Source: a virus (taxonomy: Duplodnaviria; Heunggongvirae; Uroviricota; Caudoviricetes). Taken from it: a stretch of 37,378 nucleotides of DNA. The notes beneath the pieces were generated by a model. That model was not told the DNA's origin and did not search any database. It saw only the letters and a list, made by a program, of their open reading frames with translations. A program made the translations under genes and the position numbers. The stretch lies in IMG/VR virus record IMGVR_UViG_2667527994_000015. One strand, written 5' to 3'. The number at the start of each line of letters is the position of its first letter. The first letter of the stretch is position 1. Shown here in pieces: positions 1 to 37,378 of the stretch.

Positions 1-258
1 ATGCAAACCGTTATTTTTGGTCGTTCGGGTTGCCCTTACTGTGTGCGTGCAAAAGATCTGGCTGAGAAATTGAGCAATGAACGCGATGATTTTCAGTATC
101 AGTATGTAGATATTCGTGCGGAAGGGATCACTAAAGAAGATCTACAACAAAAGGCAGGTAAACCCGTAGAAACCGTGCCGCAGATTTTTGTCGATCAGCA
201 ACATATCGGCGGCTATACCGATTTTGCTGCATGGGTGAAAGAAAATCTGGACGCCTGA
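1..258 (+). CDS. grxA: Glutaredoxin 1
   Basis: 85-aa ORF with CPYC active-site motif (GCPYCVRAKDLA); translation matches E. coli GrxA as I recall it; stop TGA at 256..258. Confidence 0.9.
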   Translation: MQTVIFGRSGCPYCVRAKDLAEKLSNERDDFQYQYVDIRAEGITKEDLQQKAGKPVETVPQIFVDQQHIGGYTDFAAWVKENLDA

Positions 259-267
259 TCGTCTGAC

Positions 268-301
268 AAGCCCTCGCGTTGAGGGCTTTACTGATTTTTT
301 C
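268..301 (+). terminator. Intrinsic terminator downstream of grxA
   Basis: GC-rich hairpin aagccctc-gcgtt-gagggctt followed by T-run ending near 300; the ybjM stop codon lies within the stem. Confidence 0.45.
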
Positions 302-665
302 TGTGCTGTGGTTTAAACAAACTACTGATAAATAAGAAACACAGTGCCCCCAGCGCACACCAGAACACCGCGCTTAGTAACCATGCCAGCTCTTGCCAGA
401 ATGAGCGCGTCGGTGAAAAAAACAGCCGCATAATGAGCATTGAACAGGGTGCCGCCAGCATTGCGCCAAATAGAGGTTTCAGGACTTCTCTACGCTGTGA
501 AAAGAAACTGGCAACTGCTCCAGGAAGAATGAAAAACAGCAAGCCGATTTCAGGATGCCCGGCAGCCCGAAAAGCGCCTTTCATGTGCGTCGCCAGAAAA
601 AGGCACACCACAATGAAGAGGACAAAACAGCAGATTGCCCCCGCCCAACGTTGTTTATGTTTCAC
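288..665 (-). CDS. ybjM: Inner membrane protein YbjM
   Basis: 125-aa hydrophobic ORF convergent with grxA; length and sequence consistent with E. coli YbjM from memory. Confidence 0.85.
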   Translation of the reverse strand: MKHKQRWAGAICCFVLFIVVCLFLATHMKGAFRAAGHPEIGLLFFILPGAVASFFSQRREVLKPLFGAMLAAPCSMLIMRLFFSPTRSFWQELAWLLSAVFWCALGALCFLFISSLFKPQHRKNQ

Positions 666-934
666 TCGTTCCTCCTGACACTGCGTCTATCGAACACATT
701 TTTCGCCAGTGTGGCGTTCAGTAAGATAAAGCCGCTTCGCATTCCATGCTAATATAGGCCAACGCAATTCATATAGCCGTTGATACCTAATGTGATTACA
801 CTAGTAAAATATATTGTTACTTTACTATCGTTTAGGTGCGCTGAATGAATCTGCGCCCTGAATTCTGGTAAAACACATTATCGTAAATTAGCATTTCTTT
901 CAACAGCTTACTAGTAAACAAGAAGTTAGCCTCC

Positions 935-2620
935 GTGAATATAAACGTCGCCGAATTGTTAAATGGGAATTACATTCTGTTATTATTTGTGGTCCTCGCG
1001 CTTGGGCTATGTCTCGGAAAGTTACGACTTGGTTCGATCCAACTGGGTAATTCCATTGGCGTTTTAGTCGTATCGCTGTTATTAGGCCAACAACATTTCA
1101 GCATTAACACCGATGCGCTTAATCTTGGCTTTATGCTGTTTATTTTCTGCGTCGGGGTCGAAGCCGGACCGAACTTTTTTTCCATTTTTTTTCGCGATGG
1201 GAAAAATTACCTAATGTTAGCACTGGTGATGGTTGGCAGTGCGCTGGTGATCGCCTTAGGGTTAGGTAAGCTGTTTGGCTGGGATATTGGCCTGACGGCC
1301 GGTATGTTAGCAGGCTCTATGACGTCGACACCGGTTCTGGTCGGTGCTGGCGATACACTGCATCATTCCGGCATGGAAAGCAGGCAGCTCTCACTGGCAC
1401 TGGATAATCTGAGCCTCGGGTATGCCTTAACCTATTTAATCGGTCTGGTGAGTTTGATTGTTGGTGCGCGTTACTTGCCGAAATTGCAGCATCAGGACTT
1501 ACAGACCAGCGCCCAGCAAATCGCCCGCGAACGTGGCCTGGACACTGATGCCAACCGTAAGGTTTATTTACCGGTGATCCGCGCCTATCGCGTCGGCCCG
1601 GAGCTGGTGGCCTGGACCGACGGCAAAAATCTGCGTGAACTGGGTATTTATCGACAAACCGGCTGCTACATTGAACGTATTCGACGTAACGGGATTCTGG
1701 CAAATCCAGACGGTGATGCCGTGCTACAAATGGGCGATGAAATAGCGTTGGTAGGCTATCCCGACGCCCATGCCCGACTCGATCCCAGCTTCCGTAACGG
1801 TAAAGAAGTTTTCGATCGTGACCTTCTCGACATGCGTATCGTCACTGAAGAAGTGGTCGTTAAAAACCATAACGCTGTAGGTAAACGTCTCGCACAACTG
1901 AAGTTGACCGATCACGGTTGCTTCCTTAACCGCGTCATTCGTAGCCAGATTGAGATGCCGATAGATGACAACGTCGTGCTTAACAAAGGTGACGTTTTAC
2001 AAGTCAGCGGTGATGCCCGTCGCGTAAAAACCATCGCCGATCGCATCGGCTTTATCTCGATTCACAGCCAGGTCACTGACCTGCTGGCATTTTGCGCCTT
2101 CTTTGTTATTGGGCTGATGATCGGGATGATCACCTTCCAGTTCAGCACATTCAGTTTCGGCATGGGGAACGCTGCCGGGTTGTTATTCGCCGGAATTATG
2201 CTGGGCTTTATGCGTGCTAACCACCCGACCTTCGGTTACATTCCGCAAGGTGCATTAAGCATGGTGAAAGAGTTCGGCTTGATGGTGTTTATGGCAGGCG
2301 TTGGTCTGAGCGCCGGTAGCGGTATTAATAACGGCCTGGGCGCGATTGGCGGTCAGATGTTGATTGCCGGATTAATTGTCAGTCTTGTGCCCGTGGTTAT
2401 CTGTTTCTTGTTCGGTGCTTATGTATTGCGAATGAACCGCGCACTGTTGTTCGGCGCAATGATGGGCGCACGCACCTGCGCGCCGGCAATGGAGATCATC
2501 AGTGATACAGCTCGCAGTAACATCCCTGCGCTGGGCTATGCGGGCACCTACGCAATCGCCAACGTCCTGCTGACGCTGGCAGGGACAATCATCGTCATGG
2601 TATGGCCAGGATTAGGATAA
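935..2620 (+). CDS. ybjL: Putative transporter YbjL (AAE-family membrane protein with central TrkA-C-like soluble domains)
   Basis: 561-aa ORF starting with GTG (MNINVAELL...), hydrophobic N- and C-terminal halves flanking a soluble middle; matches E. coli YbjL from memory. Confidence 0.9.
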
Positions 2621-2732
2621 AACTGAAGTTGCCCTGAAAATGAAATTTTTTTGCACAACCGCAGAACTTTTCCGCAGGGCATCAGTCTTAATTAGTGCCA
2701 CTGCTTTTCTTTGATGTCCCCATTTTGTGGAG

Positions 2733-2777
2733 CCCATCAACCCCGCCATTTCGGTTCAAGGTTGATGGGTTTTTTAT
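2733..2777 (+). terminator. Intrinsic terminator downstream of ybjL
   Basis: Inverted repeat cccatcaacc ... ggttgatggg followed by tttttt at about 2770..2776. Confidence 0.5.
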
Positions 2778-2833
2778 TGCCTGAAATTTATGCCTTTTAA
2801 AATCATGATGTTAGAAGCACTGTTTTTTAACGA

Positions 2834-2855
2834 TGGCGACAAATTGGCGGCAGCG
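2834..2855. repeat. attR core (tggcgacaaaTtggcggcagcg)
   Basis: 22-bp sequence repeated at 37339..37360 with a single mismatch (t vs g at position 11); lies immediately next to the ogr stop codon, as attP does in P2. Confidence 0.6.
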
Positions 2856-3074
2856 TCAAAGAGAGAGCGCCACCTGTCCTGATTTCATTGGATGCGGCTG
2901 AACCGGATTTGACTCTTTTGGCGTTGCAATCGAACGAACAAAAGTTTCATGGGTAACAAAAGTATGGCTGCAGTTAATGTTCTGGCACTGGTTGTAACGC
3001 TCTTTGGTCAATGAAGATACCTGAAAACTGCTGCGAGTATGGGCGGCACTTCCACACAGTGGGCAAATCATCAT
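2856..3074 (-). CDS. ogr: Late gene transcriptional activator, Ogr/B family zinc-finger protein
   Basis: 72-aa product from the internal ATG (MMICPLCGSAAHTRSS...CQNINCSHTF), a C4 zinc finger; position between D and att as in P2. The ORF track shows a longer 83-aa version from an upstream start. Confidence 0.8.
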   Translation of the reverse strand: MMICPLCGSAAHTRSSFQVSSLTKERYNQCQNINCSHTFVTHETFVRSIATPKESNPVQPHPMKSGQVALSL

Positions 3075-3164
3075 TTTTCGAGTTCTCCCCATTTTTGCTA
3101 AATTCACAATAATGATACCGCATTATTCCATTTTGAAAACTTAAAAGTTCTCCATTGCGAAGAA

Positions 3165-4265
3165 TCATTCCATTTCGAAATCATCAATCTTCACTTCAAG
3201 CTCCAGACTGGTCGTAAAACCGTTATCCGGGCTGACGGTATGTGTCAGAGTCGTAATGGTCCATTCCGCATCATCTATCGGCTGTTTAAAACCACTGACC
3301 TTCACAGGCATTTCCGTGTAGAGATCTGCCCGCCCTTCCGCCAGTTGTAGCGAGAATGACGCAACGCCGCGTTGCAGGCGTTCCCACTGCATTTTTGCCG
3401 CTCGTTCGGCGTTGCTCCGGTTGGCATAAGTGCGATTAAGTACCAGCACGTTTTCATCCGTCCCCACCAGGTAATCGCCCTGCTTCGCTTCCGGCTCTTT
3501 CTTCTGCTTCTTAGTCCTGCGCTTACGCTTCACCGTAGTGCTTTCTTTCTTCGCGGGTTCGCGGGTATGCAACCAGCTGGCAATTACCCCCGTGTAGGCT
3601 CCGCGATCTGCCAGGGTAAAGCGGTGACTGTCGCCGTCCTTGCGTGTGATAGTGATCACCGGCAGTGGTTTACCAGTGGCGCTTTTGCCCTGTCCCTGCC
3701 GGATGAATAACAGATTGCCATTTTTCACCGACGCGATGGCACCGTACTGGCGCGCCAGCCGCATCAGAAAACTGCCGTCACTCTCATTAGTCTGGTCTAT
3801 ATGCTCCACGGGCTTATCCGACAGGTCTTTACCCAGTGCCATCTTCAGCTTGTGACGCGCGGCTATTTCCTTCACCACTTCCCCGACAGTGGTCTTGTGC
3901 CACGATTTTTCACGGCGGGTATTCAGCGTTTCCCTAAAATCAGCACTTCGCGCCCGAATAGTCAGGCGATCCGGTGCGCCAGTGTGTTCAATCTCGTCCA
4001 CTGTGAATGCCCCTTTCGGGAAAAGCGGCTGCCCCTTCCAGCCCAGCGCCAGCGTGATGACCGCACCACGGCGCGGCAGCACGATTTTTCCGTCGGCGTC
4101 GTCCAGCTCCAGATCAAGCTGGTCCGCTTCAAAGCCCCGATTATCCGTCAGCGTAAGCCCCATCAGGCGGTTGTCCAGCACAGTGGTGATATCCTTGCCT
4201 TCAATACTGATGCTGAATGCGGGAGTTTTGTTGCCTTTGTTAAGCAGTTCAGAGCTGAAATTCAC
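3165..4265 (-). CDS. D: Tail protein gpD
   Basis: 366-aa ORF at the end of the FI-FII-E-T-U-D tail operon, start overlapping the U stop (ATGA); P2 gpD-like by position and size. Confidence 0.85.
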   Translation of the reverse strand: MNFSSELLNKGNKTPAFSISIEGKDITTVLDNRLMGLTLTDNRGFEADQLDLELDDADGKIVLPRRGAVITLALGWKGQPLFPKGAFTVDEIEHTGAPDRLTIRARSADFRETLNTRREKSWHKTTVGEVVKEIAARHKLKMALGKDLSDKPVEHIDQTNESDGSFLMRLARQYGAIASVKNGNLLFIRQGQGKSATGKPLPVITITRKDGDSHRFTLADRGAYTGVIASWLHTREPAKKESTTVKRKRRTKKQKKEPEAKQGDYLVGTDENVLVLNRTYANRSNAERAAKMQWERLQRGVASFSLQLAEGRADLYTEMPVKVSGFKQPIDDAEWTITTLTHTVSPDNGFTTSLELEVKIDDFEME

Positions 4266-4747
4266 GACAGCAGCTCTCCCACCGTTTTACTGATATCGCT
4301 TAAGGCAGACGTTGCCGTATCCTGCAAATTATTCAGCTGCGCACTGAGATCACCGAACATATCGGACAGGGATTCATCCACCCGTTTGAGCGACAGGGTG
4401 AACTCAATCCGGCGCGGCATACCATCGCGGAAAAACTCCGTTTTAGTCTGATTCAGTCCCTCAATCACATACATGCCGTAAATCGTGCCGCTGCCTTCAA
4501 TCAGGGGCCATGCTTTTCCCTGTTCTGCCATCTGCTCCAGAGCCAGCAACGACAGCCTGCCGCCCGTTATCTCTGGCATAAGAACACCAGAAAGCGTCAG
4601 CATGTCGTTGTCCGGTCCCAGAAACTGCGTGGACGGACGTCGGTTGACCCGGCTGTTTGCCGCATGTCGCCAGCTGCGTTGATACTGCAGTTCCTGATAC
4701 GGCACAGTGCGCAGCATAAACACGTACAATCCCAGCACCATCATCAT
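4262..4747 (-). CDS. U: Tail protein gpU
   Basis: 161-aa ORF between T and D with overlapping stop/start codons; P2 gpU-like position and size. Confidence 0.85.
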   Translation of the reverse strand: MMMVLGLYVFMLRTVPYQELQYQRSWRHAANSRVNRRPSTQFLGPDNDMLTLSGVLMPEITGGRLSLLALEQMAEQGKAWPLIEGSGTIYGMYVIEGLNQTKTEFFRDGMPRRIEFTLSLKRVDESLSDMFGDLSAQLNNLQDTATSALSDISKTVGELLS

Positions 4748-7700
4748 GCGTCGTATCCCCCCTGATCGCTGTAGTTACTCCTGGCTTTTGCCTTCAGCCT
4801 GCGCTCACGTTCATCAAGCTGACGTGCCACCTCCCGCGCAATATCCTGCGCACTTTGTCCTGGCTGCGTCTGAATGATGATCTGCGTCGGTGCCTCAATC
4901 CGCTGAACGGGCGGCACAGTGGCTGCACGACTCGCCATCGCTTCGCCGCCTTTCGCGGGAAGTGCCAAAGGGTGCAACGGTGGAAGCTCTGCTGGCGCGG
5001 CAGCAACGCCCATCATTCCGGCAACAACGGCAGCCAGTGCAGCTGTATTTCTCCGGCTGGTCACATTTGCCGGGCCGTTAACAATTTCCGGCCCGTTTTC
5101 ACCGACGATGCCAAACTGCCCGCGCGGGATATACCCGCCGCTGTCATACATCCCCGCAAAGCCATATCCCCATGACGGAAAACCACCCGATGGCATCATC
5201 ACTTTACCGTCTGCATTCACCGTCGCAGGTTGCTGACGCGTCACGCTTTCCGGCAGTTTCGCCTTTGCAGCTTCTTTACTGACAATGCCGAGTTTATCCA
5301 GCAACCAGGAAACACCGGATTTCAGGGAGTCCAGCGGATGCATGACCATATTCAGCCCTTCCGCCAGTGCCTCCCCGAATCGTCGCCCCATTGCCGCTGC
5401 GCTCTGCAGCTCGGCAGAGGTCGACTTAACAGGCGTCAGCAGATTAGTAAACCAGCCCCACAGCGCCTGTACTTTGTCGCCAATCCACTGAAACACAGGC
5501 TTAAGTGGTTCGAATGCAGCACTGATGGGACCTGCCGCCGCTTTGAATCCTTCCACCACGCCACCGAGAAATGCGGTGATGGGTTGCCAGTATTTCCAGA
5601 TAACCAGCGCCACGCCTGCCAGTGCAGTAACCACAAGACCTATTGGACTGAGCAGAGCACCTAACAGACCAGATATGGCATACAGGGCAACGCGCAGCAT
5701 CGCCAGCGGACCGGATGCCAGCACACGAAGCACCGCGCCTGCGGCAGCCAGTCCACCGCGCAGTACCACCAGAGGATTCATAAACATCACAGCAACAGCA
5801 CGTAAACCGGATAATCCAGACCGCAATAGTGCAACCGGCGCACCTGCTACAGTTTTCAGGACATTCCCCGTCAGTGATGCCGTGCGACGCAAAGACGACA
5901 ACGGCGCAGTAAGTAAACCCGCTGCGTTGCCCGATGAAGCAAGCCCGCGTCGCAGCAGTGCCAGTGGTGCGCCAGCCAGCCAGGACAACGCGCTGCTGGT
6001 TCGGGTTACTGCTGCCGTAACGGAAGGTAACGTTTTGATACCCAACACAGAGAATCCCAGACGGATGACTGCCAGCGGCCCCAGCACTGCAGCCAGCGCC
6101 ACCGCTAAGGTGCCGAGGCCTACGGTAACCGCAGCCACAATAGCCGCTACTTTCATCAGTGTGCCTGTCAGTTCCGGGTTAGCTTCCACCCAGCGGCGCA
6201 ACGCCCCCGTAATGCTTTTCACCGTGTACAGAATATCCATCAGCGGTTGGCGCAGCGTTTCGCCCAGGCTGCTGAAGGTGTTCTGCGCTCCGGTTTTGAC
6301 CAGCAACCACTGAGCAGAAAGTGAGTCTTTGTTGATGTCGGATTCTTTCTGCATGGAACCGAGCGCATCATTGCCCGCTGTCAGTTTTAGCTGGCGCTGT
6401 AGTTCCGGCAGGTTGTTTGCCAGTTTCGCTGCGTCATCGCCAAACTCTTTACCAAACAACATGGTCATGGCAGACAGGCGCTTATCCTGCGGCAGTGCGT
6501 TCACCTTCTCCAGCACACGCTGGATAGTTCCCATCGCATCCTTCGTCATCTGCTTTTCAATCACTTCAGGATTGAGTTTCAGCAGATTCATCCCTTCAAA
6601 GAAACTCTTGCTTTGCATGGTGGCAATGGACAATTCACGCACCATCGCGTTTGCTGCACTGGCTGCAACCTCCGGCGCAGCGCCCAGTGTCAGGAAGGTG
6701 GAACCCAGCGCCGCCGCTTTACGATAATCCAGACGATCAGCCACACCGCCCAGGCGTTGCATGACATCGATGATGTCTGCCCCTTTCGACATGGCGTTAT
6801 CATCCAGATAGTTCAGCGCATCACCGAGCTGTTCAATATTGCGTGTAGGGATTTTGTAGAGCTGGGCGATTTTCCCCAGACTTTCTGACAGTTCATCCGC
6901 TGGCAGCTCAAAAGCTGTTGCCGCCTTTGCTGCCGTACTGGCAAAGGCCAAAAGGTCACGTTTCTGGTCTTCCCAGCTGTCGTCAGGGTTTGCGACGTTC
7001 ATGCGCGCACCACCTTCAACCAGTGCGGCGAAGTCCACAGCACCATTTTCCATCGGTAACTGTTCGCTGGCAGCCTTGATGGCATCCTGCATTTCATAAA
7101 AACGTGCAGTACGGTTTCCATTATCATCACGCAGACCATTGACCTGCTTTGCCACACCTTTCATGGCATCTTCCATGCTGGTATAGCTTTTTACTGCCGC
7201 CATCACTGGTGCGCCCATTGCCAGCCCTGCAGCCGTGGTGGTGGCTCCGGCACCTGCAATACGATCACGCACCTCCAGTGAACGGGCATAACTGGCACGC
7301 GCCGCATTCATCCTGCGCTGAGCTTCCCCCAGTCGCTTCAGCCGCGCCTCCTGTTTCGACAATTCCTGGTTATAACGTGATGTTTCACGGGCTAAACGGG
7401 CAGTTGCTCCCGCATCATCTTTCGCAGAAATTCCCGCCCGGTACAGTTCTGCACGCACAAGCGCCGTTTGCTTCTGCAAATATTTTTGTTGTTCTTCCAG
7501 GCGTTGGACTGCCAGCCTTTGCCGACCTAAAGCCACAAGGTGCCGTTGTGATGGTTGTTCCATCGACTCCAGCTCACAGCTAAGCAAATTAGCCTTCTGT
7601 CTGGCATAGTTCAGCCTGTCGCCTAACTTCTTGTTATCGGCCTGCAGCTTGCGAAATTTTTCCAGGCTGTTACCCGCCTGATTGAGTTGCTTTAATGCGT

Positions 7701-7824
7701 CACGGGAGTTTCTGATTGCGCCAGCCAGCTCTTTCGAACTGGCCTGTGCAGCACGGAATGGGCGGGTGAGTTTGTCAACCGCATTAAGAATGACCTGCAG
7801 CCGCAGGTTGTTATCACTCATCAT
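4744..7824 (-). CDS. T: Tail tape measure protein gpT
   Basis: 1026-aa Ala/Gly-rich protein with N-terminal coiled-coil region, downstream of E/E'; the many opposite-strand ORFs here are shadow ORFs of this high-GC gene. Confidence 0.9.
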   Translation of the reverse strand: MMSDNNLRLQVILNAVDKLTRPFRAAQASSKELAGAIRNSRDALKQLNQAGNSLEKFRKLQADNKKLGDRLNYARQKANLLSCELESMEQPSQRHLVALGRQRLAVQRLEEQQKYLQKQTALVRAELYRAGISAKDDAGATARLARETSRYNQELSKQEARLKRLGEAQRRMNAARASYARSLEVRDRIAGAGATTTAAGLAMGAPVMAAVKSYTSMEDAMKGVAKQVNGLRDDNGNRTARFYEMQDAIKAASEQLPMENGAVDFAALVEGGARMNVANPDDSWEDQKRDLLAFASTAAKAATAFELPADELSESLGKIAQLYKIPTRNIEQLGDALNYLDDNAMSKGADIIDVMQRLGGVADRLDYRKAAALGSTFLTLGAAPEVAASAANAMVRELSIATMQSKSFFEGMNLLKLNPEVIEKQMTKDAMGTIQRVLEKVNALPQDKRLSAMTMLFGKEFGDDAAKLANNLPELQRQLKLTAGNDALGSMQKESDINKDSLSAQWLLVKTGAQNTFSSLGETLRQPLMDILYTVKSITGALRRWVEANPELTGTLMKVAAIVAAVTVGLGTLAVALAAVLGPLAVIRLGFSVLGIKTLPSVTAAVTRTSSALSWLAGAPLALLRRGLASSGNAAGLLTAPLSSLRRTASLTGNVLKTVAGAPVALLRSGLSGLRAVAVMFMNPLVVLRGGLAAAGAVLRVLASGPLAMLRVALYAISGLLGALLSPIGLVVTALAGVALVIWKYWQPITAFLGGVVEGFKAAAGPISAAFEPLKPVFQWIGDKVQALWGWFTNLLTPVKSTSAELQSAAAMGRRFGEALAEGLNMVMHPLDSLKSGVSWLLDKLGIVSKEAAKAKLPESVTRQQPATVNADGKVMMPSGGFPSWGYGFAGMYDSGGYIPRGQFGIVGENGPEIVNGPANVTSRRNTAALAAVVAGMMGVAAAPAELPPLHPLALPAKGGEAMASRAATVPPVQRIEAPTQIIIQTQPGQSAQDIAREVARQLDERERRLKAKARSNYSDQGGYDA

Positions 7825-8250
7825 TGGCCCCGCTTCTCTGAATCGCTTTATACCGCCATTCCAGTACTTCGGTCAGCGGCATAACGTCAGTAACGGATGG
7901 CGGCCAGTGAAAAATGGTGGCGATATCTGCCACCAGATCGTCAACCGTCAGGCTGTCGGTAAACCGGCAAGCACCGACTTCTTCAACAAAAAAGTGACAA
8001 CCTCAACCGACATGGCGGTGAGATCTGCCGGGTCCATCTCTGCAATTTCCTGTGCGGTCAGTGCCGGGCTGGAGATGCGGGGGATCACGGTCATCATCGC
8101 GTTCACATCCATATCCATAATGGCCTGCAGGCGTGTACCGCGCAGCGCACCGGACTGCGGTTTACGCAGCACAATTTCGGTAATTTCTGTTTTACCGCGC
8201 TTGATAGGGGTATCCAGTTGAATGGTCTTTTCAGTCTGCTTATCGCTCAT
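7814..8250 (-). CDS. E+E': Tail assembly chaperone gpE+E' (-1 programmed frameshift product)
   Basis: After a -1 slip at the minus-strand heptamer TTTTTTG (plus coordinates 7987..7993) the frame stays open to a TGA at 7814..7816, overlapping the T start; predicted product about 142 aa, the size of P2 E+E'. Confidence 0.6.
7948..8250 (-). CDS. E: Tail assembly chaperone gpE (in-frame product)
   Basis: 100-aa ORF between FII and T; contains T-TTT-TTG slippery heptamer near its 3' end. Confidence 0.8.
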   Translation of the reverse strand: MSDKQTEKTIQLDTPIKRGKTEITEIVLRKPQSGALRGTRLQAIMDMDVNAMMTVIPRISSPALTAQEIAEMDPADLTAMSVEVVTFLLKKSVLAGLPTA

Positions 8251-8304
8251 TTTGTTGTCCTGTGAATTGGGTTCTGGCGCGGAATCCCGCGCCGTTCAGA
8301 TACA

Positions 8305-8820
8305 TCAGAGGCCGAGGGCGTTGCGGTGCGCTTCCATCAGGTCCACACCGTCCACAATTTCCACCATGTTGATAAGGTCCACTTCATAGAGCACCTCACC
8401 ATTGATGGTCAGCTTCGCGTAGCTGTTGGTACTGGTCACTTTGGTGGTGTTGCTTTCGCCCGTCTTCCACTCACCGGAATCCACTTCTTTGTGACGTCCA
8501 CGTACCACAAGCTCCACGGGCTGCACTTCCCCGGTATCGTCACGCTGGATAGAGCCGGTAAAGCGCAGCTGGATGCCATCCACCGTGGCTTTGCCCATCT
8601 GCTTAAACAGCAGCAGTTCAGTACCACCAATGGAAAATTCTGTATCCAGTGCACTGTCATCCAGTCCCAGATCCACATCCACCGCCCCCGGCATACCGCC
8701 GCCGCGATACTTCTCATATTTGCGGGTGAATTTCGGCAGCGTCAGCGACTCAACGATTCCCTGCCAGTTGTTCCCGTCGTTAAACAGGTTCAGATGTTTT
8801 AATTTGCGTGGTAAAGCCAT
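8305..8820 (-). CDS. FII: Major tail tube protein FII
   Basis: 171-aa ORF directly downstream of the sheath gene; P2 FII-like size and position. Confidence 0.9.
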   Translation of the reverse strand: MALPRKLKHLNLFNDGNNWQGIVESLTLPKFTRKYEKYRGGGMPGAVDVDLGLDDSALDTEFSIGGTELLLFKQMGKATVDGIQLRFTGSIQRDDTGEVQPVELVVRGRHKEVDSGEWKTGESNTTKVTSTNSYAKLTINGEVLYEVDLINMVEIVDGVDLMEAHRNALGL

Positions 8821-8829
8821 GTTGTCCCC

Positions 8830-10002
8830 TTACGCGCTGACCTGGCTGGCGAAATTCACCAGGTACTGATCGGTGATGCGCTGGCGCAGCATCAGATTTT
8901 CAAGTGGCGGCACTGGCGTGTAGTCGTAGTCGATGGTGAGTTTTCCGGCTTTAAGCGTGTCTTTGTCGTTCACCGACTCATCCAGCCAGCAATCACCACC
9001 AATGAGATAGCCCTGACTGACCAGGTTGCGCATTTTGGCGCGGATACCTTCGATAATGTCGCGGGCCAGCGACGGGTTCAGCGGTTTGTCCACCGCCCAC
9101 ATATGTGCTTCTGCCATTGTGTCCATCAGTACCTGCGCTGTGCGGGTGTAGTTTTCGAAGGCAAAAAGCGGATCATCGCTCAGACAGCGGGAACCCCAGA
9201 AGCGGAAACCATCCTTGCGCACAAGCGTGGTGACGTCGTTCTGGTTAAGCAGTCCCGCATCGGTTGCCGGGTCCTGCAGATCCCAGAACACATCAGCAGA
9301 AATTCCGGTGACACCGTTCACGCCCACGTTGGACAGGCTTTTGTGCCACCCGGTCTGCTCATCAATTTTGGCACGCAGACCAAGCGCACGGGCGGTGGCA
9401 TATGCCGTTGCTTCGGCATTCAGCACCGTGTCCCAGCCAGTAAAGTCGGGCCAGATCAGCATCCCTTCGCGCTGGCTGAAGTTTTCACGGTAAGTGATTG
9501 CCTCCTGCACAGTCTTGCAGCCATACGCTGACAGGTAAGCAAACCCACGCAGGCTTTGCGCCACACTCAGCAACTCAGTAGCTACCGCCTTGGTGTCGTG
9601 ACCTGGTACACCCAGAATGCGCGGTTTAACGCCGAGCTGTGACTGAGCAGATAACAGAGCTTTCATGCCTGTTTTTTTACCTTCAGCAGTCACTGCGCCG
9701 ATGATATTGGTCGTGGTTTCTTCTTCCGTTTCACCCTGCGGCACACGCACAACAACGGTCACGGGTTTTGCCTGGTCAGCGATGGCATCCAGCGAACGGG
9801 CCAGCGTGCCGGACTCACCCGCTTTACCGCTGGCAGTCAGCACATCAGTGATCAGCACGGGTTTATTAAGAGGAAACATTTTTGCATCGGCATCATCGCC
9901 CGTGCAGACCATACCCACGATGGCGGTGCTCACCGTGGTAATGGATCGGGTGCCTTCGTTGACTTCAACAACGCGCACCCCGTGGTGGTAATCCTGAGCC
10001 AT
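8830..10002 (-). CDS. FI: Tail sheath protein FI
   Basis: 390-aa ORF at the start of the tail operon; P2 FI-like size and position. Confidence 0.9.
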
Positions 10003-10078
10003 AGTGGCGAACCTCCTGATTGGATTAGGCTTCGCCCTATGTTGAAGTGATTGTGCCTGACAAACAGCTAAGCGCAGT

Positions 10079-10096
10079 TGTACCGTTATTCACACA
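10079..10096. promoter_or_regulatory. Putative late-promoter activator (Ogr/B) binding site upstream of FI (P_F)
   Basis: tgtaccgttattcacaca matches TGT-N12-ACA; dyad centre about 85 nt upstream of the FI ATG; near-identical motif copies at 16132..16149 and 23392..23409. Confidence 0.5.
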
Positions 10097-10144
10097 AAAT
10101 GACGGTATTTGTCTGCTTTCAGGGATAATCAAAATAAAGCTGAT

Positions 10145-10711
10145 TCAGGGAGATTTATTGCTCTTATTTGCCGGAAATTTTCGATAAATGGTAGAAACGC
10201 CTACATCAAAAATCAGTGCAATACGCTGTCTTGATTCTCCGGCCTCGAGTAAACGTCCAATCTGTGCCCACTGTTCAGTGGTCAACTTAGGACGGCGTCC
10301 ACCTACTCTGCCTTTAGCACGAGCTGCAGCCAGCCCTGCCCGGGTACGTTCAACTATCAGTTCGCGTTCCATTTCAGCCAGGGCACCCATGACATGAAAA
10401 AAGAAACGGCCCATTGGGGTACTAGTATCAATACTGTCAGTCAGGCTTCGGAAATTCACACCACGCTGGCGCAACTCTTCTATCAGCGTAACAAGATACC
10501 GCATACTGCGCCCCAACCTGTCCAGCTTCCAGACAACCAGCGTGTCTCCTGCCAATAGTGTCCTGAGCAGTTTTTTAAGCCCCGGTCTGTCGGACTTAGT
10601 GCCACTGATTTTGTCCTCAAAAATCCGCTCACATCCCGCGCAGTTCAGCGCATTACGTTGCAAATCGGTGTTCTGGTCATTTGTTGACACGCGTACATAG
10701 CCAATAAGCAT
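10145..10711 (-). CDS. Site-specific DNA invertase, serine recombinase of the Gin/Pin/Cin/Hin family
   Basis: N-terminal resolvase/invertase catalytic region (MLIGYVRVSTNDQNTDLQRNAL) and C-terminal HTH (GVSTIYRKF); placed beside an invertible tail-fibre segment. Start taken at the second ATG (10711), which has an AGGGAG SD 6 nt upstream; the ORF track begins at 10717. Confidence 0.9.
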   Translation of the reverse strand: MLIGYVRVSTNDQNTDLQRNALNCAGCERIFEDKISGTKSDRPGLKKLLRTLLAGDTLVVWKLDRLGRSMRYLVTLIEELRQRGVNFRSLTDSIDTSTPMGRFFFHVMGALAEMERELIVERTRAGLAAARAKGRVGGRRPKLTTEQWAQIGRLLEAGESRQRIALIFDVGVSTIYRKFPANKSNKSP

Positions 10712-10766
10712 GATCATCTCCCTGAATAAAAATAGGGGATGATGCCAGTTAGCCGTAATCGCTGCA

Positions 10767-10792
10767 TTTTCTTAAACGTTGGTTTGGGAGAA
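10767..10792. repeat. Left crossover site (gix/hix-like) of invertible tail-fibre segment
   Basis: ttttcttaaacg-tt-ggtttgggagaa: two 12-bp half-sites around a 2-bp core; inverted copy of inner half-site at 12600..12611 with matching core. Confidence 0.6.
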
Positions 10793-11140
10793 GCGGCTAA
10801 AAGGAATGTAGGTACAGGGGCGAATCAGATACCTGATATGAGCCTGTTCGCGTCAAGTAATACCGCAACGGCTGCTGCGCAAAAATTTCCGTCTGGATTA
10901 ATTTTACAGTGCGGTCAGTTGAATGGCTCCCCGAATGTATCTTCAACATACGGGATGAGGTTCCCGATGACATTCTCAAGAGTCCTTGCTGTCACAGTTA
11001 CATTGAACGTTACTGGCGCGTCAGGGCAGCCGACTGTATCGGCGACAAATGTCAATAACACTGGATTTAATATTACAGTGTCGCCCGGTTCAGGATATGG
11101 TTCATCTGCTGATGCGTATTACATTGCAATGGGATATTAA
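10769..11140 (+). CDS. Alternative tail-fibre C-terminal cassette (silent in this orientation; no own start codon)
   Basis: Open frame reading ...GLGE-AAKRNVGTGANQ... to a stop at 11140; joins in frame to the constant part of H only after inversion of 10780..12612. Confidence 0.6.
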   Translation, partial: FLNVGLGEAAKRNVGTGANQIPDMSLFASSNTATAAAQKFPSGLILQCGQLNGSPNVSSTYGMRFPMTFSRVLAVTVTLNVTGASGQPTVSATNVNNTGFNITVSPGSGYGSSADAYYIAMGY

Positions 11141-11144
11141 CGAA

Positions 11145-11564
11145 ATGTCATATTTTTATTCTGCATCGACAAACGGATTTTATTCGACTGAATTTCACGG
11201 CACCAATATTCCTGATGATGCAGTGGAAATCTCGGAATCAGAGTGGAAAACACTGATTAACTCACAGAGTGTAACAAAAATGATTACCTGTGGTGAGAAC
11301 GGTCACCCTGTCATTGTTGACCGTCCTTCTCCAACACCAGAACAATTAGCCTTAATAAATGATGAAAAGAAATCTGCACTGATAGCAGAGGCAACGAATG
11401 TAATAGCGCCGCTTCAGGATGCGGTTGATTTAGGTATGGCAACAGATGATGAAACGAAACTGTTACTGGCATGGAAAAAATATCGCGTGCTATTGATGCG
11501 TATTAATACTTTAACAGCACTCGATATTGAATGGCCTACGCCTCCGGCAGTTCAGGCCAGATGA
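11145..11564 (+). CDS. Tail fibre assembly protein (alternative copy inside invertible segment)
   Basis: 139-aa ORF starting MSYFYSASTNGFYSTEF..., typical N-terminus of P2 G / Mu U-type tail fibre assembly chaperones; immediately downstream of the alternative fibre cassette. Confidence 0.75.
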   Translation: MSYFYSASTNGFYSTEFHGTNIPDDAVEISESEWKTLINSQSVTKMITCGENGHPVIVDRPSPTPEQLALINDEKKSALIAEATNVIAPLQDAVDLGMATDDETKLLLAWKKYRVLLMRINTLTALDIEWPTPPAVQAR

Positions 11565-12147
11565 CATCCGGCGCGGTGCTGGTATCTGTTGCCGTCACCG
11601 CGTCAATGTAATCCAGCACAGCGTTAAGTCGGGTGTTTTCTGGCTGCGTCAGCTTCCGCCCGGCCTGCAATTTCAGTTGAATCAGACTGATGGAAGCCAT
11701 TGCAGTATCAATCAGCGACTGGCGTTGTGCTTCTGCTGCATCTACTGCGGCGCTATGCTGTGCATCGGTATCCGTCACCCATTTCTCACCATCCCATTTA
11801 TCGTATGGTGTTAACGGGGCGATAGTGGTTGTATTATCAGGGTAATCACCCGGAGCTGTGATTTCTTTTGATTCTCCTGTTTCGGTGCTATAGATGATTT
11901 CACCGCGATGGTCTGACACATATTCCCATGAGTTAAAATCTGCAGAACGGCAGATTGCATAACCAGCTTTATGTGTAACTGGTGCATCTAAACAAGAACA
12001 TGCCGGGATACCGACGCCAACCGCAAGATATTCAGTTGATGTGGAAATATATTCCCGCGTTTCTCCGTTATAGTTGTAAACGGTAATGAAGCCAGCCTCT
12101 GTGGCAAATCCGTTTTCATCCAAAGTGATTTTTTTTGTGGTCATCAT
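11536..12147 (-). CDS. G: Tail fibre assembly protein gpG (copy expressed in current orientation)
   Basis: 203-aa ORF overlapping the H stop (ATGA); its 3' end converges on and overlaps the alternative assembly gene by 29 nt. Confidence 0.8.
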   Translation of the reverse strand: MMTTKKITLDENGFATEAGFITVYNYNGETREYISTSTEYLAVGVGIPACSCLDAPVTHKAGYAICRSADFNSWEYVSDHRGEIIYSTETGESKEITAPGDYPDNTTTIAPLTPYDKWDGEKWVTDTDAQHSAAVDAAEAQRQSLIDTAMASISLIQLKLQAGRKLTQPENTRLNAVLDYIDAVTATDTSTAPDVIWPELPEA

Positions 12148-13661
12148 GCTGCCCTTACAATGTAGTTAAATGCAATGTTACGTGGCCTTGTTTCTGCTGA
12201 TGTTCTTGCACTCCTGGATAAATCAAGTGTCACATCATAGTAACTAAATGCATTACCAGTTGATGGAGCGGCATATTTAACCCCAGAACTAGAACCAACA
12301 TTAAAAACTCCAGATGCTGAGGAAGCTGACCCCATAGTGTTATCAATCAGAGAACCCGTAACATTTTGCATAGCGTCAAGTTGTTCGCTTAATAAAGCGC
12401 GTCCACTATCAACATCACGCCCGTCATCCCAGCCACGAATAAATTCACCTCGTAAATCAGGCAATTTATTTGTCGGATAAGCCTTTGCCAGTTCCGGGTA
12501 TTCTTCAGCAGAAAAAACCGCACCGTTGCATTTCAGCCAGCCTGTTGGAGGTGTCTCAGAAGGCCACGGAACAGGCGCACCAACAGGTAATGCAGAACCT
12601 TCTCCCAAACCAAGGTATGTGAGAAGACCAGCTACATCCTTTCCACTCAAATTAGTCAGCGTATTGTCCAGCGGTTGTTTACCTGCCAGCGCATTAAGCA
12701 TTGTCGTGGCAAAGTTCGGGTCATTCCCCAACGCTGCCGCCAGTTCGTTCAGTGTATCCAGTGCCGCAGGTGCAGAACCCACCATTGCCGCAATCGCCGA
12801 TTTCACAAATGCCGTGGTGGCAATCTGTGTATTGTTGACCGACTGTGCCGCAGTAGGTGCGGTTGGCGTTCCGGTGAGTGCCGGACTCGACAGCGGCGCT
12901 TTCAGTGCCAGCGCATTGTTAATGGTGGTACTGAATTTCGGATCATTGTTAATGGCTGCGGCTATTTCTTTCAGCGTGTCCAACGTGGCTGGCGCACCAT
13001 TAATAAGAGCCGTCAGAGCCGCCTGAACAAACGCGGTGGTCGCAATCTGCGTGGTGTTATTCCCTGCGGCTGGCGTTGGCGCTTTGGGTGTCCCGGTAAA
13101 CGTCGGACTTTCTTTGGGTGCATACTGTGAATGCGGGTCCGGTGCGGCAAGATGTTTTGCCATCTGATCATCCGCGTACACCTTCAGCTCCAGTGCCTTG
13201 TCATCCACATACTTGCGGGTTGCCAGCACTACGGCAGGGTCGATTTTCAGGGTGATATTGTCCGTGCTGCTGGTAATCAGCACCATGCGCACGGTCTGAG
13301 TGCGCCCGCTACCTTCAGCCAGTTGCGGCTTATAGCTTTCCGGGCAGTTGCCCACGGCAATCAATGCCCCGGACTCATCAAACAAGCCCACTTCACGTAT
13401 CCACCAACCGCCCTCGTTTTCAGGGATCACATGTTCGGCAATAATCTGGCTGCTGTTCTGCGGGTCGATATAGAGCATATTCAGCGCAGCCCGGCGTTTC
13501 TCATTTACCAGTGCAGTCTGCTTTGAGTCTGGCGTTGGCAATACTCCGCCGCCATCGCCGACCGCCATATGGGTAATTTTTAGCGGCACACCGAGCGCGG
13601 CGGCGCTGGCAAGTTTCGCCGCGCCAATATCCGTCAGCAGGGTATAAAATTTTGTGCTCAT
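12144..13661 (-). CDS. H: Tail fibre protein gpH, with invertible C-terminal portion
   Basis: 505-aa ORF; conserved N-terminus typical of P2 H; internal ~70-aa tandem repeat; C-terminal ~150 aa lie inside the invertible segment. Confidence 0.9.
   Translation of the reverse strand: MSTKFYTLLTDIGAAKLASAAALGVPLKITHMAVGDGGGVLPTPDSKQTALVNEKRRAALNMLYIDPQNSSQIIAEHVIPENEGGWWIREVGLFDESGALIAVGNCPESYKPQLAEGSGRTQTVRMVLITSSTDNITLKIDPAVVLATRKYVDDKALELKVYADDQMAKHLAAPDPHSQYAPKESPTFTGTPKAPTPAAGNNTTQIATTAFVQAALTALINGAPATLDTLKEIAAAINNDPKFSTTINNALALKAPLSSPALTGTPTAPTAAQSVNNTQIATTAFVKSAIAAMVGSAPAALDTLNELAAALGNDPNFATTMLNALAGKQPLDNTLTNLSGKDVAGLLTYLGLGEGSALPVGAPVPWPSETPPTGWLKCNGAVFSAEEYPELAKAYPTNKLPDLRGEFIRGWDDGRDVDSGRALLSEQLDAMQNVTGSLIDNTMGSASSASGVFNVGSSSGVKYAAPSTGNAFSYYDVTLDLSRSARTSAETRPRNIAFNYIVRAA
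12600..12625. repeat. Right crossover site (gix/hix-like) inside gene H
   Basis: ttctcccaaacc-aa-ggtatgtgagaa; first 14 nt are the exact reverse complement of 10779..10792; core dinucleotide complementary to the left site. Confidence 0.6.
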
Positions 13662-14263
13662 GGATTCACTCTCATTGTGTCAATAACATGGACCGCCCCG
13701 CCTTCATGCGCGGTGCCGCCAGAAATAATTGTTTCGTTGATATACGGATAGATCGTGATTTCTTCGCCAAGATAGCTGGCGGCCCCCACCCAATGCGGAC
13801 CGCTGGTCTGCAGATTGATGGACATGCCGATCATGTGACGGCTACATGGTTTGGCATCGCTTATCAGCCGCTCAAGTTCCAGATAGGTATCTTCAGTGAT
13901 GCCCTGGTCCTGCACGCCGATATCCAGGCGAAACGTGCCCGGTGTTTCTCCGGTCTGCCACCACTCAATAATGCGGATCAGGAATCCGAACGGTTCCACC
14001 ACCCGCCGCACGGCACTGGTGGTTCCTTTATGCTGATGAATATAAAAAGCATCCTTCACTACCTGGCGTTTGACGCTTTCTGTCCAGCCCTCGTCCCAGC
14101 GATCCACAGAGAACGCCCAGGCGAGATAAGGCAGGAAGCTGACCGGACAGGTAGCCGGATTCCACAAGTCACGCAGCGGCACCTGCAGATCAGAAATCCC
14201 GCTACAGGTTTGCGCCAGTCGGCGCTCCAGTGAAGTTGAACCCGGTGGCAGCAGACTATTCAT
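13658..14263 (-). CDS. I: Baseplate assembly protein gpI
   Basis: 201-aa ORF between J and H with overlapping stop/start codons, P2 order. Confidence 0.8.
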   Translation of the reverse strand: MNSLLPPGSTSLERRLAQTCSGISDLQVPLRDLWNPATCPVSFLPYLAWAFSVDRWDEGWTESVKRQVVKDAFYIHQHKGTTSAVRRVVEPFGFLIRIIEWWQTGETPGTFRLDIGVQDQGITEDTYLELERLISDAKPCSRHMIGMSINLQTSGPHWVGAASYLGEEITIYPYINETIISGGTAHEGGAVHVIDTMRVNP

Positions 14264-15203
14264 CCGTTCCTCCGTTGGTTACGCTCCACTGCGTACATGA
14301 TGCCGCCTGTGTTTTGTTCAGGACCACATCCGCCAGAGGAGAAGCCAGCTCCACACGCTGCACACCCTCAACATGCAGGGCGGCAAAGATGGCGCTACGG
14401 CGAATATCCCGACCAAGACGCGTCTGACTGGCGATGTACTTCTGCAGGCTGGCTTTTGCCGCTGCCATTACCGGCTCTGCTTCCGGTCCCGGATAGAGAA
14501 AAATGGTGGCTTCCACGCGATACGGGATGATTTCTGCGCTGCGAACCGTCAGACGGTCAGCCACCGGGCGGACGTTCTCACTGTTCAGAGCTTTTTCCAC
14601 CACGTCCAGCAGGTCTTTTTCTGCAGTTCCATCGCCTTCGCGGCTAAGGACAGTCAGCACCACCTCTGCAGGTGCCGGGCTGGTTGCACTGGCATCCGCC
14701 ACCCGACCGTCGGCGCTTCGGGCATGAAATTCATAAGCTGCAGTTGGCCCCGCAACAGAAAGCCCTTCAAAGGCTGCAGGCACACGCAGGCGTAACGCTT
14801 CATCGCTTTCCATCACAGCTGCAACGGGCGGCACAGCATCATTATCAGCAGGCGTCACCGTCAGGCGTGTCACGTTGTAGTTGGCAGCGAGCTGGTCAAG
14901 ATCGCCGCCCATCGCGTAAGCCACCATCACCGCCTGCGCGGCTTCGTTAATGCGCTGGCGCAGAAGCAACTCACGGTAAGCGTTCTCCTGCAACAATTTA
15001 GTGACGGGTTCAGATTCCAGTTCCAGCGTGCGGATCACGGCTTCCTGCTCATCTTTCGGATGAAGCGCCACAAATTCTGCCTTGCGTTCGGCAAGCAGCG
15101 TCTCAAAGTCCGGCACATCCACAATCTGCGGTGCAGGCAACTGCGAAAGGTCAATCACTGCTATTCTCTGCTCCTGTTGATACGGAAAGGGACACAGGCA
15201 CAC
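14256..15203 (-). CDS. J: Baseplate assembly protein gpJ
   Basis: 315-aa ORF as given by the ORF track; a GTG at 15158 just after the W stop would give about 300 aa, closer to P2 gpJ, and may be the true start. Confidence 0.8.
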   Translation of the reverse strand: MCLCPFPYQQEQRIAVIDLSQLPAPQIVDVPDFETLLAERKAEFVALHPKDEQEAVIRTLELESEPVTKLLQENAYRELLLRQRINEAAQAVMVAYAMGGDLDQLAANYNVTRLTVTPADNDAVPPVAAVMESDEALRLRVPAAFEGLSVAGPTAAYEFHARSADGRVADASATSPAPAEVVLTVLSREGDGTAEKDLLDVVEKALNSENVRPVADRLTVRSAEIIPYRVEATIFLYPGPEAEPVMAAAKASLQKYIASQTRLGRDIRRSAIFAALHVEGVQRVELASPLADVVLNKTQAASCTQWSVTNGGTDE

Positions 15204-15510
15204 CGTTATTCCGCCGCCCGGTCAGCTCCACCACCATAGAACCGTCAAAGTTGCTGTTGATGGTGATGGAATCCAGCGTCAGCCGTGGCTCCCAGCGACT
15301 CAGCGCCACATACACTGCCGACATGACCTGCAGGCGTAATGCCGGATTTTGTGGCTGATCTATCAGTGCCGACAGTAGGGAACCATATTCCCGACGGGCA
15401 ATGCGGCTACCCTGCGGCGTCAGCAGAATGTCCCGCACCGACTGGCGCAGATGGTCAATATCAGTAATGACTTTGCCGCTGGTATTGTTCATCCCGCTAT
15501 AAAGCGTCAT
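15151..15510 (-). CDS. W: Baseplate protein gpW
   Basis: 119-aa ORF between V and J; P2 gpW-like size and position. Confidence 0.85.
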   Translation of the reverse strand: MTLYSGMNNTSGKVITDIDHLRQSVRDILLTPQGSRIARREYGSLLSALIDQPQNPALRLQVMSAVYVALSRWEPRLTLDSITINSNFDGSMVVELTGRRNNGVPVSLSVSTGAENSSD

Positions 15511-16085
15511 ACCGGGCCTCCGGTTGTGTCGCCGCCTTTCAGGACGCCAGTATGCTGATGTGCATCAACCACAATTCCGTTAGAACTCATTGCACCGCCG
15601 CCCTGGGTAACACCACCATTGATCACTACTTCGCTGTTAATACGCGTGCGGTCAGCCTCCAGCACAAACTCACTGGTTTTCAGGGTGATGTTGTCGGCAG
15701 CCTCAATGACCATGGATTTGATGCCCCTGACATACCAGCGCCCGGTTGCGGGTTCGTATTCAAACCAGCCACCGTCAGGATGTTCTGTCACGCAGGCGTC
15801 CGCCGACGTCGAAGGTGGCGCGAACTGATTCGAATAGACAGCGGGCAACGCAAAGGCGGTCTCCAGATTGCCGCCCAGACTCAGCAGCACCACCTGCTCA
15901 CCTTCCGATGGTCGCCACCATGTCCGGGCATTTCCGGCACGCAGCGTCAGCCAACTGATCCAGTTAGTTTCAAGCTCGCCTGTTTTCACCCGGCAAAGCC
16001 AGTTCTCCTTGTCCACTTCGGTGACTACCCCTGTGCGGATCAGGTTGGTGATAAGGCGCATGATTTCGGTTAATTGTGCGTTCAT
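15507..16085 (-). CDS. V: Baseplate spike/hub protein gpV
   Basis: Start set at the internal ATG (MNAQLTEIMRLITNLIRTG...), which aligns with the P2 gpV N-terminus from memory; the ORF track extends to an upstream GTG at 16187 that I consider spurious. Confidence 0.8.
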   Translation of the reverse strand: MNAQLTEIMRLITNLIRTGVVTEVDKENWLCRVKTGELETNWISWLTLRAGNARTWWRPSEGEQVVLLSLGGNLETAFALPAVYSNQFAPPSTSADACVTEHPDGGWFEYEPATGRWYVRGIKSMVIEAADNITLKTSEFVLEADRTRINSEVVINGGVTQGGGAMSSNGIVVDAHQHTGVLKGGDTTGGPV

Positions 16086-16131
16086 ATGGATATAGTTAAT
16101 TAAAAGAAAGCGGCTTTCCTTTAGTATTGTT

Positions 16132-16149
16132 TGTGTGATAAACAGTACA
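16132..16149. promoter_or_regulatory. Putative late-promoter activator binding site upstream of V (P_V)
   Basis: Minus-strand tgtactgtttatcacaca = TGT-N12-ACA, differing at only three positions from the P_F copy; centre only about 55 nt from the V ATG, so the leader would be very short. Confidence 0.4.
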
Positions 16150-16169
16150 AAACGGATAGTGAGGCCATC

Positions 16170-17459
16170 ATGAAGAAACAAACACACGAAGTTTTTGGTA
16201 TTTCACCAACGATTCTTGCTGATTCATATGTAGACAGAGGAAATCTTGATAAGGAAATCAGTAGAAAATTACGCCGACCAATACATCTCGCCTTAAGAGG
16301 GGAATCCAAATGTGGTAAGTCATGGTTAAGACAAAAGAACATACCTAATGCTATTGTTGTACAATGCAGATTAAAGACAACCGTTTTAGATATATATATA
16401 GATATTCTATCTCAATTAGGTATAAGCCTTGTGCTAGAGAGAACCGAAAAAGATACAATTAAAGGCGTAATGGAGGGCTCTGCTGCAGGAGGCATTGGTC
16501 TTATAGCAAAACTAAAGGTTAAATTTGGACTTGAGACCTCTGAAGAGGAGGTAATAAAAAAAGGAAATGTTGGTCAAGATATTAATGATTTGAGATTTAT
16601 TGCAGAAATAATTAACGAAGCAGGAAGAAAAGTAGTTATTGAAGATTTTCACTACTTAAACACTCGTGAACGACAAATATTTGCTTATGACTTAAAGGCG
16701 CTTTGGGATTATGGTTGTTTTTTCGTAATCATTGGTGTTTGGACAAAAACAAACCTACTAATTTATTTGAATTCTGACCTTGGTTCTCGCATAGAAGAAA
16801 TTCCCATATCATGGTCTAGAGCCGATCTTGAACAAGTAATAATAAGTGGATCAGAAACTTTAAAAGTTAAGTTCTCAGATCATATAAAGAGATGCATCCT
16901 TGATGATTGCTATGGTAATGTTGGGATTTTACAACAACTAGCCTTAAACATTCTTGACGAGACAGGAATTGATGAGGAATGTACAACATTAACGATGTTA
17001 GATGATCAAGAAAAATTCGTTGATGCAGCCATGAAATATGCTGAACAATTAAATTCTCGATATCAAAAATTTGCTAAAGATATATCATCAGGAATACGTA
17101 AAAGAACAGAAACCACTGGCATTTATGCTCATGCCATGGCTGTAATAATGGACTCATCCGATAAAGAACTCATTCAAGGATTAGAGTTAGATACCATTTT
17201 TAAAATTGCGTCAAGAAGACAAAGTCGAATATTAAAAGGGAATCTGCGAACTGTACTTCAAAAAATTGAAGAGTTACAGGTTGATAGTGACGATAGAGGG
17301 TTAGTTCTTTCCTACAATGATGCAACTGATGAGGTCACTGCTATCGACAGAACCATTTTAATTTATCGAAAATATGTAACCATAAAATGGCCATGGGAGG
17401 ATCTGATTAACGAAGCAAAGGACAGCTATGGTGAGCAGAGTAGAATTTTTACCAATTGA
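16170..17459 (+). CDS. Hypothetical P-loop NTPase (accessory gene, antisense to late operons)
   Basis: 429-aa ORF from ATG 16170 with GTGAGG SD; Walker A GESKCGKS and Walker B-like VVIEDF; visibly AT-rich codon usage unlike flanking phage genes; sits between S and V. Confidence 0.7.
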   Translation: MKKQTHEVFGISPTILADSYVDRGNLDKEISRKLRRPIHLALRGESKCGKSWLRQKNIPNAIVVQCRLKTTVLDIYIDILSQLGISLVLERTEKDTIKGVMEGSAAGGIGLIAKLKVKFGLETSEEEVIKKGNVGQDINDLRFIAEIINEAGRKVVIEDFHYLNTRERQIFAYDLKALWDYGCFFVIIGVWTKTNLLIYLNSDLGSRIEEIPISWSRADLEQVIISGSETLKVKFSDHIKRCILDDCYGNVGILQQLALNILDETGIDEECTTLTMLDDQEKFVDAAMKYAEQLNSRYQKFAKDISSGIRKRTETTGIYAHAMAVIMDSSDKELIQGLELDTIFKIASRRQSRILKGNLRTVLQKIEELQVDSDDRGLVLSYNDATDEVTAIDRTILIYRKYVTIKWPWEDLINEAKDSYGEQSRIFTN

Positions 17460-17505
17460 CTCACATTAAACCGAACTGACAAAATTCTGATTACGGTTAT
17501 CAAAG

Positions 17506-17952
17506 TCACCCCGCCAGCCATTGCAGAATCATGTCGCGGGTCATTGCCTCAACATCATCATTTACACCCAGCAGGCGGCGCTCTACGTAACGGACCTCCG
17601 GTCCTTTGCGACTGACGCGATCACGCAGGCCGTAATGGTGAACACGGGCAATACGCTGCACCTTGCCTTCAAACTGTACGCTGGCAGAATCGGCGCTGGC
17701 GGCAGTTTTCAGGTATTTTGTGGTGCGCAGCTTTGCAAACATCTGACGTTTGATGCGCCCCTTCTTGCTGCGTGCTGTTACCCTGCGCGGTTCATAACTG
17801 CTGCCATCTGGATTGCGCTGCATCCTGATATTCTGCTGCTGTGTCCGGCGCAGTTCCTGCGCCAGCTGGCGCATCATGCGGCTTCTCGTGGCTGGTTCCA
17901 GATTCGCCAGCAAGGCACTCAGCCAGTCGTCCACCTTCTGTAGTTCAGCCAC
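17506..17952 (-). CDS. S: Tail completion protein gpS
   Basis: 148-aa ORF downstream of R with overlapping codons; P2 order. Confidence 0.85.
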   Translation of the reverse strand: MAELQKVDDWLSALLANLEPATRSRMMRQLAQELRRTQQQNIRMQRNPDGSSYEPRRVTARSKKGRIKRQMFAKLRTTKYLKTAASADSASVQFEGKVQRIARVHHYGLRDRVSRKGPEVRYVERRLLGVNDDVEAMTRDMILQWLAG

Positions 17953-18397
17953 GTTTCACCGTCCACATTTCTTCAGGTTCATCGGGTTCTGCTACAGCTT
18001 CAACGCTCGACACACTGCCGTCAGTGCTGACCAGCACACGTTCCGTCAGTTGCAGGTTAAGGCTGATATCACAGACATCGTTGCGCAAAATATCCACCTC
18101 AAAGGTGAATAGCTTTTCCCGTAACGCCGGGTTATTGATGGCATCGGGCTGGTTATCCCGAAGCCACAGCAAAACCGGGGCCATCAGCAGATTCTGGTCG
18201 CCGCTGAAATCCTCTATCACCACGTTCAGGGTATAGCGGTACTCCCATGACATGGAGCTGGCCCCCGTGGCAACCAGCGAACCGTTATCCACAAACAGAT
18301 GCAGTTTGTCCGGGTTATTGCGGACATAAGGCACCGCTTTATTGAGGGCGTGGCGCAGGGATTGTGGTTTGTTCACTGTTTCGCTCCTGACACGCAA
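17945..18397 (-). CDS. R: Tail completion protein gpR
   Basis: 150-aa ORF; translation resembles P2 gpR (FVDNGS...YRYTLNV...LTER) from memory. Confidence 0.85.
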   Translation of the reverse strand: MRVRSETVNKPQSLRHALNKAVPYVRNNPDKLHLFVDNGSLVATGASSMSWEYRYTLNVVIEDFSGDQNLLMAPVLLWLRDNQPDAINNPALREKLFTFEVDILRNDVCDISLNLQLTERVLVSTDGSVSSVEAVAEPDEPEEMWTVKRG

Positions 18398-18629
18398 TAA
18401 TCATGTCCACTTTGTCTGCACAGACCGCCCAGGCGGCCTCCGTTTCATCCAGCAACGCGTCCAGATCACCGTTAGTGCGCGGCGTTGCCTGCTCCAGCCG
18501 ACACGGCGTCACTCGCGGACAACCACTGACGGTAAGCTGCACCTCCGGTGAGTGTCGGACGTTCCCGCAGCCGGATAATGTCAGCAGGCAAAGGAGTATC
18601 AGCCCAGCGGCGTAGATCCTCGTTCTCAC
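18339..18629 (-). CDS. lysC: Outer-membrane spanin LysC (Rz1-like lipoprotein)
   Basis: 96-aa ORF in a different frame overlapping the 3' end of lysB and the start of R; signal peptide with lipobox LSGC. Confidence 0.6.
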   Translation of the reverse strand: MRTRIYAAGLILLCLLTLSGCGNVRHSPEVQLTVSGCPRVTPCRLEQATPRTNGDLDALLDETEAAWAVCADKVDMIIACQERNSEQTTIPAPRPQ

Positions 18630-18900
18630 GTTTCAGTTCCTCGCTCCGGTGTTGTCGTTGTCTCAGCAGCGCGCTGGTCTGTTCTGCGTCGGCATAGAGC
18701 CGCGCCTGCTCCCGGTTATTGGTTTCAGTCAGAATGGACAGGCTGATAAGCTGGCTGTTGCTCTTTGCCAGTGCCTGGCTTTTGCTCCGAAGCTCGTCTG
18801 CCTGCGTGCTGATGGTCTGGCTGGCATCAGCCAGCCGCCACGTCTGCCAGCCCAGCGCCGCCAGTAATAACGCCAGCACAACCAGCAGCAACCGGTTCAT
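18472..18900 (-). CDS. lysB: Inner-membrane spanin LysB (Rz-like)
   Basis: 142-aa ORF with N-terminal TM helix and charged coiled-coil; follows lysA. Confidence 0.7.
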   Translation of the reverse strand: MNRLLLVVLALLLAALGWQTWRLADASQTISTQADELRSKSQALAKSNSQLISLSILTETNNREQARLYADAEQTSALLRQRQHRSEELKRENEDLRRWADTPLPADIIRLRERPTLTGGAAYRQWLSASDAVSAGAGNAAH

Positions 18901-19274
18901 ACTGATACCTGTTGCGCCATCTGATTACGGGTCATCCAGAAGGCAATAACGGTCAGCAGATAAAAGACCAGGGTAATGGCCCACCCCGTCCAGGCGAGAC
19001 TTACGATAATCAGCAATCGCATCACCCAGCTGATAAATACGTTTTCTTTTCGGGTAATGCTCTTCAGCAAAGATGCCCTCAACTCCTGCCAGAGCGGGCC
19101 GTTCTTAATTAACGCAGCCAGTGCTACCGGAATTACTGCCCATGTCAGCAGACAGGCTACCCAAACGCCGGATGCTGCCAGTACCGGAAAAATCCCCTGC
19201 GGATACACCATTGCGGCGATTAACAGCCCCATCCATAACATCAGAAACAGCCCGCTGATTAATTTCTTTTTCAT
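18897..19274 (-). CDS. lysA: Lysis-timing membrane protein LysA
   Basis: Multi-TM protein from the internal ATG (MKKKLISGLF...), placed just after the K stop; the ORF track's longer version would overlap K. Confidence 0.6.
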   Translation of the reverse strand: MKKKLISGLFLMLWMGLLIAAMVYPQGIFPVLAASGVWVACLLTWAVIPVALAALIKNGPLWQELRASLLKSITRKENVFISWVMRLLIIVSLAWTGWAITLVFYLLTVIAFWMTRNQMAQQVSV

Positions 19275-19275
19275 T

Positions 19276-19788
19276 TCAGTTTGCTCCCTGTAAGCACCAG
19301 GCCATCTCCCGCGCACGGCGGTTATCCAGCCCCTGATTAAAAACACCTTTCACATAAACCCAGCGCGGCAACTGTCGGCACGCATCCGCCCAGCGCCGCT
19401 GATTGAGCAATTTCACCAGCGTGGAACTGCAGGCATTGCCCGTCCCCACGTTGAAGGCAAACGACACCGCAGCGTCATACACCTTCTGCGGCGGCTGTTG
19501 CTTCACACACCTTTCCAGCGCCCGCTCCACACGCAGCACGTTGGAGATCAGCCCTTCTGCTGCCTGTCGCTCCGTAATGGTTTTGCCGGGAATGACGCCC
19601 GACGTATTACCAATGCCGTCGGTCCAGACACCCGCGCTGCACTGATACGGCTGCAGACGACAACCTTCGTAATCGGCAATCAGTTTCAGCCCTTCCACGG
19701 AGGTGTGAAGCTGCTGAAAACCCGGCAGCGTGGCAGCAATAGCCAGCACGGTCCCGACAAGGCAGCGTTTAACGATTGATGGATTCAT
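19276..19788 (-). CDS. K: Endolysin gpK (lysozyme family with N-terminal hydrophobic SAR-like segment)
   Basis: 170-aa ORF; hydrophobic N-terminus then E...D...T catalytic spacing typical of phage lysozymes; follows the holin. Confidence 0.85.
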   Translation of the reverse strand: MNPSIVKRCLVGTVLAIAATLPGFQQLHTSVEGLKLIADYEGCRLQPYQCSAGVWTDGIGNTSGVIPGKTITERQAAEGLISNVLRVERALERCVKQQPPQKVYDAAVSFAFNVGTGNACSSTLVKLLNQRRWADACRQLPRWVYVKGVFNQGLDNRRAREMAWCLQGAN

Positions 19789-19984
19789 AGTCCTCCCGCG
19801 AGATCTGCCCGTCGCGCAGAAGCTGGTAGGCTTTATGTTTGTAGTACCAGTTAATAGCCAGCATCAGCACACCAATCATCAGGCCGCCCAGCGTTGAGGC
19901 ATCCTTGATGGACAAATCGCCCAGCCAGGCCAGCACAACGGCGATGCAGTACGTGATAAAGGCGCTGATTCGCTCAAGCGTCAT
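19769..19984 (-). CDS. Y: Holin
   Basis: 71-aa protein with two TM segments and charged C-terminus, immediately upstream of the endolysin. Confidence 0.7.
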   Translation of the reverse strand: MTLERISAFITYCIAVVLAWLGDLSIKDASTLGGLMIGVLMLAINWYYKHKAYQLLRDGQISREDYESINR

Positions 19985-19987
19985 AAT

Positions 19988-20191
19988 TCAGTCCCATAGC
20001 TGGACGGTCTGCACGGTGGTGGTGGTCGGAATGTCCGGCAGCTCCACCTGCAGCCCGTGAGGTAAAAAGGGGCCGTATTCGGCAAGCCCCGGATTTGCCT
20101 TCAGTACCTGCTCCGTGACACCCTGCGTGCGCCCGTAATGACGCCAGCAAAGCGCGTCCACCGTGTCATACTGATACGCCCGCACTTTCAT
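19988..20191 (-). CDS. X: Tail protein gpX
   Basis: 67-aa ORF between L and the holin, P2 order. Confidence 0.8.
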   Translation of the reverse strand: MKVRAYQYDTVDALCWRHYGRTQGVTEQVLKANPGLAEYGPFLPHGLQVELPDIPTTTTVQTVQLWD

Positions 20192-20718
20192 CAGATAAGC
20201 TCCACTGTGCAGTGCGGCGCATCCTGCACCCGGCTGATGGCCCAGCGGGCGTCACGCCACAAATCACCGCTTGCTTCCGCCAGTTCCTCGCCCCGCTTCA
20301 CACCGGATGCCGTGGCGTCATAGTCCTGATAACGCTCGTTGAGCATGGCGCGTGCCCAGCAGTAAACCGCGTTGAAATAGTGCTGAATGCGCTCACTTTT
20401 CCCGTCCAGCTGTTCCGCCGGAACCTCTGCCAGCGAGACATACCCCAGCATCTGCTGGCGTCTGCGAAACTCATACAGCTCTGCGTTGACCTCCGAAATT
20501 GCCGACAGCGCAACCTGCTTTAAACGCGGCTGCGTCACCGTGCCGTCAGTGCGCATCACACTGCGAAACTCCGACAGGTCCACATCAGGCCAGAACGGCG
20601 TATTTCTGATGATTTCCGCCTGTTCCGGTGCCTGTTCTGGCGCAACAAACTTCATGCTGCTTTCTCCTGAAATAGAGGGCGGTGGACGGGGTTTTGATGT
20701 GGCAGTGCCTTTCGCCAC
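20191..20718 (-). CDS. L: Head completion/stabilisation protein gpL
   Basis: Translation resembles P2 gpL (WRD.RWA..R.Q C-terminal region) from memory; ORF-track start is a GTG, and an ATG at 20655 with AGGAGA SD is an alternative start. Confidence 0.85.
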   Translation of the reverse strand: MAKGTATSKPRPPPSISGESSMKFVAPEQAPEQAEIIRNTPFWPDVDLSEFRSVMRTDGTVTQPRLKQVALSAISEVNAELYEFRRRQQMLGYVSLAEVPAEQLDGKSERIQHYFNAVYCWARAMLNERYQDYDATASGVKRGEELAEASGDLWRDARWAISRVQDAPHCTVELI

Positions 20719-20750
20719 CCCGTGCCGCCCGTGCGCGGGGGCACGTTCTG

Positions 20751-21401
20751 TCAGCGGCTGTCATTGCGCAGTCTGCGCTCCAGCTGCTGTTTGTCTTTTT
20801 TCACGCCACAGCGGGGATCGAGCTGTAACGCATGGTTGAGATGATTAAGGGCGGACGCCGGATTGCTTTCACTCAGGACAGCGCCAATCGCTTTATGCAG
20901 ACGCGCCCGTGACTGGTCCGGCATATCCAGACCGTCTGTCAGCTCCAGCGTCTGCAGCAACAGATCGGCATCAAAGCCGGTGGCGGCAAGCATTGCGCTC
21001 TGCGCTGCATCTGCCATTTCCTCTGCCAGCACGGTCTGCACGTTGCGGTTACCCAGCGGCATCACCCAGCCATGACGCAGGGCATGACGCCCGATCTCCA
21101 GCGCCCCGGCATAATCTCCGGCATCAATGCGCCACAGCATCACGTACATCAGCACGTCATCCTGTTGAGCGCCTCCGGCAGCCAGGACGCCCTCCGCCCA
21201 GGCGGCATATTTCGGCAGCAGCTCCACCTTTATTTCCGCTTTTTTCACCGTGGACTGAACGCCCTTGAGACGGCGGCGGTCTTCCGCCAGTTGCAGCAGC
21301 ATCAGGTCATAGCCCGACGCGTGGCGAACACTGCCGCCCTCACGAGCGGCCTGTTCAGCCTGAACGCGCAGGCGATGCTGCCGTGCGGGACTCAGGCTCA
21401 T
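20751..21401 (-). CDS. M: Terminase endonuclease (small) subunit gpM
   Basis: 216-aa ORF; translation resembles P2 gpM from memory (LLP...W..GVL..G...QDD.LM.VMLW). Confidence 0.85.
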   Translation of the reverse strand: MSLSPARQHRLRVQAEQAAREGGSVRHASGYDLMLLQLAEDRRRLKGVQSTVKKAEIKVELLPKYAAWAEGVLAAGGAQQDDVLMYVMLWRIDAGDYAGALEIGRHALRHGWVMPLGNRNVQTVLAEEMADAAQSAMLAATGFDADLLLQTLELTDGLDMPDQSRARLHKAIGAVLSESNPASALNHLNHALQLDPRCGVKKDKQQLERRLRNDSR

Positions 21402-21404
21402 GAA

Positions 21405-22463
21405 TTACGCTCCGGTTTCTGCTGCGGCGGCGCTGAAGTCGCCAATCTGGATGTTTTCCACCAGTGCGGCGCAGCGGTAGTCCTCAACCACGTAGGCTTC
21501 GTTAACGGATTCAAAATTTTCAATCCGGTCACGTTTCGGGTTGTCGATAACTGAACGGCGGCGGGTGTCTTCCTGCCAGTAGATGGACAGGTTATCCAGA
21601 CGGGTGATCAGCAGCGCATTCGGCGGGAAGAACGGCGCACGCACGGCCTGCAGACCGCCCATGCGTTTCTGACTGATAATCATATCGGCAGCCAGTTTTT
21701 CACTGTTTTCCTGCTCTTTGTTGACCAGCGGGAAATACTTGTCAGACAACAGTTCACGACCGCAAATCACCACCAGATCGTCATCGTCCTGGTAAACCAC
21801 GTCGATAAGCTCATTGACGGCATCCATCACCACGGCGTCCAGGTTGGCATATTCGCCACCTTTGCCGACTTTCACTGCGCCCGGTGTGGTTTCACCGCCC
21901 GTGGTGGTGCTGCCCATGACGTGATCCGGTGCATCCTCACGGATTTTCTGCAGCCAGCCTTTATTTACATCCTGCAGCAGCGGGTTTTCGCTACGGTTGG
22001 AGGTTTTCGCACGCTTCACGCCGTTAAAGCCGATCATGATGCGGTCCAGTGCCTGACGTTTCACGATGGCGTCACGGATACGCACCTGGAAATCCTGAAA
22101 CTTCGCCCACAGGTCCAGCTTCGCGTAGGTCAGCACCGTGTCAAAGTTGGTCTGCTCGCATTTATATTCCACATCGACCATCAGCGTCGGATCGACAGGT
22201 TCACGCTCTTTCGCGGTGGTGTCAGTGGTTCCGGCAATGGTGCTGCCAACACCCAGCCCCAGCAGCTGACCGGACTGCTCAGTCACTGGCGTGACGTTAA
22301 TCAGCGTCAGGAAAGCGGCGGACTGCTGGATCTGGTCTTCCAGCGTCTGCTGCACAGACGGCTCCACAGTGAATTTGCTGGACAGTTCTTCAACTGCCAC
22401 ACCGTTCAGACGCGCCAGCTGCTGCAGGTAAGCGTTAAAAGCAAAGCGGGTATTCTTCTTCAT
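21405..22463 (-). CDS. N: Major capsid protein gpN
   Basis: 352-aa ORF between the scaffold and M genes; P2 gpN-like size and position. Confidence 0.9.
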   Translation of the reverse strand: MKKNTRFAFNAYLQQLARLNGVAVEELSSKFTVEPSVQQTLEDQIQQSAAFLTLINVTPVTEQSGQLLGLGVGSTIAGTTDTTAKEREPVDPTLMVDVEYKCEQTNFDTVLTYAKLDLWAKFQDFQVRIRDAIVKRQALDRIMIGFNGVKRAKTSNRSENPLLQDVNKGWLQKIREDAPDHVMGSTTTGGETTPGAVKVGKGGEYANLDAVVMDAVNELIDVVYQDDDDLVVICGRELLSDKYFPLVNKEQENSEKLAADMIISQKRMGGLQAVRAPFFPPNALLITRLDNLSIYWQEDTRRRSVIDNPKRDRIENFESVNEAYVVEDYRCAALVENIQIGDFSAAAAETGA

Positions 22464-22479
22464 CGGGTTTTGTGCTCCA

Positions 22480-23313
22480 TCAGCAATTGGTCAGAGTGTC
22501 AGCGGGGGCGTTACCGCCTGTTGCACGCTGGCGGTAGTCCTGGCGGCTGTCTTCATGACTCAGCTTATTCACCAGTTCGTTAAAGGCGGTCTGCTGTGCC
22601 TGCAGGGCAGTCTCCAGCTCAGACAGACGTTCTTCCTGCTCAGACAGGGATTTTTCGGTGCGTGCGCTCAGGTTTTGCTGCTCAGTGGCGACCAGCTCCA
22701 CGGCCTTATGCACATCAGAGAACCGGGCATCGTCGGACTGCTCTTTTTTGGTGAACAGTGCCGTGACGCGGGCAAACAGGGACGGCTTGTCCTCCTGGAT
22801 TTCTTCCAGTTCGATCACCGTTTCCTCTGCGGCGGTAAAGAGATTGGCGGGATTCTGCTTGCGGTTTGCCAGCGGGTTATGGGCTGCACTGGCGCTGAAT
22901 GTCAGCATTTCAGTGCCCAGACTGGCAGGGTCATCAGTGGCAGCCAGGCCGACCAGGTAGGCTTTGCCCGTATCAGCAAACTTCGGGCTGACTTCCATAG
23001 AGGTGAATAATTTCTGGCCTTTTTTCACCAGTTCCACCAGGGATTCCGTTGGCTCAACGTCGGCATACAGCGCCATCTTGCCTGCCAACGGACCTTCCGT
23101 GATTTCTTCAGCAAACAGCGCCGTCACCTTGCCGTAGCGGTTAAAGGTGCTGTCCGGCAGATAAGACTTGATGTGCTCAAGGTTAATCAGCGCGGTATAC
23201 ACCGCCGGGTTGTAGCTGGCTGCCATCTGTTCCAGCCATTCACGCTGGATTTCGCGTCCGTCGGTGGTGGCACCTTCCACCCCGATGCGAAAACGCTTTG
23301 CTTTCACTGTCAT
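22480..23313 (-). CDS. O: Capsid scaffolding protein gpO
   Basis: 277-aa ORF, first gene of the rightward late operon, divergent from P. Confidence 0.85.
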   Translation of the reverse strand: MTVKAKRFRIGVEGATTDGREIQREWLEQMAASYNPAVYTALINLEHIKSYLPDSTFNRYGKVTALFAEEITEGPLAGKMALYADVEPTESLVELVKKGQKLFTSMEVSPKFADTGKAYLVGLAATDDPASLGTEMLTFSASAAHNPLANRKQNPANLFTAAEETVIELEEIQEDKPSLFARVTALFTKKEQSDDARFSDVHKAVELVATEQQNLSARTEKSLSEQEERLSELETALQAQQTAFNELVNKLSHEDSRQDYRQRATGGNAPADTLTNC

Positions 23314-23391
23314 GAGCCGTGCTCCGTTAGAAAAAACTTACTGGAGCCTTATGGTTGCGGTGATGGGGGCAGTGAAACAATGCGCGGTATT

Positions 23392-23409
23392 TGTACCGAC
23401 AACCACACA
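23392..23409. promoter_or_regulatory. Putative late-promoter activator binding site in the divergent O/P promoter region
   Basis: tgtaccgacaaccacaca = TGT-N12-ACA; centre about 87 nt from the O ATG and about 55 nt from the P ATG. Confidence 0.5.
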
Positions 23410-23455
23410 AACCGCAGGCGGGGAAAGCCTTCATTCAAGGCTGTAGGTTTGTGCC

Positions 23456-25222
23456 ATGAACACCACACTGACACCCGCAGATCTCGATCCCCGTCGGCAG
23501 GCCATGCTGCTGTACTTTCAGGGATACCGCGTCGCCCGCATTGCTGAAATGCTGGGCGAGAAAGTTGCAACCGTTCACAGCTGGAAAAAACGCGACAAGT
23601 GGGGTGACTATGGGCCGCTGGATCAGATGCAGCTCACCACCGCCGCACGCTACTGCCAGCTCATTATGAAGGAGCACAAAGAAGGGAAAGATTTCAAAGA
23701 GATTGACCTGCTGGCGCGCCAGTCGGAGCGCCACGCGCGGATCGGCAAGTTTAACAATGGCGGCAACGAAGCCGACTTAAACCCTAACGTCGCCAACCGC
23801 AACAAAGGCCCACGCCGTCAGCCGGAAAAGAATGTTTTCACCGATGAACAGATTGAGAAGCTGGAAGAAATCTTCCATTCCTCCATGTTCAACTACCAGC
23901 GCCACTGGTGGGAAGCCGGAAAAACCAACCGCATCCGCAACCTGCTGAAGTCACGCCAGATCGGCGCAACCTTCTATTTTGCCCGTGAAGCCCTGATTGA
24001 CGCCCTGCTGACCGGACGTAACCAGATTTTCCTTTCCGCCAGCAAGGCACAAGCCCACGTCTTTAAGCAGTACATCATCGACTTCGCCAAAGAAGTGGAG
24101 GTGGAGCTGAAAGGTGATCCGATGGTGCTTCCTAACGGTGCCACGCTTTACTTCCTCGGCACCAATGCCCGCACTGCCCAGAGTTATCACGGCAACCTGT
24201 ATCTGGATGAATATTTCTGGATACCGAAATTCCAGGAGCTGCGCAAAGTGGCTTCCGGTATGGCTATTCACAAAAAATGGCGACAAACCTATTTTTCCAC
24301 GCCATCCAGCCTGACACACAGTGCTTATCCGTTCTGGTCCGGTGCACTGTTCAACCGAGGGCGCAACAAAGCCGATAAGGTGGACATCGACCTGTCCCAC
24401 AGCAATCTGGCCCCCGGCCTGCTGTGCGCAGACGGGCAGTACCGCCAGATAGTCACTGTGGAAGATGCGGTGCGCGGCGGCTGTAACCTGTTCGACCTCG
24501 ACCAGTTGCGCATGGAGTACAGCCCGGACGAATACCAGAACCTGCTGATGTGTGAGTTCGTGGACGATCTCGCGTCTGTGTTCCCGCTCAGCGAGCTGCA
24601 GGCGTGCATGGTGGACAGTTGGGAAGTCTGGACCGACTTTCATGCACTGGCCCTGCGCCCGTTTGGCTGGCGCGAAGTGTGGATCGGATATGACCCGGCG
24701 AAAGGTACGCAGAACGGCGACAGCGCCGGATGCGTGGTGGTGGCGCCGCCAGCCGTGCCGGGCGGTAAGTTCCGCATTCTTGAGCGTCACCAGTGGCGCG
24801 GAATGGACTTCCGCGCCCAGGCTGATGCCATCAAAAAACTGACCGAACAGTACAACGTGACCTATATCGGTATCGACTCAACCGGCGTTGGTCACGGGGT
24901 TTACGAGAACGTGAAAGCGTTTTTTCCTGCCGTCCGGGAGTTTGTCTACAACCCCAACGTTAAAAACGCCCTGGTACTCAAGGCCTACGACATTATCAGC
25001 CACCGCCGTCTGGAGTTTGACGCCGGACACACCGACATAGCGCAGTCCTTTATGGCAATCCGTCGCGCCACCACCGCCAGTGGCAACCGCCCGACCTATG
25101 AAGCCAGCCGCAGCGAAGAAGCCAGCCACGCCGATCTGGCCTGGGCAACGATGCACGCACTGTTTAACGAACCGCTGCAGGGCGAATCCGCCAATACCAG
25201 CAATATTGTGGAGATTTTTTGA
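23456..25222 (+). CDS. P: Terminase ATPase (large) subunit gpP
   Basis: 588-aa ORF divergent from O and overlapping the portal gene start; P2 gpP-like size and position. Confidence 0.9.
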   Translation: MNTTLTPADLDPRRQAMLLYFQGYRVARIAEMLGEKVATVHSWKKRDKWGDYGPLDQMQLTTAARYCQLIMKEHKEGKDFKEIDLLARQSERHARIGKFNNGGNEADLNPNVANRNKGPRRQPEKNVFTDEQIEKLEEIFHSSMFNYQRHWWEAGKTNRIRNLLKSRQIGATFYFAREALIDALLTGRNQIFLSASKAQAHVFKQYIIDFAKEVEVELKGDPMVLPNGATLYFLGTNARTAQSYHGNLYLDEYFWIPKFQELRKVASGMAIHKKWRQTYFSTPSSLTHSAYPFWSGALFNRGRNKADKVDIDLSHSNLAPGLLCADGQYRQIVTVEDAVRGGCNLFDLDQLRMEYSPDEYQNLLMCEFVDDLASVFPLSELQACMVDSWEVWTDFHALALRPFGWREVWIGYDPAKGTQNGDSAGCVVVAPPAVPGGKFRILERHQWRGMDFRAQADAIKKLTEQYNVTYIGIDSTGVGHGVYENVKAFFPAVREFVYNPNVKNALVLKAYDIISHRRLEFDAGHTDIAQSFMAIRRATTASGNRPTYEASRSEEASHADLAWATMHALFNEPLQGESANTSNIVEIF

Positions 25223-26256
25223 TGGGAAAGAGTAAGAAGAACCGCGCTGCGGCGACGAAACAGATCCAGCTTAAAAGTCAAACTACAGCCGAAGCATTCA
25301 GCTTCGGCGATCCCGTTCCTGTTCTGGACCGCCGAGAACTGCTGGATTATGTGGAATGCGTACAGATGGACCGCTGGTATGAACCGCCCGTCAGCTTTGA
25401 CGGACTGGCGCGCACCTTCCGCGCTGCCGTGCATCATAGTTCCCCGATTGCAGTAAAGTGCAACATTCTGACCAGCACCTACATCCCTCACCCGCTGCTC
25501 AGCCAGCAGGCTTTTTCGCGTTTTGTGCAGGACTATCTGGTATTTGGTAACGCCTACCTGGAGAAACGCACGAACCGCTTCGGTGAAGTTATCGCCCTTG
25601 AACCTGCCCTGGCAAAATACACCCGACGCGGGTTAGACCTGGATACCTACTGGTTTGTGCAATACGGTATGACCACGCAGCCATATCAGTTCACGAAAGG
25701 CAGCATCTTTCATCTGATGGAACCGGACATCAACCAGGAGATCTACGGCCTGCCCGGTTATCTTTCTGCTATTCCATCCGCCCTGCTCAACGAGTCTGCC
25801 ACGCTGTTCCGCCGCAAGTATTACATTAACGGCAGTCATGCAGGCTTCATCATGTATATGACCGATGCCGCGCAGAACCAGGAGGATGTGAACAACCTCC
25901 GCAACGCGATGAAAAGCGCCAAAGGTCCAGGCAACTTCCGCAACCTGTTTATGTACTCGCCTAACGGCAAAAAGGACGGGCTTCAGATTATCCCGTTGTC
26001 AGAGGTCGCAGCGAAGGATGAGTTTTTGAATATCAAGAACGTGAGCCGGGATGACATGATGGCGGCGCATCGTGTGCCACCGCAAATGATGGGGATTATG
26101 CCTAATAATGTCGGGGGGTTTGGGGATGTGGAGAAGGCCAGCCGCGTCTTTGTGCGAAATGAGCTAACACCACTGCAAAAGCATATACAAGAAGTAAATA
26201 AATGGCTTGGTAAAGTTATTATAAAATTCGAATCATATAGCTTTCCCACACAATAA
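25219..26256 (+). CDS. Q: Portal protein gpQ
   Basis: 345-aa ORF downstream of P, reading toward cos; the last ~30 codons are AT-rich. Confidence 0.9.
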   Translation: MMGKSKKNRAAATKQIQLKSQTTAEAFSFGDPVPVLDRRELLDYVECVQMDRWYEPPVSFDGLARTFRAAVHHSSPIAVKCNILTSTYIPHPLLSQQAFSRFVQDYLVFGNAYLEKRTNRFGEVIALEPALAKYTRRGLDLDTYWFVQYGMTTQPYQFTKGSIFHLMEPDINQEIYGLPGYLSAIPSALLNESATLFRRKYYINGSHAGFIMYMTDAAQNQEDVNNLRNAMKSAKGPGNFRNLFMYSPNGKKDGLQIIPLSEVAAKDEFLNIKNVSRDDMMAAHRVPPQMMGIMPNNVGGFGDVEKASRVFVRNELTPLQKHIQEVNKWLGKVIIKFESYSFPTQ

Positions 26257-26290
26257 AACAAAGGCCGTTCATATATGAACGGCCTTTGTT
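26257..26290. terminator. Palindromic hairpin between convergent Q and the accessory gene (bidirectional terminator candidate)
   Basis: Near-perfect palindrome acaaaggccgttcatat/atatgaacggcctttgt between the two stop codons, followed by T-run on the plus strand. Confidence 0.5.
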
Positions 26291-26292
26291 AT

Positions 26293-27327
26293 CTATACCA
26301 AAGTTTTTTTAATCGCTCTCAATGTTGTCATTAAATTTTCGCCATACGGTGTTAAAGTCCAATAAGTACCTTTATCTTTAACACTTCTACTCTTTTCACT
26401 TTTAATAATTAACCCAAGCGCCCTAAACTGCACTTTTATTGTTTGGAAATCAGAATTAGATACTTTTAAAGATAATAAATTCATATCTTTAAAATCCTCA
26501 TAGATGATATCTTGAACTGCATTTCGCACACAGTTATTTAAAGCACTATATAGCTTATCATCCACTATCTCATCTATCATCAAAGGCGAAACATATGAAA
26601 AAATATCGTTCCAGCTTAATTTGACCTTATCGGTATATTCTTCACCATTATGTCTCCATTCTGTAGGCGACACACAGAATTCATAATCCAATTCAAAAAG
26701 CTCATCTCCTTGAGATAGTTTTTCTGCACCTGCAGGCGCTTCAGTCATACTTGATACAAGTTGACTTTCAAGCTCCTCAATTCGCCTTTTTAATTTCAAT
26801 ATTTCCTTTGCATCACCATCATTAGTTACTAAATTTCCTTTAACCCACCCAATTGCAGGACATTCTTTAATTAGTCTAATCAAACTTCTGCTAACCTGGC
26901 TACCTAACTCTGCAGGAGACTCCCAAAAACGACATAATTTTGTTTTAACTAGCTCTTCGAAAGCCTTTAGTTTTTCTACGCCTTCAGGGTTTGACTCACA
27001 ACGTTTTGCGGGGAGGTTACTTTTATCTTTATGAATAAAACCTATAACTGGCTTACCAGTTTCCAAAGCATAACGATACTCCATTTCTGTATAGCTTATT
27101 CCATCAGGACCAATTGAACCATAACGCCCTGCCAAGATAACAATATAATAATCACTATCGTCAATTATTTTTTTTATTAAACTCCACTGATCACTATTTG
27201 TTGCTGGAAATAATTCCATTCCTGCTGGCATACAATCAAGCTCCAGCAGTGCTTGCATTACTTCCTGTCTTTCTTCTTCAAGATCAGCAAAAGTTGAACT
27301 AACAAAAACCTGATATCTTTTATCCAT
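26293..27327 (-). CDS. Hypothetical protein with DUF4062-like N-terminal domain (accessory gene between portal and cos)
   Basis: 344-aa ORF; N-terminus VFVSSTFADLEEERQ and YYIVILAGRYG fit my recollection of the DUF4062 consensus; central coiled-coil; AT-rich. Confidence 0.7.
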   Translation of the reverse strand: MDKRYQVFVSSTFADLEEERQEVMQALLELDCMPAGMELFPATNSDQWSLIKKIIDDSDYYIVILAGRYGSIGPDGISYTEMEYRYALETGKPVIGFIHKDKSNLPAKRCESNPEGVEKLKAFEELVKTKLCRFWESPAELGSQVSRSLIRLIKECPAIGWVKGNLVTNDGDAKEILKLKRRIEELESQLVSSMTEAPAGAEKLSQGDELFELDYEFCVSPTEWRHNGEEYTDKVKLSWNDIFSYVSPLMIDEIVDDKLYSALNNCVRNAVQDIIYEDFKDMNLLSLKVSNSDFQTIKVQFRALGLIIKSEKSRSVKDKGTYWTLTPYGENLMTTLRAIKKTLV

Positions 27328-27403
27328 TTGATGATTTCCACTGCACGTATAGATCTTTCAGGCGATTATATATACTTTTCTGAAAACTGTCAGTGAGCGC
27401 GCG

Positions 27404-27422
27404 CTCGTATCCCCGCCACGCC
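27404..27422 (-). other. Putative cos cohesive-end sequence
   Basis: Minus strand reads GGCGTGGCGGGGATACGAG, close to the 19-nt cohesive ends of 186/P2 (GGCG[T/A]GGCGGGGAAAGCA...) as I remember them; sits between Q and the old/tin-equivalent slot. Confidence 0.4.
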
Positions 27423-27460
27423 TGCCCGCTTTATGTAGTGGTTTTCATGCAGGTGCATGA

Positions 27461-27491
27461 CATAAGCAAAAGCCCGCCAGTTCTGGCGGGC
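27461..27491 (-). terminator. Intrinsic terminator of the two-gene accessory operon
   Basis: Minus strand gcccgccag-aa-ctggcgggc followed by ttttgctt, just downstream of the 4-TM gene. Confidence 0.5.
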
Positions 27492-27636
27492 CTCAGCAAA
27501 AACGATCCTAAAACGATCATGCGGATTCATGCAGCATAGACATGCAAAGCTTGTTAGAACGGTGATTCCCATGTTAAAGGAGGCTTACTCTTGTTGAGGT
27601 TAAACATCCACAGTAACTCCTGCCAATACGAACACT

Positions 27637-28173
27637 TTATTCATCATAGTGTTCTAATTTCGCTTTTGCTAAACGTCCATGTAAGTGATTAACAAAATGT
27701 AAATTATTCAAAATCAGGCTCATAACGCATTTTAATTGCATCCAGCTAATAAAGTAAATGAAGAAAATACCAATGTATTTAAACAAGTCTTTATTAGCTT
27801 GATAAACAGGTAATGCATAAAACACTGCCTTAACCAAAAAGAAAATTAGAATCCCAGCCATAACACAAGCAGATGTGATTATTGTATAAACTAATTTCTC
27901 TATTCTTGGTGAGTCATGCTCATTTTTTATATAACTTACATCATCCTTAACAATACTATTCATTGCATTCGGATATAAAAAACCGACCCATAAACCGACA
28001 ATAGTGAATATAGATGCTGAAATATTTATAAGCGCACCTAAAATATCTTTTGCATCATTATAGGAAAAACTTTTGAACGAAAAATAGCTTATAACGCAGC
28101 ACAAAACAACAGCAACAAAATTAATCGCCTGCTGTTTTGCAACTGTTATTATCAAACCTTCCGTTTCTGTCAT
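27637..28173 (-). CDS. Small integral membrane protein with four predicted TM helices (accessory operon gene 2)
   Basis: 178-aa ORF with four hydrophobic stretches; GGAAGG SD; its ATG lies 1 nt after the upstream gene's TGA (TGAtATG). Confidence 0.7.
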   Translation of the reverse strand: MTETEGLIITVAKQQAINFVAVVLCCVISYFSFKSFSYNDAKDILGALINISASIFTIVGLWVGFLYPNAMNSIVKDDVSYIKNEHDSPRIEKLVYTIITSACVMAGILIFFLVKAVFYALPVYQANKDLFKYIGIFFIYFISWMQLKCVMSLILNNLHFVNHLHGRLAKAKLEHYDE

Positions 28174-28174
28174 A

Positions 28175-29374
28175 TCAACCTTCCGCTATCTTTTTTGTGG
28201 ATGCAGCTTCAGATTCTTTAATGGATGCTTCCTCAGCATATTTTACTTCACTAATCAAATCATCACGAATTTTGTTTATTTCATCCAGTAAAAAACGCGC
28301 TGAATAATGCTCAAACCCATCCGAATCTTGAAGAGGAAGTTTAGTCCTGGCTACATAGCTACTGAGCCAAACCGGATTAGCACGATCAGCCAGTAAAAAA
28401 CCCACATCCCATTCAGACTCTTCACCTCTCATTGAGAAGAGATTTCGAAGCTCATCCGATGATGGTGCACCGTCAATTTTAACTTCAATTTTACGAGGCT
28501 GCTCCAAAACAGGAGGTGCCCCAATAAGCTTATTACGCTTTTCTTCACCCACCAGAGATGCTAAAGCTACACTTGTTAGCTTCAACAATGGTTGCCTTGT
28601 GTCATTTTGGTTTATTACCGTTGTATCCTTTATCAATGTGTGTGTAATTTTATGCCTTAACCTTTCAAAGTTTTCCTCAGCGGCTTTAAGTTTTGTTTCT
28701 TCCAATACAAACTTGAAGATACAGTTTATCTCATTTTTGCCATCTTTATATTGAAACTTAGTATTGTAGACATCCACACAACGACCAGGGGTCTTAGCTG
28801 ATTCAAATGTACGCTTAGATTTCGTTCTTTTACCTAACTTACTATTATTATTTACATGCTGAATGAAGTATTGTGCGAAGAGATAAGTATCAGCGAAAGA
28901 ATGGGGGAATCTGATTGATGCTATTTTATTCAACTCAGGAATAATCCAGTAATAGCAGGGTTCACCCCAAATTATTTTATCCTCACCATGTTCTCTTCCC
29001 GCCCTAATGGTTCCTTTACTATCACCACTTACTTTAGAACCGACCTTAATACCATGTATTCCGTTACCGTTCCCCACTTCACGGTATAAAACAATTACTG
29101 CATCTTTAGTCTGGCTGTCCCTCACAAGGCCTCGACTGTAAACTCGTGTTCGCAGAGGTTGTTCTTCTTTATTCCATGGGAGAGTCTGCTCAAAATTTTT
29201 ATCCTTGAGCCACCCTTCTAAATCGTCCAAAACCCCCATAAGATCGCCGAATTTATAATCAAGCTCTTCGGGTTTATTCTTTAACCGATAAAACCCACAA
29301 GCAGTAATATCAAAGAAGGTGATTGAGCCGTTGTCCACTAAAACTCCTTTTTGCCAAAGCAACACACGATACAT
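28175..29374 (-). CDS. Hypothetical 399-aa protein (accessory operon gene 1)
   Basis: ATG-initiated ORF with no motif I can recognise; AT-rich; translationally coupled to the 4-TM gene; no clear SD. Confidence 0.65.
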   Translation of the reverse strand: MYRVLLWQKGVLVDNGSITFFDITACGFYRLKNKPEELDYKFGDLMGVLDDLEGWLKDKNFEQTLPWNKEEQPLRTRVYSRGLVRDSQTKDAVIVLYREVGNGNGIHGIKVGSKVSGDSKGTIRAGREHGEDKIIWGEPCYYWIIPELNKIASIRFPHSFADTYLFAQYFIQHVNNNSKLGKRTKSKRTFESAKTPGRCVDVYNTKFQYKDGKNEINCIFKFVLEETKLKAAEENFERLRHKITHTLIKDTTVINQNDTRQPLLKLTSVALASLVGEEKRNKLIGAPPVLEQPRKIEVKIDGAPSSDELRNLFSMRGEESEWDVGFLLADRANPVWLSSYVARTKLPLQDSDGFEHYSARFLLDEINKIRDDLISEVKYAEEASIKESEAASTKKIAEG

Positions 29375-29538
29375 TTTTCACGTATACCATCAGAATCGTC
29401 CCTGAACTTCAAGTTACTTATGATAATCAAGAAAGCTGTCGAATGTTGTTGCATAGGCCAAAGTTTCAGGGGAACAAGGCATTCTTAAATCACTTTTCAC
29501 TACCCGTTTCTAACGCCTCACGCGGCTCGTTGTTCAAC

Positions 29539-29573
29539 CTTGCGGACGATAAAAACCAGTTTTATCGTCCGCA
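29539..29573. other. Perfect 15-bp inverted repeat hairpin
   Basis: ttgcggacgataaaa-ccag-ttttatcgtccgcaa, between the dinI-like gene and the accessory operon start; no flanking T-tract, so function unclear. Confidence 0.35.
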
Positions 29574-29580
29574 ACGTTCG

Positions 29581-29814
29581 CTAGTGTAACCAGCTGTCGT
29601 CCTCCCAGACCTTCTGCATAATTTTCATCACTTGTTTTCTTTCTTCGTCCAGTTGCAGTCCGGTCAGTTCCACACCGTTAGAGCTACCTTTGCGGATACG
29701 AATTACCGTTTTGGGATACAGGGGGCGCAGATTGCGGTAAAGCTCGGACTCAAGGGCGTCCAGTGTAGACTGGCTAAACTTCTGCTCTTTATCGATCATT
29801 ATTTCAATGCGCAT
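29581..29814 (-). CDS. dinI: DinI-like protein
   Basis: 77-aa product from the internal ATG (MRIEIMIDKEQ...) with GAGGTG SD; resembles E. coli DinI; downstream of a LexA box. Confidence 0.7.
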   Translation of the reverse strand: MRIEIMIDKEQKFSQSTLDALESELYRNLRPLYPKTVIRIRKGSSNGVELTGLQLDEERKQVMKIMQKVWEDDSWLH

Positions 29815-29824
29815 AAAAGTCACC

Positions 29825-30013
29825 TCAGCTGATGACATCCATTGAGCGGTTGTATTCATGGGTTCTGATTTTTGCCATGAGTTCATCTGTCAGTTCAGAA
29901 ACCCACTGCAGGGCCAGCCCCTTCTCTTCATCACTACACTCACTAGCCGCTACAAGCTTAAGAAAAAAATCAATGCGCTGGAGCTTCAAAGACTCCAAAA
30001 AATAGTCCTGCAT
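29825..30013 (-). CDS. Small SOS-controlled protein, possible Tum-like antirepressor
   Basis: 62-aa ORF with GGAGG SD 4 nt before the ATG and a perfect LexA box about 45 nt upstream; position equals the 186 tum locus; the homology itself is not established. Confidence 0.45.
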   Translation of the reverse strand: MQDYFLESLKLQRIDFFLKLVAASECSDEEKGLALQWVSELTDELMAKIRTHEYNRSMDVIS

Positions 30014-30055
30014 CTTTCCTCCTATGACACCAAAGCAATACTGTATACATAACCA

Positions 30056-30071
30056 CTGTTTATATTTACAG
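30056..30071. promoter_or_regulatory. LexA operator (SOS box)
   Basis: ctgtttatatttacag is a perfect CTGT-N8-ACAG palindrome with AT-rich spacer, overlapping a TATA-rich putative -10 on the minus strand. Confidence 0.6.
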
Positions 30072-30165
30072 TATATAATAATCTTACTGATGTAAAACGT
30101 TTTTTTACGTTCATCAGCCTGATATGCCTGGTATTATTAAGAGCACGAATTGTTAACCCGCGTAA

Positions 30166-32580
30166 TTAATACAGATCCCGCCACTTATCATCTTCCTGCA
30201 AACGCTGGTTCCGATAGAAGATACGCAGGCCTGCTCCTGACGGAATACTGCCACCGCGAAGGAGTAAATCGACCTCTTTCTCGCTGCCATCAAATCCTCT
30301 GGACTTCAGTTCATAGACGAGCTGCTGTCGCTGATGATCTGTAATTCGCTGTTTGTAGTCTCTACGCCGTTTCGGTTTCACCAGGCGTAACCTTGCAGCC
30401 AGTTCCCGGCGCTCTTTTTTGTTCATACTGTGCAGGTAATCGTGCAATTCCTTGTCATCCATGCGGGTGATATCCGTTCTGGTATCCCCATCAGCTGATT
30501 TGTCTTTCCCTTGTTGGTACAAATTTTCAGCAAGGGGACAGTTATTGCCACGAGTCCAAGGGGCGCAAGCGCCCTGGTCGGCTGCCGCCTCCTGAACGTC
30601 AACGGCTTTACGAACCATTTTCCACTTCACTGCATGAGTGCAGATCTTGCCCTCTGCAATGGGTGACCAGATGCCATAAATACGAATGCCGTGATCGCCA
30701 TAGGCGGTCGGCTCTTCGTTGATTTCATAAGCGGTTCTGATGAGGTGATATTTACGGGGAACCAGTACGCCGCCCTGCTTCATGATGTAGGTGGCAAAAC
30801 AACCAGCATCAGCAGCAGCCAGAATGGCATCAAGACGCGGGTTATCCAGTACCGGCGCACCTGCTTTTTTGTCACCCTGTTGCCTTGCCGCCTGACCAGC
30901 CAGCAAGCGAAGTTCACGGTAAGCCTGACGCCCCGGAATACCAAAGAAGCGGAATTGCTGAACACGATGCAGAGACGCCCAGGCATTCACGTATTCAGCG
31001 TTATCACGCAGAGATTTACCCGTTTCCTTGCTGATCTCGCCAGCCAGACCACGACCGTCAATGTTCTTACTGATATATTTCGCGATGTAGCTTGTCGGCG
31101 TTCCTTTGCGCGGGTTAATCAACTCAGACTTAAAGCGCGGCCCAGTGTTATTGCCCAGCTCCTCGCGGTCTTCACGGATGGCAAACTTACGCAGTAATGC
31201 AGTGATGGCACGGCGGTCTTTTTTGCGCATGAAACACAACAGGTGCCAGTGAACTGTGCCATCATGATGCGGCTCAGCCACCCGCACGCCATACCAGCGC
31301 AACCCGGCTTTGTGCATCGCCTTACGAAATGCAGCAAACATGCCGACCAGATAATCGCTGCTTTGTCTTACCGTCGCGTTTGTCCAGGTCGGGTTTGGTC
31401 TGCCGTTATTTAGCGTGGAATGGAAACGCGACGGACAGGTGATAGTGTAGAAAACGGCGCAGTCACCGCGCATTTCCGCGATAAGCTCCAGACCTTTAAC
31501 ACAGGCCATCATCTCATTGCGGCGATGCGCAGGGTTGCTGCTGCTGGCGTTTACCACATCCTCCATGTCCAGCGTGTCGCCGTCTTCGTTCACCAGTTCA
31601 TGAGAACGGAAAAACTCCAGCGACTTACGGCGCTGCTCACGTTTATGCATCACGGCTTCATAGCTGACATAAGGAGATGCTTTTTTGCTGACCAGGCAAA
31701 CAGCGCGCAACTGCTCTTCCCGCCATTCGCAACGCATCTTCCATAATTTCCGATACCACCAGTCGGCGCACAACATACGCGCCAGCGAACCCGGAATGAG
31801 TTCATAGGGCACGGGTTTACGGCGGTTTCTTTTCCGACGGAGTTGCTCAAACGCAGGTGGGATGACATCCAGACGCAGGGTTTCCGCTGCCACCTTTTCC
31901 CATGTCTTGCGGATTTCTTCTGGCTTAACGTCATCGGTGGCATACAAATCACCACAAGCGGCATCAAGGCACATACTCATATGCGCAGCTACCAGGGTGG
32001 ACAGGCGTTTCACCTGATCCTGACTCATTTCAGGCAGGATCAGCAGGCCGTCCAGCCCTTCATGGCTTGCCATAAAGCGAAAAGATGCAGATAGCTGACT
32101 GTCGCGTACATGCTCCAGTCGTTCCAGACATGGCTTAATCGTCTCACGTAAATAGCGGGAATAAGCCTTTGGCCTGCCCAGGCTGCTGAAGTATTCAATA
32201 CGTTGCATCAGCGGCTTGCTGATATGGGAAGGCTGGGCGTTGACGTCCGCCAGAATGACCATGTCTGAATTAAAACGCTGCTGCTCATGCGCCAGCTTTG
32301 CCCGGCTAATGAGCTTATCCTGCTCCATTTCGCGCTGGACAGGATCACGTGATTCATTAAAGAAATAACGCTCCCAGACCTGATCACTCAGTGCCTCGCG
32401 GCGCAACTGTTCCTGCTCGTTATCGGCAGCGTACAGAGTGATCAGGTTTGAAAGCGTAGAAACCGGCGCAACTTCCGCCGGGTCCAGATAAGGGTTAATG
32501 GCCTTTTTCGGGCTGTTCCATGAGAATGCTGCGGCAGCCTCGTTAAAGCCGCAGCAGTTGTTCATATCGGCATGACTCAT
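30166..32580 (-). CDS. A: Replication initiation protein gpA (HUH rolling-circle endonuclease)
   Basis: 804-aa ORF; HUH motif in TVHWHLLCF and tyrosine motif YIAKYISK; overlaps the dam gene upstream. Confidence 0.9.
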
Positions 32581-33434
32581 GCACGTACTCCGTACACGGC
32601 AGAACTATCCACGCCACGCGAATAATCAAATCCCATCCAGCAGCGCGGCCCGGAAACAGCAATGATTTCTGTTGCTGATTTACCCTCGCCAGCTGCCACA
32701 CCGATGCTGCGTTTTACCTTGATATAGTGGTGAGTAAAATTGCGATACAGCGAACGGATCAGGGATGTGTCACTGTTAGAAACAATGACCGGATGTCCTT
32801 CTGATGACCGATGTTCAAGAACGGATGCCAGGTGATACTGGTCATCTTCAGTGAAACCATCAGTGTGATAACCGGAAAACGTACCGTCATATGGCGGATC
32901 GCAATACACCACATCTCCCGCCTTCAACATCGTCAGCGTTTCATCAAAGCTGGCGCAGATAAACGTTGCTCGCTGGGCTTTTTCTGCAAATGTGCGAAGT
33001 TCTTTTTCAGGGAAATACGGATTTTTATAATTACCGTAGGGAATGTTGAAATGCCCGCTCTTGTTATAGCGACATAAACCACGGTAACCGTGACGATTGA
33101 GATACAGGAAATATACCGCTTTCATGAAATCAGTAATTTCAGTTGAGCAGTTAAACTCCTGCCTTATGTTGTAATAAGCCACCTCCCTGTTTGCGATCTC
33201 AAATAAAACTCTGGCGCGAGATATAAACGATTCACAATCAGCGGCAACCTTTTTATAGAGGTTGATTAAATCAGGATTAATATCCGCAACCAGATAGCTG
33301 GGATAATCCGTTTCCATCATCACAGCACAGGAACCCGCGAAAGGTTCAACCAGTCGCGGGCCAGCAGGAAGGTATTTTTTCAGTTCTGGCATAATGGCGG
33401 TTTTATTTCCCGCCCATTTCAGGATGGTGCTCAT
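32577..33434 (-). CDS. dam: Phage orphan DNA adenine methyltransferase (Dam-like)
   Basis: Start at [11 protein letters not shown]..., N-terminal SAM-binding region (EPFAGS) and DPPY motif; overlaps the upstream gene's stop. The ORF track extends it to 33494. Confidence 0.85.
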
Positions 33435-33658
33435 ACAGCACCTCCGTTGTAATGTTTGCCTTTCAGTTCTGCGATTTCCTGACAGGTAATGCAAAGCTGC
33501 ACTCCCGGAATGGCGCGGCGTCGTGCTGGCGGAATTGGCGCTTCACATTCAATGCAAAGTACGCGTGACACGCCCGGTGATTTGGCACGGGCTGCACGGA
33601 TATGGCGCTGGCGTTCTTCTTCAACGCGCTGCTGTACGAGATCCATTGCATCAGCCAT
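33431..33658 (-). CDS. TraR/DksA-family C4 zinc-finger protein
   Basis: 75-aa ORF with CIECEAPIPPARRRAIPGVQLCITCQ, a typical TraR/DksA C-terminal zinc finger. Confidence 0.7.
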   Translation of the reverse strand: MADAMDLVQQRVEEERQRHIRAARAKSPGVSRVLCIECEAPIPPARRRAIPGVQLCITCQEIAELKGKHYNGGAV

Positions 33659-33897
33659 TAGTGGATCTCCTGCGCTTCGTTCTGGATTGCTTCAGCAGTC
33701 ACGCGCAGCAGTTCTGCCGCTTCCACGTGGTTTAGCTGGCGGGATGAGATATAACACGCCAGGCTATCAAGGCGAGCAGCCATTGCTTCAGCCCTTGCCC
33801 GGCGTTCTTCCAGACGAGCCTCTGTCAGTAAAATATTAAGCCCTGCGTCATCCGGTCCGGTTTTAGTCGTGAGGGTTTCAATATTACGCATAATCAA
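33658..33897 (-). CDS. Hypothetical early-operon protein
   Basis: 79-aa ORF tightly packed in the early operon; no motif recognised. Confidence 0.5.
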   Translation of the reverse strand: MIMRNIETLTTKTGPDDAGLNILLTEARLEERRARAEAMAARLDSLACYISSRQLNHVEAAELLRVTAEAIQNEAQEIH

Positions 33898-33958
33898 TTC
33901 TCCTGAATTTAGATAAAGGGATGCCCGGCGGGTTTACGCCATTAATTTCATTAGTTGG

Positions 33959-34300
33959 TTAATTCGGCATGGTTAGCCGTCTGGGAAATAAGCTCACCAC
34001 TGCACGAAAATGATTCATTGCTTTAATCAACTCCCGCTTTTCGTCAGTGGTCAGCTCATTAATGCTGATGCTATGACGTTCAGCTGGAATTTTTGCCATA
34101 AAGAATATGGCAGCCAGTGCCCTTTTATTTTGTTCATTATTGATATCCCATGGATCACGCATATCTTTAATAAACCGCTCAAGCTCTGACTCAATATTCA
34201 GGCCAAAAACTTTCGCCCTTAACTCCGCAATGTGATTAAGTCCATTCAGGCGTTCACCGGGGCTTAATGGAACAGTTGCTGCAGTGCCTTCAATAGCCAT
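33959..34300 (-). CDS. Hypothetical early-operon protein
   Basis: 113-aa ORF in the same orientation as neighbours; start uncertain because it overlaps the upstream ORF by 37 nt. Confidence 0.45.
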   Translation of the reverse strand: MAIEGTAATVPLSPGERLNGLNHIAELRAKVFGLNIESELERFIKDMRDPWDINNEQNKRALAAIFFMAKIPAERHSISINELTTDEKRELIKAMNHFRAVVSLFPRRLTMPN

Positions 34301-34464
34301 TTGTTCCCCCGTTTTTTCGTAGATAGTTCTGCCAGCAATTCATCTTGTGAACGGCACGGATGCCAGCGTTTACCATCCTCCCCCATGATCCAGCCGTGAC
34401 CGTAATGCATTGCCGGGCTTTGTTTAACCAGCAGCGATGCAAATGATGGTTCTTTCGTCAGCAT
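34264..34464 (-). CDS. Hypothetical early-operon protein
   Basis: Small ORF after cII, taken from the internal ATG (MLTKEP...); occupies the position of 186 fil/dhr but homology is not established. Confidence 0.4.
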   Translation of the reverse strand: MLTKEPSFASLLVKQSPAMHYGHGWIMGEDGKRWHPCRSQDELLAELSTKKRGNKWLLKALQQLFH

Positions 34465-34471
34465 AAGCACC

Positions 34472-34981
34472 TCACAGCAAACCAAATGAAGCACCGAGGC
34501 CAGTCACGGTATCAACTGCACTCGCCATCGCAGGATTAGCCTGTAAACGGGCCTGCAATGAAACAGCCGCCAGCGCCATCAGTCGTGTTACAGAGTTAAT
34601 GCTGCTGATAGCATCACGACGACCGGCACAGGTTTTTACATCGCCAGACACCGCACCTGCAGCAACACGCCCGATCTCTGCGGTTGCACTCATGACGTAA
34701 TGTGGCAGTTTCTCTTTTGCCACCTCATTAATCGGTACACATGGCAGACAATGAATCTGTGCCAGAAAACCATCTACCAGCGTTGAATCTTCAGTCAGAT
34801 CGGTAAGCAGCCAGATTTCTGGTGCGGTTAATAAATGAGGCTGAGCTGGGTTCAGCTTGTTCCGCAGAATCTGCACATTCATGCCTGCACGTTCTGCCAG
34901 TTGCACCAGATTGTGGCGCAGTGCAAATGCACGACAGGCTTCATCAAAATGTGGATGTTTGGAAACTTGGTAATCAAACAT
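34472..34981 (-). CDS. cII: CII-like lysogeny-establishment transcriptional activator (phage 186 type)
   Basis: Translation from [20 protein letters not shown]... closely resembles 186 CII as I recall it; follows apl. Confidence 0.8.
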
Positions 34982-35013
34982 GGTCAATGCCTCTGATGTA
35001 TTTCAGAATCGAA

Positions 35014-35235
35014 CTAATTAAGGTTTAGATTGCATTCTGAAAGCGCATCAACGGTCATTGCTGCTATGTTGATCATCACTTTTTCGCGTTTTTTATCTTT
35101 GCGCAGACGGTGACGGATAAGGCGTCCATCAGCCAACATATCATTGATGGTATCGATGGATAGCCCTGTCAGCTCGCTATAGCGTTCAATAGTCACATGA
35201 GGCGTGGTAAGAGTGATTGAAATGTTAGGTCTCAT
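35014..35235 (-). CDS. apl: Apl/Cox-like excisionase and lytic-switch repressor
   Basis: 73-aa HTH protein, first gene of the lytic operon, divergent from cI. Confidence 0.7.
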
Positions 35236-35360
35236 GATGCAACATTCCTCGTTTAATGATGATTAATCAGGACGAATACGGATCGTTTGTATTTTGTGAA
35301 CACCATAAACATACGATCGCACAGTGAAATCGTCAAGATAAAAGTTCACTTGGAGTGACC
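35236..35360. promoter_or_regulatory. Lysis/lysogeny switch region between apl and cI
   Basis: Intergenic region with inverted repeat gtgaac (35296..35301) / gttcac (35344..35349); exact promoters and operators not resolved. Confidence 0.4.
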
Positions 35361-35930
35361 ATGAATTTGGAGAAAGGCGGACGAGGCGCCATAGAGCGCA
35401 TGGTAGAAGCTTATGGATTCAAGACTCGACAGGCGTTGTGCGATCATTTAGGAATCTCTAAAAGTACACTCGCCACACGCTACATGCGTGACTCATTCCC
35501 AGCAGAATGGGTAATCCAGTGCGCCCTTGAAACAGGCACCTCGCTTAATTGGCTCACAACCGGGCATGGTTCAAAGCAAACTTCAGGTAATACAAATACT
35601 ATGGAAGTTGCTAAATATGTATTATCTGATGGGGCCTTGTGTGAAGACGGCTTTTATATTTTCGATAGAGAATTTCTACCGTCGGCATTCAAGAATCTTT
35701 TTGTAATCACAGATAATAATTCTGAATTTATTTGTGATAAGGAATTTGATGATATACGTGATGGTAAATGGGTAATAAGTATTGATGGCGAAATAACGAT
35801 CCGTGACATTACTCGTTTACCCGGTGGAAGAATCTTCGTCGAGGGTGGAAACAGAGCCTTCGAATGTAAGATAGAAGACATTGAAATAATTGGTAAAATT
35901 ATAAGTTTAACAGTCAAGTATGTTAAATAG
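35361..35930 (+). CDS. cI: Immunity repressor CI (phage 186 type)
   Basis: ATG 35361 with GGAG SD; N-terminal HTH (MVEAYGF...LCDHLGISKSTLATRY); similar to 186 CI from memory. Confidence 0.8.
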   Translation: MNLEKGGRGAIERMVEAYGFKTRQALCDHLGISKSTLATRYMRDSFPAEWVIQCALETGTSLNWLTTGHGSKQTSGNTNTMEVAKYVLSDGALCEDGFYIFDREFLPSAFKNLFVITDNNSEFICDKEFDDIRDGKWVISIDGEITIRDITRLPGGRIFVEGGNRAFECKIEDIEIIGKIISLTVKYVK

Positions 35931-35945
35931 TACCGGGAGGAAATT

Positions 35946-36137
35946 ATGCTTGGTAAGGTATTTTTTGTGGTTTTGTCATGTTCTTTGTTATTAAACCCAC
36001 TAGCTACCTATGCTAGAAATTATCCCTGCTCAGGGAAAAAGGGAGGTGTTTCTCACTGTACCTCTGATGGCAAATTCGTTTGCAATGATGGAACTATTAG
36101 TAAATCCAAAAAAATCTGTACTAAAAACTCACGATAA
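35946..36137 (+). CDS. Small secreted Cys-rich protein (accessory gene in the cI-int operon)
   Basis: 63-aa ORF with strong GGGAGG SD 5 nt upstream; N-terminal signal peptide (probable cleavage after ATYA, or lipobox-like VLSC); four Cys in a ~40-aa mature part; AT-rich. Confidence 0.6.
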
Positions 36138-36325
36138 CTTTTGCTTTTATATCTGCGCCTAAAATAAAAATGAGCCACAGGTTAACCGCAAAAGTTACAT
36201 GATCACATAGCAAAAAGAATAGCCTACTTCATTATGGCTTCAGTGAGATGTATGGTCGCAGGATTTCATACATTGACACTGGTTATACATACAGTAAAAA
36301 TGCTCTCTATTGGAGGGCATTTTTT

Positions 36326-37378
36326 ATGGCTGTACGAAAACTCACCACAGGAAAATGGCTTTGCGAATGTTACCCCGCCGGACGTAGTGGGCGTCGTGTG
36401 CGTAAACAATTCGCCACCAAAGGCGAAGCACTGGCTTTTGAGCGTCACACGATGGAAGAAACCGAAGCAAAGCCCTGGCTAGGTGAATCAGTGGATCGTC
36501 GAACACTGAAAGACGTGGTTGAGCTATGGTTCAAACTACATGGTAAATCACTGACTGCTGGGCAGCATGTCTATGACAAATTGCTGCTGATGGTTGACGC
36601 TCTGGGCAATCCCCTTGCAACTGATCTCACCTCTAAAATGTTTGCCCACTATCGAGATAAACGCCTGACAGGTGAGATCTACTTCAGCGAGAAATGGAAG
36701 AAAGGAGCAAGCCCGGTCACCATTAACCTGGAGCAAAGCTATCTAAGTAGTGTTTTTAGCGAACTATCCCGCCTGGGCGAATGGTCGTATCCGAACCCAC
36801 TGGAGAACATGCGAAAATTCACCATCGCAGAAAAAGAGATGGCATGGCTTACCCATGAGCAGATTGTTGAATTACTGGCTGATTGCAAACGTCAGGACCC
36901 AATTCTGGCACTGGTAGTTAAGATATGCTTAAGCACAGGCGCACGCTGGCGAGAAGCCGTAAATCTTACTCGTTCACAGGTGACCAAATACCGAATTACC
37001 TTTGTAAGAACGAAGGGGAAGAAAAACAGAAGCATCCCTATCAGTAAAGAGCTTTACGAAGAGATCATGGCGCTTGATGGGTTCAATTTCTTCACAGACT
37101 GCTATTTTCAATTTTTATCCGTGATGGAAAAAACGTCTATCGTGCTCCCTCGCGGTCAACTCACACACGTTCTGCGCCATACGTTTGCGGCGCACTTCAT
37201 GATGTCGGGTGGAAACATTCTGGCCTTACAAAAAATTCTCGGACACCACGATATAAAAATGACTATGCGTTACGCACATCTGGCACCGGATCATCTGGAA
37301 ACGGCGCTCCGTTTCAATCCTCTGGCAACGCTGCCAAGTGGCGACAAAGTGGCGGCAGCGGTTGGCATTACCCCGTAA
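36326..37378 (+). CDS. int: Tyrosine integrase (186/P2 family)
   Basis: Start MAVRKLTTGKWLCECYPAGRSGRRVRKQFATKGEALAFE with GGAGGG SD; C-terminal HVLRHTFA...MTMRYAHL motifs; resembles 186 Int; last codons overlap attL core. Confidence 0.9.
   Translation: MAVRKLTTGKWLCECYPAGRSGRRVRKQFATKGEALAFERHTMEETEAKPWLGESVDRRTLKDVVELWFKLHGKSLTAGQHVYDKLLLMVDALGNPLATDLTSKMFAHYRDKRLTGEIYFSEKWKKGASPVTINLEQSYLSSVFSELSRLGEWSYPNPLENMRKFTIAEKEMAWLTHEQIVELLADCKRQDPILALVVKICLSTGARWREAVNLTRSQVTKYRITFVRTKGKKNRSIPISKELYEEIMALDGFNFFTDCYFQFLSVMEKTSIVLPRGQLTHVLRHTFAAHFMMSGGNILALQKILGHHDIKMTMRYAHLAPDHLETALRFNPLATLPSGDKVAAAVGITP
37339..37360. repeat. attL core (tggcgacaaaGtggcggcagcg)
   Basis: Direct repeat of 2834..2855 with one mismatch, inside the 3' end of int. 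Confidence 0.6.

Follow-up and report, generated by a model that had tools for sequence, protein, structure and literature searches.

The locus described here is very likely an intact two-state invertible tail-fibre segment of the Pin/Gin type, carried by a P2-like E. coli prophage. The whole stretch of DNA that was analysed (the window; 37,378 nucleotides, IMG/VR record IMGVR_UViG_2667527994_000015) holds a prophage that looks complete, with an insertion point adjoining ybjL-ybjM-grxA, and the tail-fibre gene H and the switch are placed within a complete P2-type tail operon. ORF, repeat, domain and inversion analyses recovered every element of the original prediction at the position given for it. 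The segment, predicted at about 1.83 kb, measures 1831 bp between the crossover cores and 1835 bp with the cores included. The coordinates of all features are collected in Table 1.

Table 1. Features of the invertible tail-fibre locus, in window coordinates
Feature	Position	Strand	Remarks
DNA invertase gene, Pin/Gin/Cin/Hin-type small serine recombinase	10145..10711	-	188 aa plus stop; Pfam and homologues
Candidate Fis-dependent recombinational enhancer	10622..10693	-	invertase nt 19-90; homology to P1 annotation
Invertase-proximal 26-bp site TTTTCTTAAACG-TT-GGTTTGGGAGAA	10767..10792	.	core 10779-10780
Invertible segment, core to core	10779..12613	.	1835 bp; in-silico inversion, ML35/F404 comparison
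Cassette B, silent alternative H C-terminus	10781..11140	+	119 aa, GLGEAAKRNV...AMGY; Gp53-like_C
Cassette B assembly chaperone	11145..11564	+	139 aa; Pfam Caudo_TAP 6.7e-30
Cassette A assembly chaperone	11536..12147	-	203 aa; Caudo_TAP 6.1e-32; presently expressed orientation with H
Cassette A, variable H C-terminus, residues 351-505	12144..12611	-	presently expressed orientation
Crossover site in H, TTCTCCCAAACC-AA-GGTATGTGAGAA	12600..12625	.	core 12612-12613; minus strand encodes LLTYLGLGE
Constant N-terminal part of H, residues 1-350	12614..13661	-	outside segment; Pfam Phage_tail_fib N-terminal 2.4e-64

The recombinase has the layout of the approximately 190-aa Hin/Gin/Cin/Pin proteins, in which an N-terminal resolvase-type catalytic domain (Pfam Resolvase, residues 5–137, 1.5e-51) is followed by a C-terminal helix-turn-helix DNA-binding domain (HTH_7, residues 140–183, 1.2e-15). 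Both of its catalytic motifs, YVRVS(9)T and DRLGR, are preserved, and the alignments place the same YVRVSTNDQ and WKLDRLGRS stretches in Gin and PinE. The serine nucleophile and the Arg/Asp/Arg cluster are present, as equivalents of Gin S9, D64, R65, R68 and possibly R7. The protein shares 86% identity with e14 PinE, 78% with P1 Cin (tblastn) and 75% with Mu Gin, and it matches the Gin crystal structure 3UJ3 (PDB) with an E-value of 1e-91, 3UJ3 and 4M6F both being matched over the full length. The prediction of a Gin/Pin-type serine invertase beside the segment is thus upheld as to type and refined in two respects: e14 Pin, not Gin, is its nearest relative, and the start is displaced. The longest ORF spans 10145..10717 on the minus strand; the most likely start is the ATG at 10711 (MLIGYVRVST...), two codons downstream, because AGGGAG lies 6 nt before it and the resulting N-terminus agrees with those of Gin, Cin and PinE. 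This start is separated from the proximal crossover site by 55 bp.

The two crossover sites form the top inverted repeat of the window in the repeat finder (27 nt, 81% complementary). As predicted, they are inverted 26-bp sites that share a perfect 14-bp inverted repeat (10779–10792 and 12600–12613) and have matching cores (TT/AA), around which the 12-bp half-sites fit TTnTCnnAAACC. The palindromised 26-mer pattern with up to three mismatches is expected 0.00 times by chance, according to shuffles of the window. Alignment to known sites, suggested at the outset as a check, revealed near-identity to the e14 pix sites and half-sites like those of gix and cixL. The right site occupies H codons 346–354, between ...LLTYL and GLGE..., and both the ORF map and the in-silico inversion place it inside H as anticipated. 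Multiple-inversion systems, such as p15B Min, the R64 shufflon and the three-site EPEC P2 locus, were considered and rejected, only two full sites being found within the window; further half-site-like matches at 11327, 24898 and 29600 have two mismatches, lack a partner half and stay within chance expectation.

The outer half-site on the H side, TTCTCACATACC, carries ATACC where AAACC is usual, a deviation that might slow recombination. It would suit a fossil switch, that is, an inherited architecture in which this copy no longer flips and displays the Collar-type fibre only, through a degenerate H-side site, a lost enhancer or an unexpressed invertase. Against such decay, the cores and the inner half-sites are perfect at both ends, and the H-side site is of the same type (GGTATGCGAGAA/GGTATGTGAGAA) in two related E. 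coli prophages, those of ML35 and F404, which are oppositely oriented.

Inverting 10779..12613 in silico leaves H residues 1–350 unaltered and joins them in frame to GLGEAAKRNVGTGANQ...AMGY, so that a full-length, in-frame fibre is encoded both ways (505 aa now, 469 aa after inversion). This in-frame join, whose failure would have contradicted the original prediction, has a natural counterpart: the intact annotated H of ML35 is of the same length as the in-silico product and is identical to it at 454 of 469 residues (96.8%). Furthermore, exactly this inversion separates the prophage of ML35 from that of F404, and its breakpoints fall within the sites; the mismatches across their segments fall from 1379 to 79 once one is flipped between the homologous cores. 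Judging from sequence, the copy in the window would be expected to flip as well.

A census of junctions in complete E. coli genomes found the constant part of H joined to the Collar cassette in 481 records. The gp53-like cassette was expressed in six records (junction with constant H) and silent in nine (junction with the invertase side). The preponderance of the Collar-expressed junction, 481 versus 6, would fit a switch that no longer operates, but this comparison is confounded by the many prophages in which the Collar cassette has other partners; the gp53-like cassette itself is silent and expressed about equally often, which speaks against a locked state.

The repeats and opposed cassettes could also be the outcome of horizontally shuffled modules or of RecA-dependent recombination, with the recombinase serving integration and excision or dimer resolution. 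Tail-fibre modules have clearly been exchanged, as the lambdoid Shigella phage SfIV shows homology that begins exactly at the left site (query position 775, window position 10774). In addition, P2-like phages have a cargo hotspot in their Z/fun slot. Yet the literature on this hotspot also records DNA invertases whose neighbouring genes are inverted (bioRxiv 10.1101/2024.10.15.618418), in line with an invertible segment. The breakpoints between natural variants fall at the 26-bp sites, and a separate tyrosine integrase is encoded at 36248..>37378. The recombinase, given its 188-aa size and its 86% match to PinE, belongs to the invertase class and is neither a large serine integrase nor a res-site resolvase. 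Repeats of 14 bp are too short for efficient RecA recombination. An origin by shuffling or RecA, with another role for the enzyme, is therefore extremely improbable, and the reading as an invertible segment is retained.

The contents of the segment correspond to the two alternative fibre C-termini and the convergent, overlapping chaperone genes that had been proposed. The tip encoded by cassette A contains a Collar domain (PF07484; H residues 361–408, 2.4e-15), and the cassette is approximately 88% identical to e14 stfE at the nucleotide level; the start of its chaperone gene overlaps the H stop codon (ATGA). Cassette B matches Gp53-like_C (PF21882, 1.5e-14) and, weakly, H_lectin, and lacks a promoter and N-terminus of its own. 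It is wrongly called a truncated 'phage tail protein' pseudogene by annotation pipelines; the silent cassette and its chaperone gene are still open reading frames, an observation that argues against a fossil switch. The cassette B chaperone shares 34% identity with e14 TfaP, and the two have the same C-terminal DIEWPTPPAVQAR. In-frame ATGs are located at 10739 and 10742, upstream of cassette B, and there is a small possibility that the 'silent' cassette is expressed as a free 133-aa lectin-like protein.

The two chaperone genes overlap by 29 bp (11536..11564). The overlap encodes a C-terminal W-P-x-x-P on both strands and is flanked by the inverted hexamers TGGCCT and AGGCCA. It might serve as an orientation-independent transcription stop or might, by antisense control, keep the non-selected cassette silent. 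We nevertheless doubt that this conserved antisense overlap has a function in Pin-type segments; that it simply results from the packing of modules is much the likelier account.

In Hin, residues K47/R48/K51 and Q151/R154/L155 contact Fis or the enhancer and are specific to Fis-dependent invertases (McLean et al., PMC3798978). Positions assigned by hand from the Gin and Hin-DBD alignments indicate that these residues are conserved in the present invertase, as K46/K47/R50 (LK46K47LLR50) and as the Q..RL of EQWAQIGRLLE. The candidate enhancer is homologous to cin nt 19–90, which are annotated in P1 (AF234172) as 'enhancer of Cin-mediated C-segment inversion'; the stretch shares 78% identity with P1 and 72% with Mu, and its G...C 15-mers occupy homologous positions. 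The candidate Fis cores are GTGTCAACAAATGAC (10690->10676) and GCGCGGGATGTGAGC (10641->10627), the first of which lies approximately 97 bp from the crossover centre, compared with approximately 100 bp in Hin (PMC3798978). These features suggest that the switch may depend on Fis and an enhancer. Against gin, synonymous sites in nt 19–90 are not more conserved than those elsewhere in the gene (8/22 versus 40/103), and against cin they are only modestly more so (10/19 versus 41/110); a simple scan found no consensus sigma-70 promoter 5' of the invertase gene. Both observations would be compatible with a switch that has fallen out of use, but the invertase ORF is intact and retains all catalytic and Fis-contact residues. 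Overall, we consider it unlikely that this copy has become a fossil, and a working two-state switch remains the preferred reading.

In the proposed mechanism, dimers of the invertase would bind the two inverted 26-bp sites, assisted by host Fis on the candidate enhancer, which lies inside the 5' portion of their own gene. Staggered cuts at the 2-bp cores (10779–10780 and 12612–12613), rotation of half-sites and religation would then invert the 1.83-kb segment, with the H promoter and codons 1–350 remaining fixed outside. In the present orientation, H would read into cassette A and yield the 155-aa Collar tip along with the 203-aa TfaE-like chaperone; after inversion, it would read in frame into cassette B and yield the 119-aa gp53-like/lectin-like tip along with the 139-aa chaperone. 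Since two readable cassettes are available, a lysogen population would release virions with either receptor-binding tip, a form of host-range bet-hedging. The orientation is accordingly predicted to affect host range.

The analysis supports the anatomy known from the invertible tail-fibre segments Mu G, P1 C and e14 P, in agreement with the logic originally proposed: an invertase outside the segment, inverted sites, a constant N-terminal part outside and cassettes that face each other. Classical P2 has no such module, as was also stated, its gene order being H-G-terminator-fun(Z)-FI. In the e14 P segment of E. coli K-12 (stfP/ycfK-tfaP-tfaE-stfE'-pinE), gene order and orientation logic are as in the window. 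The pix sites, CTCTCGAAAACC-TT-GGTTTGGGAGAA and TTCTCCCAAACC-AA-CGTTTATGAAAA, have inner halves identical to those of the window, and the invertase-proximal sites match at 25 of 26 positions. TfaE is 88% identical to the cassette A chaperone, the two e14 tfa genes show the same 29-bp antisense overlap, and the e14 segment flips approximately 1:1 in culture (PMC4272514). In contrast, e14 is defective and lambdoid and its fibre gene is truncated, whereas H is full-length in the window. Cassette B is also different, the one in the window being gp53-like and accompanied by a chaperone with only 34% identity to TfaP.

The P2-like locus of EPEC E2348/69 (NC_011601.1, 2977580–2979467) has the tip-tfa-tfa-gp53-like tip-recombinase-tail sheath order of the window, an invertase-proximal site identical at 26 of 26 positions and a cassette A with approximately 89% nucleotide identity. 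Its inversion was shown by sequencing single-colony cultures, with 93% in the forward orientation (PMC4272514). This prophage is a remnant in which the constant part of H is replaced by an integrase fragment, whereas that of the window looks complete, and the two invertases are only 77% identical (145/188 aa).

The Mu G segment has a like layout, with a fixed Sc, alternative Sv/U and Sv'/U', and gin just outside beside gix, and its 26-bp gix sites share the design of the present ones. However, it spans 3 kb, has a GA/TC core and carries cassettes whose DNA is unrelated; there is no overlap between U and U', unlike the chaperone genes here, and Mu is a transposable Muvirus rather than a P2-like prophage. 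The P1 C segment follows the same logic, and cixL (CAATCCTAAACC-TT-GGTTTAAGAGAA) has a TT core with the crossover annotated at its centre, but the segment spans 4.2 kb, and the position of cixL is at the 3' end of cin, whereas the proximal site of the window is upstream of the invertase gene. The Salmonella Hin/hix system, likened from its published description, involves the same Fis/enhancer-dependent enzyme subclass with its diagnostic residues (PMC3798978); Hin inverts a promoter that serves flagellin genes, whereas the present switch fuses alternative coding ends. Fin of the P2-like prophage Fels-2 appears as a second LT2 invertase in a reference cited in PMC4272514.

The mechanism, the enzyme family and the occurrence of such switches in P2-like prophages are established and already published, and the arrangement is common; the value of the locus lies in annotation and phage biology, not in discovery. 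Its site and junction sequences can be used for scoring orientation in read data. The prophage is probably able to make two receptor-binding tips, and host-range prediction from a single assembly, prophage typing and tail-fibre engineering therefore see one state of two.

The strongest inverted repeat between 9.5 and 13.5 kb pairs 10767-10793 with 12599-12625 and coincides with the inverted crossover sites that the original prediction had placed around the fibre cassettes. The 26-mer sites read TTTTCTTAAACG-TT-GGTTTGGGAGAA on the left, near the invertase, and TTCTCCCAAACC-AA-GGTATGTGAGAA on the right, each consisting of a 2-bp core between two 12-bp half-sites. Since the inner halves are identical and the cores match, the sites share the perfect 14-bp inverted repeat and the complementary cores described initially; the chance expectation of such a palindromised 26-mer with at most three mismatches is 0.00. 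Their kinship with the known family also holds, as the half-sites fit the experimentally defined Mu gixL, Mu gixR and P1 cixL in annotated records, with the crossover in cixL annotated at the centre of the TT core. The best fit is pix of e14, with the same inner halves and a 25/26 match at the invertase-proximal site. A third crossover site, as in a shufflon-like system, was rejected, because full-site and half-site searches gave just these two.

Domain searches bore out the presence of two alternative fibre C-termini and two convergent, overlapping chaperone genes within the segment (Table). Cassette A, the Collar-type C-terminus with its TfaE-like chaperone, is currently joined to the fibre gene H, while cassette B comprises a silent gp53-like C-terminus and its own chaperone (TfaB). 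The right site indeed lies within H at ...LLTYL|GLGE..., and in-silico inversion of 10779..12613, from core to core, joins H codons 1-350 in frame to GLGEAAKRNVGTGANQ...AMGY, yielding the expected fusion as a 469-aa product.

Features of the invertible locus and of the accessory regions of the prophage
Feature	Coordinates	Strand	Description
Invertase	10145..10717	-	Resolvase, E = 1.5e-51; HTH_7, E = 1.2e-15
Cassette B H C-terminus	10781..11140	+	119-aa open frame from left site; Gp53-like_C
Cassette B chaperone	11145..11564	+	139 aa; Caudo_TAP
Cassette A chaperone	11536..12147	-	203 aa; Caudo_TAP; after H
H	12144..13661	-	505 aa; Phage_tail_fib N-terminal domain; Collar domain at residues 361-408
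ORF at P2 orf30 position	16131..17459	+	442 aa; TTG start; full-length match to PADLOC candidate defence model PDC-S59, E = 1.9e-197; Pfam search, no match
DUF4062 protein	26293..27327	-	E = 1.5e-29
PDC-M18 pair member M18B	27637..28173	-	PADLOC candidate system, E = 2.7e-18
PDC-M18 pair member M18A	28175..29374	-	PADLOC candidate system, E = 5.9e-31

The convergent chaperone genes run into each other with an antisense overlap of 29 bp (11536..11564), where a terminal W-P-x-x-P is encoded on both strands (EWPTPPAVQAR* and VIWPELPEA*) and the motifs are flanked by inverted TGGCCT/AGGCCA. The same overlap occurs in e14, EPEC and the prophages of E. coli ML35 and F404, whereas U and U' of Mu are separated by 28 bp. 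Homology with e14 in the cassette A block continues across the overlap as far as 11523, so that the C-termini of TfaB and e14 TfaP are identical though the proteins are 34% identical overall. Scanning for a terminator between these genes turned up one stem, a weak one (11568-11582), and the number of terminator-like sites did not significantly exceed that in shuffles. RefSeq/PGAP labels the silent cassette a pseudogene ('phage tail protein, incomplete; missing N-terminus') at 2276..2641 of loci L002 and L003, the homologues of 10781..11140; in other genomes, its homologues appear as a free-standing 'gp53-like domain-containing protein' with an upstream ATG start. This mis-annotation is a systematic artefact of invertible fibre segments.

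The recombinase gene occupies its predicted position, and its true start is likely the ATG at 10711 (MLIGYVRVST...), which follows AGGGAG by 6 nt and agrees with the N-termini of Gin, Cin and PinE. The protein is 86% identical to e14 PinE, 78% to P1 Cin and 75% to Mu Gin, matches Gin crystal structures (E = 1e-91) and retains intact catalytic motifs. In Hin, K47/R48/K51 and Q151/R154/L155 are conserved solely in Fis/enhancer-dependent invertases (McLean et al., PMC3798978), and all their equivalents are kept in the window's enzyme. A role as the prophage integrase was rejected, since the prophage has a tyrosine integrase at 36248..>37378. A sigma-70 promoter scan of the invertase upstream region and the surroundings of the sites found none at 10712-10800, and promoter-like sites were no more frequent in the region than in shuffled sequence.

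A candidate enhancer may reside within the invertase gene. The P1 record annotates an enhancer at cin nt 19-90, and the homologous stretch of the window, 10622..10693 (invertase nt 19-90), shares 78% of its bases with P1 and 72% with Mu. It carries G-N13-C 15-mers at homologous positions, giving candidate Fis cores at 10676-10690 and 10627-10641, the first of which lies approximately 97 bp from the crossover; the corresponding distance in Hin is about 100 bp (PMC3798978). Scanning for a simple Fis motif (G-N13-C, AT-rich in the centre) picked up candidates outside the homologous positions and failed to recover the second of the homologous cores. Synonymous-site comparison of nt 19-90 with the rest of the gene gave 8/22 versus 40/103 against gin, 10/19 versus 41/110 against cin and 12/19 versus 39/108 for gin against cin, all small counts with a weak effect and no clear sign of added constraint.

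Both orientations are found among natural relatives. Across 6.7 kb, the ML35 and F404 prophages are approximately 96% identical and do not differ in length. In their deposited form, 1379 mismatches lie between the sites and none inside them. Flipping the F404 segment at the cores lowers the mismatches with ML35 to 79, the density of the flanks. Furthermore, the annotated intact 469-aa H of ML35 is identical at 454/469 residues to the in-silico flipped window product. A junction census of 5,426 complete E. coli genomes found the fixed part of H (residues 1-350) joined to Collar in 481 records and to the gp53-like tip in 6, while the invertase was joined to the silent gp53-like cassette in 9. 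The latter two counts indicate that cassette B is silent and expressed at similar frequency. In e14 and in P2-like prophages of EPEC E2348/69, both orientations coexist in single-colony cultures (Goldberg et al., PMC4272514), the EPEC locus being NC_011601.1 2977580-2979467 (Table S1 of PMC4272514).

A second EPEC P2-like prophage carries a three-site, four-state version with 215-bp repeats (PMC4272514), and IS5 or IS1 insertions lie inside the invertible region of some E. coli relatives; the module is thus evolutionarily plastic. DNA of the lambdoid Shigella phage SfIV is 95.8% identical to the window over 10774..12050, a stretch that contains the cassette B tip and chaperone and the greater part of the cassette A chaperone gene. 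This homology begins exactly at the left crossover site, which suggests that horizontally exchanged fibre modules may also have their boundary at the conserved site/'LGLGE' junction.

The window is a piece of an E. coli chromosome with a P2-like prophage from approximately 2.9 kb to its end. Bases 1-2900 are 99.8% identical to ybjL-ybjM-grxA of E. coli, a match that recurs in virtually every complete genome of the species; ybjL belongs to the aspartate:alanine antiporter family, and an ogr/Delta-like zinc-finger prophage gene directly adjoins this host flank. The integrase end exceeds the window at 37378, placing the attachment site there outside view. Gene order is canonical (D, U, tape measure, E, FII, FI; H, I, J, W, V; lysis, capsid and replication genes; tyrosine integrase), and Klebsiella and Escherichia P2-like phage records cover 79% of 2890-25000 at 96-97% identity. 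The PDC-S59 match lies between baseplate gene V and the tail-completion genes, and three accessory ORFs (26293..29374) occupy the P2 old/tin hotspot between the portal/terminase block and the replication genes. Candidate defence cargo thus occupies P2 hotspots other than Z/fun.

As first stated, classical P2, with its order H-G-terminator-fun(Z)-FI, has no invertible system; its fun(Z) slot, between the fibre chaperone and FI, instead holds the second chaperone, silent tip and invertase in the window. DNA invertases with inverted neighbouring genes have been described in the Z/fun hotspot of P2-like phages (2024 preprint, bioRxiv 10.1101/2024.10.15.618418). Many P2-like phages and prophages carry the module. 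Some degree of similarity to the region is seen in 3,153 E. coli records, and genes labelled 'DNA invertase' sit next to tail-fibre genes in phage records. The order is the same in e14 (stfP-tfaP-tfaE-stfE'-pinE), whose TfaE is 88% identical to the cassette A chaperone, and matches that of Mu (Sc | Sv-U, U'-Sv' | gin). The EPEC E2348/69 locus likewise shares the gene order, with approximately 89% nucleotide identity in cassette A and 26/26 positions in the invertase-proximal site. Enzyme identity, sites, gene order and the orientations of relatives thus support the Mu G / P1 C / e14 Pin-type reading. Invertible tail-fibre systems of this type are already known; the locus is an ordinary, apparently intact member of this textbook class, most closely related to e14 Pin and to the EPEC P2-like locus that has been validated by experiment. 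By this mechanism, the invertase and host Fis would build an invertasome on the two sites and the enhancer, and cleavage at the 2-bp cores followed by subunit rotation would invert the 1.83-kb segment, as we infer for the window's own copy. The promoter and first 350 codons of H, which stay in place, would thereby be continued by one of two pairs: the Collar tip and the TfaE-like chaperone, or the gp53-like tip and the chaperone that belongs to it. Such switching would be expected to affect the host range of this prophage.

Follow-up and report, generated by a model that had tools for sequence, protein, structure and literature searches.

The region between Q and cos

The gene examined here, swz, is located at 26293..27327 on the minus strand of the 37,378-nt stretch of phage DNA that was analysed (the window). 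It starts with ATG and encodes a 344-aa Swarozyc-family protein with a DUF4062 TIR-like domain, a stalk and an AUX domain. On the opposite strand, and convergent to swz as originally predicted, lies the 344-aa portal gene Q (25222..26256, plus strand), a homologue of P2 gpQ and 186 W, which matched the Phage_portal profile (PF04860, E=8.8e-18) and is 94.6% identical in nucleotide sequence to the portal gene of phage Cartapus. The AT-rich character noticed for the open reading frame was also confirmed, as the GC content is 0.37-0.40 over 26001-27500 versus 0.52-0.58 within the P and Q genes. The gene order in the window is Q, swz, cos, the PDC-M18 genes, DinI (29581-29886), and an ORF of the size of gpA (30166-32580), the identity of which is backed by Phage_GPA matches in syntenic loci. 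Hence, swz is placed between Q and the replication gene A, beside cos, which is where the gpA-gpQ hotspot of P2 is found. Across cos from swz, in what we call slot 2, PDC-M18A (28175-29374) and PDC-M18B (27637-28173) together span 27637..29374 on the minus strand (PADLOC E=5.9e-31 and 2.7e-18, respectively). These two genes constitute a two-gene PADLOC candidate system, which elsewhere is accompanied by other Q-side genes, including SieB and hypothetical proteins (Rousset et al. 2022, PMC9122126, Table S).

The putative cos upstream of swz was located by aligning the window with the cos junction of P2 and with that of Cartapus. The equivalent of the 19-nt cohesive end of P2 is GGCGTGGCGGGGATACGAG at 27404-27422 (minus strand), and the sequence from 27394 to 27450 is identical at 57/57 positions to the annotated cos of Cartapus. 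The P2 cohesive end itself had no match in a search that tolerated as many as 3 mismatches; the cos variant present in the window deviates at more sites than that. The cohesive end is embedded in a conserved cos island (27394..27546), in which homology begins at 27394-27397 in Cartapus, 813R9, Klebsiella phage ST437-OXA245phi4.1 and ten swz loci, and ends at 27545-27557 in 813R9, ST437-OXA245phi4.1 and nine of the ten swz loci; the Cartapus record stops at 27450, and in locus L013 the identity continues past 27700. A 60-aa ORF overlapping cos (27390-27572) was treated as spurious, because it has no family match and is positioned inside this conserved non-coding island.

The transcription signals around swz were recognized by their sequence and predicted stability. 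The palindrome between Q and swz, which the original prediction regarded as a terminator, is a perfect 15-bp stem with a 4-nt loop at 26257..26290 (dG -24.1 and -24.0 kcal/mol for the two strands; z -9.9 and -5.7), a bidirectional rho-independent terminator common to both genes. The distance between swz and Q is 36 bp in all ten of the P2-like prophage loci with an identical protein that were inspected. At the other end of the gene, a near-consensus sigma-70 promoter of swz was predicted at 27365..27393 (minus strand; CTGACA, 17 nt, TATAAT; 11/12 match), which begins at the first cassette base next to cos. There are only two such sites in the 37-kb window, and a site of this kind arises in 6/5000 shuffles of the 76-bp spacer. 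Within the cos island, a GC-rich hairpin followed by UUUUGCUU (27466..27497, minus strand; dG -23.6 kcal/mol, z -3.8) is probably the terminator of the upstream slot-2 operon, in which case swz would be a separate transcription unit. With its near-consensus promoter by cos and the terminator shared with Q, swz is an autonomous unit, which is probably expressed in the lysogen.

Domain organization of the encoded protein

The N-terminal motifs quoted in the original prediction of a DUF4062-like protein, VFVSSTFADLEEER and YYIVILAGRYG, are present in the product of 26293..27327, and the Pfam DUF4062 profile (PF13271) matched residues 6-87 over its full length (positions 1-82 of 82; E=1.5e-29, 102 bits, cut-off 24.7), which agrees with that assignment. 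A phmmer search against the PDB aligned residues 1-341 of 344 with KpSwz (PDB 10wc/11cq/11cv; E=6.6e-69), the founding Swarozyc protein from Klebsiella pneumoniae (Osinski et al. 2026, bioRxiv 10.64898/2026.05.01.722283). The identity to KpSwz is 38% overall, 51% in the TIR-like/DUF4062 catalytic domain (aa 1-160; 26848..27327, minus strand) and 25% in the AUX domain. The N-terminus of the window protein coincides exactly with the start of the active KpSwz 16-C construct, and its 344 aa fall in the same length class as the roughly 326-aa KpSwz construct. The match to KpSwz along the full length argues for the Swarozyc lineage rather than for Eva01-04 of the related Evangelion systems, from which Swarozyc has been set apart (Ibarra-Chavez et al. 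2026, bioRxiv 10.64898/2026.06.25.731849), and to which the window protein was likened by description.

The predicted catalytic glutamate is E83 (GAG codon at 27079-27081, minus strand), which is aligned to KpSwz E97; it lies opposite position 84 of the KpSwz chain, corresponding to residue 97, which is Ala in the E97A construct. E83, Q47 and W48 are invariant in 55/55 homologues, and the conserved E-Y and Q/W motifs of Evangelion correspond to E83-Y84 and Q47-W48 in the window protein. The full-length AF2 model (pLDDT 80 overall) contains an N-terminal TIR-like alpha/beta core. In a Foldseek comparison of this model with the PDB, the top matches were the TIR domains of RPS4/RRS1, RPPT, SPARTA TIR-APAZ, TcpB and AbTir, including 4c6t_D (E=1.2e-4) and 7xoz, with probabilities of 0.96-1.00, of which that of TIR-APAZ was the lowest, while NDT-like enzymes BcmB and DNPH1 were matched as well. 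The PDB library used for Foldseek extends up to 2026-04-08 and does not include the KpSwz entries, therefore the fold search confirms that the protein is TIR-like and not its relation to KpSwz itself. The Pfam scan returned DUF4062 alone at E<=0.1, with none of the TIR-family profiles (TIR, TIR_2, ThsB_TIR) matched, and the likeness of the modelled domain to canonical TIR families is at the level of the fold only. A scan of the swz protein with PADLOC-DB v2.0 gave no family at E<=0.1; this library dates from 2023 and is older than Swarozyc and Evangelion, so the absence of a match is no evidence against a role in defence.

The coiled-coil segment proposed earlier corresponds to a long helix in the AF2 model, a predicted stalk at aa 170-195 (26743..26820, minus strand), which is the counterpart of the KpSwz helical stalks and is 31% identical to them in the alignment. 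The C-terminal part had been described as an unassigned domain. It is indeed a separate domain, modelled with a pLDDT of about 90 in the full-length prediction as a beta-hairpin and a helical/winged core, but it can be assigned, because this domain alone matched the KpSwz chain over residues 206-324 with E=3.6e-8 and 25% identity. This putative sensor (aa 200-344; 26296..26730, minus strand) is homologous to the phage-sensing AUX domain of KpSwz. An AF2 model of the AUX domain alone loses confidence over the C-terminal 35 residues, and no match below E=0.1 was obtained when it was searched by fold, therefore the assignment rests on sequence homology. The hairpin predicted in the AF2 model (aa 210-238; 26614-26700, minus strand) is hypervariable, and column entropy among homologues peaks there, at 2.31 bits versus 0.62 for the TIR domain. 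At its tip, W224 is aligned with W238 of KpSwz, while R225 replaces Y239, so that the WY of KpSwz is WR in the window protein, which has in addition about 20 more residues in the AUX helical region. These comparisons establish family membership, domain layout and conservation of the catalytic residue.

A cargo hotspot with a conserved cos island

The portal stop codons of P2 and 186 each lie just about 170 bp away from cos, as the original prediction held for P2, and the gap between Q and cos is empty in both phages, unlike in the window. The distance from Q to cos ranges from 168 to 3504 bp in 74 relatives with a portal at least 93% identical, and from 166 to 3504 bp in all 77 with a mapped cos, while 73 of the 74 close relatives have the slot filled with some defence-like cargo. 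The Q-side cargo among relatives includes AbiU, GmrSD, retron RTs, TIR, ThsB, PIN_12, SieB, a Cap4-nuclease, HEC-06 and others. Such cargo, rich in defence genes and different from one phage to the next in nearly identical backgrounds, is typical of a hotspot. Slot occupancy was determined by script in 80 IMG/VR loci; the listing of matches in E. coli was unusable for this purpose, since Q and cos fell on separate pieces in it and numerous matches covered only the cos island. The idea of an acquired cargo gene is thus upheld by the empty site in P2 and 186, but that of a single insertion is not; swz is one cassette in a standing hotspot.

That a DUF4062 gene can be found in the P2 hotspot is already known (Rousset et al. 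2022), and there is little new in this observation. In supplementary file 6 of Rousset et al. (2022), cluster 67 ("DUF4062") is listed with 63 occurrences in the P2 gpA-gpQ hotspot; its sequence prefix is identical to that of the window protein, and the arrangement hyp+DinI+hyp+hyp+DUF4062 seen in the window is present in Table S of the same study. As in the window, this hotspot lies between Q and DinI/gpA and carries AT-rich swappable cargo. The swz gene itself is rare, being present in 7/5426 complete E. coli genomes and, among close IMG/VR relatives, in 3 of the 77 whose cos was mapped. It is missing from P2, 186 and the other 74 relatives, consistent with the expectation that the gene would not occupy this site in all P2-like phages. 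An identical protein is encoded on 609 enterobacterial contigs from Escherichia, Salmonella, Klebsiella and Shigella, while a tblastn search of 50,697 deposited phage genomes gave two distant (23.5%) Acinetobacter matches only and no close homologue.

The gpA-gpQ region has been defined as one hotspot, with the two sides of cos undivided in the parts of these reports that we consulted (Rousset et al. 2022; NAR 2026, PMC13586616). The old and tin cargo of P2 is on the gpA side of cos, while in the window swz is on the Q side and PDC-M18 on the gpA side. In the 186-like lineage the slot on the Q side is rarely empty and its cassettes all read towards Q, with a promoter or promoter-like hexamers adjoining cos in the two cassettes inspected (swz and the DUF4145 cassette of Cartapus). 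It could be tentatively proposed, at slightly less than even odds, that the hotspot consists of two independently assorting cargo slots on either side of a conserved cos island of ~150 bp.

The boundaries of the swz cassette were defined by polymorphism and identity. The AT-rich 3' end of Q had suggested a recombination junction inside this gene, and the comparison of loci agrees with it. The last backbone polymorphism is at 26079 in 8/9 loci, and 26150-26256 is 100% identical across ten loci, while identity to phages with other cargo stops at 26178-26243, and the GC content drops from 0.60 to 0.36 at about 26150. Between 26080 and about 27432 the ten loci are 99.9-100% identical, compared with only about 95% for the backbone, and this block ends about 10-30 bp past the cohesive-end core. 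As judged from these sequences, the left junction of the cassette is inside Q, and the limits of the block fit homologous recombination in Q together with recombination at or beside cos. Hence, the 3' end of Q (26080..26256, plus strand) travels with swz and encodes a private portal C-terminal tail (…EVNKWLGKVIIKFESYSFPTQ). The final 20 or so codons of the portal gene are likewise particular to each Q-side cassette. Among the 80 IMG/VR loci the tail of the swz cassette was found only with the 1154-bp cargo, and there are 56 tails in total, so that nearly all cargo types have their own. The possibility that the tail is a swz-specific adaptation for self-tolerance was rejected for this reason.

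Predicted function and its alternatives

The comparison with published systems suggests, with a probability of roughly 0.8, that swz, as cargo of a P2/186-like prophage, provides a Swarozyc-family defence by abortive infection from a single gene, and that its product combines an NADase domain, a stalk and an AUX phage sensor. The original prediction had placed DUF4062 among conflict-associated proteins, which is in line with two recent reports on DUF4062 proteins in defence (Ibarra-Chavez et al. 2026; Osinski et al. 2026). Swarozyc was described in 2026 as a single-gene abortive-infection system, in which KpSwz guards E. coli against BASEL phages in a manner dependent on E97 and on AUX; the AUX domain binds the assembled portal dodecamer of the invading phage, which switches on the NADase, so that NAD+ is depleted and infection aborted, with the Bas14 portal as trigger (Osinski et al. 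2026). The window gene resembles KpSwz in being a single gene for a DUF4062 TIR-like domain, helical stalk and C-terminal AUX, in the catalytic Glu (E83 = E97) and hairpin Trp (W224 = W238), and in its mobile-element or defence-island context. It differs in its location, a P2/186-like prophage in which it fills the slot between Q and cos; the word "prophage" has no occurrence in the Swarozyc preprint. The "Enterobacteriaceae/E. coli" homologue of that study, which likewise protected E. coli from BASEL phages, is identified as UniParc UPI0002A39D72 only (Osinski et al. 2026). The window protein is labelled "MULTISPECIES … [Enterobacteriaceae]" at NCBI, but E. coli has at least one further DUF4062 lineage, in LF82, and UPI0002A39D72 need not be the window protein.

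The related systems share parts of this organization. Evangelion (Eva01-04) is a mobile-element-borne single gene that acts by NAD+ depletion and abortive infection (Ibarra-Chavez et al. 2026), and it combines a DUF4062 core with an essential diversified AUX; the window protein also has both. Thoeris ThsB, TIR-APAZ/SPARTA, AbTir and TIR-NLR/Avs have a fold class in common with the window protein in the Foldseek comparison. Canonical TIR defences resemble Swarozyc as Glu-dependent NAD+ glycohydrolases and abortive effectors switched on by oligomeric rearrangement. On the other hand, the KpSwz dimer interface is AB/AEB versus AE/BE in canonical TIR, its product is plain ADP-ribose versus a signalling nucleotide (Osinski et al. 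2026), and swz has no partner genes, unlike canonical TIR defences.

By analogy with KpSwz, the DUF4062 TIR-like domain would act as an NAD+ glycohydrolase with E83 as the catalytic residue, and the helical stalk would keep the enzyme autoinhibited in head-to-head oligomers. Binding of a structural protein of the infecting phage by AUX could then realign the stalks and activate the TIR-like domains. The resulting abortive infection would protect the lysogen population, and the prophage with it.

The trigger of the window allele may be no portal, or it may be a portal of another kind, because its AUX domain is 25% identical to that of KpSwz, Y239 is replaced by R225, and the hairpin is the most variable region. 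The Bas14 portal, which is of the DUF4055 type, has no sequence similarity to the product of the Q gene in the window. The same divergence would suit an NADase abortive-infection effector with a non-portal cue for its AUX domain, for example a different structural protein or an intermediate of replication. Non-portal sensing has a precedent in another DUF4062 lineage, as escapers of Eva01, which is borne on an S. aureus plasmid, map to recombination and replication genes and not to the portal, and Eva01 appears to sense replication-linked cues (Ibarra-Chavez et al. 2026). This explanation is rather unlikely, although not negligible, since the AUX domain is detectably homologous along its full length to a portal-binding AUX (E=3.6e-8), its predicted hairpin and helical core match the KpSwz layout with the hairpin Trp conserved, and a contact hairpin that tracks diverse portals would itself be expected to be hypervariable.

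It is very improbable that the enzyme serves the phage rather than host defence, for example in counter-defence by degrading NAD-derived signals, or in nucleotide metabolism during P2 growth. The fold shared with the NDT-like hydrolases BcmB and DNPH1 would be compatible with such a role, and so would the position of this phage-borne gene at the extreme end of virion DNA, where a promoter some 10 bp away from the site of cos cleavage could allow early transcription after injection. However, the protein is homologous in full length to KpSwz, a demonstrated abortive-infection NADase defence protein, sister phages hold classical defence genes in the same slot, the absence of swz from P2, 186 and most close relatives indicates that it is dispensable, and its promoter is of the sigma-70 type and not in a P2 late promoter context. 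Even less probable, to the point of being hardly credible, is an inert passenger or a decaying remnant without present function; the low GC content and the rarity of the gene in E. coli would be compatible with recent acquisition, but the ORF is intact, the protein is identical in contigs from four enterobacterial genera, the catalytic and core residues are all conserved, and the promoter and terminator are undamaged.

If swz is a Swarozyc-family defence gene that senses portals, its phage must tolerate its own portal. The physical linkage of a portal-sensing gene to the portal gene means that a phage carrying swz must either have a portal invisible to it or silence swz late, e.g., by convergent late transcription.

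Hence, a DUF4062 gene flagged from raw sequence would represent a defence gene of the Swarozyc family, the mechanism of which was resolved in 2026, and the family is now tied explicitly to P2-like prophages, a context undiscussed in the Swarozyc preprint. The window allele is a natural variant with a diverged sensor hairpin, which could be useful for studies of specificity. The anatomy of the cassette, with its two proposed slots, private portal tails and haplotype break by cos, offers a substrate for tests of cargo exchange, and it prompts the question of how self-tolerance is achieved when a portal sensor is encoded beside the portal gene of the same phage.

The DUF4062 gene between the portal gene and cos

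The window contains an almost complete P2/186-like prophage, with genes for a CI-type repressor, CII (CP76), integrase, replication protein A, DinI, the capsid proteins O/P/Q, and tail proteins. Both prophage ends fall inside the window, with a host Asp-Al_Ex/TrkA_C permease gene (935-2620, plus strand) on one side and the phage integrase gene (36248-37378, plus strand), which runs off the window, on the other. The original prediction of a 344-aa AT-rich ORF convergent to the portal gene Q was confirmed, as a real ORF (swz) is located at 26293-27327 on the minus strand, in a stretch with a GC content of 0.37-0.40 versus 0.52-0.58 in P and Q, and converges with Q (25222-26256; PF04860). The palindromic terminator expected between the two genes corresponds to a perfect hairpin with a 15-bp stem (26257-26290), which is common to both and whose predicted dG is close to -24 kcal/mol for each strand (z = -9.9 and -5.7). 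A near-consensus sigma-70 promoter (27393-27365), with CTGACA and TATAAT separated by 17 nt, is located 5′ of swz; only two sites in the whole window are as good, and when the 76-bp spacer was shuffled 5000 times, such a promoter arose 6 times. By these sequence features, swz has an autonomous promoter and terminator.

Directly past this promoter lies cos, where the original prediction had placed it; 27394-27450 matches the cos annotated in phage Cartapus at 57/57 positions. When the region was aligned with the junction of the P2 ends, the 19-nt cohesive end of P2, GGCGAGGCGGGGAAAGCAC, had its equivalent at 27404-27422 on the minus strand, GGCGTGGCGGGGATACGAG. It had also been proposed that Q ends near cos in P2, and indeed in P2 and 186 the portal stop codon is only ~170 bp from cos, with a terminator alone between them. 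A 60-aa ORF overlapping the cos island (27390-27572, minus strand), for which no family match was obtained, is unlikely to be a gene, even though comparable small ORFs carry the annotation "hypothetical protein" in certain phage records, such as that of Klebsiella phage ST437-OXA245phi4.1 (4956-5105 of locus L003). The DinI-family ORF (29581-29886, minus strand) is listed as 101 aa, while a 77-aa DinI is called in syntenic loci and the Pfam match begins at residue 38; translation probably starts at an ATG within the listed ORF.

Assignment to the Swarozyc family

The Swarozyc family was founded on KpSwz of Klebsiella pneumoniae, whose head-to-head oligomers are autoinhibited and kept together by helical stalks (bioRxiv 10.64898/2026.05.01.722283). 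Its C-terminal sensor domain (AUX) combines a winged/HTH core with a "hairpin anchor." Binding of AUX to the portal dodecamer of phage Bas14 switches on the NADase and leads to abortive infection; the activity depends on E97 and on the AUX domain (10.64898/2026.05.01.722283). Proteins with DUF4062 and AUX domains were independently shown to be single-gene NAD+-depleting defences in the Evangelion preprint, where Swarozyc is given its own lineage (10.64898/2026.06.25.731849).

The DUF4062 assignment of the swz protein was verified by a full-length Pfam match (E=1.5e-29), while PADLOC v2 (2023) returned no match for it. A sequence search of the PDB matched KpSwz (10wc, 11cq, 11cv) over residues 1-341 of 344 (E=6.6e-69), and the AUX region alone also recovered KpSwz (E=3.6e-8). 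The overall identity to KpSwz is 38%; it is highest in the TIR-like part (51%) and lower in the linker and stalk (31%) and in AUX (25%). The counterpart of KpSwz E97 is E83 (codon 27079-27081), and W224 aligns with the hairpin-tip W238, while the adjacent Y239 of KpSwz is replaced by Arg. The AlphaFold2 model (mean pLDDT 80; AUX ~90) consists of an alpha/beta core, a long helix (170-195), a beta-hairpin (210-238), and a helical/strand C-terminal core, which agrees with the coiled coil and C-terminal domain that had been proposed. The closest structural matches, found in a library older than the KpSwz depositions, were TIR domains and NDT-like hydrolases, and a fold search with the AUX-only model gave no structural neighbour.

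Three residues, E83, Q47, and W48, do not vary among 55 homologues with 58-75% identity, whose sources include Enterobacter, Klebsiella, Burkholderia, Pseudomonas, and Xanthomonas. Conservation is strong in the TIR-like domain (mean column entropy of 0.62 bits), and hairpin 210-238 is the most variable segment (2.31 bits), as would be expected of a surface tracking diverse phage targets. Judged from alignment and model, the protein is a Swarozyc-family member with a conserved predicted catalytic Glu, a stalk, and a homologous AUX domain. The sole matches in the phage collection were full-length homologues of 23.5% identity in two ~220-kb records of Acinetobacter phage MD-2021a (CAKLQH020000005.1 and CAKLQF020000005.1).

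The identical protein is present on 609 contigs under the name [quoted passage not shown] and in 10 of 10 places read it is encoded 36 bp from the portal gene of a P2-like prophage. It is far from universal at this site in P2-like phages, as it is carried by 7 of 5426 complete E. coli genomes and by 3 of 77 close IMG/VR relatives with mapped cos; no close homologue was found in deposited phage genomes. The gpQ-gpA locus beside cos has long been known as a defence hotspot of P2-like phages and contains old and tin in P2 itself (Rousset et al. 2022, PMC9122126; NAR 2026, PMC13586616). The supplementary table of Rousset et al. contains a "DUF4062" cluster with 63 occurrences, whose sequence prefix matches that of the window protein exactly, and also the same arrangement of hypothetical, DinI, hypothetical, hypothetical, and DUF4062 genes (PMC9122126). 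The function and mechanism of the family were thus described in 2026, and the hotspot in 2022, with the exact protein among its catalogued cargo. An "Enterobacteriaceae/E. coli" homologue, named by UniParc number alone, gave strong and broad protection (10.64898/2026.05.01.722283). It is not necessarily the window protein, because a second, diverged DUF4062 lineage occurs in E. coli LF82/NRG857c (NC_011993.1, 4466487-4466676; ~71% nucleotide identity, limited to the N-terminal 190 nt), and the LF82 gene, which as far as examined is away from the P2 Q-cos slot, could be the homologue that was tested.

Cassette boundaries and a possible two-slot site around cos

The boundaries of the cassette were defined by comparison with phages carrying other cargo, which were Cartapus (DUF4145), vB_EcoM-813R9 (Hypoth_Ymh), and a Klebsiella phage (HTH gene). 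Their homology to the window ends inside Q at 26178-26243 and restarts at 27394-27397. In ten swz-bearing loci the block from 26080 to ~27432 is 99.9-100% identical, while the P-Q backbone, where intact, shares ~95% identity with the window in six of them and 99.3-99.4% in L009 and L013. Past ~27433, the cos island has an identity of 89.5-93.5%; the exception is L013, which is 100% identical to the window over 25001-27700. The near-identity of the block, compared with its diverged flanks, indicates that the mobile unit takes in the last ~60 codons of Q, which are AT-rich from ~26150, and continues through the terminator and swz with its promoter to the cos core, in agreement with the junction inside Q put forward in the original prediction. 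These alignments suggest recombination at or beside cos. The conserved cos island (27394-27546) is only ~150 bp long, and the swz haplotype ends at ~27432-27452, ~10-30 bp past the cohesive-end core.

A set of 80 IMG/VR loci, chosen as those whose portals are closest to Q (93% amino acid identity or more), was compared, with cos mapped in 77. The distance from the Q stop codon to the cos core ranged from 166 to 3504 bp in these 77 loci. Slot 1, from Q to cos, was filled in 73 of the 74 loci having a DinI or gpA anchor, while slot 2, from cos to DinI, was empty (207-208 bp) in 20 of 74, and both were filled in 53 of 74. The 56 cargo ORFs in slot 1 that reach 150 aa or more are all convergent with Q. 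Slot-1 cargo includes AbiU/AIPR, GmrSD, PIN_12, retron reverse transcriptases, TIR/SEFIR/ThsB, AAA_13, DprA, SieB, Schlafen, subtilase, Cap4-nuclease, HEC-06, and PDC-S59, the same repertoire as published for "the" P2 hotspot. The observations of the original prediction were thus confirmed and its interpretation of swz as acquired cargo is supported. P2 and 186, with their empty slot 1, are the exception in the lineage of the window, and because the slot is nearly always filled, swz is better regarded as one among the alleles of a standing cassette site than as a one-off insertion.

In the window, slot 2 on the far side of cos contains a two-gene operon (27637-29374, minus strand) matching the PADLOC candidate PDC-M18, with a 399-aa protein (PDC-M18A, E=5.9e-31) and a 178-aa predicted membrane protein (PDC-M18B, E=2.7e-18). 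PDC-M18 is scarcely mentioned in the literature searched. The two slots appear to assort independently, as the 1154-bp swz slot was found with 2162-bp and 1327-bp slot-2 contents, and PDC-M18 with swz, SieB, or other Q-side genes. The C-terminal 21 aa of the portal, encoded in the window at 26190-26256 (the last ~21 codons), occurred in 56 distinct versions across these 80 loci, with essentially a separate version for each type of cargo, which indicates that the variable region of the hotspot starts inside the portal ORF; an N-W-L/I…F..Y motif was kept in all of them. The accessible parts of the published gpA-gpQ definitions treat this region as one hotspot, and a two-slot description was not found there.

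A second AT-rich island (16170-17459; GC 0.33-0.39) is located between tail genes V (about 15507-16100) and S (17506-17952), at the position of orf30 in P2. Its ~429-aa ORF, on the plus strand opposite to the tail genes, has no Pfam match and matches the PADLOC single-gene candidate PDC-S59 (E=1.7e-197), which was also found in the Q-cos slot of sister phages.

Possible trigger and self-tolerance

By analogy with KpSwz, the swz protein would be held as an autoinhibited oligomer, which would be activated on binding of its AUX domains to an assembled protein of a phage, and would then hydrolyse NAD+, leading to abortive infection. The most likely trigger of the window allele is a portal, although this is uncertain because its AUX domain is just 25% identical to that of KpSwz and the hairpin tip differs. 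The Bas14 portal (DUF4055 type, 506 aa) has no sequence similarity to the PF04860-type Q of the window, which makes it plausible that the prophage tolerates swz simply because its own portal is not recognized. Alternatively, and more speculatively, late transcription of P-Q, which converges on swz and would pass the terminator common to both, could damp swz. The points of interest that remain in this locus are the tolerance of the prophage to swz when it makes its own portal and the proposed two-slot anatomy of the cassette site.

Follow-up and report, generated by a model that had tools for sequence, protein, structure and literature searches.

Organisation of the module

The window (the whole stretch of viral DNA analysed here, 37,378 nucleotides in length) is a Fels-2-like (Felsduovirus) prophage of the P2/186 family. 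On its minus strand, just downstream of a P2-type replicase gene A, lies a small module which reads, in the order of that strand, as a LexA box, a 62-aa ORF preceded by GGAGG, a DinI-family gene and a perfect 15-bp hairpin. These parts had been pointed out in an earlier note on this DNA, and all of them are present. We refer to the two genes as tumA and tumB. The order running from gene A through the LexA box to tum is common to 186, PSP3, Fels-2 and related loci. The module and its upstream landmark comprise the following features:

30166..32580, minus strand: replication protein A, P2/186-type (Pfam Phage_GPA, E 1.4e-127), immediately upstream of the module and a landmark of synteny
30056..30071: LexA box 1, CTGTAAATATAAACAG as read on the minus strand, a perfect CTGT-N8-ACAG with an all-A/T spacer
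30041..30056: LexA box 2, GTGGTTATGTATACAG, overlapping box 1 by one base
29825..30013, minus strand: tumA, 62 aa, presumed antirepressor half of a split Tum, with a Shine-Dalgarno sequence GGAGG at 30018..30022, 4 nt before the ATG
29581..29814, minus strand: tumB, encoding a 77-aa DinI-family protein, with a Shine-Dalgarno sequence GAGGTG at 29821..29826 that overlaps the tumA stop codon
29504..29586, minus strand: conserved element of ~83 nt at the end of the tum genes, a 15-bp hairpin followed by the tail AAGGTTGAACAACGAG-N6-GAGGCGTTAG
29540..29574, minus strand: the hairpin itself, a perfect 15-bp stem with a 5-nt loop

LexA operator and putative promoter

The pattern CTGT-N8-ACAG occurs once in the whole window, as CTGTTTATATTTACAG at 30056..30071, leaving 42 nt between the box and the ATG of the 62-aa ORF. 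A loose match of this kind is not significant alone, as 0.47 occurrences are expected and 37 of 100 shuffled sequences contained at least one. Stricter patterns, requiring either an all-A/T spacer or the 20-mer consensus with at most 3 mismatches, were matched in none of 100 shuffles, and a scan with these patterns found no second LexA site elsewhere in the window. The box lies 95 nt past the gene A stop codon, where it overlaps the putative -10, and a LexA site is conserved in this position in 186, PSP3, Fels-2 and the majority of the 33 species-level genome loci.

A second, overlapping box at 30041..30056 was overlooked in the earlier note. Read in succession, CTGTAAATATAAACAG and GTGGTTATGTATACAG share the G at 30056, and the left half of box 2 is degenerate. 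Judged by their sequence, the two form a double SOS operator of the colicin type. The 39 nt from 30037 to 30075 equal the cloacin operator at 35 of 39 positions (a manual count on the alignment), and the same alignment takes in the colicin N and pesticin operators with near base-for-base agreement. The likeness extends to the one-base overlap of the boxes and to the non-consensus GTGG left half of box 2. The colicin-type operators differ in that their -35 and spacing are not homologous to those of the window, in that the window -10 overlaps box 1 rather than preceding it, and in the genes regulated, which are unrelated. The double box occurs in 21 of 32 related species loci; more distant relatives of the module in Pantoea, Erwinia and Tatumella have one LexA box only. 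At colicin genes, two overlapping boxes bind two LexA dimers (PMC2994835), and by analogy tight repression by two dimers is expected at the window operator.

The putative promoter comprises the following elements:

30091..30096, minus strand: putative -35 hexamer TTTACA of a p95-like SOS promoter, read from the sequence
30068..30075, minus strand: putative -10 region, overlapping LexA box 1
30068..30073, minus strand: first option for the -10, TACTGT, with a 17-nt spacer and the geometry annotated for 186 p95
30070..30075, minus strand: second option for the -10, TATACT, with a 15-nt spacer

Because a sigma-70 consensus scan of 29200..30400 called no promoter, the hexamers being weak, this putative assignment has its basis in conservation and in the likeness to 186 p95. 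In the 186 record, the LexA site opens with the 6 nt of the p95 -10, TACTGT, and the spacer is 18 nt long; the window is arranged likewise. Across the 33 related genome loci, TTTACA (or TTTCAA/TTTCAC) is kept at the same distance from the first LexA box, and CTATACTGT of the -10 region is also kept in relatives. By promoter geometry, box 1 is the counterpart of the 186 box, despite a MAFFT alignment which paired the single boxes of 186 and PSP3 with box 2 of the window; we make no claim as to which box is ancestral.

Two sets of reading frames that run across the operator were rejected as start-codon miscalls. The first is a 30-aa ORF (30022..30114), and the second consists of the 'long' TumA versions of 84-109 aa found in databases. 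In both, the N-terminal extension translates the operator and is not conserved, unlike the 62-aa core.

tumA and its relation to 186 Tum

The 62-aa ORF carries a clear coding signature across 30 orthologues. Differences fall at third codon positions in 66% of cases, synonymous and non-synonymous codon differences number 7613:4330 in frame, the two alternative frames giving 1344:10786 and 932:10980, and none of the 30 orthologues contains an internal stop. tumA is thus a real gene under purifying selection.

Neither Pfam nor PADLOC has a family matching the 62-aa ORF. Against PHROG profiles, its product matches phrog_698 (E 3.6e-38), phrog_8554 (E 2.4e-08) and phrog_1993 (E 0.0022). Residues 1-70 of 186 Tum match the same three profiles (phrog_1993, 1.5e-23; phrog_8554, 3.4e-12; phrog_698, 5.9e-06, this last match being colinear), and phrog_1993 is the family of PSP3 TumA itself (E 2.7e-32). 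The earlier note had proposed an alignment with 186 Tum as a check. At the level of families this bore fruit: hhalign places TumA colinearly on the Tum N-terminal half over residues 3-43 (E 0.0015, at a probability of only 16.7%), and a gap-free alignment of the two families extends over residues 1-48. At the level of single sequences it did not, as pairwise BLASTP found no similarity of the 62-aa ORF to 186 Tum or PSP3 TumA, nor any between PSP3 TumA and 186 Tum. Given the negative BLASTP and the low hhalign probability, the homology between TumA and Tum rests on family profiles together with synteny, and it is at this profile level that TumA may be called a homologue of the N-terminal, non-DinI half of 186 Tum. 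The suggestion in the earlier note that the ORF may be a divergent or minimal antirepressor gains support from this link to one half of the 146-aa 186 protein.

An AlphaFold2 model of TumA predicts a two-helix hairpin (pLDDT 85). A Foldseek search of the PDB with this model returned only generic helical hairpins, all with E > 1.

tumB, a DinI-family gene

TumB scores 81 bits (E 6.7e-23) with the Pfam DinI family (PF06183), for which the cut-off is 24. It also matches the structure of E. coli DinI (1GHH) over its full length, with C-terminal WEDDSW facing WESADDW, and its sequence places it in the DinI family, acidic C-terminal helix motif included. TumB is 40% identical to residues 71-145 of 186 Tum. 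A longer ORF of 101 aa (29581..29886) was rejected as the true DinI-like product: the 77-aa start has a ribosome site, and the 77-aa protein matches DinI and Tum from its first residue.

Terminal element and downstream cargo

The hairpin belongs to a structured and conserved element. For the 81 nt in which it is embedded the folding energy is -32.6 kcal/mol (z = -4.3), and within the ~83-nt element compensatory changes were found in 10 of 18 pairs, with 92.8% of cells paired as against 34-48% in slid controls. A covariance model recovered the full-length element once in each related locus, on the tum strand; in 186 the copy follows orf97, and PSP3 has two copies. Rfam has no family for the element. 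The hairpin is followed by AGGUUGAACAACG with no U run, and a scan did not call it as a terminator; since it lacks a U-tract, its role as a terminator is uncertain.

Beyond the element lies variable cargo on the same strand:

27637..29374, minus strand: the cargo as a whole, PDC-M18A and PDC-M18B, occupying the position of 186 orf97
28175..29374, minus strand: PDC-M18A, 399 aa (PADLOC E 5.9e-31)
27637..28173, minus strand: PDC-M18B, 178 aa (PADLOC E 2.7e-18)

This cargo is present in only 8 of the 1125 E. coli genomes that have the tum module. PDC-M18A and PDC-M18B may be read through from the SOS promoter and so be co-transcribed with tumA and tumB.

The immunity repressor

The presumed target of TumA lies further along the window:

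35355..35930, plus strand: 186-type CI immunity repressor with two 186-CI Pfam domains

The protein matches Phage_CI_repr (E 2.8e-33), Phage_CI_C (E 2.7e-27) and the 186 CI structure 2FJR in the PDB (E 2.6e-31). Peptidase_S24 stayed below threshold (16.3 bits against 23.3), with a match that covers only the C-terminal part of the profile. By sequence, the window CI is therefore of the 186 type, with no detectable S24 self-cleavage domain. Of 33 loci, 27 proved to have a 186-type CI in the flank, and the others are short or rearranged.

Across loci, TumA identity bears no relation to CI identity (r = 0.02), and where the TumA proteins of two loci are at least 85% identical, the median identity of their CIs is 41%. 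A protein that binds its partner specifically would not be expected to show such a lack of covariation, unless TumA touches CI on a surface that is conserved; the finding neither proves nor excludes antirepressor activity.

Relation to known systems

The pair tumA/tumB is the 'split tum' already described for Fels-2 and PSP3, and the arrangement is not new. Lemire et al. (2011, PMC3121763) describe tum as split in two in both phages; that paper credits the observation for Fels-2 to Bunny, Liu & Roth (2002) and cites a personal communication for antirepressor activity of the upstream gene in PSP3. The same paper refers to Shearwin (1998) for 186 Tum as an experimentally established CI antirepressor. 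In Salmonella arrays, the Fels-2 genes STM2726-STM2727-STM2728 rose 2.6- to 14.8-fold under the mutagen MX (p 2.8e-05 to 0.01), an induction comparable with that of umuDC (PMC2225428).

Fels-2 of Salmonella LT2 holds essentially the same element, at ~97% DNA identity over the module. TumA is 98% identical to STM2728 and TumB 98% identical to STM2726.1, and the two modules also agree in lying after gene A, in having a double LexA operator and in the +1 offset between the reading frames of the genes. Homology ends at the tumB stop codon, however: Fels-2 is without the conserved hairpin element, and its downstream gene is STM2726 (phrog_1353), whereas the window has the hairpin element and the PDC-M18 cargo.

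The phage 186 operon runs p95 - tum - t95a - orf97 - t95b. It resembles that of the window in its position after gene A, in a -10 TACTGT inside the LexA site, in its 186-type CI and in the ~83-nt element. At profile level the N-terminal half of Tum is a remote homologue of TumA, too diverged for BLASTP, and the C-terminal half corresponds to TumB. The earlier note had credited the 186 operon with separate genes for Tum and a DinI homologue, which is incorrect, as the DinI-like domain is part of Tum and orf97 bears no relation to DinI. Unlike the window, 186 has Tum as a single 146-aa fusion with several in-frame starts and with residues 71-145 DinI-like, a single LexA box, a canonical terminator (t95a) with a T run after tum, and the conserved element after orf97.

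PSP3 has a small upstream gene, annotated in its record for 'UV induction of prophage', and a downstream gene described as 'similar to dinI and 3' end of 186 tum', with TumB 76% identical and the conserved hairpin element after tumB. Its TumA falls in phrog_1993, whereas that of the window falls in phrog_698, and the two are 22% identical in alignment; the PSP3 genes, moreover, share one frame, parted by a stop codon, and are preceded by a single LexA box.

A parallel in logic is offered by Gifsy-1/-2 and Fels-1, with the antirepressors GfoA, GftA and FsoA, and by AntC of N15: a non-cleavable repressor is likewise inactivated by a small antirepressor under LexA repression, which has a DinI homologue as its partner. 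These are lambdoid phages, in which dinI comes first and the antirepressor and repressor families are unrelated to those discussed here (PMC3121763).

Proposed prophage induction and its alternatives

We consider it highly probable that the module serves the SOS induction of a Fels-2-like prophage, as an operon of the 'split tum' form comprising a LexA-repressed promoter, tumA and tumB. The central proposal of the earlier note, that prophage induction proceeds by antirepression, with a LexA-controlled, tum-like module acting against a 186-type CI that is not cleaved, is borne out to this extent by homology, synteny and the literature.

The mechanism we envisage is as follows. In an undamaged lysogen, LexA on the double operator would cover the -10 and the transcription start of the p95-like promoter, so that the operon would be silent. 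Upon DNA damage, activated RecA would bring about self-cleavage of LexA, and the promoter would fire to yield a message for TumA and TumB. TumA would bind the 186-type CI, which would lose its hold on its operators, and the lytic promoter would thereby be released and the prophage excise and grow. The most likely role of TumB is to bind RecA filaments and modulate the SOS signal, and it would be dispensable for induction. The conserved hairpin element would end or stabilise the tumAB message, and probably lets some transcription run on into the downstream cargo. For the window, we infer LexA binding, the contact between TumA and CI, and the role of TumB; damage induction is taken by analogy from the published orthologue in Fels-2, and antirepressor activity from 186 Tum and PSP3 TumA.

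In 13 of 33 species loci, tumA occurs without tumB and is then followed directly by the conserved terminal element, which is consistent with TumA being the essential part. Stand-alone versions (63-73 aa) of the N-terminal half of 186-type Tum are also common. Both observations weigh against the idea that both halves are needed, with TumA and TumB as a two-chain equivalent of 186 Tum whose DinI-like half helps to inactivate CI; in its extreme form, TumB would be the true inducer and TumA a mere adaptor. The two parts are, to be sure, one polypeptide in 186, both genes are kept in 20 of 33 loci, and the 10-nt gap between them, with the tumB ribosome site lying over the tumA stop, would suit equimolar synthesis. 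Yet the 186 record labels C-terminal-only products as modulators of SOS induction rather than inducers, and the activity in PSP3 is assigned to the upstream gene, in the personal communication cited in PMC3121763. We regard a requirement for both halves as unlikely.

The absence of covariation between TumA and the immunity repressor could be read in another way: the module would be an accessory ('moron') operon under SOS regulation, serving to modulate the SOS response of the host or to control the downstream cargo, with a target of TumA other than CI and induction achieved otherwise. DinI homologues act on RecA and not on repressors, the cargo that comes next on the tum strand is of the defence type, and 186 orf97, in the same position, blocks 186 infection according to a note in its record. 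Against this stand the homology of TumA to the non-DinI part of 186 Tum, an established CI antirepressor, the 186-type CI within the flank in 27 of 33 loci, and the fact that no other SOS input to the switch is visible, there being no second LexA site and no S24 domain. An accessory role in place of induction is, on this evidence, very unlikely. It is extremely improbable that TumA and TumB are joined into one Tum-like protein by programmed frameshifting or stop-codon read-through: 62 and 77 residues plus a linker would give a protein of nearly the length of 186 Tum (146 aa), the DinI frame is open upstream to 29886 (the 101-aa ORF) and the PSP3 genes share a frame with a stop between them, but relatives do not agree in the frame of one gene with respect to the other (the window has tumB at +1 from tumA, and all three relative frames occur at gaps of 9-12 nt), so that no single recoding mechanism is conserved, and tumB has its own good ribosome site with no slippery sequence evident.

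Returning to induction by antirepression, TumA is 70-100% identical across the Enterobacterales, while the co-resident 186-type CIs diverge to ~40% identity. A tentative extension, which we would not put forward as the probable one, is that TumA is an antirepressor of broad specificity and that the same SOS promoter, made tighter by its colicin-type double operator, also drives exchangeable defence cargo (here PDC-M18) past the hairpin. On such a reading TumA may recognise a conserved patch of the CI N-terminal domain, S.ST.A.R..R..FP..W...C..TG.S..WL..G.G. If true, TumA could induce heteroimmune Fels-2- or 186-like prophages in trans, a P2-family counterpart of the Gifsy cross-talk, and cargo driven via the conserved, non-terminating hairpin element would amount to a DNA-damage-inducible defence.

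Significance

Phage 186 provides the textbook case of this mechanism, which is on record for Fels-2 and PSP3 as well, and the window copy brings no new principle. The details added here are the double overlapping SOS box, the covarying ~83-nt element, the frequent occurrence of tumA without tumB and the lack of covariation between TumA and CI; of these, the double operator, the terminal RNA/DNA element and the lack of co-evolution between antirepressor and repressor are refinements only. The minimal 186-type antirepressor would appear to be a helical hairpin of ~60 aa, working, or at least persisting, without the DinI-like half. The sequence of the tum-module region is matched in 1125 of 5426 complete E. 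coli genomes, and the module would set the time at which prophages of a very common class leave the chromosome. Antibiotics that set off the SOS response would accordingly fire it.

The split tum module

As judged from its sequence, the module listed below is a near-identical copy of the split tum operon of Salmonella phage Fels-2, and is already known as such. The region is ~97% identical to Fels-2 and 90-97% identical to many P2-family phages of Klebsiella, Escherichia and Salmonella. The SOS box, the 62-aa open reading frame (ORF) with its GGAGG, the DinI-like gene and the 15-bp hairpin described in an earlier note were all found on the minus strand; the feature is real, and its reading as tum/dinI-like was right in outline.

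Features of the tum module and the switch genes
30166..32580, minus: gene A replicase (Pfam Phage_GPA, E 1.4e-127)
30056..30071, minus: CTGT-N8-ACAG site, box 1 (pattern scan)
29825..30013, minus: 62-aa ORF, tumA, with GGAGG ahead of its start
29581..29814, minus: 77-aa DinI-family ORF, tumB (Pfam DinI, E 6.7e-23)
29540..29574, minus: perfect 15-bp hairpin (81 nt around it fold at -32.6 kcal/mol, z = -4.3)
35355..35930, plus: 186-type CI (Phage_CI_repr and Phage_CI_C domains; PDB 2FJR match, E 2.6e-31)
elsewhere in the window: CII homologue
elsewhere in the window: integrase
elsewhere in the window: ORF at the slot annotated Cox/Apl in close relatives, placed by position (Pfam search of this ORF, no match)

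In the phage 186 record, tum codes for a protein of 146 aa, is driven by p95, a promoter repressed by LexA, and precedes orf97. The earlier note's statement that 186 encodes Tum and a separate DinI homologue was inaccurate, because the DinI-like part lies within Tum and orf97 is unrelated. The window DinI-like ORF is 40% identical to residues 71-145 of 186 Tum, 76% to PSP3 TumB and 98% to Fels-2 STM2726.1. The proposed alignment of the 62-aa ORF with 186 Tum returned nothing by BLASTP, as did that with PSP3 TumA, but family profiles link the ORF to both. The ORF matches phrog_698 (E 3.6e-38), phrog_8554 (2.4e-08) and phrog_1993 (0.0022), and residues 1-70 of 186 Tum match phrog_1993 (1.5e-23), phrog_8554 (3.4e-12) and phrog_698 (5.9e-06), the last colinearly (positions 6-44 on 6-44); PSP3 TumA is itself a phrog_1993 member by profile search. 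Profile-profile comparison of the window TumA family with the 186-type family is also colinear (3-43 on 3-43, E 0.0015), with a low probability because both alignments are shallow. Residues 1-48 of both families align without gaps and have E7, R13, L20, C26, A34, E40 and K48 in common. The PSP3 record describes tumA as "similar to 5' end 186 tum; UV induction of prophage" and tumB as "similar to dinI and 3' end of 186 tum". Lemire et al. 2011 (PMC3121763) report that tum is split in two in Fels-2 and PSP3, with the PSP3 antirepressor activity in the upstream gene, so that the window pair is, by homology, this already known split tum.

Codon-level conservation indicates that the 62-aa ORF is a real gene. 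Third codon positions account for 66% of the nucleotide differences among 30 orthologues, none of which has an internal stop, and synonymous to non-synonymous codon differences stand at 7613:4330 in the tumA frame, against 1344:10786 and 932:10980 in the other frames. Its 482 database relatives are spread over the Enterobacterales. Gene callers often lengthen TumA upstream, translating the LexA operator and ribosome site; we rejected the 84-109-aa database versions (relatives P0005-P0117; window 30022..30114, minus strand) as annotation artefacts with unconserved extensions. In the AlphaFold2 model (mean pLDDT 85), two predicted helices, residues 2-23 and 28-61, form a hairpin, for which comparison with the PDB gave no informative neighbour.

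Comparative anatomy

Taking one genome per species, we compared 33 loci from Escherichia to Pantoea, Erwinia and Tatumella. tumA lies 3' of gene A in every locus with intact context, and a 186-type CI is present in 27 of the 33. Only 20 carry tumB; where it is missing, the conserved terminal element directly follows tumA, an arrangement consistent with TumA as the indispensable part. The 186-type N-half is also common as a stand-alone protein of 63-73 aa, which some source records call "Tum protein". The window tumB is read in the +1 frame relative to tumA. A recoded tumA-tumB fusion was rejected, given that the relative frame varies among loci: the gap measures 9-12 nt among relatives with all three frames represented, and the two are thus separate cistrons.

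In one related locus, L008 (Escherichia sp. MOD1-EC7003, NZ_PTRE01000033.1), TumA is 100% and gene A and TumB are 98% identical to those of the window, whereas CI is only 86% identical and the PDC-M18 cargo is missing. At the sequence level, this shows immunity and cargo regions exchanged as a mosaic around a conserved replication-tum block.

Operator and induction

A loose CTGT-N8-ACAG site is expected 0.47 times per window and is therefore not significant alone. The form with an all-A/T spacer, or the 20-mer consensus with at most 3 mismatches, has a single match in the window and none in any of 100 shuffles. The single SOS box previously claimed, at 30056..30071, was found, but a second, overlapping box at 30056..30041 had been overlooked; box 1 is CTGTAAATATAAACAG (30071..30056) and box 2 is GTGGTTATGTATACAG (30056..30041), with one base common to both. 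A search across the window for a second LexA site beyond the tum operator found none.

A 56-nt operator query matched 219 plasmid records, most predicted to be mobilizable, and the three inspected have, immediately after the matched stretch, genes for colicin N, pesticin and cloacin. The tum operator (30037..30075, minus strand) equals the cloacin operator at 35 of 39 positions (hand count on the alignment), and the colicin N and pesticin operators align with it. By this resemblance it is a colicin-type double overlapping SOS box, a putative LexA operator; at colicin genes, overlapping double boxes bind two LexA dimers (PMC2994835). The double box occurs in 21 of 32 related loci, and a single box in the more distant Pantoea, Erwinia and Tatumella relatives. 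As a consensus promoter scan called nothing, we infer the promoter layout (TTTACA, a 17-nt spacer and TACTGT, with the putative -10 within box 1), which agrees with that annotated for 186 p95.

In Salmonella TA100, which carries Fels-2, treated with the mutagen MX, the STM2726-STM2727-STM2728 operon was induced, all three genes rising 2.6- to 14.8-fold (p 2.8e-05 to 0.01), comparably with umuDC; the gene downstream of tumB was co-induced (PMC2225428).

Terminal element and downstream cargo

We rejected a canonical terminator as the identity of the hairpin: sequence reading found no U-tract after it, and a terminator scan did not call it. The hairpin belongs to a conserved ~83-nt element (29504..29586, minus strand) formed by the stem and a tail, AAGGTTGAACAACGAG-N6-GAGGCGTTAG. 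Compensatory changes affect 10 of 18 stem pairs, stem cells are paired in 92.8% of cases versus 34-48% with a slid partner, and 0 of 500 shuffles reached the observed covariation score. Searches with a covariance model recover a single full-length copy in each related locus, in every case on the tum strand. In related locus L001 it lies at 4338-4419, and in L003 at 5549-5630 and 5953-6035. In most relatives the element stands where the tum genes end; in 186 it lies between orf97 and t95b, PSP3 has two copies, one each side of gp37, and Fels-2 is without it by the same model. An Rfam search found no family like it. We tentatively interpret the element as bounding the tum message at its 3' end, where it may stabilise the message or partly stop transcription, and as the left border of a cargo hotspot; a cassette boundary or a single-strand DNA hairpin are other possible roles.

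Related loci L014, L015, L018 and L025 (about 8507-8515) have, just after the element, a small conserved ORF missing from the window; it begins MG(K/S)KD..YQ(I/V)VYRG...W VFFQRPKEC.GG and has a well-placed ribosome site within the GAGGCGTTAG motif.

The orf97/tin-old position is occupied in the window (27637..29374, minus strand) by two cargo genes that match PDC-M18A (399 aa, E 5.9e-31) and PDC-M18B (178 aa, E 2.7e-18), a PADLOC candidate defence pair; of the 1125 E. coli genomes that have the tum module, only 8 carry this cargo. The pair may be SOS-inducible, because it lies on the same strand as tum, after a hairpin which is not a canonical terminator. Between it and the portal gene is a 344-aa ORF (26293..27327, minus strand) with no PADLOC match; the equivalent slot in E. 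coli UMNK88 holds a GmrSD-domain restriction gene.

Possible antirepression across immunity types

The peptidase S24 domain, required for RecA-stimulated self-cleavage, scored 16.3 bits in the window CI, below the threshold of 23.3. We compared TumA with CI, its presumed target, in the window and 24 related loci (300 pairs). Mean identity is 82% for TumA versus 45% for the co-resident CI, without covariation (r = 0.02), and where two loci have TumA at least 85% identical, the median identity of their CIs is 41%; this does not sit easily with TumA as a CI antirepressor. Conserved CI residues cluster in the helix-turn-helix domain (N-terminal, about residues 35-71) and in a few C-terminal motifs (G.W..ID, R.P and FEC); should TumA bind CI, these are the residues it must touch. 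The non-covariation allows a reading in which TumA is active across immunity types, like the Gifsy antirepressors (Lemire et al. 2011, PMC3121763). In some E. coli genomes the module is present in as many as three copies.

Taken as a whole, SOS induction through antirepression is probably the mechanism of the split tum module. Roughly one complete E. coli genome in five has sequence matching the tum-module region, and the colicin-type double operator, the terminal element and a presumed antirepressor that does not covary with CI refine a known system modestly.

What the first reader, a model, noticed from the sequence alone, without database searches (positions are those of the whole stretch)
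35946..36137. Small secreted Cys-rich protein encoded between cI and int
A 63-aa ORF with a strong SD sits in the lysogenic operon, so it would be made in the lysogen. It has an N-terminal signal peptide and a ~40-aa mature part with four cysteines and many lysines, and is AT-rich relative to cI and int. Lysogen-expressed secreted or lipid-anchored peptides at this position are typical of superinfection-exclusion or lysogenic-conversion factors.
Basis: partly seen in the sequence, partly recalled or inferred. Interest (0 to 1): 0.5.

Follow-up and report, generated by a model that had tools for sequence, protein, structure and literature searches.

The report
Prophage copy of periplasmic mini-protein YdcA
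The 63-codon ORF is a real, selected gene for an exported 40-residue cysteine-rich protein of the named but uncharacterised YdcA family, carried as swappable cargo between the repressor and integrase genes of a common E. coli prophage; what it does there has never been tested.

Summary
ORF 35946-36137 (+) is a genuine gene 15 nt after cI, with a GGGAGG ribosome-binding site. Among diverged alleles, 15 of 18 variable sites are third-codon positions and pN/pS is about 0.05.

It is not an orphan. It passes NCBIfam's YdcA model (NF007463, 114.6 bits against a cutoff of 93), matches precomputed Pfam PF27300 'YdcA', and PGAP already names it.

Homologues show variable signal peptides ending in an invariant Ala, then a near-invariant domain [12 protein letters not shown]..[17 protein letters not shown]. 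The predicted product is a 40-aa, +7, four-Cys periplasmic protein. It is not a lipoprotein.

Phage 186 and SopEphi have no gap between cI and int. Related prophages fill this slot with YdcA (598 of 5,426 complete E. coli genomes, including REL606 and BL21), PD-Lambda-1, a KAP NTPase or other genes.

Two leads on function:
- The nearest solved structure is a lobe of Dis2, in the Legionella Dot/Icm outer-membrane cap.
- The domain is fused to three unrelated secreted nuclease families.

My best guess is a lysogen-made, polyanion/DNA-binding envelope factor that protects against incoming DNA. This is inference only. The gene is a new member of a known kind, of moderate interest.

The parts
35361..35930 (+). 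cI repressor gene (186-type). It is the upstream gene of the same transcription unit.
   Evidence: Pfam Phage_CI_repr 2.8e-33 and Phage_CI_C 2.7e-27. PGAP names it 'phage repressor protein CI' in identical prophages.
35935..35940 (+). Shine-Dalgarno GGGAGG, 5 nt upstream of the ATG of the ORF.
   Evidence: Read directly from the sequence. It is conserved in all seven alleles compared.
35946..36137 (+). Phage-borne ydcA-family gene (63 codons plus stop).
   Evidence: NCBIfam NF007463 at 114.6 bits against a cutoff of 93. phrog_6000 at 3e-34. Precomputed Pfam PF27300 'YdcA'. PGAP names it 'YdcA family protein' WP_001513672.1. pN/pS is about 0.05.
35946..36014 (+). Predicted Sec signal peptide, residues 1-23 ([23 protein letters not shown]). 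Signal peptidase I is predicted to cleave after A23.
   Evidence: Hydrophobic core at residues 5-19. Homologues have variable sequences here ending in an invariant Ala. No valid lipobox is present. SignalP was not available.
36015..36134 (+). Mature 40-aa domain [40 protein letters not shown], with four Cys (two predicted disulfides) and net charge +7.
   Evidence: Invariant or near-invariant columns are [20 protein letters not shown]. The AF2 model has pLDDT 87-90 over residues 31-50. The best PDB matches are the disulfide-pinned lobes of Dis2.
36138..36265 (+). Non-coding 3' tail specific to the ydcA cargo module.
   Evidence: Megablast matches to prophages carrying other cargo begin only at about 36266-36268. 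The weak hairpin at 36137-36195 is not significant (z = -2.3). No Rfam family reaches its gathering score.
36266..36325 (+). int leader shared by all cargo types. It has a promoter-like TTGACA-17-AAAAAT at 36273-36301 and a 13-bp hairpin plus U-run at 36296-36325 that contains the int Shine-Dalgarno. It is the likely 3' end of the cI-ydcA transcript.
   Evidence: Promoter scan gives 10 of 12 matches. The hairpin folds at -17.5 kcal/mol with z = -6.5. The stem covaries among prophages with different cargo, for example GCCCUC/GAGGGC against GUCCUC/GAGGAC. Its function is inferred.
36326..37378 (+). Tyrosine integrase gene. The prophage is inserted next to rcdA.
   Evidence: Pfam Int_N 3e-32 and Phage_integrase 7e-22. 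Identical prophages have rcdA immediately downstream.

Best explanation
What it is (near-certain). The ORF is a phage-borne member of the YdcA family, carried as cargo in the variable slot between cI and int of a 186-like prophage that integrates next to rcdA.

How it is made (inferred from anatomy).
1. It has no promoter of its own and sits 15 nt behind cI. It is therefore transcribed with cI from the lysogenic promoter and translated from its own strong ribosome-binding site.
2. The transcript probably ends at the hairpin plus U-run just before int.
3. The pre-protein is exported by Sec and cut after Ala23. By homology with Dis2, the 40-residue product is oxidised to a two-disulfide mini-domain in the periplasm.

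What it does (my best guess, unproven). The domain is very basic, with conserved KKGG and SxSKK motifs. I propose it is a compact binding module for a polyanionic ligand in the envelope, most likely nucleic acid. Made constitutively in the lysogen, it would interfere with foreign DNA or phage entering through the envelope. That would make it an exclusion- or protection-type accessory gene, matching the defence genes that occupy the same slot in sister prophages.
For: Identity:
- NF007463 above the curated cutoff, PF27300 'YdcA' and the PGAP name.
- Real and selected: pN/pS about 0.05, 15 of 18 variable sites at third-codon positions.
- Intact in about 590 of the 598 E. coli genomes that carry it, and 493 IMG/VR loci encode a relative.

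Export:
- Variable hydrophobic N-termini, an invariant Ala at -1, and a conserved mature domain.

Cargo status:
- The slot is empty in 186 and SopEphi.
- Elsewhere it holds YdcA, PD-Lambda-1 (3e-120), a KAP NTPase, YdcA plus KAP, or other genes.
- Divergent YdcA alleles (61-67% identity to the window protein by BLASTP; one Enterobacter allele 81% over 76% of its length) also sit directly after cI in Escherichia, Klebsiella and Enterobacter prophages.
- An unannotated homologue overlaps the cI stop in Haemophilus phages HP2 and S2.

Precedent for the slot:
- K139 glo.
- A cI-int defence hotspot in K139-like Vibrio phages (PMC9122126).

Link to nucleic acid or the envelope:
- Among 149 family representatives, 5 of the 7 recognisable fusions are to secreted nucleases of three unrelated folds: Endonuclease_NS x3, SNase x1, PLD-like x1. 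The SxSKK motif is retained in these fusions.
- The mature peptide has charge +7.
- The best solved relative is a lobe of Dis2, an outer-membrane-proximal subunit of a DNA/protein translocation machine.
Against: - There is no experimental evidence for any function.
- PADLOC has no model that matches.
- 'Guilt by slot' is weak. Hotspots also carry non-defence cargo.
- Nuclease fusions are only about 3% of family representatives. They are equally compatible with the domain being an envelope-anchoring or targeting module rather than a DNA binder.
- Dis2 itself is not basic in the equivalent segment, and it binds proteins (DotC, DotD, DotK).
- The only phenotype for chromosomal ydcA is sensitivity of a deletion mutant to 3-hydroxypropionate, plus reported acid induction (PMC7642389). 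That points to stress tolerance, not exclusion.
- In Moraxella and Acinetobacter phages the homologue lies among tail genes, not in a lysogeny operon.
- Transcription with cI, termination before int, signal-peptide cleavage and disulfide formation are all inferred, not shown.
Confidence: 0.4

Rival explanations
1. It is an envelope-stress or fitness factor (lysogenic conversion). On this reading it is a second, constitutively expressed copy of the host's YdcA function. That function would help the lysogen tolerate acid or organic-acid or other envelope stress, and would have nothing to do with phages.
For: It belongs to the same family as chromosomal YdcA. The mature domains are about 79% identical over residues 27-59. 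Deleting ydcA makes E. coli W sensitive to 300 mM 3-hydroxypropionate, and ydcA is reported to be acid-induced (PMC7642389). Strong purifying selection fits any host-beneficial role.
Against: The 3-HP phenotype is a single report with no mechanism, and it disappears in a yieP mutant. Most E. coli already carry chromosomal ydcA, so the benefit of a second copy is unclear. This reading does not explain the recurrent placement directly behind cI in several phage lineages, or the nuclease fusions.
Confidence: 0.2
2. It is a Dis2-like protein-binding accessory of an outer-membrane machine. The mini-protein would dock onto an outer-membrane complex (a secretin, pilus, T4SS, Bam or Lpt component, or a phage receptor) and modulate it, for example by masking a receptor or a conjugation or entry portal.
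For: Dis2 (Lpg0823) is the top PDB hit by profile (E = 4e-5 with the signal peptide included). It is also the top Foldseek hit (27 residues, 1.7 A, 44% identity). A Dis2-like protein carries a precomputed PF27300 hit. Dis2 lies next to the outer membrane and contacts DotK, DotC and DotD.
Confidence: 0.13
3. It is a secreted cationic antimicrobial, defensin-like peptide that the lysogen uses against competitors.
For: It is small, carries charge +7, is stabilised by four Cys and is exported.
Against: A Sec signal only reaches the periplasm in E. coli. There is no dedicated exporter, immunity gene or lysis gene next to it. The chromosomal paralogue is a housekeeping-type gene. The tandem-repeat and nuclease-fusion architectures are not bacteriocin-like.
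Confidence: 0.05
4. It is an outer-membrane lipoprotein of the Cor/Llp type that blocks a phage receptor.
For: A Cys at residue 12 lies within the hydrophobic N-terminus. Cor and Llp are lysogen-expressed exclusion lipoproteins (general knowledge).
Against: The VLSC context fails the lipobox rules. The Cys lies before position 15, and Lys4 falls inside the stretch that should be uncharged. Many homologues have no Cys in the signal peptide at all, while the AxA site is invariant. There is no sequence similarity to known lipoprotein families.
Confidence: 0.03

Closest known systems
E. coli chromosomal YdcA (b1419; NCBIfam PRK10040 models; Pfam PF27300 'YdcA')
   Same: It is the same family and architecture: a signal peptide followed by PCSGxKGGxSHC..[17 protein letters not shown] with four Cys. 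The window protein passes the curated cutoff of the sister equivalog NF007463, and PGAP names it 'YdcA family protein'.
   Different: It is a distinct paralogue. It scores 68.5 bits on the model that I take, from its 57-residue length, to be the K-12-type YdcA (NF007462, cutoff 118). It has a different signal peptide and a C-terminal KNSR tail. It is carried on a prophage behind cI rather than at the cybB-hokB chromosomal locus (that location is recalled from memory, not checked here). Neither copy has a known biochemical function.
Dis2 (Lpg0823) of the Legionella pneumophila Dot/Icm T4SS outer-membrane cap (PDB 7MUC, 7MUD)
   Same: Its lobes share the motif CxxKxGG[IV]xxC-x3-4-Gx[LFV]VCN[DN]Gxx S. 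Dis2 is the best PDB hit by both sequence profile and Foldseek. It is an exported, disulfide-pinned small domain (PMC8486379).
   Different: Dis2 has two lobes and five disulfides, lacks the basic SKSKK tail, and is a stoichiometric subunit of a T4SS. The window protein has one lobe and, as far as I looked, no T4SS nearby. Statistical support without the signal peptide is marginal.
Glo of Vibrio phage K139
   Same: It occupies the same genomic niche: a gene between cI and int in the lysogenic operon of a P2-related phage. The phage record annotates it as a periplasmic protein involved in phage exclusion.
   Different: There is no sequence similarity (BLASTP E = 0.18). Glo is 137 aa and is not Cys-rich.
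Prophage defence hotspots (P2/P4 hotspots; cI-int hotspot of K139-like phages; PD-Lambda-1)
   Same: The cI-int slot of this prophage clade is variable. In sister prophages it holds PD-Lambda-1 or KAP NTPases. The literature describes such hotspots (PMC9122126; PMC13586616).
   Different: YdcA is not a recognised defence protein (no PADLOC hit). It can co-occur with a KAP NTPase rather than replace it.

Membership tests
YdcA family (NCBIfam NF007463 / Pfam PF27300) | Score above the curated whole-protein cutoff of the family model | tested here: met
   NF007463 scores 114.6 bits against a cutoff of 93, covering model positions 1-58 of 58. A PF27300 hit is precomputed for the identical protein P0001, and that family is named 'YdcA'.
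YdcA family (NCBIfam NF007463 / Pfam PF27300) | N-terminal signal peptide followed by the four-Cys motif PCSGxKGGxSHC..FxCxDGxxSxSKxxC | tested here: met
   Alignments A1 and A2 have C28, C38, C46, K32, G33, G34, F44, D48, G49, S52, S54 and K55 invariant, and C58 at 90% or more.
Dis2 (Lpg0823) T4SS outer-membrane cap subunit | Significant sequence or structure similarity to the Dis2 lobe | tested here: inconclusive
   [not shown]
Dis2 (Lpg0823) T4SS outer-membrane cap subunit | Two tandem lobes pinned by five disulfides, encoded in a genome with a Dot/Icm T4SS | tested here: not met
   The window protein has a single lobe with four Cys. The window ORFs I checked are P2/186-type phage genes and host genes, with nothing resembling a T4SS, although I did not classify every ORF.
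Moron (phage accessory insert, in the sense used for HK97) | Present between two genes that are adjacent in related phages | tested here: met
   cI and int abut in 186 and SopEphi. The window has a 395-bp insert at that point.
Moron (phage accessory insert, in the sense used for HK97) | Own promoter and terminator flanking the insert | tested here: not met
   No promoter-like site lies on the + strand between 35355 and 35945. The only strong terminator-like hairpin (36296-36325) belongs to the shared int leader.
Superinfection-exclusion proteins of the lysogenic operon (K139 Glo type) | Encoded between cI and int and exported to the periplasm | tested here: met
   Position is shown. Export is inferred from the conserved signal peptide.
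Superinfection-exclusion proteins of the lysogenic operon (K139 Glo type) | Homology to Glo | tested here: not met
   BLASTP E = 0.18.
Superinfection-exclusion proteins of the lysogenic operon (K139 Glo type) | Blocks infection by the same or other phages | not testable with these tools
   This needs plaque, adsorption and injection assays.
Cor/Llp-type exclusion lipoproteins | Lipobox with the Cys at a permissible position | tested here: not met
   Cys12 sits in the context V-L-S-C, with Lys4 inside the six residues that should be uncharged and the Cys before position 15. It is not conserved in homologues. LipoP was not available.
Catalogued anti-phage defence systems (PADLOC-DB 2.0) | Match to a defence-protein model | tested here: not met
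   No family matched at E <= 10.

The most novel reading that the evidence does not exclude
The YdcA domain is a previously unrecognised extracytoplasmic nucleic-acid-binding mini-fold. It would be the single-lobe relative of the T4SS subunit Dis2. Temperate phages of several lineages (186-like phages of E. coli, Klebsiella and Enterobacter; Haemophilus HP2 and S2) would place it directly behind their repressor gene. The lysogen would then keep a periplasmic 'DNA trap' that blocks entry of superinfecting phage, conjugative or transforming DNA. That would be a new class of one-gene exclusion factor of about 4 kDa, already present in laboratory strains BL21 and REL606.
Probability: 0.15. Interest if true: 0.7.

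Novelty: new member of a known kind. Interest (0 to 1): 0.4.

Why it matters
The gene is not rare. It is in about 11% of complete E. coli genomes, including the workhorse B strains REL606 and BL21, yet neither it nor its family has a known function.

Three findings make it directly testable with existing strains:
- It sits in a prophage slot that otherwise carries anti-phage genes.
- It lies directly behind cI in several phage lineages.
- Its domain is fused to three kinds of secreted nucleases and resembles a lobe of a T4SS outer-membrane subunit that structural biologists could not relate to anything.

If it proves to be an exclusion factor, or a periplasmic DNA binder, that would assign a function to the YdcA/PF27300 family and give context to Dis2. 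If it does nothing measurable, it remains an ordinary small cargo gene.

Tried and rejected
- The Pfam-A copy in the tool gave no significant hit for the ORF. Only GULLO2-like_3rd appeared, at E = 0.076, because PF27300 is newer than that copy. The family was recovered through NCBIfam and the precomputed Pfam labels.
- PADLOC gave no hit.
- The mature-only profile against the PDB kept Dis2 on top, but only at E = 0.098. I therefore do not claim proven homology.
- Rfam on 35200-36500 gave only sub-threshold chance hits: Phe_leader at 23.5 bits against 55, and mir-153.
- The hairpin just after the stop codon (36137-36195) is not significant (z = -2.3) and has no U-tract, so I rejected it as a terminator.
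- I looked for a conserved partner gene downstream of ydcA homologues on other elements. The candidates were HP2 orf1(S) with a tRNA_anti-like OB fold, Acinetobacter plasmid ORFs and a Moraxella phage ORF. The only link was one weak pairwise similarity, pGFJ6 against Mcat15 at E = 2.5e-4. There is no general two-gene module.
- The IMG/VR scan returned 80 near-identical loci and added abundance but no diversity.
- Literature searches for the protein accessions, 'YdcA family' and PF27300 found no functional study. The plasmid and gonococcal-island genes called 'ydcA' are unrelated names.
- I rejected the lipoprotein reading and the spurious-ORF reading, for the reasons given under the membership tests and the observation check.

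Full report
**1. What is at the coordinates**

The window ends with the lysis-lysogeny switch of a 186-like (Peduoviridae) prophage. In order, the genes are:
- cII (34472-34987, minus strand)
- an apl/cox-like gene (35014-35235, minus strand)
- cI (35361-35930, plus strand)
- the 63-codon ORF (35946-36137, plus strand)
- a 188-nt spacer
- int (36326-37378, plus strand)

In identical prophages of complete E. coli genomes, the gene after int is the host gene rcdA. The left end of the window holds the host genes ybjM and ybjL.

The ORF starts 15 nt after the cI stop. A GGGAGG at 35935-35940 lies 5 nt before its ATG. The consensus scan finds no promoter-like site on the + strand between cI and the ORF.

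**2. It is a real gene under selection**

I fetched six diverged alleles from E. coli genomes (REL606, ATCC 8739, a UPEC strain and others) and compared them codon by codon.
- All seven copies are intact and 63 codons long.
- 15 of 18 variable sites are third-codon positions (P = 2e-5).
- Window versus REL606 gives 11 synonymous and 2 non-synonymous differences (pS 0.257, pN 0.013).
- Across all seven alleles the amino-acid changes are N17S and A20T in the signal peptide, R24K at the first residue after the predicted cleavage site, and N61K in the C-terminal tail. The conserved core from P27 to C58 is unchanged.

The 335-bp module is found in 598 of 5,426 complete E. coli genomes, and 590 of these cover at least 80% of it. 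One copy is truncated by an IS5-family element. IMG/VR holds 493 loci that encode a relative.

**3. It belongs to a named family**
- The protein passes the curated cutoff of NCBIfam NF007463 (PRK10040.1-2; 114.6 bits against 93) and matches phrog_6000.
- The identical database protein carries a precomputed hit to Pfam PF27300. That family is called 'YdcA'.
- PGAP already labels the gene 'YdcA family protein', WP_001513672.1.
- Chromosomal YdcA is a 57-aa paralogue with the same architecture.
- An exhaustive profile search finds 474 clusters at 50% identity.

No functional study of the family turned up. The only phenotype is that an E. coli W ydcA deletion is sensitive to 3-hydroxypropionate. 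The same paper cites acid induction of ydcA (PMC7642389).

**4. Signal peptide and mature product**

In 26 homologues the first roughly 20 residues are hydrophobic and differ freely. They end in an invariant Ala and are followed by the near-invariant domain [14 protein letters not shown](T)[19 protein letters not shown]. This is the expected signature of a signal peptide cleaved by signal peptidase I.

Cleavage after A23 gives a 40-aa, 4.3-kDa peptide with pI 9.7, net charge about +7 and four Cys.

Cys12 in the signal peptide does not form a valid lipobox and is not conserved, so the lipoprotein option is rejected. Dedicated predictors were not available.

**5. The cI-int interval is a cargo slot**

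In phage 186 and in SopEphi, cI and int abut. In prophages of the same clade the slot holds different genes:
- YdcA alone, as in this window
- PD-Lambda-1 (PADLOC 3e-120)
- a KAP P-loop NTPase
- a second cI-like gene followed by a KAP NTPase
- a 314-aa hypothetical protein
- a divergent YdcA followed by a KAP NTPase

In Enterobacter prophages YdcA sits between cI and int with only a 3-nt gap before int. Haemophilus phages HP2 and S2 carry an intact but unannotated 60-aa homologue whose ATG overlaps the cI stop.

Vibrio phage K139 has cI-orf2-glo-int, and its record annotates Glo as a periplasmic protein involved in phage exclusion. Glo is not homologous to the window protein. Rousset et al. 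described a defence hotspot between cI and int in K139-like phages (PMC9122126). A 2026 survey lists a minor hotspot between integrase and primase in P2-like phages (PMC13586616).

The right boundary of the cargo lies at about 36266, where matches to prophages with other cargo begin. The ydcA module also recombines independently of immunity type. Window versus strain p10A gives pS 0.023 in the ORF but 0.384 in cI.

**6. Likely transcript**

The shared int leader (36266-36325) contains TTGACA-17-AAAAAT and a 13-bp hairpin followed by a U-run directly before the int ATG (-17.5 kcal/mol, z = -6.5). The 3' arm of the hairpin is the int Shine-Dalgarno. The stem covaries among prophages with different cargo.

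I infer that transcripts from the lysogenic promoter cover cI and ydcA and end, or are silenced for int, at this hairpin. This was not tested.

**7. Clues to function**

(a) Solved-structure relative. The family profile's best match among all PDB sequences is Dis2 (Lpg0823) of the Legionella Dot/Icm T4SS outer-membrane cap.
- With the signal peptide the E-value is 4e-5. With the mature domain alone Dis2 is still first, but only at 0.098.
- The AF2 model (mean pLDDT 78.7, and 87-90 across the core) also has Dis2 chains as its two best Foldseek hits (27 residues, 1.7 A, 44% identity; E about 0.5).
- A Dis2-like protein carries a precomputed PF27300 hit.

(b) Domain fusions. Of 149 family representatives, only seven have another Pfam domain at E <= 1e-4. 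Five of those are secreted nucleases from three unrelated folds: Endonuclease_NS x3, SNase x1 and PLD-like x1. The others are VasL and DUF4124. The basic SxSKK motif is retained in the nuclease fusions. Tandem two- and three-copy proteins also exist.

(c) Distribution. The family is frequent on mobile elements. These include prophages of E. coli, Klebsiella, Enterobacter, Haemophilus, Moraxella, Acinetobacter and Pseudomonas, and plasmids of Acinetobacter and Rhizobium.

**8. Interpretation**

Shown:
- It is a real, conserved gene and a YdcA-family member.
- It is cargo in a variable cI-int slot.
- It is very common in E. coli.

Inferred with good support:
- It is exported by Sec and cleaved at A23.
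- It carries two disulfides.
- It is co-transcribed with cI in the lysogen.

Hypothesis: it is a basic envelope-located binding module, probably for nucleic acid or another polyanion, that protects the lysogen against incoming DNA or phage. I give the whole chain about 0.4.

The main rivals are a stress-tolerance role like that hinted at for chromosomal ydcA (0.2) and a Dis2-like protein-docking role on an outer-membrane machine (0.13).

The lipid-anchor alternative does not hold.

**9. Verdict**

This is a new, phage-borne member of a known but uncharacterised family, sitting in a known type of prophage cargo slot. It is of moderate interest because it is widespread, sits in laboratory strains and is easy to test. 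The Dis2 and nuclease-fusion links give concrete hypotheses.

Noticed in passing
window 36266-36325: A conserved int leader is shared by prophages with different cI-int cargo. It has a TTGACA-17-AAAAAT promoter-like site with an ACTG..CAGT inverted repeat. It also has a 13-bp hairpin plus U-run (-17.5 kcal/mol, z = -6.5) whose 3' arm is the int Shine-Dalgarno. The stem covaries between prophages. This looks like a terminator or attenuator that uncouples int from the cI transcript, unlike phage 186, where cI and int overlap.
   Followed up: partly
[not shown]
   Followed up: partly
L014 1291-2967; L020 1804-3480; L017 2153-3484; L018 2527-3471; L023 and L029 4198-5529: In sister prophages at the same rcdA site, the cI-int slot holds PD-Lambda-1 (DUF4041 plus T5orf172), KAP-family P-loop NTPases (alone or after a divergent YdcA), or a 314-aa hypothetical protein. 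This is a defence-type hotspot in E. coli 186-like prophages.
   Followed up: partly
window 26296-29374 (- strand): The known P2 hotspot between portal and replication genes carries a two-gene candidate defence system in this prophage. It matches PADLOC PDC-M18A (28178-29374, 6e-31) and PDC-M18B (27640-28173, 3e-18). A DUF4062 protein lies alongside (26296-27327), and a DinI-like gene lies at 29584-29886.
   Followed up: partly
P0123, P0172, P0188, P0217, P0204 (family representatives): The YdcA domain occurs at the N-terminus of secreted nucleases of three unrelated folds: SNase, Endonuclease_NS and PLD-like. Proteins with two or three tandem YdcA domains also exist (P0081-P0085).
   Followed up: yes
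P0056, P0058, P0060, P0062, P0111, P0129, P0134, P0143, P0228: Many longer YdcA proteins, including the one I traced to a betaproteobacterium (P0056, Herbaspirillum), carry a second conserved Cys-rich C-terminal module. Its motif is CxCx5-6CxGPRGGxYCx5Gx(K/R)SY. It has no significant Pfam match, only PBCV_basic_adap at E = 0.006.
   Followed up: no
window 35361-36137 compared with L007 and L008: The region is mosaic. The ydcA ORF is almost identical to that of strains p10A and 1002W03 (pS 0.023), while the adjacent cI differs strongly (pS 0.38, pN 0.08) and the apl-side gene has a different length. The cargo module has therefore been exchanged between immunity types. The low-GC tract (0.34) begins inside the C-terminal half of cI.
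   Followed up: partly
L005 2516-3798 (E. coli O19:H7 730V1): One copy of the gene is truncated at codon 51 by an IS5-like ISKpn26 insertion. This was the only clearly disrupted copy seen.
   Followed up: no
L031 640-1609; L032 642-1574; L011 3938-4764: On small Acinetobacter plasmids and in Moraxella phages, the YdcA homologue is followed by a membrane-anchored protein of about 210-245 aa. Two of these (pGFJ6 and Mcat15) are weakly similar (E = 2.5e-4), so there may be a lineage-specific partner.
   Followed up: partly
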